From Asterionella formosa (taxonomy: Eukaryota), in contig NKIB01014383.1 of assembly GCA_002256025.1 (NCBI GenBank), positions 1 through 44,040 on the forward strand: a DNA stretch of 44,040 nt, read 5' to 3'. The notes under the pieces were generated by a model. The model had not been told where the DNA came from. It did no database searches and worked only from the letters and a program-made list of their open reading frames with translations. Position numbers and translations under genes: made by a program. This document shows, piece after piece, positions 1-44,040 of this stretch; position 1 is the first letter of the stretch, and every line of letters begins with the position of its first letter.

Positions 1-664
1 TATTATGACTATTCTATTGCTGTTCCAAGTACATCGTTGTCAGCACTCACGCATGTACCTAATCTGGTGGCTGCGCCGGTATGGTTCGTACGGCGCATGT
101 ATGGAGCATCATATGCAGATATTAACACCTGGTACCCATCCCAAGGAGTGGCATGTTTGGAAACCGAAGTTTTTTGCCCATGTACATATATGCCTTCTTC
201 GAGGGCTTTGAAGGAATACGAGTCAGTAGGTTGAGATGAAGTATCAACAGGTGAGAAGGACTTAACCAGCCGGGTGAAGATCATCCTGAGCGCGACACGA
301 AAAACCGGTAATACGAGGGGTTGCCTGTACAAGTTTGATTTTGGCATGTCGGAGTGGTCCATTTGGATACGTAAATGGTGCCAGAAGTTCAGAGTTCCCC
401 AATGGAAATGCAATGGTAGCGTGGGACAAGTTAGTGTCTAAGTATGAGTCAAGTAACATGACAAATGTGATTTCCTTATGAGATCATTGGACAAAATTCA
501 CGATGAACGAAAATGAGAACCCCGACATTTGGTCGGATCCTGATAAAAGATGCTGAAAACACGTCATCAACTACGTCACTCGTATATTTTCCACGTAGAA
601 TATAACTTCCAGGTAGAAGCACGTGAAGGAACGGAATCTTGATCAGACAATGCGAAGACAAGTG

Positions 665-830
665 TTCGGACCTGCGCCTGCCCGTCTCAATACGCATGCC
701 CGATTCTGTATATGCTGGTTCAAACAGTGGTCCTGGTACAGTGTACCGGTAGTTTCGGACCTGTTCCTGCCCGCCTCAATACACATGCCCGACGCTTTGT
801 GAGCTGGTCCAAAGTGTGGTCCCCTGGTAC
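665..830. repeat. Imperfect tandem duplication, two copies, period ~89 bp
   Basis: TTCGGACCTG.(G/T)CCTGCCCG.CTCAATAC.CATGCCCGA ... GCTGGT.CAAA..GTGGTCC..TGGTAC occurs at 665-739 and again at 754-830. Confidence 0.8.
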
Positions 831-1379
831 CTGGTACTGGGTATCGTACTTTACTCCTATCTGGTACCATGTGCAGTAAGCATCAGATATATCTCAATAA
901 CATCAATCAAGTCACGTCGATCCAGCAGATTTTACCTTCACGCATTAGATTTGATGAACGGGTACCGGTACCAGCATATACCAGTAGTGTAGAGTCTAGA
1001 ACATTACAGGAAACTCCTGTATAGGCCTCGTGCTGTACTATGTAGCCTGACACGTAGCTAAAAGTAGCTAGCACCAGATATCTGTAACATCAAACAAGTC
1101 GCTTTCATTTTCTGCAATGATATGGATGTCAAGATGAGATGCAATGGAAAGTGAGGTAATTTGCTTGAAATAAATATTTAGCTTCACTACAGACAGCATT
1201 GAGATATACAGAGGAACTAGAGGAAAACAAACAGCTTGAAATGAAGGTGACGGATTCATTGAAGACAGACATCATGATGATATCAAGTTAGTAAAGAAGG
1301 AAGGAGTAGATGTTTCTGAAGTGGTCTGCTCCATGTTGGGTCACAAGGAAGATGCGGTGGTGCAAATGCTGGGATGATA

Positions 1380-2086
1380 ATCTTCTTAACAACATAATTG
1401 CCATTGGGCAAATTAATGAACACAAAGTTGCTATTAAAGTCAGTAACAGTAGTAGTCTATAGAAAAGGGCTGGTACCACTTGGACTTTGTAGAGTAACAA
1501 TCACACTCACCAAGTTAGTGTCTTCACTATCGTTGTTGTCGGTATCTTCCTTGAAGCTTCTGGAAATTGATCCAAGCAAAAAGTATGTTGAGAGGCAGCC
1601 ACTCACACTTGGAGCACTGATGGGGTGCTGGTCACAGAAACAAATGTTCAAAACATTTCCAGCACTTGTATTTACAGAAATTGTGCTGCTGCCAACATTG
1701 AAAAATCCAGGAGGTGTCTATTTGACAATTGTGTACATGCCTGGAGAAGCATTCAAGGTGAAGTTACCATTGCAGTCAGTCATGGTTGGTATGACAACTG
1801 TACCATTGGGATCTTTCAGTTGTACAGTAATGCCACCAATCTTAACATTGCCACCGTTGTCATGATTGGTATCTTCAAGCACCTGTAAACTGATCTTACA
1901 CGAAGGCTCATCACCAATGAAATCTCCAAATTGTCTTGTTCTCACTGCCACAATGCTTGACGTCAATTTTGCTATCAAATGCCACACCCGAGCGATCTGA
2001 CACATCAACATAGCTACCCGACTGGACTGAGGGTCATCGGCGCTGTCACTGAGCAACCTCATTACGAGAAACCCTTTTGTCCTCAT
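1380..2086 (-). pseudogene. Decayed SdrD B-like (Cna-B/prealbumin-fold) repeat protein
   Basis: Two repeat units split over frames: VLEDTNHDNGGNVKIGGITVQLKDPNGTVVIPTMTDCNGNFTLNASPGMYTIVK, then GSISRSFKEDTDNNDSEDTNLVSVIVTLQSPSGT continuing after a frameshift as TTVTDFNSNFVFINLPNGNYVVK; stops and frameshifts present. Confidence 0.7.
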
Positions 2087-2712
2087 TGGGGAAAATGAGA
2101 GGATAAAACATGATCATGGTGAACAATGCAATTCGGCAGTGGTCCAGCATCAAGCATTTATTTATTTTTTATTTGAGATAACTACCAAAACCATATTATG
2201 CTGGAAATCGAGGAATGGAATGCCGGCAAGGTAATATATGAATTATTATAAATGAATATATTGTATTTTACATCACAAGAAATATCGAAAACGATCAAGT
2301 TGGGCGAGGGATAGTCTAAGATTCCTGTCAGATAGATTCCTCTTTTCCATGATGACGTGTTTTCAGCACCTTGTATCAGGACTCGTTGGGGATAATTCGA
2401 TAATGAATGTTGAGCAGTACGAGCTCCGCAATTTCGGATGGTGCCTATGTGGCCTATTTTATCAACCACTCACCGTAAGGCCATTACCGGCACTGTACAA
2501 GAGTTTGGTGATATAAAAATCTGGTCTTGCCAGCTCTGAGCTCACGATTCCAAGACGTCTAGAAGCAAGACGAACGTGTGACACTGCTATGATTTCTATG
2601 TACGGAACTATACCAAGGCCGACGAATAAGAACGGCGAGAGGCACGCCTTTTTTTGGAAGGGCCCTTACCATTTTGGTTCACAAGGCAGTTGCTGATTCC
2701 CGAAGCAAGATT

Positions 2713-2929
2713 CACAGATGTCGCGAAATCAGGGCTTTTTTGTTGACCGAAAACCCGGAAACTATTTGAATTTCATTACGATAAATCTCGTTTTGTCAAA
2801 ATGACGATGGCGATCGCCTTTTTCTTCCAAGATAATAATAATTAATTATCCCCTTTTTCGGATATGCTCAATCCTATCCCTGTTTAGAGTCTGAGCTATG
2901 GTAATGGCTGGTAGACGACTTGTGTGTAG
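2713..2929 (-). repeat. Inverted, diverged copy of the terminal repeat at 5115-5317
   Basis: Aligns to the reverse complement of 5117-5317 (e.g. CCGAAAACCCGGAAACT.TTTGAATTTCATT.CGATAAATCTCGT.TTGTCAAAATGA.GATGGC ... AATGGCTGGTA.ACGACTTGTGTGTAG) with one short indel. Confidence 0.9.
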
Positions 2930-5114
2930 CCTGTTTAGACTGGTAGGGAAATGTATAGGCAATACATAGATTAAAAATAGTATATTGGAAATAAATATTA
3001 CTTTGCTGTACTGGTACTGCTATTAGTCTAGTCTACCAGCAATGCAATTGTTTCATGATGACTCATTTGTTATTACTGGTACAAAAGTTGATTCAATCAT
3101 CAGTATGCGGGCCCTAAAGGCATCCCAGTCTATAAATACCTGGTATGGTATGGGGTACGGGTACCTGATATGAATGAACCATCATGGTTTATACTAACAT
3201 ATTGGTAAATTGTAGACTATGATACCAGCATACTCCTTCAGTCATGTTAGTTGCCAATACTTCTGTTGATAAGAATAACTCTATGCTAATGATCTCTTCC
3301 TGTTACCCAGTAATGGTATGAAGTAGGAACTGTTCCACTTGGTTCTTTCAGAAACTCTTGGATTCTTTTCTATCCACCATAGCTGCTCATCTAAAATAAA
3401 GGAAAATTTGAGTGCACAAATGTGCATGTCGATTCCCTACTCAACATTCCTAGCAAGCAACACCGCAACCAGATTCTCTGTGTGATTTGGACCTGTTACT
3501 TTCCTCTTTGCATCAATGAATTGAACCATGCCAGTGATTAGTGCAACTATAAGCCCAACAGTCTCACTTTAAATTTGAATGGAATTCTGTGGTTTTGTAA
3601 GCAACATATTGCTCTCAAACAGTTCCATATTTTCATTCTGAATATCCTCAAACTTCTCATGTCCAGAAATCAAGCATCAAATTAGCCATCTTCGCTCATG
3701 ATGAAACTCTGAATTTCATTTCTCCTGCTTAGACATTTCTTCTTTAAGTGGTAATATTGCTGGTATTGAATGTAGTCGTCTCCCTCTCTCATCCTATTTA
3801 TTGGATAATTGATTTTGTACTTGGATGCTTCATCCTTGTTGTCACTTGCATTGCCATAATTTTTAAAAACATTTTATTGCCATTGCAAGAATGACAAGAC
3901 AACACCATACATTGCACATTTACTTTCTTGTTTACCATTCTTGCAAAACAATCTTTCCCCATTTGACTGCAAATTATGCCATTTGCATATTGGACATGAA
4001 TACTGCAAATTGATTCAGCACCTGCATTCGAATCTTGGTAAACAATAGAGTGTATTGGTTCTAGATGTCGAATTCACAAGCAATTAACAATGGAAGGCAG
4101 TCATTCTATTTATCTGTATCGAAACTGTTGATTGTTGCCACGACTGTAAGAACTACATGAAGTCTTCTATGTTGACGAGTCCATTTTGAACCAAACATTC
4201 GCAACCCACTGGTAGCAAGGGATACAAAATTAAGTTCCCGTTGTGTACATAGTGCCCATCCAACAACCAATGACAAATTAAGATCCTATTTTACACATAC
4301 CGGGTAGTGCCCACCCAACAACCAATAATCAACAATACATCCAACCAGGACCTCTCCAAATGCAGTAAGTATTAATTGCTGCTCAGCACGACGATTTCTG
4401 ATGGTTGTCAATTGCTGTCTCGAAAATCGCCCCTGTCTTCTTTCCTGCTCTAGCTATATGGTGTGTTTCTGATAAAAACATGATGGATTCAACAAACTTA
4501 TGCATAAGAAGAAAATAGAGCCAATTACCCTTCAATCTTTGCAGAAGCAACCAAGCAAGCCAAGGAACCTAAAAACTCTCAAGGTGGGTACAAGCACCAA
4601 CGAAATGATCAGAATCTGATGAATGAACCAGCCGCTAGGCGAGAATCTTTCTCCAACATGTTGTCATTGTAGAACAAGTGACAATCACAAGGCAATCAAC
4701 AATACACAGCCAGCAGTCTCTCGCTTGAACAAACCTCTACCAAAGAACCAAGACATCAACAATGAAACACCAAGAGCTTGTGCTCGCTTCCACCTTGCGG
4801 CTCCTCTTGAAACGGTCAGTCGACTCTTGATTGATTGTTGCGTCACGGTCCAATATAAAAACAGAGGCCTCGTCTTACAGTGATAAGAATGGAGGCAAGC
4901 CCACTGGGTCATAGGACATATGACAAACGAATAGACTTGTCATCCATAAAAAATGAACCATCTTGAATCTAATTGACTACATAAATGATGATTCTATACC
5001 AAATCAATTTAAACGTTAAATATATTGCTTCCCCATAAATTTCCCTATTAGTTTTCTCGTGCTTTGACTCTACCAAATCGAGTCACGGCGCCAAATATAT
5101 AAAATTATGAATTT

Positions 5115-5317
5115 CACTACACACAAGTCGTTTACCAGCCATTAAGCAATGACATGATTGAGCTTATCCGACAAAGGGGATGATGAATTACTATTATCTA
5201 GGAAGAAAACAGCGGTAGCCATCTTCATTTTGACAATACGAGATTTATCGCAATGAAATTCAAACAGTTTCCGGGTTTTCGGTTAACTAAAAAATACTTG
5301 ATTTCTTGACATGTGTG
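5115..5317 (+). repeat. Putative left terminus of a CACTA-type DNA transposon
   Basis: Begins CACTACACACAAG at 5115, almost exactly where similarity to the copy at 2713-2929 starts. Confidence 0.6.
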
Positions 5318-5408
5318 TGTGTTCTATAGTACAAAAAGGAAAGTACCTCCAAGCAACAGAATAAGAGAAAGGACGTGAAAAGTTTCAAGTTCCAGCCTTT
5401 GGGTCACT

Positions 5409-7486
5409 ATGCCAATGAGTGCAACTGTCAACAAAATGCACCAATCAAACAGAAGGGAGGAGAACACGCAAATACTAGTCCTAATTACGGGTACCATCTA
5501 CCTGGCGGGCTTAAGTGCCCATCATAACAGTGTTATATTCGGCAAGAATTCTTTCAGAACTCGCATATCAATCACAAGTTCAAACCTGTATAGTGGTCCT
5601 CTTCTTGTCTCAACTCATTTCACAGGTGATTGTGGTGATTTCATGAAAAAATCGTATGTAGTGTTTCAGGTAGTCATACCAAGAGGTCGCAGCTGATGTT
5701 CACTATTGGTTCTTCTATAATTGTTTCATTCTTTGATTTTAAAGCATCAACTTCTATCTCGACTCCTATTTCGTTGTCATCATGTCAAGTAAAGGAAAAA
5801 TAAGAAGCAGTGATAAATCAAGAGTTGATAATGTCTCTCAAAAGAGGTACTGCAACAGCAACCAGGATGAAAACTTTCTGAATGAGCCTTCCTATTCCTA
5901 TCGGGCATAGCAGGCGAAGACAAATTTATGGAGTTACATCTTGATAATGGCGATGATCTCAAATATATATCACGATTCCACCTTAGTCATGAGACAGTGA
6001 TTAACAGAAGCATCATTATCCATTGTTGTTTTATGTTCAACAACTTCATAATAAGATTGACCTGTATTGGAACGCAAAATTTCGCTGAATACCTCTTCTG
6101 ATATTGGATTCAAGCTTTGCCACTACTGTCTTTACAAAAAGAAAGGATATCGTTGCATTGATATCATCCTCTCAATGTAAAAAGGAGTTGGTGAAATATT
6201 TCATACTAGAAAATTTTTCCACACCCAGGCACTAACATTCATTTACATATTTGAATCTCCTTGAATAACCTTGCTTTTGATCTCTTTACCAACCATTTTT
6301 ACTTTCATCATCTTTGTAGTCTTACAAATATACTGCTGAAACATGTGTGCCAAGTAGTATTGGGATATCTAGTCCAACCAGTCATGGCTTGCAAGATTGA
6401 GCAGTACGTTCTTGTTGCTGAAACATCATCCCAAAATCGCTATTGCCATTAAGGAAAACTCCGAATTGGCGGATTGCATCTGGAATGGTGTCGAAGAAGT
6501 TTCTCATAGAGGAACCAATTTCCTATTGGCGAGAAGTGCTAAGGAAAGGAAAGAGTACTTTGACAGTACATTTGGAGGAATGTGTGCAATTACACTATGT
6601 CACTGTTTGTAAGCGACGAAAGAAGTAACAATACAGTTCAATCAGATGAATCTGAATTTGAGGATATACTAAGGGATGCAAAGACATCCATTGTTGTGAA
6701 ACCCAAACTAATGTCTTTCTCGGCAGAGAAAGACCAATGTGTATTTTGATTTATTTTCCGGCGGTATTAAACAACTGTGTACACAAGCACAAGCAAAACG
6801 CTCAGATGGGACAGGAGATACTGCCGCTTGTTTCACCTAGACAACGAACATGGTAAACCTGCGGTTAAGACCTTTGTAAATTTTGCCATCCAGCGATGCA
6901 ATGACAGAAATTCTACTGGAATTAGTACGTCTGTAGAGATAGATCGGCTCAATTTCTATTATCATGCATGTTACTATGGTCTCAAAAGATGACAGTACGA
7001 GAAAAATTTTAAGATATAATCCAAATGGAACAAAGAGGAAATGATTCTTCATCAAACCAGTTCTTGGTTTGATTGTTGGGTTGAAGTGAATTGGGAAAGT
7101 CGAAATGGGAAAAACTGCACTGTACCAGCAAAATTACTATTATGGGGTAACGTTATGTATTCAGATGGAACTGAAAGAACACTCCTTGAATCTGTATGTT
7201 TGTTGAGGAGTACCAAGAACATGCCAACCATAATCGCATGTTTTATATCACAGGTGATTACATTTGTGATGAGAAGACGGGATTAAGCGTTGTTGAGCAT
7301 AACAAAATTCTTTCCACAGCATTTGAAGTCCCAGCTTTAGCACCAGCTACAATCAGTAAATCTACGAGTACACAAGAAACCGTTGAAGCCATTGAAAACA
7401 CTGATTATTATATTGCGTTACCACCACGAAATCAAAGGAAATTGATTGGTTGGGATATTCACTTAAGTACAGAGAAACAGCACTAA
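5409..7486 (+). pseudogene. Fragmented transposase-like ORF (Plavaka/CACTA-like C-terminal region)
   Basis: Chain of short + strand ORFs; the segments ILRYNPN...WFDCWVEVNW...VPAKLLLWG...ILSTAFEVP...YYIALPPRNQ resemble, from memory, Plavaka-type C-termini; no catalytic triad readable. Confidence 0.4.
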
Positions 7487-7599
7487 TTATCATGTTTACA
7501 ATTAATTAAGAATATACTTCAACATTTATTACCTGGTTACGAATTCATAGTTTACTTACTATCTTTATGATCTTTCTTTTCTTTCGAGAACCAGAAGAT

Positions 7600-9048
7600 G
7601 AAAATGAACTGTTAGCATCCACTGATTCTTCCGCAGATTTCAAGAATCTCTAGAAATCTCTTAATAGTATATCATGCTGGCTGTCATTCAGAAGGACAGT
7701 ATAATTGCTCACTTTCTGTATGTCCTCAGCAATAACCAAAGCACGTTTGTAGTCATTTTCAAATTTTCTAAATTTTTTTCTTTATTACCGTGCCAATGGT
7801 AAGATTCTACGGGATGATGAACCATCTTACTAAAATAAGTCACTACCGTTCTGTTCACTTCAGAGATAACTCAAATTAGGATTGAGGTCCATTGCTGCAA
7901 CTTTTTCACAACAAGCGCTCACGATGGTTTTTGGAACATATATCATAACTGCATCTTTAATTACAGACTTTCTATGAACAGGAAATGACCATCCGTTTTG
8001 ATTTCCACCATTAAACTTCATTTTCATATATGCATTCCAACCATCCTTTGTTAAACATGAGTCAGTTCTTTTCCCCATAATCTTTGTCACTCCCCCACTG
8101 TAGCGAAGTTGTGGTAGTAATTCCATAAACTGCACAATTGTAAAGGCGGGACTACATGACTATCCACCATCCTTGGTTGGTTCGAAAATCTTTGAATCTG
8201 TAGGTTTGCCCATAAAGCATTCCAGAGGGCCTTTCCCTCGGCGGCATCCACTAGTAGTCACCAGCTACCTTTCCCTTCACTCAACTTTCCCCTGAATAGA
8301 AACAGAACGGCTGTTGGAGATGGTTTGCTTATTCAGATGAAAATGCTTACCATCACGAAATAGTCCTGAAGTTTTGTAGATTGGAAGGGAATGATTTGTT
8401 AGTAAACAAGGAGTATGTTTGACAAGTCAAGAAGAAATCAGGCATACCAAGTCAAGTTGTTAACTTACTAGTAAAGGCATGTTTGAGAGTGGTAACAACC
8501 GCATTTCTTTTTTCTGACATCACTTTATTTATATGATTCTTATATGTCTGCCAAATTGATTCGAATTCCTTATCAGATCCCATGAATAGGCTTGGGAAGT
8601 GAGCACTAAATGAAAGTGCCATACTAGTTGGTCCCCTTTCATCAAGGTCAATATCACCTGTAATAAACTTGATTATTGGAAAAAGTTCAAATTTGAACCA
8701 TTGACCAACATTTCGGGTCCAACGCTTGTCTCTTCCAATGCCATGGCCACCAGAAGGCAAAGTTGAAGTCTTTGCTTCTCTGTTACTTCGCGAAGCTCTT
8801 CAATCTCCTTTCTACTTTTCTTCAACTCAGATTGAAGAAACTCTAAGGGGGCAAATTCTTTGTTATCAGATATAGTCGAAATGTTTTTTTTTACGATCAG
8901 TTGATAAAATGAGAATTTCATCCTCATCACTAAGGAAATCGCTGTTCTCTGCTCCAGGAATAGAGACTCCATTGTCACTTTCACTGTCAGATGCAAAGGA
9001 AGCCTCAGTCTGAGAGAGCTCCGGAATATGTTTTGACATGATTTCCAA
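7600..9048 (-). pseudogene. Decayed accessory ORF convergent with the transposase-like region
   Basis: Acidic Ser-rich N-terminus, coiled coil (LKKSRKEIEELRE), KFELFPIIKFI...WQTYKNHINKVMSEKRNAVVTTLKHAF, a GTAAGT donor at 8468, and further pieces in 7860-8135; frameshifted. Confidence 0.45.
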
Positions 9049-9598
9049 GATAGCTTGCCAGAGATTTATAAGAATTGGATCTCAAACAATCACTGATTGA
9101 TCACACATTTATTAAAAAAAGTGGACATTTTCCCTTTGGTTGATATTGAAAAGAATGGCCGTTGTTGGTAGTCTACCGGTTAGTTGCTCCACTAATAATA
9201 ATCAAGCATCATCACCTTCAAAATTCTACAGTTACTGAATGGCGCGACCGTAAAAGTTCTAGTCCTTCTAGTAGTACTTGCTACTACTAGCTAGCAGTGA
9301 TTCAGGGAAATCATACACACAAACAAGTACCAGGTATTGTATATAGTACATCGGAGTATTCGTCTTGTACTGTTTATCTAGGTGCTAGATGCAGGTAGGA
9401 TTCGTACAAAAAAATATTGCAACTAATACTGCTGGCTTCCTGCCCATTTGCCGGAACAGTAAAACTGCCAGCCGTCCTCACGTGACTCCATATTTCTCTA
9501 CTAATCGCTCTTTTTTGCAACAATTGCGTTACTCTCCTATTCTCTCCTTCCTTTCTCCCTTCGAGACTTCTTTCTCGCTCAAGAACAGACCAGCCAAG

Positions 9599-9973
9599 AT
9601 GTCCGATGGTTTCTGTCCTTTCGAGGAACACAGGGCTCAGTATGGTGATGATGATGATACTATGTATCCTCATTACCATATCAAGACGAACTTCAGTGTT
9701 CCTTTCACAGCTGACCAGTTTAGGAGTACTTGCGTCAGCATGGACAAGTTACTTGAGATTGGGATGTTCAAGGATTTCAAGAGAGATCCTGAATTTTCCA
9801 TGAAGAAACTCTATCTTCGATTGATCATTGTGTATGAGAATGAGTCCTTTCTCCCTCAACGCTATTGGTTGGTCCCCTTAAGTCCTGCTGAGTCCATGAG
9901 TCTGATCTGCCAGGGATACAGGACTCATGTGGATTATCCACTGCTCTTTTTTCTTCCTCTTTTCTATTGTTGA
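9599..9973 (+). CDS. Hypothetical protein (~124 aa), possibly transposon-derived
   Basis: Open frame from ATG 9599 (MSDGFCPFEEH...) with protein-like composition; no family recognised. Confidence 0.25.
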   Translation: MSDGFCPFEEHRAQYGDDDDTMYPHYHIKTNFSVPFTADQFRSTCVSMDKLLEIGMFKDFKRDPEFSMKKLYLRLIIVYENESFLPQRYWLVPLSPAESMSLICQGYRTHVDYPLLFFLPLFYC

Positions 9974-10721
9974 ATGGCTTAAAGTATGTCTATAGTAAGC
10001 TATCAAATGACCTTATCAAGATTCCATAGAAATATGAACCACAACAAATAGTGTGTACATGAAAGTCACTACAAAACTGATGTAGAGGAATTTGTTGAAT
10101 CTTGAAATGTTGTTCCCTCTCCGAGAATACTGTCGCTCGGGTTTCTCATCTTTTTCTACAAAACATAGGAAATCTTATCTAGTCAAAGTTATCAAGCTAA
10201 TCATCGCGGCCTCAAAACTGTCGCTCCTTCGGTCAGATCTTCAAAACTGAGCAAATGACGACCAAAACAACTTTCAACGCCGATTTTAACTTTTTGTTGT
10301 CAATACTAGTGCAAAACATTTTATTATTGAACGATAATCTCGTCTATGTTAGTCTACATACACCTGCGAAATAGGAATTGTTCATTGTCAATATTCGTGA
10401 AGATATTCAAACCCATAATTTCGTCATGGTCAACATGGAGTTGCTGTCTCATCAACCCCATACCACAGGCAACAAGCTGTACAAACACACATGCAAGTAC
10501 TGCCTGATGGTATCTGGTACCCCATGCCAAGCATATTTAATATACATCACTATATAAATATGTTGTGGTACCAGCAGTTGGAATTAACATGTAATCCTGT
10601 AGGTCTGTCATTACTACTCAGCAGTCAAAGTCCACATCATACATCATATCGGTATTATATTTGGAATTGTCGTGTGTATCCATGAATTACTTTTTGTCAA
10701 AAGTCGCTCCACAAATACGAA

Positions 10722-12188
10722 ATGTCTAGTTCTTCCAACTCATCTCACAATTCATCCTCCTCTGAGGAGGATGATAGCATCTTGCAGAGTTCAGGAGATA
10801 GTTTGTCAGATGATAGTGCTTCCTCTTCTGGGAGAAAAGGGGTAGATCCCATTAACTTTTCCATCCTGCCATTGTCACCTGCAGGCGACACTCCAGCACG
10901 TACTGACAATTTTCCTCTTCCCCATGGCGACACTCCTTGGTGCTGGGAACCGGACTCACCAGACTTTATCATACAGACAATGACTGATTATAATTTAGCT
11001 TGTCGCAAGGCTGTCAAGAAGATTTGGCCAAATGCCGAATTTACATTTGGTATGTGCTCTTATCATGCCTGGAATGCATGGGAAAAGAAGCATAGAGGAA
11101 AGTTCAAGAAATACGACAAAAACAAGAAGAGAATGGGTGAAGACTTCGAGGCGTATTAAAGAAGTCCCTGGATACAGCTAGTTCCAATCCTCCGCGATTT
11201 GATGATTTTCAAGTGGATCAACACATACAAGGAAAAGAAAGTTGCAACTGCATGGTTAGAACAATGGGGTCCCACCATTCACACCTTAATTGAATTGAAC
11301 AGTTCCAATCTACTTCGTGGTGGTTTGCCTGCACACAACAACAATTCAGGGGGCATCAACAGTGGCTGGTGATAAATCATTCTTTGACCACAGGAAGCCT
11401 TTAAGGGCTAACTTCATTCATAACATATCTTATATGTTAGAGGATCATTCTAAAGGGGATCTATCATTTTGCTCCACTTTACACTCATCGGTACACTCGA
11501 TAAATTTCTACAAGTCTATTTATAAGCTTCTTGAGAAAAGCCAAAATGGGGGAAGCTACATTTCTCACAGTGACATTTGATCTCAAGTGTGATTCAATAA
11601 GAATCGGAGAGGGTTCATTTTTTATTGCGACATCGTCATTTGTGGACCTAAATATTATGTCCTCTATGCAAACAATGCAGTCCCAGAATACTGCAACTGC
11701 ATTGTCACAGCACAGTCAACTATCCCAATCTCGAAAGAGATATCTTTGTATCGGGAACACAGAATCAGTTACTGCACTACTAACTGTTATGCAATTGAAA
11801 AAGAAGAACAAAATGCATAATGAATACAAGCGCCTTCTCCGAAATCCTGAACAGTATTCTGCTAACCACACATTTGATGATGTCCTTTCCCTCACCCGCA
11901 GGTTTCACCTTATTGAACCTATTGTTTCCAAGAGTGAAAACGATGCATGATGTTGCTCTAACTTACTTTTTAGAAATTTTGGGAGCGTGTGGATTGGGTC
12001 CCATTTCGACTAATAGCTTGAAAGCAATGGGCAATGAAGGCCTCATATCTTGCCATTGTCACGCGTATTTAGCAAACGCGTGGTGTAAACATGCATGTGC
12101 TTTTGCATTTGACCGTGGAATTATTTCTACCTTTCCAAAGACAATGCATCCAAAGCCTAGTAGTATTAAGAATAAAGGTTCTGGATGA
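10722..12188 (+). pseudogene. MULE (Mutator-like) transposase with SWIM zinc finger, inactivated
   Basis: MULE motif TMTDYNLACRKAVKKIWPNAEFTFGMCSYH; in-frame stop at 11157-11159; GGLPAHNNNSGGIN with Gly where the NNxxE catalytic Glu is expected; SWIM ISCHCHAYLANAWCKHACA; several frameshifts. Confidence 0.85.
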
Positions 12189-12368
12189 ATCAGAAATGCG
12201 AAATGTGGAGGTAACTTAGATATTAGAGGATGATAAATTTAGAAAAGCACTAGTAGTAGTGCTGATTATAAAAGTTATCAATACTAGATAGGAATATCAT
12301 ACTTTTAACAAATAATTATTAAATATGAATTTACCATCCTTTTCCATAAGAATCAAGCAAAAATGAAA

Positions 12369-13687
12369 CTAGAGATGGAGGGATACGTTTCTTTCCATAG
12401 GCCTTTGTGTTAGTGGCATTCCCAGCTCGTTTCCTGATCGCAACTGAGTTTTTTTGGGAGTGGAACCAGCAGGGGACAAGTACATATGAAGTCTCAAAGC
12501 TCCATTGGTGAGGTGATTGTCCATAGCACCTGCATGAAAAGTATCACCCCGCATTAAAAATATGTACTTGAAAGGAATGCGAAGTAATATCGCATGTTGA
12601 TTCTCTGCTGCTTTACCTTTTCGATCTAAGTCAAAGTTCCAGTCGAATGACTCTCCATCCCAGACATTTATGGAGAACCAACCAGAACCGAGGGACATAT
12701 CCAATCCCCAAGGAAGGCACATGTCAACATCATTAATTACCAGCTCTGTATGCTGGTAGTCAAAATGTGGCTCTTGACAAACCGTTGACAAATTGACATT
12801 AGTGTGCAATAATGTACAGGTAGCTATGTGGCATACCTTTGCTGACATTGGTTGCGTTACCTGCTACAAATGGGGGCTGCGTAACAGAACCGGGAATGAC
12901 CATTGACAGAATTTTCCAAAAGTGGTTCGCATTGTCATGTGATGTGGGGTCCGAGATCTTCATTTTGTCAGTGAATGGGCCATAGGCAACCAACGACATT
13001 GCCCTGCCTGTCATCTGCCTTAAGTATTTGGCAAGGATCCTCTTTGTCCGGAAAGAAGCCCTGATAAGCGACCAAGTCGCCTGATCTGTACCGACTTGAC
13101 CCATAATCTGCTGTTGGCCGATGTCCAGGAAAGGACAGTTTTTGGTCGCAAAAAAGGTGTCTGGCAGAAAGGACAAGTTTAACACAAATACCTTATCAGG
13201 TGGTACATTAGAAATCTGGAGCATTGTATCATCTTCCATGATATAAGACACAGCTTTCATGGCTTCAGCAATTTTTTCAAGAAAGAAGCGGAGATCATCA
13301 ATGCGGCGATATTTGAATGAGGGCCAGGAATCGTCTTTGAAGAACTTCATAGCCGCTTCACGTTTGCAAGGTGTAATGACAAGTACCTGCCATCCACCTT
13401 CTTTCCGCCCTGTTTTTGATAACTGATAACGACCTGATTTTCTCCACTCTTTCCAACATGATGGGAAGTAGTTTATCCACATCCAACGCCACATTCTTGT
13501 TGGCTCTGAGGTGACCTTGTAGGAAAAAGCGAAGTAACTTATGGTCTGAGTTCTCCTTATTTTTATCTAGCAACACTCCAAGTTTCCACTTCATGACAAA
13601 CCAATTGGCGTTTTCACGAAGTGGGACTGGAACAATTGAGATGTCTTTCCCAAGTCGGGTGGCAGTTAAGCTTTTCGAGACGACCAT
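12369..13687 (-). pseudogene. Frameshifted gene ending in a 2OG-Fe(II) dioxygenase-like (DSBH) domain
   Basis: Three overlapping - strand ORFs (13687-13358, 13494-12799, 12848-12369) join into one protein of ~440 aa; C-terminal QEPHFD ... LRIPFKYIFLMRGDTFHAG ... RLHMYL gives an HxD...H...R pattern. Confidence 0.65.
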
Positions 13688-14722
13688 TGTCGGTTTTTGG
13701 TAAAAAATGTTGTATGTAGTTGAGCAGCTACATGGAATACCACATCACTATTTCTGGCGGTTCTGCACAGCTGGCCACACTGGTATACACGATTCAATAA
13801 GCAATTGCATTTACACAGCAATTGCGACATAAAACAATAGTAAAATTTTTAATATGGCCACAAATAGTCATTACAAGGAACACACATACTATCGGTATAC
13901 CCTGGTACCAGGGGTACCAGTAACCAACATCAGATGTATCGATATCATCGGTTGTCCGACGAAAAATGGACGATGTGACTACATGAATGCCTGGAGAAGA
14001 GAAGCAATCCAACAATCAACCGCATCCGTTAGGCAAAGAATCGCTACTGGCGTCATTGCGGAACTGATTTCGCTTCAAACCGGTCATGATGGACGACGAT
14101 TGGCATGGTGAAAGGTGAATTGCCGGAGTCCACTTTTCAGGAGACGAACGAAAACGAGGTGAATTCTAGATGTAAATTATTGAAATCTGTATAATATGTA
14201 AAATTGTTTCCTTAAGTAGACCCCTTGCCAATTTCGGCAATCCCAGGGCTGGAAAACCGAGGGGCAATTGGCGTCTGTTGTCTTTCCAAAATGCGAACAT
14301 ATGAAATATACAATATATATTTTAATGATGGGCAATATTGGACCTTTTGCAATTTTCGAGGTGAAGATAGGAAATATACGAAATATATTTTATATGATGG
14401 GTAAGCGAATGACGTGACGATAGCTAGAGCGGGAATTGTCTCAACAATACCCTTCTCGGCGGCTACTTGCCTTCTCGTACACATGTGTTCTCAAATGGGA
14501 TGGCACTTCTAGGGTGACCTTCTCGCAGCGCCGGGGGCGCCACTCGTACGGTCAGCCTACTCGCGCCACCCAGCCTCGAACACATGTATACTCGCAGGGA
14601 ATCGGGCGTGTATTGCCTTCAGCATGACGTTCGATTTGATGAAGCACCATCGTCGTCGTCTTCACTTTACACCTTGATCATGCATCACAATGACGTTGCG
14701 TACTTCCGTTATTTCGACATGC

Positions 14723-15682
14723 ATGATGAAACTTTTCCTCCTACTACTGTTTCTTGTTCCGGTTCAAGCCAGACCAACATTTTTGACGGGGTTTGCGAGA
14801 AATCCCTCTAAATTGCCCCAGGGAAGTGAAAGTAATTTCAAACCCTGCTTTGCTGAGCGTACCAAGAGGAGTTCCGGTGGGTTTGGTTCAGCAACGAAGG
14901 AGGCAACTGGACAACTTTCGAATAAAGCTAAGAAGCTATTGAAGCAGCACGGTAACAACGTTGATGCAGCCAGTAGTGCCTACTTTCAATCTCAAATGGA
15001 GTCCAGAGCACATGATGGTGGGATAGAAGAGATGCATGAAGCAAGGGTCGCTGCTACCTGGAACACTATTGCTATGTTTCTCCCACAGGACTATGCCCGA
15101 ACCAAAGGAAAGGTTGAGGCCTTTGTCGAACGGCGTTTGAGATATGTTGCTGCTGCGTGTCGTGGAGATCTAGCAATCGACCTGTTGGATGTGGGCTGTG
15201 GAGATGGCGCGATCATTTCATACTTGTGCAACAAGTGCCGGTTCAATGGTATGGACATATCGTCGGAGATGATCGAGCTAGGGAAGCAGCGATATCCTAG
15301 GTCCAATCTGTGGGTGGGAGGATTTCCACGAAGCGTACCTGCTGGTTCGACCTATGATGCAATCTTGTTCAACGGTTCTTTGCAATTCTTCCGGGACACC
15401 CGGAGAACCCTTGAACATGCTGCCAACATGCTGAACCCTGGAGGTCGAATTATTCTCTCTCATGTGAATGGTGGGATTTTTGTCGCGGACGAGTGCAAGA
15501 AGAATCCGTCACTTGCTGTTCGAAACATGCCCAACAAAGTGAATCTCAACACCATGGCGCAGCTCCTTGGACTCACCATTGCGGATAAGCAAACGCTTTT
15601 GGCAGGACATGATTTCAATCCTGATCTCGATGGAGCAAATGATGACTTCTATTTGGTTATCTTGGAGAAACCTGAGTATTAA
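14723..15682 (+). CDS. Class I SAM-dependent methyltransferase with N-terminal signal peptide (possibly plastid-targeted)
   Basis: Motif I LLDVGCGDG, GMDISSEMI, YDAILF, LNPGGRIIL; start MMKLFLLLLFLVPVQA is a signal peptide followed by a basic Ser-rich stretch. Confidence 0.9.
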   Translation: MMKLFLLLLFLVPVQARPTFLTGFARNPSKLPQGSESNFKPCFAERTKRSSGGFGSATKEATGQLSNKAKKLLKQHGNNVDAASSAYFQSQMESRAHDGGIEEMHEARVAATWNTIAMFLPQDYARTKGKVEAFVERRLRYVAAACRGDLAIDLLDVGCGDGAIISYLCNKCRFNGMDISSEMIELGKQRYPRSNLWVGGFPRSVPAGSTYDAILFNGSLQFFRDTRRTLEHAANMLNPGGRIILSHVNGGIFVADECKKNPSLAVRNMPNKVNLNTMAQLLGLTIADKQTLLAGHDFNPDLDGANDDFYLVILEKPEY

Positions 15683-15933
15683 CCCAACATATTTAGCACC
15701 TTGTTTCTTTATGGGTGCTTATCGTGTTGCCTATTTTAAGCATGGCGTTTTAGACGTTTTTTCTCGACAGCTCAACCCCAAAAACAACTTCGGCTCCTTC
15801 TGACATGGTCTAGCGATGATTGACATGATATCAAGCCTATATCTCTTTCACAGACTACTGTATACATTGTGTACTGTACTAAACAATGTTAAAGTACATG
15901 AGAAGTAAATACAACCCTTACAGGCAATTATCA

Positions 15934-18024
15934 TCAATTTGTGGGAGCCCTAACCTGGACAATTGTCGCCAAAATGCCGTGGTCACTTGGGAAATTTAGA
16001 GTAGGAAATGCCATATCTTCGATATATTCCTTCATCCCTGTGTTGTCTTTCCATGTTTGAACCACTTCGAAATCCTTCTTACTAAAAAGAATAAAGTCCT
16101 TTGGATTAACATCACCCTTTTCTCTTTTTTCTTCTTGCTTGCACGCTTTGTTCAATTGAGGTTGCAAAAAAGTACGAGCGTTGTATGTCGTGTAGTTGGA
16201 AGGATTGGGTTTGTCACCCCAACACGATGTGAGACCCTGTTTCACATAATGAATGCCCCAGTCCATGACATCTTGTTGTTTCTTAGGCTTGGCGTGTTCA
16301 TATGTATTGGCATCCAATCCAAATATAAGTTTGTGTGACACTAGTTCAGGCCTTTGCCGCATAGCCTCAATAATGGCACTCAAGACCGGTTTGGTGGCGA
16401 GTCCATCGGTATCTCCGTGGAACGACGCAACTACAAACGGAACTCCGTCAACGTTTGTTGTCGTAATTGCCAATATATCCCCCTTTGCCACAGGTACATG
16501 ACCCCCTTCTGGAAAGGCTTTTTCCACAAGAGCGGTAATTTCCGATGATGCTCCACCAGGAAAAGTGGTCTTGCTTAAAAAGATAACAGAGTTTTGATCA
16601 CGAACCGCGTCCAATGCGGCGGGAGCGACAATATGAAAATGTTGCCCCAAGCCACTGACGCGAGCCTTGTCAATAAATGAACTTGATACTTCCTGGAGGG
16701 TGACGATATCTGACGCAATGTACTGCGATTCCAAAATCTGAAGGGTGTGAGAAACCTTTTTCTTGTTGAGGTTCTCCACCATTAATCGCTTGAGAGGTTG
16801 CCAAACATCTGGCGACGACACTGTATTCATCATATGAACGAGAATTGCATCAAAAATAGCTCCACACATGGTTTGGAGTGGAAGCGAGTCCACCTCTTCT
16901 TGCTGAAGTTTGCGGCAACAATGAAATGTAAGTGAAGTAAAACAACGAACAGTTGCCCATGTGACGAACTAAATTCAACGTACTTCTGAAATGTCAGGAT
17001 ATTTGGCCTTCTTGATTGGCTGCAGCATACTGTAAGGAATCTTGGCTTCGACACCATTCTCGGTTTTAATCTTGATTTGTCTAGTAAACATGAACGCTTC
17101 CCACGCCGCGAACCACTTATCGAGCGAACCGAGATCTCCATCATACATGTTAATGACAGTTGGTCGGCAAATAGGTTCAGGGTTTCCTTCTTCATTGATG
17201 GTGTTAGTGATACGATCGGGCATGGACGCCAATCGTTTGTTTCCTAGAACCGGGTCCTGTGGCAAGAAGAATAGAAAGCTAACTTTGTCAGCCAAGCGAA
17301 TTATCTATGCACGGTAATTATTTAAGGAATCTGATTATCAATTGAAGCACTTTTTACGCACCTTCATAAACTCAGAAATAATCTTTCTGTTCTTAAAGTC
17401 TCCGTCCCAATATGACTTGACTGACTGCCATCCCACTGCTGCCATCTTGGCCTCCAACCTGGAAAACATTTCCTCTGTAAAGACATTTGACACAGGAACA
17501 TCCTTGTCTCCCGGATTCTCCAAAAAGTGCTCGACTTGGACCATCAGATTCTCGTAGTCTGGGTTCTCCTTGTAGGTGATCCAGTACTCGAATGGATTGT
17601 TGTTGATGGCCGCAATATTCCACGTTGTCACAGAAAGGCGTCGCCCAGCTGCATACATTGCCGCTATGCCTCTGTCTGCCGAAGCCATAATGGCTGGATC
17701 TGCGTTGGAGTTTCCTAAGAAGGAGCCTGCGCCTCCTGCAGAAGAGTAGTAACAAATAAAAGGGGTTAGTTGGGAGAGGCAAGAGACTGGGACGCTCGCG
17801 AACGCGGCATGACTTGATAGTGTCTCGACAACAAACAGCGGAATCAATCATTTCGGTCGCTCTGTCTCACCCGATCGATACAAAAACGCAGTGTACAGAG
17901 CTGTAGCGAGTAAAAAGGTAATGGTCTTGTTTCGGTAGTCCACAAGCGACTTTGTTGAGGGAGGTGTGGTAGATCCTGTCCTTTGATAGGCAATAAAGTT
18001 CCGTCTACCGTAGGCCATGGTCAT
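15934..18024 (-). CDS. Endonuclease/exonuclease/phosphatase (EEP) family protein with N-terminal membrane anchor, 4 exons
   Basis: Exons 18024-17871, 17735-17362, 17256-16984, 16902-15934 join in frame across GT-AG introns; motifs TTWNIA, DIVTLQE, SFHGD, GLDAN, KDFILF, FPSDH. Confidence 0.88.
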
Positions 18025-18497
18025 GCTATGATACAAGTCTTTGGAAGCAGAATCGTGAAGTCGAGCTCCAACATTCACAAAAATGGGAGGCTCTGCGGAG
18101 TTCGAGTTTCTGCTTCAGTTGTGTATAGAACTGGTGAACCGGGGTACCCTGGTACCTGGTACCAGGAACCAGTACCTGGTACTAATACTGCGGCATCATT
18201 GCTTATCATATATCTGATAATTGGAAGAGCTCGCGCTTCTCAAATGTAAGGATTCGCCGACGTGAAATTCCATCATTGTGTGTCGTTGGTTACTTTAGAA
18301 TACCTGGGCCGTCAATGGACTTCACACCATTTCTCTCCTCCCGCTTCCCACAATTAAGCAAACAGAATTTGGCTTCATTTCAAACACTAAAGTCCCGACA
18401 AACGATCGAAAATAGCAAATGAAAATCAAACGAAGAAAGATTTCAAGATAGCCTTCGGCTACTTTATACATTCTCCGACAATTTCTAAAGCACTCAC

Positions 18498-18753
18498 CAG
18501 GAAAATGTCCACGTCTACGACCCAACTCCATGGATGCCAGTAAACCAGCTACAATGAACATACCGACCACCCCAGCCACAGAAACCCGACGCCGAAAGTT
18601 GTAGCTTCGTGGATTAAAGAATGTCTGAACAGGCTTTCTGGTGTTGTAAAAACTAGATGGTATGTTGGCTTCGGGGTCCACATTGATGCTTGTATAGTCT
18701 GGTTCACTCATTTGGGATGTTTGTTGTGGTGGAGGAGCAGGACGACGACGCAT
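18498..18753 (-). CDS. Orphan first exon with transmembrane segment; candidate alternative first exon of the EEP gene
   Basis: ATG 18753 (MRRRPAPP...), TM segment VSVAGVVGMFIVAGLLA after RRR, strong donor G|GTGAGT at 18498/18497 in phase 1. Confidence 0.45.
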
Positions 18754-20648
18754 CAAATGAGGTAAGAAGATGTGAGCCAACGTAGTTCTTAAAATCGTTC
18801 ATTGGATGCATGATGACGGCGATTGGGCACAGCCATGACGGTGAGGATGCCCGAGAAAAGACTCAAAATATTAATTGAATGCCAGTGAGTGCCTGATGAC
18901 CCAACGATGATGTCGGGGGATGATGCTGAGGAGTACCGGTACACCGGGATCTCCGTCAAAAGGCATTGTTGTCTGGCTATGTTCGTTCATATCATGATTA
19001 TAAGAAAAGCAGATGATCTCCTATGTACCGGTATACTAGCAGTACCAATTGCATTTGGTACCAGTACCGGTACACTGGTGCTCGTAACAGGTACCCTTGT
19101 ACGGTAATACTGTACAAATGCTCGGGCCATTATACAGCCCAACAACAATAGCAGCAGCAGTGTCACAATTGTATGACAATCTATATATACCCGGAATACA
19201 GATAGGTACTTGTTTGTATATATGGATGTAGGAAACCCGACATCATGTACACTTGCACAGTGAAAGTCTACTGCTACATTAGAACAAGAATGTGCAGTAC
19301 TCCCTGGTACATTGCTTGTATTAGCAAGTTGTAGTAATGTTGCTTCTTAGCCTTATAGGGTACACAGCTAGATATTTTAATCTTCGTGAAACCCCACAGA
19401 TGTAGAGCAATCCTCCTCCAAAAGACAACCCTATCGCCAAAATATTGGAATCGGAATTTGTAGATGCAAAAACGTTCTGATAGACATAGGAGTCTTGCAT
19501 AGGTATGTTTGCCCGCATTATTCTCTGTCCAAAAGAAAGACTCCATTGTAAGTTCCCACATCACTACACATATTCTGATTGGTTGAATTGAATTTACTCA
19601 CCTGCTCCAGATTGGCTGAGTCTCCGAATCTTGTAAAATCACGCCAGCCACACTTGAACCACATGTATTAGATGTACTGTACACTGGAAAGTATAATCAG
19701 TACTATAAGTTTTCCCATCATGAACCCAGATTACATACCAGTACTACGCACTGATAAACTGCTATATAGATGCCTTTGGGCTAGAGAATAAATCTACATG
19801 TAGCAATGTAGATTCAATATGAACATATAAATACCATTTCTTTTGTTTGAACAAGACCCACAAATCAGTTACCAGCATCGATCTAACAGTATGTCAACCA
19901 ATTTCCGGTTATAGCAGTTTACTAAATGTAGCATCTGACAACGGGACATATACATATTTGCATGTAGCTAGTACTGTAAAAGTGTCGAATCTGCTCATAA
20001 CATCATCGTTTTAAAAATTAGGCCTCTCTAAATTCCATGGAAATATGTGCCATTGGTGTCTTTAATTGTCTTTTTCAGAATTTGTGTTATTAGGACAATT
20101 CTTTTATGATTGTACTGTCTATGTTGTGCTTGATATATGTATCAAATAGGAAGAGTCATTCTCATTTTTCGTGGAGATATTCACTATTTTAATCATGGTA
20201 AATGCTGAGACAACACGATGAAGGATTCTCCAGCCGCTTGCAACTATGAATACCACTACACTAAAGCGTATTATATAAACAAAAAAGCATATTTCAGTTA
20301 AATAATTATTTTTCCGTGCAAATGCTGGCTACCTTGGGTACTAGTACCCGCCCTGTGAATGAAACCAGCCAATGTATAATAAATACTGGTAGGCAAGAAT
20401 ATCATACACGTTTGCAAATTGAAAGTGTCATGTAAGTATGATCAAGGTATCATACACTAGTAAGTGGCACAGGATTTTTCAGTATATGATACATTTGCAC
20501 AAATATAAAATTACTACTAAGTGCATTTTTTAGTACACTATTGTTAACGAACTTGACAATTGTGGATGTTCTTGTGAAGGGTCTTAGACCTGGTTGTTGT
20601 TGTCTGCCTCACCACCCGGAATCCAAGGGATGACATAAACAAAGCAGG

Positions 20649-20712
20649 TGGAGAAAGCGGGAATCGAGCCCGCCACCTCGGATGGTGAGCTTACCAATTA
20701 GGCTATTTCCCA
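20649..20712 (-). pseudogene. tRNA-derived sequence (Ala-like) with truncated anticodon arm
   Basis: - strand TGGGAAATAGCCTAATTGGTAAGC-TCACCATCC-GAGGT-GGCGGGCTCGATTCCCGC-TTTCTCCA: A box, perfect T stem GCGGG/CCCGC, acceptor stem with G3:U70. Confidence 0.75.
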
Positions 20713-21469
20713 ATGATACATTTACACATATATGTATGATCAAATCATAATGTAGCTAAGTGTGAAAATATCATTATACTTTAAATGATCATATGATCAT
20801 CATATTACATATATTGGCTGTCATAATTTTTCAGAAACAATTCTTATCTAAAAAATGAACATCAATATTATTGGAACAGCGTCTAGTTTCAAAAATATTC
20901 AATTGTTTTACACTAATATCCATTAGGCATTTCTAATTGTATCACAAGCTGATCATACAATATATATATAAATGTATCAATGACCATTCTATTCAATATC
21001 ATAAGCTTTTGTATTCTATTTGAATTTTACATGATTGACGGATATTAATAGCAGCAAGAAGTCAACATAAGAATAGCTAATTGTTATCGTACTATAGTTT
21101 TGCATTCTTTTATTATTTATCTATCTTAACATGATCATAGTTCTAATCAAAGTCACGGTTTAAAGTAAGTTGAAATGGCATATAATTTATCTCCTTCATT
21201 TTTACCAACGGCAGTTGCGTTGAATTAATGGTGTCACACAATGAGCAAAATTGCTACTTTAAGCGTCCGCAAATGGAAAACATCTTATTCGTGTGATTCA
21301 TGTTATAATGACGATCATATGATTATATAATTTCAATACAGCATCTAATATGTATAATAATTATGGTCATAGAGAATATTGTAATTATAAATACATCGAT
21401 ACATGTATTTATGTAATGTTTACCATCACACTACTACAACTATCTGCAATCGTGCAATCAATTGACATT

Positions 21470-22400
21470 CATTACAAACTTGTAATCGAAGTCAAAGGCA
21501 CATCAATGCCCATGAATTTTCATCTTCTTTACAAGGTTTTCGATTGCCACTGGAAAGTATTGATAGCACTGGTGCTATTTTAGTGATGGATTGAATTGGC
21601 CAGATTCTGTGGCATGACATGGTAAGCCAACATCAACTGATGAGTTTGCTTGCCTAGAAAATATTTGTTCTTCTGAAAGAAACGATCTAATGCATCCCCT
21701 AGACCGCTTCATTTCTCCTTCAGTGACAGGTTTCGCTCGCTCGGTATGCCCATTTAGCACAGACAGTACACATTTATGCAACTCTCTGCCTCTCCGCAAG
21801 CAACAATCTCTGCATGAGGACACTTCGGTGTAAACAGGATGACCTCAAGGTAACTAACTCCAAGCTTGGTCCCAGCCAATGTGCTCATCATTCCTTTGTT
21901 CTCTCTTTCAACATGTGAGTACACATTGAGCGAATTAAAAATTTCAATTCTGAATTGCTTGAAAGTTTTCATGTCATATGAATTGGCTTCAGAGACTGGT
22001 GGGGGCTTATCTTAATAGATTGTTGAATTTCAAAAGACATCTTGTATAGCTATTGTTGTATGCAAGCCTTCGATTCCAGAGTCCAAGGTTCATCAATGTG
22101 GAGGATGCTTCAATGACACCAAGGTTATTCATCAATTTTATTGAATATTCTAGACACTGTTGCCTTGTCCAACTGCCTTGTATCATCCTTTTCCTCCTGA
22201 AAAAACCGAATCAATTCTTTGTGACACTTCATCACTCACATCATTGTGCGTGCTCCTTGCTTGTCAATGCCTTGGCCTCCTTGCACCCCCTACGAATCGC
22301 TTTGCCAAATTGTTGTCCAGGAAATAAGTAGCAGTTCTGTTCTTTGGAAATACAGGAGCAGGCGAACCAGTCTCAGAAACAAAGGATATGTTGTGCAGGA
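21470..22400 (-). pseudogene. C-terminal remnant of an IS630/Tc1-mariner-like DDE transposase
   Basis: KLGVSYLEVILFTPKCPHAEIVACGE..., CAKWAYR and IENLVKKMKIH..CAFDFDYKFVM match the PK.H.E...IE..W..AK..YR motif; many stops and frameshifts. Confidence 0.65.
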
Positions 22401-23390
22401 CACGCACAACCTCTCTGCATTCTATTCCTTGTCGCTTTGATGCTCAACAAGCTTGTTCTCATGATGATTTGTCATAAACTCAACACAAATAAAATTCGGT
22501 AAAAACGTAATTGATTTGACGATAACATTCACATGAAAGCCATTGCCAGACTGCCAATGATGCGAGGAAAACATTGACATGGACACAAATAATGCTGGAA
22601 AACCAATATCACGCCGGTCACACACAAGTAAACAACTTACCATTGTTGGTATCTATAGGTGATGGAGGGTACGCAATAACATGGTCTCATACAAACAAAC
22701 TTTTCAACTGACACATTATTGTTCAGAAATGTTCGAAAATACATCAATGATAAGTAAGTCAATCCATAATGGGAAGCGTTTGTTGTGATGTAGCTAAACA
22801 AGCAGCAATACATAACTAGTAACAACTTGCTGCTTCTCATTGTCACTATGATTAGGATATCAAAATGAATTGTAAATGGATAAGCATCTCATTTCGGTAG
22901 GACCTATGGAAAACATCAAACGGGCAATTAGATGTAAAACCGACGTAAGTCATGAGAGGATGAACGAGCAAACAGTGATATTAGGGGAAAGCCGAATAAG
23001 GTACTAGATGAGTGATTGGCAAACAATTCTGTTTGAAGTTGAGTGATAGTGATGACAGCAGTTGGTTTTTCTGCAATCGACATGAAAAGTTTGGGAAGCA
23101 AAAGGGAAAGGCTCGGTCAACCAGAAGCATCTCCATCATGCTGCAGGAATCAAAGAATAAGCAATGATGTTCTTGGCATGGTGTAAGGATGGTGGCCGAA
23201 ATGGCGGTTAGCAGGTTGAAAGATAGAAATGATTTCCATCAATAGTAAAATTACTATCTATTTCACCTCATTTTGAACAGTCGCTTTCCGATTATGTTAA
23301 GATAGATATATGATGAAAGAATGTACATCATAGTAGGATCATGTTTTATTAATGTTTGGTGTGTTGTTTATTATAAGTATACTTGACATA

Positions 23391-23462
23391 AAGAGAATGG
23401 CGTAGTGGTTTAGCAGATTGCCTTTGATCTGAGGTGGTGTGCTTCGATCCCCGCAGTTTTTT
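23391..23462 (+). ncRNA. tRNA-like Pol III unit (pseudo-tRNA or SINE head)
   Basis: A box TGGCGTAGTGG (23398-23408), stem CAGATT/GATCTG, B-box-like GCTTCGATCCC (23441-23451), T6 run at 23457-23462; no canonical 7-nt anticodon loop. Confidence 0.6.
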
Positions 23463-24403
23463 GAGAAGCAATTGCTGGTTTCAACTCCCACACTCCTTAC
23501 CGCCCCGCACGATCTTGCCTGGTGTTCGAGAATTAGTGGGTTTGCCGCCCTACAAGCAGCTTGTGCCGCCTTCTTTCTAGGCGATCGGAGTTTCCCCTAA
23601 TGCTGCAGCTAAGATCACCTTTCCCAAAAGGTGGTTGGGGACTCACCTATGCAAAAAAACAAGGGAAAAAAGGTCTTGTTGGAAGGTAGCACAATGAAAT
23701 ACTTGCCTATAGAAATAGGGGAGTATGAATGGCTAGGCTATAAAACATACTAACTCTTTAAAATATACATGTACTTGACATGATGGTGATCATATACTTC
23801 TACTATACATTTATCATACATAGTATAACGAAATAAGTATCATGTTGCAAAAATTTCTGTGCCACATATTGTACAATACCCATGATCTTATAATTATTAA
23901 GATGTTTTTTATTTGCAGACAAAGAAAACTCACTCATAGCAAAGCTACTTTAACCAACAATGGATGCAAATGGCAAAATAAGCAAAGCAGATTGGTCTCA
24001 ATCTCTTAGGCTTTATCAGATCAAAGCTAAATATAGATTGGAACAATAAATAAGCACGCCAGTTTGCTTTATGGAACAGATATCAAAAAGATACATCTGT
24101 ATCAATTTGGAATTGGATGCACTATTGCTGGCACGAAGTCGTACGTTGTGCTGCTAGCTAGCTACATATAGCAGATTTATCGCAACGCATCTGCAGAGTA
24201 TCATGCATCATCCATAAGCACATTGCTACACACATACAGTGCCTCATACTTTTACTAAACTAGACTACCAGGTACCAGTAATTTGCTTACCTGTGCTTTG
24301 CCGTACATACCTATGGTGGCTCCTGAACGAGCTCTCTAAAATGTTGTATTACCGGTAGTACCAGGTACCTGGTAGTAAGCCTGTTGGAAATCGTCCTCAG
24401 TAC

Positions 24404-26262
24404 TCAGTACCGCCAGAACAAAATCACAGCGCCATACATCATTACTGACAAGATACAAGATGAACCCAAGGTCAGTGCCATGTATATGTAGGCTCTTTGT
24501 TGCTTTCGCCGATTCCTCAAAAAGCCATCGACTTCGCATACCAAGACACTCACAGTCGTGAACGAACTGATGAAGCCCACTTTGAATGCTCGTAGAAAGG
24601 CAGTCCGCCAAATGCCATTCTTATTCGTCATGTATTCGGACGCAATCAAAGCTATTGAGATGACGCTTCCCAAGACATTGACTGCCATAGTACCGACTGG
24701 CAGCCATGCCCACTTCCCTTTCAATGTACCGTTGAAACCAGAAATATACCACCGAATTAGGGCACCAGGAGGTGCGAACAATGTGGCATACATCATGGTG
24801 CGATAAGTGATGGCAAAGGGACTGACGCTTTGCATGACAAAGAAGACAGACGACAGCAGGACGCAACAGACTACCAAGAGAATGCAAGTTGAATACTCAG
24901 GTGTGAACAAGACATGATCGTCTTTGTGTTTGTCCTGTTTTACAGGTGCCATACCCTTGCACCATTTCTCCAGAGCATCCACGTCCCAGTTCAGCTTTCT
25001 CGCCTTAGCACCTGCCCGATGAGGGGCGAACACTCGACGCTCGACCAACATGGCGGTTTCCATTTCGATTAGAAGCTCGAGTTGGGGGTGTTTCACTCGT
25101 CTACTCTCTATCGTCGAATCTCTCCATCGGTACAGAAACAGTAAGCGATCCGAATCAAGAGAGTCAGCTCCCATGTCCATCACTAATCCGGGCAAAAATC
25201 GCCGCTCAAACTCTGGCAAACTTCTGTTGATGTACACACCGATTTCCTTTCGATCCAAAATCGCATCCATTTCCAAAGCATTCAACGGATTCCTCCACCG
25301 ATGAATCCAGATTGCAACTTTCTTTCCAAGAATATAAGATCCCAAGGCGGTTTCCATTCCAATGAAGTAACCAAACATGGCCCGCGTGACGTTGCTGGAA
25401 TGGGTCACACCGGTTCCATAGATTATGATCACCATTTGAGAGTTCCAACTGGAATATGTTGTGATGGAGCTACAGATTCCAGTTCGAATGACTAGGTGGA
25501 GAGTATCCCAATGTTGAAAGAAGGAATCCGATGCCGCCCACGCGATGGCAGCGTCTACTGGCAAGCCCAGGGTCGTCGTGGTTTGCATCATGCCCATGAT
25601 GAAGGATCCTAACATGTTTGCTGGCAATTCCTTTCAAAATAGCCAGGATTATCGGTGATTGGAATGTGAGCACTAGACTGTCCTGTTGCAATGAGATACA
25701 TTTTTCAACGTGTCCAACTCGGACTTACCGCAAAAACAATTCCATCTTGCTGATCTGTTTCTCCGCCTGCTTTGACGCAAAGGGGGGAGCCAGATGCCAA
25801 CCAACCCAACGTACCAGGGTCTTCACAATCATCTCCAAACGACTGCGCTATAAGGATTCTGATTAAACTAGCAAAGATCGCGGCGATGGACATCCATATG
25901 CATGTGACAATAACAGACAATTGCTCTGTTGTCATGCTTCCAAAGTATTCTGACGATGAGAAAAAAGTAAGAGAGGCATGTTCAGCGCAGGTCTGACAGC
26001 TCGATGTATTTACTAGTGCTCAGCAAAATAGGTCGTTAGTTATACACTCACCTGTCTTTGGCGTATTTTTGCATTGCTCCACCTCGTCATCACTCATGGA
26101 AGAGCTGCTTCCGATGGATTCATCCCAGGTGGATGCACTAAACGATTCGTATACCTTAGTTGCATCATGAGGTAGTATAGGGTCAAGACGCGGTCCTATC
26201 TTCACACTCGTTTCCGAGATGATCGCGATTCTAGGAGCGGAATTGATTGTTGACTTTCGCAT
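24404..26262 (-). CDS. FEX: FEX/CrcB-like fluoride exporter, two Fluc domains, divergent paralog, 3 exons
   Basis: Exons 26262-26052, 25949-25729, 25630-24404 in frame; LPANMLGSFIMG, GICSSITTYSSW, PGALIRW, GTMAVNVLGS, GFISSFTTVSV. Confidence 0.85.
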
Positions 26263-27055
26263 GCTGTTAAATCAGAAATTTAGGAGCGAAGAACAATTTG
26301 ATTTTTCATTCCAGATATTTTTTCTGTGTGCGTAGTGCGTACCTCTACCGGTAGTTTGGTAAAACCACCGGAGGACCCGGCAGAGCCTTTGCCCCTAAGT
26401 AAATGAGTACCTGTGGTACTTTCTATGTATGCTATATAATACTGATAGGTTACATGGGGAGAAGTGTTTATGAATATTCTTTATCATATGTATAATATAT
26501 ATATAAATAGAATTGAGCGAGACGAACTCTTTTTGTTGCTCCTTGGATGGAGAAACGAAATCACAATTGTGATGATGCGTAACAAACTACGGTACGTATA
26601 GGTAGGTGAGCGCCCGCACAATATTTCCATCCCCACAAATGACACTATGTATCGATATTTGAGAAAAACAAAGGTTGCCATGCTGCAATTGATTCCAAAT
26701 TTTTCCGACATTACAAGCATACCGAGACCCCCCCCGCAAGCTTTCAACTTTGGCAATGGAGCAAGTGGTAAAGCGATTTCTCCTCGGAGAAACAAACCAC
26801 ATTACTTCCCATGCATTACGACAGCCGTTCCAGAAATGATAACGTTAAACAACATGTATGGGGGCAAATAAACCGATGCATTTGCTTCATATTGCCACCA
26901 CCAGCTGATTCAATTTGCCACTGAAACATTGAGAACGGAAGGAGTACTTCAGAGAAGTACAAAAGATGAATTTAGAGAGGTTGTAGGTCGCCCGCACAAA
27001 TAGCTAATCCACTCTATCATCAAAAACAAACCCATTTTATTAAAATACAAAACTC

Positions 27056-28900
27056 CTAATGGCGACCTGATCCATACACTACTGCAGTATACATGAGCAC
27101 CGACAAAATGCAAGACAAACTCAAAGACAATCCCATATACACATATGCTCTGTCTTGCATCCTTGGATTCTTCATTAATTCATTGATTTCCGATACAAAG
27201 GTACTCACGGTCGTCAATGATCCAGTAAAACCAATTTTGATCGCTCGCATGGAAGCAATTGGCCAAAATCCACTGGTGTAAGTGATATATTCGGCTGAAA
27301 TCAAGGCGATTGACAACATACTTCCTACCACATTGGCAGTCATGGTACCGGCCGGTAGCCACGCCCAGTTTCCTGGCAGTGCGCCGTTAAAGCCAGTGAG
27401 ATACCACCGAAGTAGGGCACCAGGAGGCGCTAACAGTGTTGCGTACACCATCGTACGGTAGGTGATGGCGTAAGTTGTTGCACTTTGAATTGCAAATAGG
27501 GCCGTCAGGAGACCAAGGAATAATAGAAACAGAATTAACGCCGAAAGCTCCGGAGTAAACAGGACAGAATCATTTTGATTCTGGTCTCCTGGTGGAGGCG
27601 CCATTCCTTTGCTCCATTGTTCCAGGGCATCCACATCCCAGTTCAAAGTGCGTGCTGTGGCCCCTGCTCTATGAGGGGCTGCCGGGCGTCGATCGATCAA
27701 AATGGCAGTTTCGATTTCGATCAGCATGTTGAGTCGAGGGTGCTTGACCCTTCTGGCCTGCACAGTGCTCTCCCTCCATCGTTCCAAAAGCTGCAAACGC
27801 TCCACATCTTCCATCTCGGCCCCCATATTGTCCATATTTAAATTGGGCAAAAATCGGCGCTCAAATTCTGGCAAATTTCTGTTAATGTATACGCCTTCTT
27901 CCTTCCGATCGAAGATTGCATCCATTTCCTTTCCGTTCAAAGGATTTCTCCAACGATGAATCCACAACGCGAACTTCTTTCCGAGCACATAGGAACCCAA
28001 TGCCGTCTCCATTCCAATAATGTAACCAAACAAGGCACGAATGACACTGCTGGAATGTGAAACGCCCGTTCCAAACATAATAATAACCATTTCGGAATTC
28101 CAACTGGAATAGGTGGTGAGTGAACCACAGAATCCAGATCGGATGGCCAAATGGAAAATGTCCCAATACTGGAACGAGGAGTCCGGTGCAGCCCATGCAA
28201 TGGAAGCATCTATTGGCAAGCCCAGGGCGGGAGCTGGTTGCATCATGCCCATGATGAAGGATCCCAACAAGTTGGCTGGTAAATCCTGAATAGCAGTGAG
28301 TTATAGATCAAGATTTTAGGAAAAGAAAGATACGAGTGTGAGAACCAAAAGCACGCCCCAGAAGACCTGTCGCCCCCGTCCTTTTACCAAAATTCGAACG
28401 TACCGCGAACACAATACCACCCTGCACGTCCGCATTTCCACCAGCGGTGACACAGAGAGGAGACCCAGCTGCCAACCACCCGACAGTTCCAGGATTAGCG
28501 CATTCTTCTCCAAAGAGCTGTGCGAGTACAATTCGAAAGAAGCAACCAACCATGGCCGCAACAGACAACCACACGCAAGTGACAATCCACTTGAGAGTCT
28601 CTGGTGTCATTTTTCCAAAGTAGTCTGACCACGACACGGAGGACACATAACGAGTTAGTAGTGAAAGCGCTGGGGACCTGACTTGTTGATCCGAACTAAT
28701 TCCCATACAAAGTGCTCACCGGTCCTGGGCAAATTCTTGGACTGCGCAATTTCCGGCGACAATCCACGCTCCATCTCCTCTTCATCCCTAGTTTCACCCC
28801 AAGTGGATGCAGTAAATGATTGATATGGAATCTCCGCTTCGTCTTCTGGATGCGGGGAAAGACCATCATCGTCCAAGGGGGCCGTGTTGGATTCCGTCAT
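27056..28900 (-). CDS. FEX: FEX/CrcB-like fluoride exporter, two Fluc domains, 3 exons
   Basis: Exons 28900-28720, 28624-28404, 28285-27056 in frame; DLPANLLGSFIMG, GFCGSLTTYSSW, PGALLRW, GTMTANVVGS, GFTGSLTTVSTF. Confidence 0.92.
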
Positions 28901-29671
28901 GGTCAACAACAACTTTTCACTAAATAAATTACCAGTGTACCAGTTATGGATTTGAGAATAACGCCCAAGTCGAACGTTGGCCTACATACCATCATCCTTA
29001 TTCTGATAAACTATTACATCGTACGTCAGGTTTTGAAACACTGCAAGTCGGGGGCGGTGAAAGGACAAAATCGGGTCCATGTAATGCAATTTATCTAGCT
29101 ATGAATTTTATAATACTGCAAACAAAATAACGGTCAAACAGATGTTTACCCGTTACACATCGTGATGTGCTTCTTCCTCCGCAGCAGGAGGAGAAGGATC
29201 AGTTCTACATTTCGGTAGATACAAACATGTAGAACAACATCTGGCATGTGCTTGGCTGATAAATAAAGCACATCTGCCTGCTGGAACATTTTTATATATG
29301 TATATATGCATCATATGTGGAATCCTAAATGACAACAAAGGTGCGCGTCACCCTCACAGTGTTCTGTACAGCATGGGGCTGCAGGAGTGGAGTCGGAGTA
29401 CCGGTAAGTGCTACCGGCAGTCCAGGTGCTCCGACTGGTGAGTACCAATGACCTGTATGAACAAATCCAAGGGCGGCAACCAGGTATTACCACTACGTAG
29501 CTACACCATCATGCTCACGACTTGCAGCATCACTGCTTTTGGAGTTCGTAGTTTTTCATGTTATTGTCAACGAATATATTAACAGGTATACCTGTGCTGG
29601 TACTACAGCTTTGTGACAGACACTGCTCATCATTGCACACCCCTGTCATTCGGTGAGAGGAGCAACTGACC

Positions 29672-31801
29672 ATGTCGTCGTATGCTTCTGCAGCGGGGCC
29701 TCCGTCCAAACAGGCATCGTTAAACCCATCGGCTGATCCAGGAGATTCCTTGGAGTGCGATTTCTCGGACTGCAAAACAGCAGCCATCAACGAAGAACTC
29801 GGCAGCTACATTTTGGGCACATTAATGGTCAGAGTCGTGGCAGCCAGAAAGTTATCATTGGGGAATCCCCAAAGCAGTAAGCAACGAAGAGATAGGGCTG
29901 CTATTGTTAATCCATACGCCTCCGTGAGATTTTATTCGCAGTCTCAACGAACCACGGAATGCTACTCAACGTCAGATCCCATTTGGCCTCGAGGAGAAAC
30001 AATGTTCATGGACGTGACGTTGCCCCTACACATGGCCAGTTACAAGGACCAGAAAACAGCACCACTCAGTGACATTGTCACTGCCACACACCAACTTGAA
30101 CTCGAGGAACCCGTCTTGACGATTGCACTCTTTCACAACAACAATGACTATGGAAGTACTATCATGAAAAAGGGCAAAAAAGGGAAGCAACAAATTGACG
30201 GAGATTCGGATGAGCCCTTTTTGGGAATGGCATCAGTCAACATCAGAAAATTACTGACTGGCAAGATATCGCAAATCGACGAATGGTTAGAACTTTCAGG
30301 TGGAGGTACCGGAGCTGTCCGATTAGTTCTGGAGTACGAACCCGCCGATCCGCCCCCGCGACCCGGCGACACGGTCCGATTCACCAGATTTTGTAACCCC
30401 CGAGAATTATACCCCATTCCACACAACCGGACCTACCAAGTTGTTTCGGCGGACGAAACCTTTGCCACTCTTTCCACAATGTCTCCTGAAGGATGGGTAT
30501 CCACCTTCCAAGTTCATCGCCACATGCTCCTCTGCGAAGAACGTCACCAAGGTGCAGTACAGTTTTGTCACGACGAATTGGAGCTAGTAAAACTGCGGTT
30601 TGCTTATTCACCCATGGTACACACTCTGGGTGAAACCATACAAAAAGTGCCTGAAGAAGGATTAATTAATGTCAGTTTCGGTGCGCTTCAAGGAGGCATG
30701 GGATTGTTGGGGCGGTGGTGGCAAGGTGGAGTCGATACGGCCATGGGGGATATTATGCACGCAACCAATTGGGATGGTCGACATGATCCGGAATTAGAAG
30801 AGGGGAGTGAGTCGGATGACGAAGAAATGGATCGTAAGCCTGCTTCCAAACCTATGCTCGTACAAGGTGACGGCGAGGACGACATCGAACCGCTTCCTGG
30901 AATGCCGTGTTGTCCAATCACAGGGCAACCAATGCGATACCCCGTTGTAGCCGGAGACGGGCACACCTACGAGCGTTCTGCAATCGCAAGATGGTTGCAA
31001 AATTCTGACAAATCGCCCCTGACTGGTTCGCTTTTGCCTCACAAGGAGCTTGTGCCCAACTATGGTTTGATAAGTAGCTTGGAAGACGCGTCACGAAAAC
31101 AAGAAGAAAACGAAAAATCAAAATTAGGGGAGTCCAAGTCCGCAGCTTTGGATCATGACGTTTTTGAATTGAGAAAATCTGCACCAAGCATTAATATGAT
31201 GACAGAGTCAATGCCGGCAGCGTTGGAGAATAATTATTCTGACCAGAGAATATCTGCACCAAATGTTATTGCCATAAATGAGTCGATGCCAGCAGCTTTC
31301 GAGAGCAGAGCTTTTGAAGAAAGAAAATCTACACCTCGTGTTGCTTCCAAAGGGGAGTTGAAGCCCGCAGCTCTGGTGAATGACGGTTTTCAAGAGAGGC
31401 AATCTGCACCAATTGTTATTTCCTTAGAGGAGGTAAAGCCCGCAGCTCTGGACAATGACGGTTTGGACGAGAGACAATTTGCACCAAATGTTATTGCCAT
31501 AGAGGAGTTAAGGCCCGCTTCTTTGGAGAAAAGCGACAGTGAAGCGAGAACTTCTGGACCAAGTGAAATGGCGGATGAGTGGAGACCCATCAATGATACT
31601 GATGCGGAATCAGCGTTCGAGAACGCTATTCATCCTAATCAAGATGATGAATGGAATCCTCTTTGCGTTGAGAAAGTAAACGGAGAATGGGAAGTGAAAA
31701 TTTCTCCGAACGAGAACGACAATGAGTCACACGGAACAAGAAAAGTGCACGTTAATTCCACATCAAATTCCGGCAACGCCTGCGAGACCGCGGAAGTGTA
31801 G
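29672..31801 (+). CDS. C2 domain plus U-box protein (putative E3 ubiquitin ligase) with C-terminal repeats
   Basis: C2: GTLMVRVVAARKL, NPYASV, DPIW, FLGMASV, DEWLEL, GAVRLVLEY; U-box: CPITGQPMRYPVVAGDGHTYERSAIARWLQNSDKSPLTG...LVPNYGL. Confidence 0.9.
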   Translation: MSSYASAAGPPSKQASLNPSADPGDSLECDFSDCKTAAINEELGSYILGTLMVRVVAARKLSLGNPQSSKQRRDRAAIVNPYASVRFYSQSQRTTECYSTSDPIWPRGETMFMDVTLPLHMASYKDQKTAPLSDIVTATHQLELEEPVLTIALFHNNNDYGSTIMKKGKKGKQQIDGDSDEPFLGMASVNIRKLLTGKISQIDEWLELSGGGTGAVRLVLEYEPADPPPRPGDTVRFTRFCNPRELYPIPHNRTYQVVSADETFATLSTMSPEGWVSTFQVHRHMLLCEERHQGAVQFCHDELELVKLRFAYSPMVHTLGETIQKVPEEGLINVSFGALQGGMGLLGRWWQGGVDTAMGDIMHATNWDGRHDPELEEGSESDDEEMDRKPASKPMLVQGDGEDDIEPLPGMPCCPITGQPMRYPVVAGDGHTYERSAIARWLQNSDKSPLTGSLLPHKELVPNYGLISSLEDASRKQEENEKSKLGESKSAALDHDVFELRKSAPSINMMTESMPAALENNYSDQRISAPNVIAINESMPAAFESRAFEERKSTPRVASKGELKPAALVNDGFQERQSAPIVISLEEVKPAALDNDGLDERQFAPNVIAIEELRPASLEKSDSEARTSGPSEMADEWRPINDTDAESAFENAIHPNQDDEWNPLCVEKVNGEWEVKISPNENDNESHGTRKVHVNSTSNSGNACETAEV
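31133..31570 (+). repeat. Coding tandem repeat, ~6 x 75 bp (25 aa)
   Basis: Units SKSAALDHDVFELRKSAPSINMMTE / SMPAALENNYSDQRISAPNVIAINE / SMPAAFESRAFEERKSTPRVASKGE / LKPAALVNDGFQERQSAPIVISLEE / VKPAALDNDGLDERQFAPNVIAIEE / LRPASLEKSDSEARTSGP. Confidence 0.85.
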
Positions 31802-32158
31802 CGAGAGAATTACAACAAGACTCATAGAATATGTTTACTAGTTTCTACCCGAAAGATTTAAAAAATTTGTCAGCACTGTTCTGTCGGAGTTGCAGCTGAC
31901 AATCAATGATGCCTAAGTAGCTCGATCACGGAGGTTTCAACAAGGACTTGGATGCGAAGCCACTTCAAAAAATATAGTAAATCTTGCCCAAGCCGTGTCT
32001 GTCAAAACAAGAAAGTGACCACAAGTGTGATCATATGAGCATTTCTTCATCATTTTTGTCTCTGAACATTACATGCGTACGTTCCATAGGCGAACAAAAT
32101 GTGGACAATTTTCTGTTCGTCGCGAGCATACAATAAAGCTATTTAGAGCATCCCGCAA

Positions 32159-32761
32159 CTATGGAACTTCCAATTGTCGCTGATTTCGTGCGTACACCAG
32201 ACGCGTATAAGTATTGCCTCCTTCACTACGGCAGGTTGCCTTGCTCACTTCCACAAAGTTCCGATCCCAAATATATTTCCTGGGAAACAATGCAACTTTC
32301 GCAGGATTGTCATCTGTCCTAAACGCAGAAGGATCCAAGTCAAGATCCAGCACAGTCAGGTGAAGTTCCTTGGCCGACTTGTGTCTCAGTGCTTCTTCAT
32401 ACAAGCGCTCTCCACCGGCGACCCAGCAGTGAATGTTATTTTCGTCAAAAGTTGCAAGTTCCTTGGCCATTTCTAAAGCTTCTGGGAATGAACGAGCCAC
32501 CTTTACTAGATCGGATCCTAATGTATCATCGGCAGTGGTCGAGACAACAATGCAAGACTTTGCATGACAAATATGACATTCATCTGTCTCCTCGTTGTAC
32601 GTGTTGCGCCCTATAATTAAAATCTTGTCTCTGGTCAGCTCCTGGAAGGTAGTTCGATCTTCAGGGACACTCCAGGGTAGCCTTCCATTGATTCCAATTA
32701 TACGATTTCTTGACATGGCTGCAACAATACCAAATCTTGGAATTGAGGGAAGTATGGTCAT
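32159..32761 (-). CDS. DHFR: Dihydrofolate reductase, monofunctional
   Basis: IVAAMSRNRIIGINGRLPWSVPED...F..LT....IIGRNTY, CWVAGGERLYEEAL, LHLT; stops after 200 aa with no thymidylate synthase domain; true start could lie upstream. Confidence 0.88.
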   Translation of the reverse strand: MTILPSIPRFGIVAAMSRNRIIGINGRLPWSVPEDRTTFQELTRDKILIIGRNTYNEETDECHICHAKSCIVVSTTADDTLGSDLVKVARSFPEALEMAKELATFDENNIHCWVAGGERLYEEALRHKSAKELHLTVLDLDLDPSAFRTDDNPAKVALFPRKYIWDRNFVEVSKATCRSEGGNTYTRLVYARNQRQLEVP

Positions 32762-33334
32762 TTCGGAAGACTGGGGACAAATATTCGTTCACGAATGGAG
32801 GAGATGTAAGCAGTTGTCAATGAAATGAAGTGATTGGAGTGATGTCCACGACGCTACAGACTTGCCTCATGGTTTGATTGTTCGGTTGCCTTTGCCTTCA
32901 TACTTGCGTTATCTCCTGGGGAACACCATGATAGCGCCTTGACAGAAAATGTTTTCCTACTGAACACACTAAGAGCGGTTGTCGGCCGAAAATGAAATGA
33001 TATGGAATGCATCATTGTTGTGTGTGCAGGTCACAGTGAAGCTGGAAGAACAAGAATTGAAATAATGTATACCTGATGCCACAACATGGATACTTTATTT
33101 TCGTCCTTGTTATTATACCTGTATTTACAGAAGCCAGTCTGTCGGCCGAATATCTGGTGAACGGCGAACACTAAAACATATGTACATACACCTCAATAAT
33201 CCTATAGTGCATACCTTCTATCATCCGGGTATTTTGTATGTAAAATTTTAGCATTCGATGTTCATGAAACTTGATACTCGCCCGGCCGGCACGGGGACCA
33301 AACATTTACCGCAATTATATCTATGAGAAGCGCT

Positions 33335-33625
33335 ACCCGGTATCGGGATACCTGGTACCTGGTAACAGGTACCGGTATTCAACTTGGTGTTAATGTAGAC
33401 AAAAATCATATACCGGTACCGGTAGTACCGGTAGATACATTCATGCGTAAATGTTTACCGTATCGTAGCCGACCTGTATACAGAAATTCATATATAGAGC
33501 GGAATATATACCTAATTGATAGAACCACACTACCGGTACCATGTACTGTAGTATAGTACCTAGTTCCTGGTACCGGTACTACTTCTGGTGCAGGTACCAG
33601 GTACCTGCTACCAGGTACCGGTAGC
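33335..33625. repeat. Cluster of palindromic GGTACC/ACCGGT/CCWGG words in a divergent intergenic region
   Basis: e.g. GATACCTGGTACCTGGTAACAGGTACCGGTA, TACCGGTACCGGTAGTACCGGTA, GCAGGTACCAGGTACCTGC. Confidence 0.8.
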
Positions 33626-33668
33626 TAACAAAGATCATCTTATCTATTGGAACATGCCAAAATCGATT

Positions 33669-33736
33669 GACATCATCTGAACAAGAATATTGGCATCAAG
33701 GACATCATCTGAACAAGAATATTGGCATCAAGGACA
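33669..33736 (+). repeat. Exact 32-bp tandem duplication upstream of the MFS start
   Basis: GACATCATCTGAACAAGAATATTGGCATCAAG at 33669-33700 and 33701-33732, then GACA. Confidence 0.97.
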
Positions 33737-33781
33737 CAACAAAACACAGTACAGCACATAGCATTCAGCAAATGCAGTGAA

Positions 33782-35164
33782 ATGGACACTGAAAGCGTCG
33801 ATCACAAGAGGCTACGAGCATACCCCACGCTTTGGGCCTCGGTAGGTGTTCTGCAGACATTTCTGACAGCAGGTCTCGTCTTTGGATGGGCTTCCTTGCT
33901 GCCAATTTTGAAAGAAGAAGGAATAAGTCTGACGGCAAAAGAGTTTGCTAGTGTCTTTACATTTGGAGCAGTGGGAAATTACATTGCACCTCTTCCCTTT
34001 GGAATCCTTCTCGATCGAAGAGGTCCAAAGACATGTTGTTTAGTGGCATCTGCTCTCTACGCAATTGGACTGCTGCTCTGTTCCAACTCTACAGACAAGG
34101 TCTGCTTAATGTCAGGTTTTGGGATATTGGGTTTTGCTGGACCAGGCATTCAGGTTCCCACTCTTCATTTAGCGAAACTCTTTCCTGGTGATTCCAAAGA
34201 AGGTGGCACAGGAGGAGCTGCCATATTCATGAGTTCTCAGGCAGCCTCCTTTGATGGTGGGACTGCCATTTTTGCAATTTTTCGACTGCTTTCAAGGAGT
34301 TTTGGCCTAAAGTCAAGCACATTTTTCATTTATTATTTGTTTGTACCATTGTTCACATTCATCACGGGACTTTGCGTGTGGCCGAATGATATTTTGCATG
34401 ACAAGGGTGGCAATGAAATTTTTACTGGAGTTGGATCACCTTTTATATCACGTCGCCCTCATGAGCGTAAGGCCATCAATATTCTGAAGGATGCCCCATT
34501 GGCTGTCATCTTTTCGCATCTCCCATTTTACTGCTTGGCCGCTTGGGTGTCTATTCACATTCTGAAACTCAATTTTGTAGTTGCAACGATCAATGATCAG
34601 CTCAATGGGAATTTTACTTCGGCAGAGAGCGAGAAGCTGATTGGTGTCTTTGGAGCAATGTTACCGTTTGGTTTTGTGGTGCTCCCAGTTGTGGCATTCT
34701 TGCTGAACAAAAAACCTCTAATTGCATTTCAATTGGCCAATGTAGTGGGGGTCATGTATGGTGTGGTGCTTGCCATCTTTCCTGGTAATGCCTACTTGTT
34801 GATGTTTGTCCTCTTTGTCTCAGTGGCAACATCTCGTCAGTTGGTGTATTCTACAGTCTTTCATCAAATCGGTGAATTATTTGGTTTTACCAACTATGGG
34901 GTCTTGCTGGGTTTGACAAACGTATGTGTCTCCACGTTTAGCACTGTCCAGACTCCACTGGTGAGTTGGTCCGAAGAGTCTGGGTCGTACTATCAGGCCA
35001 ACATGGTCTTAGTATTAGCGACCTTACCACTGTTTGTGATCGTCACACGGGCTTCTGTGAATGAGCATACAACATCAAGACAAGATCAAGCAAATGAACG
35101 AACAGGATTGCTTGAAGATGTCAAACCCGGAGAATTTCCTCGAAGCAAAAGTTATGTGATCTAA
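33782..35164 (+). CDS. Major facilitator superfamily transporter (SLC43/LAT3/FMP42-like)
   Basis: About 12 hydrophobic segments, AGLVFGWASLLPILKEEG, MFS motif A GILLDRRGPK, FGFTNYGVLLG; probable ATG at 33782. Confidence 0.88.
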   Translation: MDTESVDHKRLRAYPTLWASVGVLQTFLTAGLVFGWASLLPILKEEGISLTAKEFASVFTFGAVGNYIAPLPFGILLDRRGPKTCCLVASALYAIGLLLCSNSTDKVCLMSGFGILGFAGPGIQVPTLHLAKLFPGDSKEGGTGGAAIFMSSQAASFDGGTAIFAIFRLLSRSFGLKSSTFFIYYLFVPLFTFITGLCVWPNDILHDKGGNEIFTGVGSPFISRRPHERKAINILKDAPLAVIFSHLPFYCLAAWVSIHILKLNFVVATINDQLNGNFTSAESEKLIGVFGAMLPFGFVVLPVVAFLLNKKPLIAFQLANVVGVMYGVVLAIFPGNAYLLMFVLFVSVATSRQLVYSTVFHQIGELFGFTNYGVLLGLTNVCVSTFSTVQTPLVSWSEESGSYYQANMVLVLATLPLFVIVTRASVNEHTTSRQDQANERTGLLEDVKPGEFPRSKSYVI

Positions 35165-35956
35165 GAAGCCCTGCAAACAAAGTAGATTGATGGAGATTTA
35201 AGTGTAATCAATATTTGGAGTCAGTCATATCATACGTATGAAGCATGATTTTGAACTGATATTATTTAGGCCAAACTCTGACAACATAACAAATGACTGA
35301 CATAACGGGATTTTGTTTCTACACGTTGCAATAATATTCCACATGGCAATTTGTGTTTTGATTTTGACATGACATTATGTCAATCATATTCTCCAAGACA
35401 AATCATTGTGTTACTGCTGATGATGAACAGTGGATTCAAGAGAGCAGCATCTCAATTTGAGGTATACAGTCTCCTTTTAACTATCCTTCTAGCCTCCATA
35501 TATCGAACTCACTAGGGCCTGCTTCATACTACAAGCTAATACAGAAACCACCAATGTGACAACTACACATTTTGAAGTTTCCAAAACCGACGACTAAAAC
35601 AAACTTGTCGTGGACATTCCTGGTGTGTGATTTCTCCAAGACTTGTACTGCAAAAAAGGTTCATTCCCCCGAGATCCCACCCCTGAAGAGCTTGATTATT
35701 GGTACAATACTATATAAAACTGTTCCTCCCTTGGCGACAAATTGTCGACCTAAGATAGTGCGCTCCCACATCAAACGTATCATACGTACAACAGAACAGA
35801 TAATACCTAAAAGAAAGCTACTCGGTGATTCATATCCTGTTAACTACTGGTACCAGGTTCCTGGTACGTAAATACTGTTGCTGAACGTTGGAGCTGTAGC
35901 TCGTTTGTATTTTACTATTTTGTATCCTTATGTCCACTCATTATGTTCACATGCAA

Positions 35957-36029
35957 GGGGGATTAGCTCAGTTGGTAGAGCGCGTGCTTAGCATGCACGA
36001 GGTCGCCGGTTCGATTCCGGCATTCTCCA
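35957..36029 (+). tRNA. tRNA-Ala, anticodon AGC
   Basis: 73-nt cloverleaf: GGGGGAT/ATTCTCC with G3:U70, anticodon arm CGTGC-TTAGCAT-GCACG, T arm GCCGG-TTCGATT-CCGGC, downstream T run. Confidence 0.98.
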
Positions 36030-36729
36030 GTTATTTTTACTCTAATGCACCTGTACCTACCACCAATCGCCATAACAGACAAAGTAATGCAGTCTCTCCC
36101 AGATGTATTGCATCACAGATGTACTGCTGAAGATACTGACATTTGTCCATTCATGCGACCGTGAGCTTGGAATCAAAACAAACAATCAATGTGAAGTCAC
36201 CATAATGGATTTTTCATTTGAATCACCTCCACTGCTGTAATTTTTTGGAAAATTTTAAATTGAGGACTGCCATTGGGAAGAGAGAAAAACGCCGAAAACT
36301 CGAACCCATTGGATGTTCATCGCGAATGAAAGCTTGTAATCAAAGCAAAAATGAAGGCAAAGTCTAAATTCTGTTGGAATCACAATATTCATAGCTTGCA
36401 TTTCAAAACAGCATACCCTACATAGAGGTCGAAGCCGACAACGTCACTGGATGGACCTTGAACGCGCAACTCTCAAGTGTAATTCCAATCCGGGATGCTA
36501 AGGATCGCCTGGTGTTGAATTTGAGTAGGCACGATGCATCGAACAAAGAATAATGGCTTGAACGATGATTAAAATATAACAGGGTAAAGGATTCATGCCG
36601 CATGAAGGATGCAAATTGTAGCTGCAGCTCTGATATTTGACATCTACTGAAACTATGTGTACGCATGTAAACGATGAAAATGTTGATTATTTACGAACAA
36701 GTCTCAGCGAGGTGACAACAGACATTAAC

Positions 36730-37902
36730 TTAGGCCGATTTTGGATCTTGCTCTTTCGTTCCCATTGCCATGCGAAGTGCATGTTGGTTCGTTGCAGGTA
36801 GAATACTTGCCGACCGAAGCTTCGCAGCATGGCTATAAAGTGTTGTGGATCGACCAGCCGCAGCAAAGACTTGTCCAAAATCCTCGTCACCAGTCGGTTG
36901 TGTCCATGGCCACACATTGTAGATTTCTTTGTGGTACACTTCGTTGGTGAATTCGGACGTGAAGGCGAAAAAGGACCAAAGTGACACAAAGATAGAGCAA
37001 ATAAGTTGAATCCATTCAAAGGCAACAGACCACGGAGCAAAGCATGTCGCAAACAGCAAGCAAATGAGACTGCCAATCAAAATAGACGATAGTTTGTTCA
37101 TGATCAGTGTCTGTTTGAACAACACACAGACAAACGCCAATATATAAAAGTTTCGAATGAATGAACCTCCGGGGTCTGAGCCTCGCAACTCATCAGGAAT
37201 TTGATCAGGAAAGTATGCTTTGAAAATGAGCTTGGTGCCATTCGCCAACCAAAAGGAACCAAAGGCCATGAAGGCGGTTGCTCCATACACGTTGTTTCTG
37301 GCGGCTTCAAACATGCCAACAATTAATTGAAGGACACCCGAGACCCAGAACCCATATGGACCCCAAGTCAGAACAAAGGAAGGGTCCACTGTTCCCGGCA
37401 CGAGTCTCCCAAAAAGTTCTGCAGCCTCCAAAATGACAGTCAATGCAAACGCAAACAACCCAACAGGACTTGTGGAACAAAAGGGTGTTCCACTGGTTCG
37501 AACTTCATTTATTTCCCCTTGTTCCCCCGAGACAAGATCCGTCAATCTGATATTGAGGAATCCGGGATCATTCGCTGTCGTATCACTGAAATCGAATAAA
37601 ACCTTTCCGGTCATGCAGGCGTCGAGCAACATGAAGGCCTTGTAAGCATCCAGATAGACTTCGACCAACATGGTATCGTCATCAATTAATTTTATACCTT
37701 GCATGTCGAGAAAGTCAGCAATCTCTGTAGGTGAGCACGTTGCTGGTGGATCTTTCCAGATGCGAGCACTAGAGTGCGCCATGTCGTAACCAGGCCGATC
37801 AAGGTAGTACTTTACCACCACCTTGCGGGGCACTGGATCACTAGTATCAGTGAAAAGGCGGACATGGGTCTTGATGCTGGAAGTGGGGGCAACAGACGCC
37901 AT
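36730..37902 (-). CDS. GPR1/FUN34/YaaH (SatP/Ady2) acetate/ammonium transporter family protein
   Basis: SPVGLFAFALT, SGVLQLIVGMFE, NNVYGATAFMAFGSFW, six TM segments; first in-frame ATG at 37902. Confidence 0.85.
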   Translation of the reverse strand: MASVAPTSSIKTHVRLFTDTSDPVPRKVVVKYYLDRPGYDMAHSSARIWKDPPATCSPTEIADFLDMQGIKLIDDDTMLVEVYLDAYKAFMLLDACMTGKVLFDFSDTTANDPGFLNIRLTDLVSGEQGEINEVRTSGTPFCSTSPVGLFAFALTVILEAAELFGRLVPGTVDPSFVLTWGPYGFWVSGVLQLIVGMFEAARNNVYGATAFMAFGSFWLANGTKLIFKAYFPDQIPDELRGSDPGGSFIRNFYILAFVCVLFKQTLIMNKLSSILIGSLICLLFATCFAPWSVAFEWIQLICSIFVSLWSFFAFTSEFTNEVYHKEIYNVWPWTQPTGDEDFGQVFAAAGRSTTLYSHAAKLRSASILPATNQHALRMAMGTKEQDPKSA

Positions 37903-38685
37903 GGTGGGTTTTGGTAAAACGCTTGCGAAAATACGGGCCAACAATGGAACAAGGGAGGGCCAAAGGCGATGTGGCTGGCCAGGAAACGATGTTACGATAG
38001 GCACAACATGAGCAAAATGCGAAGCAATTTTTTTATATACTGTATGTAAGCAATATGCGTTTATTCATATACATGTACCGCTACCTGTATATGGTTTAGA
38101 ATGTGTTTCGTAAAAATCTCTTTGTACATAGATGATGCTACTACGGTATTACCAGTACTGACTTTTTACTCGGAGTTGAAGGAAGGCATTCTTGCAAGCA
38201 ACTTCTTAAATGTACGCACTGTGAGTACGGTACTACGTAGTTGATTCTTGTTCACTTGGAGGGTTCATGCCAGAAATCCTAGAGTACACTACCAGTACCG
38301 TGACATATATATAATAATAGCTTTAGCTAATATCCCATGGTTGCCGGTATTACCAGGGTGGGAGTACCTGATAGTAACAGGTACAGACCAGTTACCAAGT
38401 ACCGGTTACAAGGATGTGTGGTGGTCACCAAACGAATGAGAAGGATTCTTTCGTTGCGATCGCTCCGCCCGCCCATGCGGCACCATCACACAGATTCTTG
38501 GTTGTTTGTGAGATACTATTGTTCTGATGATGACTGAATGGTGTGCGTAAGAAGCACGCCCTGCTTTTTGCCATCTTCATCCATCATCCTTGAATATCCA
38601 TGGATTCGTATGAGTCAACTCCTATCCCGGCACGACTTCTTGTCTGCCTGCCTGTCGCCGTGTTTCCATGCACTAGCGGGTACCA

Positions 38686-38875
38686 GCAAGTTGCGGTCAT
38701 TTTGCTGAAATAAACATTTTAATCTTGGATAAAGATAGCTAAATCTTTATTTTCAGCAAAATTACCGTAAATTGCAGGTACCAAAGCAAGTTGCGGTAAT
38801 TTTGCTTAAACTAACAATTTAATATGGGATAAAGATAGCTAAACTTTTAGTTTCAGCAAAATTACCGCAACTTGC
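38686..38875. repeat. Two tandem 90-bp hairpin (MITE-like) units, period 100 bp
   Basis: Units 38686-38775 and 38786-38875 each have ~25-bp terminal inverted arms, consensus GCAAGTTGCGGTAATTTTGCTGAAA ... TTTCAGCAAAATTACCGCAACTTGC, around a shared core GGATAAAGATAGCTAAA. Confidence 0.92.
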
Positions 38876-39220
38876 ACAGGTACACTGGTACCAGGTACCC
38901 TCAGGTCGCAAGCACATACGGTACGGTACCTGGTACCAGGTAGTATGTTGTCTCATACTGGTACATCAATCAAGACTTCCAGGGTCCTCAGCCAAACAAA
39001 CAACAAATGCACATTTGCTGGAGTGGCTCCTTCCTCATTGATGATCATTTTGTATACCGGTAATTCTTCCTCGCTCATCCATCAGTTGACTTCAGAATTA
39101 TACTTACGGCGGAAGACTAGCTCATAGACCCTACCGGTAATAAGGGGGCCACCCAAAGTCTTGTGTGTGTGTTTATATCTTACCAAAAATAGCAAGACTA
39201 CCGGTATTCAATTAACCGTA

Positions 39221-39595
39221 ATGTTGCGTTCCATACCGAGAGCCCTACTTAAATCGTTCGAGACGACGACGAATCAAATACGGATCGACCCCGACAGCCG
39301 CCCGCCATTGAAGATACAACAAGTAGCTGCCGTGACGACCAAGGATGAGGTTCCCAAACAGCAACAACGAATGACCTTTCGTCAACGAATGGCCAATTTA
39401 AAGAACATGCCCGATCATTACAAAATGTTGTTTCTAGTGCAAGGGATCTTCATGATGGGAGTTCTATATGTTCGAATCAATATTCACTTAGAGGCAATTC
39501 TGAAAGAAGAGAAACAGCGACTTGCCGTGAAACAACTTGAAATGGAAGAGTCCCTGAGATTGGAGAACAAAGTTGAAGAGACGAAGAAAGCATAG
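39221..39595 (+). CDS. Small single-pass membrane protein, possibly mitochondrial
   Basis: MLRSIPRALLKSF presequence-like start, one TM (MLFLVQGIFMMGVLYV), C-terminal coiled coil. Confidence 0.6.
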   Translation: MLRSIPRALLKSFETTTNQIRIDPDSRPPLKIQQVAAVTTKDEVPKQQQRMTFRQRMANLKNMPDHYKMLFLVQGIFMMGVLYVRINIHLEAILKEEKQRLAVKQLEMEESLRLENKVEETKKA

Positions 39596-39832
39596 TCTTC
39601 TATGTCTACTATACAATAATCTAATGTTCCTCTGAGTTTCGTACCGTCCCATACTATCATTTGAAGTGTGGCTCGCATAATATCATAGAAACGCAAGAAA
39701 TGTTCAACAAGGACGACGCACTGTGCGAGTTGTTCGATAGAGAAAATATTTCTTGCATGATGAATGATGCACCGTATAGCAGAGTGTTTCATCCACATCA
39801 AGGAGCTTTCGACCTCAGTTTCTCTCATCATT

Positions 39833-40678
39833 TTAATGATTATCAAAGAAATGAATGTCCCACTGGCGCCAGTCAAAGTTCCAATCATTCCAGTCAAAAT
39901 TCCAATCATTCCAGTCCACTTCCATATGAAAGCATTCAAACCAACCCATGTCTTGGCATTCTTCCGACATTTGAACAAGGGCAACCCAGATGCCAAATAA
40001 CTGGCATACAATTGCCAGAAATGCCCATTGCAAACCCACGCATCGCGGCGGACAACAGGGACATACTTCCATATAGCATGCATAGGCGTCACTGCCGTGA
40101 ACAGATCGCACAATTGTATCCGAATGAATATCTGCAATTGCAAAAATGCCCGTAAATACTCCAAGAAATTGGACAGCAAATTGTAGAATGGGAGTATAGT
40201 AACACCACTCGATGACCAACAATGAGATTGTCACAATAGCATAGGCCAAGTTTAGATAGACCATGGTCTTGTTTGGGGAATAGCACAGAGATATGAAGAG
40301 TGCCACAACGAATCCAATAGCTGCGGCTGTGGATGTCTTTCGGCCACCACTCAAAATGACAAAGATCATGGCGAAAATGGCACACCCCACATACCCAGCC
40401 GGAATGATGAGGCAACGACACCCACCTCGATATCGTGTCACTCCGCCTTCGGACTCGTAGACTTCCAGTTGCTTTACATCTCCGCCCGTCAGCCAGCAAG
40501 CGGTTGCGTGGGAATATTCGTGGAGAAAGACGGCCATGAGCCGCATTGGCTTAGCTATAAGAGTCTTCCATGTGATGAGAGCAAGGGCGACGTAGGCTAT
40601 GTATAGTAGAACAAATAGTGATTGTGCGTCATTGCAACAGGACCAATGCTCGCCATTGCTGTTGTATGCAATTCCCAT
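39833..40678 (-). CDS. Peptidase M50B-like intramembrane metalloprotease
   Basis: VFLHEYSHATACWLTGG (HExxH), EGGVT, PAGYVG, SDA motif, multiple TM segments. Confidence 0.88.
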   Translation of the reverse strand: MGIAYNSNGEHWSCCNDAQSLFVLLYIAYVALALITWKTLIAKPMRLMAVFLHEYSHATACWLTGGDVKQLEVYESEGGVTRYRGGCRCLIIPAGYVGCAIFAMIFVILSGGRKTSTAAAIGFVVALFISLCYSPNKTMVYLNLAYAIVTISLLVIEWCYYTPILQFAVQFLGVFTGIFAIADIHSDTIVRSVHGSDAYACYMEVCPCCPPRCVGLQWAFLAIVCQLFGIWVALVQMSEECQDMGWFECFHMEVDWNDWNFDWNDWNFDWRQWDIHFFDNH

Positions 40679-40904
40679 TTCGATGGTGTATGCAAAGCAG
40701 TAATGGCCGTTACTCGCATGGAAATCTTGGAGGTACTGATCGCCTCCTTGCTAACTTTCAACTCTCAAGGCGGACGACGTTTGGTTGAAAGGACTTGTTC
40801 GAGCTACCGGTACTATCAATGGACTCGCAATAATCATTTCTTGAACTCTCACAAATTGATGTGTTCCTTTGCTTAGCAGCCTGCACCCTATGTTCCAATG
40901 TACA

Positions 40905-41082
40905 GGTTCCTGGTATCAAGGAGTCTACCGGTATAGACCGGTTTGCTTGGTGTGCTGCATACCGGTACCAGGGGTACCTTGGTACCTGGTAGTGTACAGC
41001 ACTTGATGTACCGGTACCGGTACAGGTTTTACCAGGTGCGTATGAGTACCTGGTGCTAGGGGTACCTAGTACACGGTACGCA
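40905..41082. repeat. GGTACC/CCWGG/ACCGGT palindrome cluster between divergent M50B and tubulin genes
   Basis: TACCGGTACCAGGGGTACCTTGGTACCTGGTA, GTACCGGTACCGGTAC, CTAGGGGTACCTAG. Confidence 0.8.
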
Positions 41083-41302
41083 CTAAATTTCTAAAGGCAG
41101 CCATCCCGGAGCGCGTTTTCCAATGTAATCGTCCGTATGTAGAAAAAACGACAGCAAATGTGGCAAACCGGTTTATTTTATATGCATATCTTCGCGCCGA
41201 ACTCCATCTGAGGAGGCATCCTCGATTTGAATTTCAACGAGACGAGCCCTTCGACTAAAGTTCCTGTCGGATCAACGAAAAGCAGTACTACTTCCGGCGT
41301 AG

Positions 41303-43165
<1,863 letters not shown>

Positions 43166-44040
43166 ACAAGAAAGTAGTTCAATTATGCAAGCAGCCAATC
43201 TCAAGCTGGGAAGTGGCGCATATTTTTTCAAGTACTGTGTCATGATATGATCAAACAATTGGATAAGTGTTGATATTATGGGTAAAACAATGCGTTGATG
43301 TTTTTCTAGCTGTTTGTAGCAGAGCATGGTCGTATTCCTTTAATTTGCAATTTCTTTTTGAAAGCAGGCAATTTTGACACAAGAATGGGATGTGCGCATG
43401 TGCTGCTTGTACTTACCACCTATTAGCCATCATAGACTGTTCCCATTGCACTGGTAACATGGTGCTGGTACCAGGTACCCTAACATTGCAACCATAACTT
43501 GGTTGCACAGTATACCCTGCCGTCATGTATAGCTACTAAATGCAACTATTTTGGCCCAGAGGGAGTACCTGATACCGGTGTTAGTATTTGTAATGCATAC
43601 ATCACTAAGCAGCTATAGGCCAAATCTAGAACATACTGCTACAAACAGATGAACAAATATATCACTAAATACTTGATAAAGACCAAATCTAGTAACCAGG
43701 TACGTTATATATGAGTGAGTCCACCCTAACGAATGGAGTAGATGAGGTTATACAGTTGTTCGTATAAAACGTCGTTTTCCTGACAAGCAAGCAAAGAATT
43801 GTCATGGGTAATTAAGGGACGAATACTATGCTAGACGAGATTACCAATACTGGTACATAGTCTAATATGTATCTAATTAACAGCTTACAGCAACTGGATA
43901 TGTCAGGCGCCTAGACTATATCGAAGCATATCAATACTAGGCATATACCGGTATATGGGATAAGACTATTAGATGCCTCGATAACAGGAATCGATCCTCC
44001 CTATACCATATTGTCAAGTTGAATGATGGTGATGAACCTG

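Follow-up and report, generated by a model that had tools for sequence, protein, structure and literature searches.

The window analysed here is the whole 44,040-nt contig NKIB01014383.1 of Asterionella formosa (assembly GCA_002256025.1). Within a repeat-rich, gene-poor stretch at about 2.5–14.6 kb, which lies beside ordinary host genes, two genes are arranged tail to tail (Table 1): a plus-strand gene with its ATG at 10722 and its TGA at 12186–12188, and a minus-strand gene with its ATG at 13687–13685 and its stop, placed by homology, at 12333–12331. An earlier sequence-only reading had described two decayed genes converging within ~200 bp, and its coordinates agree with those found here, with a gap of 142 bp and pseudogenes on both sides. 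Both genes are dead pseudogene copies of transposon-associated genes and, judged from their sequences, neither is a chance ORF, as both have database homologs. In its present state the pair has no working product and no present function. A remnant of a third gene lies further to the left, on the same strand as the minus-strand gene.

Table 1. Features of the convergent gene pair and its surroundings, in window coordinates.
Feature	Position	Strand	Evidence or remark
Third-gene remnant, homolog of ORF L001:6055-6669	8464..8742	-	tblastn 57% over 93 aa, E=2.4e-31
Left arm of inverted pair, not accepted as TIR	10504..10523	+	19 nt, 84% complementary to 13911-13929, E=0.43
Pseudogene copy of ~520-aa MULE-like / SWIM-like family	10722..12188	+	tblastn in several frames, alignment
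IIQTMTD...CSYHAWN, resembles second-Asp and C..H part of MULE domain	10968..11075	+	sub-threshold PF10551 match; kept in P0039-P0041
In-frame TAA, Lys in homologs	11157..11159	+	comparison with homologs
HNNNSGG; homologs HNNN[SA]EG	11334..11354	+	alignment with homologs
CHCHAYLANAWCKH, CxCx8CxH SWIM-like motif	12051..12092	+	read by eye; kept in P0040
Spacer between the two stop codons	12189..12330		142 bp, AT-rich, short palindromes
Pseudogene copy of ~457-aa transposon-associated protein	12331..13687	-	70% nt identity to L001:3817-5190 over 1432 nt
GDTFHAG...ALRLH, candidate distal His and candidate 2OG-binding Arg	12486..12548	-	H163, R177 invariant in 5/5 aligned homologs
4-nt insertion, frame shifted between ...GMPH and TCTLLH...	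12823..12830 (~12826)	-	comparison with L001
PHFDY, candidate H-x-D metal ligands	12756..12770	-	H86, F87, D88 invariant in 5/5 aligned homologs
Two 1-nt deletions, frame shifted	13394..13417 (~13413, ~13396)	-	comparison with L001
Right arm of inverted pair	13911..13933	-	pairs with 10504-10523

The minus-strand gene belongs to a family whose intact member is a single 457-aa ORF on a marine metagenome contig (L001:3817-5190). The protein of ~457 aa is made up of an N-terminal part of ~270 aa, predicted to be helical, and a beta-rich, oxygenase-like C-terminal part of ~190 aa. Among 1.84 billion proteins searched, 25 match the middle of the gene at E≤1e-3, and 14 proteins match the C-terminal part at E≤0.01 (best 8e-77). 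A search for longer proteins related to the middle region returned none. No relatives were found in the viral contig or genome contig collections, tblastn with the C-terminal domain gave one plasmid match at E=5 and none in phages, and the NCBIfam search gave no meaningful match. Between the intact and the window copy dN/dS is 0.32 over 434 codons; the 260 N-terminal codons give 0.39 and the 174 C-terminal codons 0.19, the C-terminal domain being the most constrained part. Sequence comparison identifies the family as real, multi-copy, under purifying selection and located among transposon genes, which supports the earlier reading in part.

Relative to the intact copy the window copy carries four frameshifting indels, three of which are listed in Table 1; the fourth is a 1-nt deletion near 12453. 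Other copies, on contigs of sequencing runs X1 and X15, have an extra base at 13393 and 13412, and the MPHTCTLLH segment that is split by the 4-nt insertion is unbroken in P0005, P0026, P0028 and P0013. A reading of the frame changes as introns, which a 64-nt GT..AG interval at 12790–12853 fits, was rejected because these four proteins read through and no RNA contig has a joint at 12790–12853.

The HFD...RGDTFHAG...RLH motifs named in the sequence-only reading are present on the minus strand as PHFDY, GDTFHAG (12548–12528) and ALRLH (12500–12486); a distant homolog, P0024, has H-R-D at the H-x-D position. The residues of the H-x-D...H triad of the 2OG-Fe(II) oxygenase superfamily occur in the window copy and in its homologs, where they would presumably bind metal. 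In 2OG oxygenases, a basic residue 10–17 positions after the distal His binds the C5 carboxylate of 2-oxoglutarate; here a candidate for that role, an Arg invariant in all five aligned homologs, lies 14 residues past the candidate distal His. The two candidate His ligands are separated by 77 residues in the window copy and by 87 in L001; of 13 bacterial PhyH members measured, nine possess both residues, with a spacing of 77–116. This agreement is a weak criterion.

Searches of the ESM Atlas with both queries returned named clusters that are all of the cupin/DSBH type (PhyH, 2OG-FeII_Oxy_3, HalD, WelO5), at scores of 0.87–0.90 that count as leads on the tool's own scale, scores up to 0.90 being reached by 4–10 of 100 shuffled proteins. 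Profile and structure methods did not support the fold. The intact protein matches nothing in Pfam at E≤1 and none of 10 family members matches any DSBH family at E≤10, which includes the PhyH profile (PF05721); searches of the PDB by sequence and by profile gave no useful match, and a PDB profile search with the N-terminal part found no chain at E≤10. With hhalign, comparison with a 40-member PhyH profile gave P=0.029 and a probability of 1.7%, the aligned region leaving the catalytic motifs unpaired, and comparison with a 13-member PhyH profile gave P=0.26, equal to an unrelated control; both PhyH profiles were built from bacterial genomes, and the best score, 20.1, lies above all 20 column-shuffled controls (maximum 16.0) and is not significant. 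AlphaFold models are of low confidence: the whole protein has a pLDDT of 32.4, and the C-terminal 190 aa, predicted to be all-beta, have one of 36.7; a Foldseek search with the C-terminal model returned nothing at E≤0.001 and nothing below E=0.41. As Pfam, the PDB profiles, hhalign and two AlphaFold runs lend no support, a dioxygenase fold is plausible but unproven, and it is the protein-language-model features, and these only, that point to a PhyH-like or other 2OG-Fe(II) oxygenase. Of the earlier label of a 2OG-Fe(II) dioxygenase-like gene, the conserved H-x-D...H...R residues and the language-model resemblance stand, whilst the DSBH fold drew no support from profile or structure methods. 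The suggested link to TET/JBP enzymes was not borne out, as the Tet_JBP profile (PF12851) is matched neither by the intact protein (E≤1) nor by the 10 members (E≤10).

The plus-strand gene has three homologs in the protein search (best 1.9e-87), and tblastn aligns them to the gene at 94% (P0039), 58–63% (P0040) and 41–52% (P0041). Besides the in-frame stop, frame changes relative to P0039/P0040 are seen near 11366, at 11530–11550 and near 11950, and the change of the motif Glu to Gly in HNNNSGG indicates that a candidate catalytic Glu has been lost in the window copy. The sequence-only reading had called the gene a MULE-SWIM transposase. The MULE-like and SWIM-like motifs are there, but the sole Pfam MULE match (PF10551) is at E=0.23, with 12.4 bits against a cut-off of 27.6 and covering profile positions 68–96 of 99; none of the three homologs matches any Pfam family at E≤1, and the SWIM motif, for which Pfam gives no match in the window gene or the three homologs, was recognised by eye. 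In this family an acidic N-terminus, starting ~125 aa before the TD motif, replaces the first-Asp part, and a MULE transposase domain with a complete DDE was not found in PF10551 searches, the three homologs or their alignment. Lacking the first catalytic part, the family is unlikely to provide the transposase that moves the pair.

The setting of the intact minus-strand relative is different. On the metagenome contig, L001:412-3432 encodes an intact Plavaka transposase (residues 247–540 match PF18759 with 41.6 bits, above the cut-off of 26.3, and E=1.2e-10) that ends 384 bp before the ATG of the oxygenase-like gene on the same strand, and no MULE-like gene was found there, which speaks against the earlier idea of a MULE as the carrier. 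This contig is the only long locus with an intact oxygenase-like copy, and the Plavaka adjacency is seen at this one locus. The contig also holds a second partial oxygenase-like copy (8456–8552). In a further locus, L003, the oxygenase-like gene is 98% identical to that of L001 and the homology ends 22 bp before the start codon, beyond which the upstream DNA differs; flanks were compared in these two loci, the contig of a third (L002) being too short. In the window no Plavaka remnant was found (tblastn best E=0.64). The third-gene remnant has the order and strand of its L001 homolog, but lies ~2.4 kb farther from the oxygenase-like gene, and the ~2.4 kb that the window has in excess of L001 contains the MULE-like gene.

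Shared TIRs flanked by 9–11 bp TSDs, which the sequence-only reading had set as a test, were not recovered: neither MULE-type long TIRs nor such a TSD were found around the pair, and the best inverted pair (Table 1), the only one enclosing both genes, is without a TSD. No inverted repeat between 9800–10750 and 13650–14700 is significant (best E=0.43), nor is any between 8700–10760 and 12150–12345. From its length alone, the window would be expected to have about 11 GGTACC sites; it has 43, often in intergenic clusters, and CTGATG-N(1-12)-GGTACC sites lie at 10504(+), 13933(-) and 886(-) of the window and at 405(+) of L001. The motif CTGATG..GGTACC was considered as a shared TIR, given three window matches against 0.05 expected, and was rejected because the pattern was set after the fact, the inverted pair has E=0.43, GGTACC clusters are common and a TSD is absent. 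Its polarity is opposite to that of the Plavaka termini CATCA..TGATG; these, or TGT..ACA, with 2–3 bp TSDs (PMC12730594) were likewise not found, and neither termini nor a TSD could be defined for any copy.

Copies are numerous. In the DNA run X1, 12,663 contig pieces fall on 10400–14100 at an identity of at least 90% (3233 at ≥99%, 4857 at 95–99% and 4573 at 90–95%), and the spacer is covered as deeply as both genes. Independent decayed copies are represented by L002, L003 and a large number of fragmentary proteins. At 93% identity to the window copy, L002 has one frameshift in common with it and otherwise a different set. Parts of both genes are represented in RNA contigs of runs X18, X15 and X19, and a polyA-RNA contig of X18 leads from the MULE-like gene on into the spacer. 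Together with the spacer coverage in X1, this contig suggests that the pair may be copied together, with the MULE-like gene as a possible true partner. Expression is not claimed, because such contigs show neither strand, level nor absence, and DNA carry-over is possible.

Several known systems invite comparison. VANC, from plant VANDAL elements of the MuDR type, binds DNA sequence-specifically and is not known to be an oxygenase; it shares with the locus the idea of a Mutator-type element with its own anti-silencing factor, whereas the MULE-like gene here is without a full transposase domain and linkage to a MULE is hypothetical. MULE/Mutator SWIM transposases (PF10551, PF04434) resemble the plus-strand family in the succession TD, C..H, NNN[SA]EG.N and C-terminal CxCx8CxH; in contrast to them, this family measures ~520 aa, begins with the acidic region where they have the first-Asp part, yields no Pfam match in three of three homologs, and the gene pair is not bounded by long TIRs or a 9–11 bp TSD. 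VANC is mentioned in the accessible text of both PMC12730594 and bioRxiv 10.1101/2025.02.11.637652.

As to novelty, the sequence-only reading had seen an undescribed system; according to the accessible portions of two sources, transposon-borne 2OG oxygenases are already in print, as TET/JBP genes in fungal transposons (PMC12730594) and as PAG3 in red-algal Plavaka and Mutator elements (bioRxiv 10.1101/2025.02.11.637652). The fungal carriers named there comprise Kyakuja, Dileera, Zisupton, Plavaka, EnSpm, hAT, Harbinger, IS3EU and Helitron (Kojima 2025, PMC12730594). Likenesses, as far as that text goes, are a Fe/2OG-oxygenase-type gene adjoining a transposase, Plavaka included, a proposed role in escape from silencing, and a gene able to switch transposon lineages (PMC12730594). 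Unlike these, the minus-strand family matches neither Tet_JBP nor any other Pfam family, its named Atlas neighbours are PhyH, HalD and 2OG-FeII_Oxy_3, with none of the TET/JBP type, the host is an alga and not a fungus, and PlavakaB termini (CATCA..TGATG) and 2–3 bp TSDs were not found.

PAG3, Plavaka accessory gene 3, comes from a preprint on the Bostrychia moritziana genome; in its accessible text the 2OG-oxygenase domain has 2OPW_A as best HHpred match, an N-terminal ParB-like signal is weak (HHpred E=0.29), and homologs of Plavaka accessory genes occur also in Mutator elements of Chondrus crispus (bioRxiv 10.1101/2025.02.11.637652). Measured against this published description, and not by sequence, the minus-strand family resembles PAG3 as a Plavaka accessory gene without an InterPro/Pfam domain and with a non-catalytic N-terminal part; its Atlas leads likewise point to PhyH, and PAG3 is reported to have relatives in transposons of other types, Mutator elements among them. 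It differs, on the same description, in that its N-terminal part has no ParB-like signal (Pfam, PDB profile search), L001 has no PAG1 or PAG2 (DNA methylase and SET) companion, and the reported tandem inverted-repeat arrays are not seen in L001, whose only repeats are two ~95-nt direct repeats.

The reading that best accounts for these observations, with about an even chance of being right, is that of a decayed accessory oxygenase-like gene of a Plavaka-type element next to a separate MULE-like gene, the juxtaposition being secondary; as part of it, and held equally evenly, the plus-strand family would be a separate, conserved one derived from a MULE/SWIM transposase. Collinearity with L001, in which the oxygenase-like gene is followed on the same strand by the homolog of the third gene, is counted for a Plavaka-type origin. 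The MULE-like gene may have inserted into the Plavaka-type element, separating the oxygenase-like gene from the gene that follows it, or a composite, transposase-less derivative may have arisen and then been copied. That the oxygenase-like gene was instead the own cargo of a MULE-family element, moved jointly within one TIR pair, is improbable. The genes are adjacent, tail to tail, 142 bp apart and alike in decay, both and the spacer have X1 coverage of a similar order, the X18 contig reaches into the spacer, one inverted pair encloses exactly these two genes, and accessory homologs are described, in the accessible preprint text, in Chondrus crispus Mutator elements (bioRxiv 10.1101/2025.02.11.637652); against this, that inverted pair is GGTACC-based, not significant and without a TSD, the MULE-like family has neither the first-Asp part nor an above-threshold Pfam match, and L001 has the intact oxygenase-like gene and no MULE-like gene. 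Very improbable is a pair of ordinary host genes or host pseudogenes that are chance neighbours outside any mobile element: the failure to find termini or a TSD in any copy would fit it, but thousands of diverged contig pieces fall on the stretch in one DNA run, independent decayed copies exist, and the intact copy adjoins a Plavaka transposase on a contig with a second partial copy.

In the preferred, Plavaka-type reading, the minus-strand protein would belong to the 2OG-dependent oxygenases, with PhyH-type enzymes as its closest counterparts in character; most likely, its C-terminal domain would bind Fe(II) through H-x-D...H and 2-oxoglutarate through the conserved Arg. The intact gene would travel immediately downstream of a DDE transposase of the Plavaka (CACTA/EnSpm-related) type, as at the one locus, and its product may act in trans on element DNA, chromatin or a protein, favouring the element. 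It is somewhat unlikely that the family is transposon-associated and yet not an oxygenase, having another metal site or none and serving, for example, in DNA binding or as a nuclease. Such a role would fit a DSBH fold unsupported by any profile or structure method and Atlas scores that shuffled proteins can reach; it fits less well with four invariant residues in the most constrained domain, named Atlas neighbours all of one clan, a motif spacing within that of the measured PhyH members, and the precedent, in the accessible literature, of 2OG oxygenases next to Plavaka transposases. A bolder extension, speculative and rather unlikely, would have this as an undescribed family of transposon-borne, PhyH-like (not TET/JBP) Fe(II)/2OG oxygenases with a new N-terminal targeting domain of ~270 aa, in planktonic algae outside the red algae, that hops between Plavaka-type and MULE-derived elements and maintains their activity by modifying DNA, chromatin or a silencing factor, the truncated MULE/SWIM protein being a DNA-targeting partner and not a transposase.

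Few transposons are equipped with enzymes for editing their own epigenetic state, and those that are illustrate how mobile DNA escapes silencing. If the minus-strand family encodes a working 2OG oxygenase, it would join fungal TET/JBP and red-algal PAG3 as a third case, distinct in sequence and from another algal group, and the L001 locus would supply an intact, intron-free gene of 457 aa for expression and assay.

The window DNA is eukaryotic. It has ordinary genes from 14.7 kb onward; between ~2.5 and 14.6 kb, the part that holds the two converging genes, none of its ORFs matches Pfam significantly. The converging genes have stop codons 142 bp apart, and their start codons lie at exactly the two ends of the span (10722..13687) marked out by the sequence-only reading. 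Elsewhere in the window, an inverted repeat of ~218 nt (79% identity) encloses a 2.6-kb segment without recognisable genes, which could be a non-autonomous DNA transposon, and in each of two tandem paralogs (Pfam CRCB, E=9e-20 and 3.5e-25) a CrcB-like stretch is present twice, the arrangement seen in eukaryotic fluoride exporters.

Coordinates of features in the window and in two metagenome contig loci, L001 and L003, that bear copies of the oxygenase-like gene
Feature	Sequence	Coordinates	Strand	Remark
MULE-like gene	window	10722-12188	+	ATG at 10722, TGA at 12186-12188
In-frame TAA in MULE-like gene	window	11157-11159	+	
Frame changes in MULE-like gene	window	near 11366, 11530-11550, 11950	+	
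Oxygenase-like gene	window	13687-12331	-	13687 is first base of ATG; stop 12333-12331, defined by homology
Frameshifting indels in oxygenase-like gene	window	near 13413, 13396, 12826, 12453	-	reference L001
ORF3 relative	window	8742-8464	-	decayed
Inverted pair around both genes	window	10505-10523 / 13911-13929		19 nt, 84%
GGTACC sites	window	18143-18163, 33354-33619, 38679-38937, 40964-41066, 43467-43479; 10516, 10567, 13904, 13913		
Inverted repeat	window	2713-2929 / 5117-5317		
CrcB-type paralogs	window	24404-25633, 27056-28300	-	
Ordinary genes	window	14.7 kb onward		methyltransferase, two CrcB-type genes, U-box, DHFR, MFS, GPR1/FUN34, M50B peptidase, beta-tubulin
Plavaka ORF	L001	412-3432		
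Oxygenase-like gene	L001	3817-5190	same as Plavaka ORF	intact
Direct repeats	L001	5294-5384, 5437-5527		
Downstream ORFs	L001	6055-7199 (ORF3), 7275-8060	same as Plavaka ORF	no Pfam or NCBIfam match
Second partial copy of oxygenase-like gene	L001	8456-8552		contig end
Stop-free frame	L003	157-706		183 codons

The oxygenase-like gene is spread across three overlapping frames. A 64-nt GT..AG interval fits one of the frame changes, and an intron was nevertheless rejected there: the metagenome proteins P0026, P0005, P0013 and P0028 read without interruption through the site (MPHTCTLLH), and the window therefore carries a 4-nt insertion. A scan of metagenome contigs reduced 235 pattern matches to three loci. 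L001 (8552 bp) has an intact ORF of 457 aa with 70% DNA identity to window positions 13689-12306, and relative to it four indels break the reading frame of the window copy. The frameshifts of L002, which has 93% identity to the window copy, mostly differ from those in the window, with one in common, and L003 is about 99% identical to L001, with a 20-nt deletion at its H-x-D site and the start codon lost. Other copies, among them copies in X1, a public DNA sequencing run, have one base more at each of 13393 and 13412, where the window has its two 1-nt deletions. Comparing L001 with the window copy gives a dN/dS of 0.32 over 434 codons: the 174 C-terminal codons are at 0.19 and the 260 N-terminal ones at 0.39. 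Between the window copy and L002, both recent pseudogene copies, the ratio is 0.52. The family has been under purifying selection. A search of 1.84 billion protein representatives with its middle region gave 25 matches at E<=1e-3, of which nearly all are short fragments, and its C-terminal part has 14 protein matches. Judged from these sequences, the family is real and rare.

Two irregular junctions were also seen. In L003, the oxygenase-like gene has ACG in place of its ATG and is entered, without a frame change, by an unrelated stop-free frame; gene fusion or chimeric assembly may explain this. Three protein clusters (P0005, P0037 and P0038) switch right after EPHFDYQH to one common unrelated sequence, which recurs at the start of L003 (1-150); the H-x-D region of one copy appears to have taken an insertion of another repeat, the copy then spreading.

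The stretch is present in 20 of the 24 listed public runs (12 studies, mostly freshwater metagenomes). In X1, 12,663 contig pieces fall on 10400-14100 at 90% identity or above, a contig depth that is not copy number; they include all identity classes, cover both genes and the spacer, and point only to the existence of many diverged copies. RNA-library contigs, some of them from a polyA library of the same sample, also cover parts of both genes; one such contig leaves the MULE-like gene and enters the spacer by 28 nt. This hints that copying takes in the spacer, and perhaps the pair, as one unit, but falls short of proof of expression or linkage. Summed X1 contig depth at 13996-14100, especially 14061-14097, is 1.87 million, compared with ~0.03-0.2 million in bins over both genes; depth there is far above the surroundings in all three RNA runs too, contig breaks are numerous at 14061 and 14097, and the segment has no Rfam family match.

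The sequence-only reading suggested that a MULE may carry the oxygenase-like gene as its own cargo. The intact copy points to a different carrier, since it adjoins a Plavaka transposase in a contig with no MULE-like gene. Within the scope of this one contig, the ORF 384 bp upstream (~967 aa from the first Met) has a Plavaka transposase hit in Pfam that clears the curated cut-off (E=1.2e-10); no Plavaka remnant was found in the window. The element may have additional accessory genes in the two ORFs that follow the oxygenase-like gene. A relative of the first, ORF3, lies in the window (57% over 93 aa, E=2.4e-31) and itself gives a sub-threshold match to the HU-CCDC81 DNA-binding domain (E=0.032), so that in both window and L001 the oxygenase-like gene is followed by ORF3. 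The two lie ~2.4 kb farther apart in the window than in L001, with the MULE-like gene in the extra DNA. This is compatible with insertion of the MULE-like gene into an element of Plavaka type, or with a composite derivative. Homology between L003 and L001 starts only 22 bp before the start codon, the L003 DNA upstream being unrelated, and at the end of L001 the last 59 nt of the gene recur with 36 nt of 3' flank (94%). L001 also has two ~95-nt direct repeats (81%) just downstream of the gene.

The pair of decayed genes is as real as first described, and it is the MULE label that fared less well, as the Pfam MULE match is sub-threshold (E=0.23, profile positions 68-96 of 99). Three protein relatives of the + strand gene are P0039 (399 aa, 94%), P0040 (522 aa, apparently complete, 58%) and P0041 (411 aa, 41%), all three without a match in Pfam or NCBIfam at E<=1. 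All three begin Met-Ser followed by an acidic or Ser-rich region, and have an IIQTMTD...C.YHAWN block ~100-125 residues in and GGLPAHNNN[SA]EG.N farther on; P0040 has a C-terminal CxCx8CxH. We take these blocks to resemble the second Asp, C..H and Glu motifs of MULE transposases, and the last to resemble a SWIM finger. The segment expected to carry the first Asp is missing or collapsed in the family, and the motif Glu is Gly in the window copy. By its sequence the + strand gene belongs, in decayed form, to a conserved family of MULE-like proteins that is unlikely to be an active transposase.

Shared TIRs with a TSD around both genes, the check set by the original proposal, did not emerge: the sole inverted pair has E=0.43 (1-kb by 1-kb comparison), its flanks lack a TSD, and no MULE-type long TIR was found around the two genes. 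The pattern CTGATG-N(1-12)-GGTACC has three occurrences in the window, where 0.05 are expected, and a single one in L001, located 124 bp upstream of the Plavaka Met. It was rejected as a terminus, being defined post hoc around a hexamer common between genes and flanked by no TSD. GGTACC itself occurs 43 times in the 44-kb window compared with ~11 expected from length alone, often in tight intergenic clusters upstream of genes (e.g. GGTACCTGGTACCAGG), and also upstream of several L001 genes. This distribution is suggestive of a motif general to intergenic or promoter DNA. Possible sources are a promoter or spacer motif specific to the lineage, or a MITE family that left its footprint.

Whether the - strand family is an oxygenase was approached through motifs, predicted structure and profiles. 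PHFDY, the His of GDT[VF]HAG and the Arg 14 residues after it are invariant in all five aligned homologs, and H-R-D is kept in P0024, the most distant relative. The spacing from H-x-D to His is 77 residues in the window copy and 87 in L001, within the 77-116 of bacterial PhyH (nine of 13 members possessing both residues). ESM Atlas queries with the 164-aa window frame and the C-terminal 190 aa of the intact L001 protein, which are homologous and so non-independent, returned as named clusters only cupin/DSBH families (PhyH, 2OG-FeII_Oxy_3, HalD and WelO5), with PhyH at 0.90 and 16 hits with that set. Low-confidence models have the first ~270 residues helical and the remainder beta-rich. Against this, the intact L001 protein matches no Pfam family at E<=1, none of ten family members matches DSBH families at E<=10, and PDB searches with sequence and with profile gave no match; the Foldseek result is meaningless because the AlphaFold runs reached pLDDT of only 32.4 and 36.7. 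With hhalign, a 13-member PhyH profile built from bacterial genomes gave P=0.26, equal to an unrelated control. A 40-member profile gave P=0.029 (probability 1.7%), its score of 20.1 exceeding all 20 column-shuffled controls (maximum 16.0), in an alignment that leaves the catalytic motifs unpaired. A 2OG oxygenase is narrowly favoured, as a best guess and not a result. Of the proposed cargo dioxygenase, the transposon-associated accessory gene stands and the oxygenase is possible; nothing was found that favours TET/JBP in particular.

Contrary to the original suggestion of an undescribed system, transposon-borne genes of this kind are already in the literature. Two sources report, respectively, TET/JBP dioxygenase genes carried by fungal DNA transposons of 11 lineages, including Plavaka (Kojima 2025, PMC12730594), and three accessory genes in red-algal Plavaka elements (Bostrychia moritziana preprint, bioRxiv 10.1101/2025.02.11.637652). 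In the preprint, one of these, PAG3, is given no InterPro domain, and PAG homologs are placed also in Chondrus crispus Mutator elements, Zisupton and Fanzor-bearing elements. By its description PAG3 is the closest known system, similar to the oxygenase-like family in partner type, faint oxygenase signal and promiscuity. Full-text searches on transposon-borne 2OG oxygenases returned these two sources, two Helitron papers and nothing further relevant by title, and those combining diatom, Mutator-like, dioxygenase and transposase returned none. The original interpretation is right in spirit, as a transposon-associated and possibly oxygenase accessory gene, with its particulars (the MULE carrier, shared TIRs, the parallel with TET/JBP and the claim of an undescribed system) wrong or unproven. 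The window locus is dead, and the oxygenase-like family merits a bench test with the intact L001 gene.
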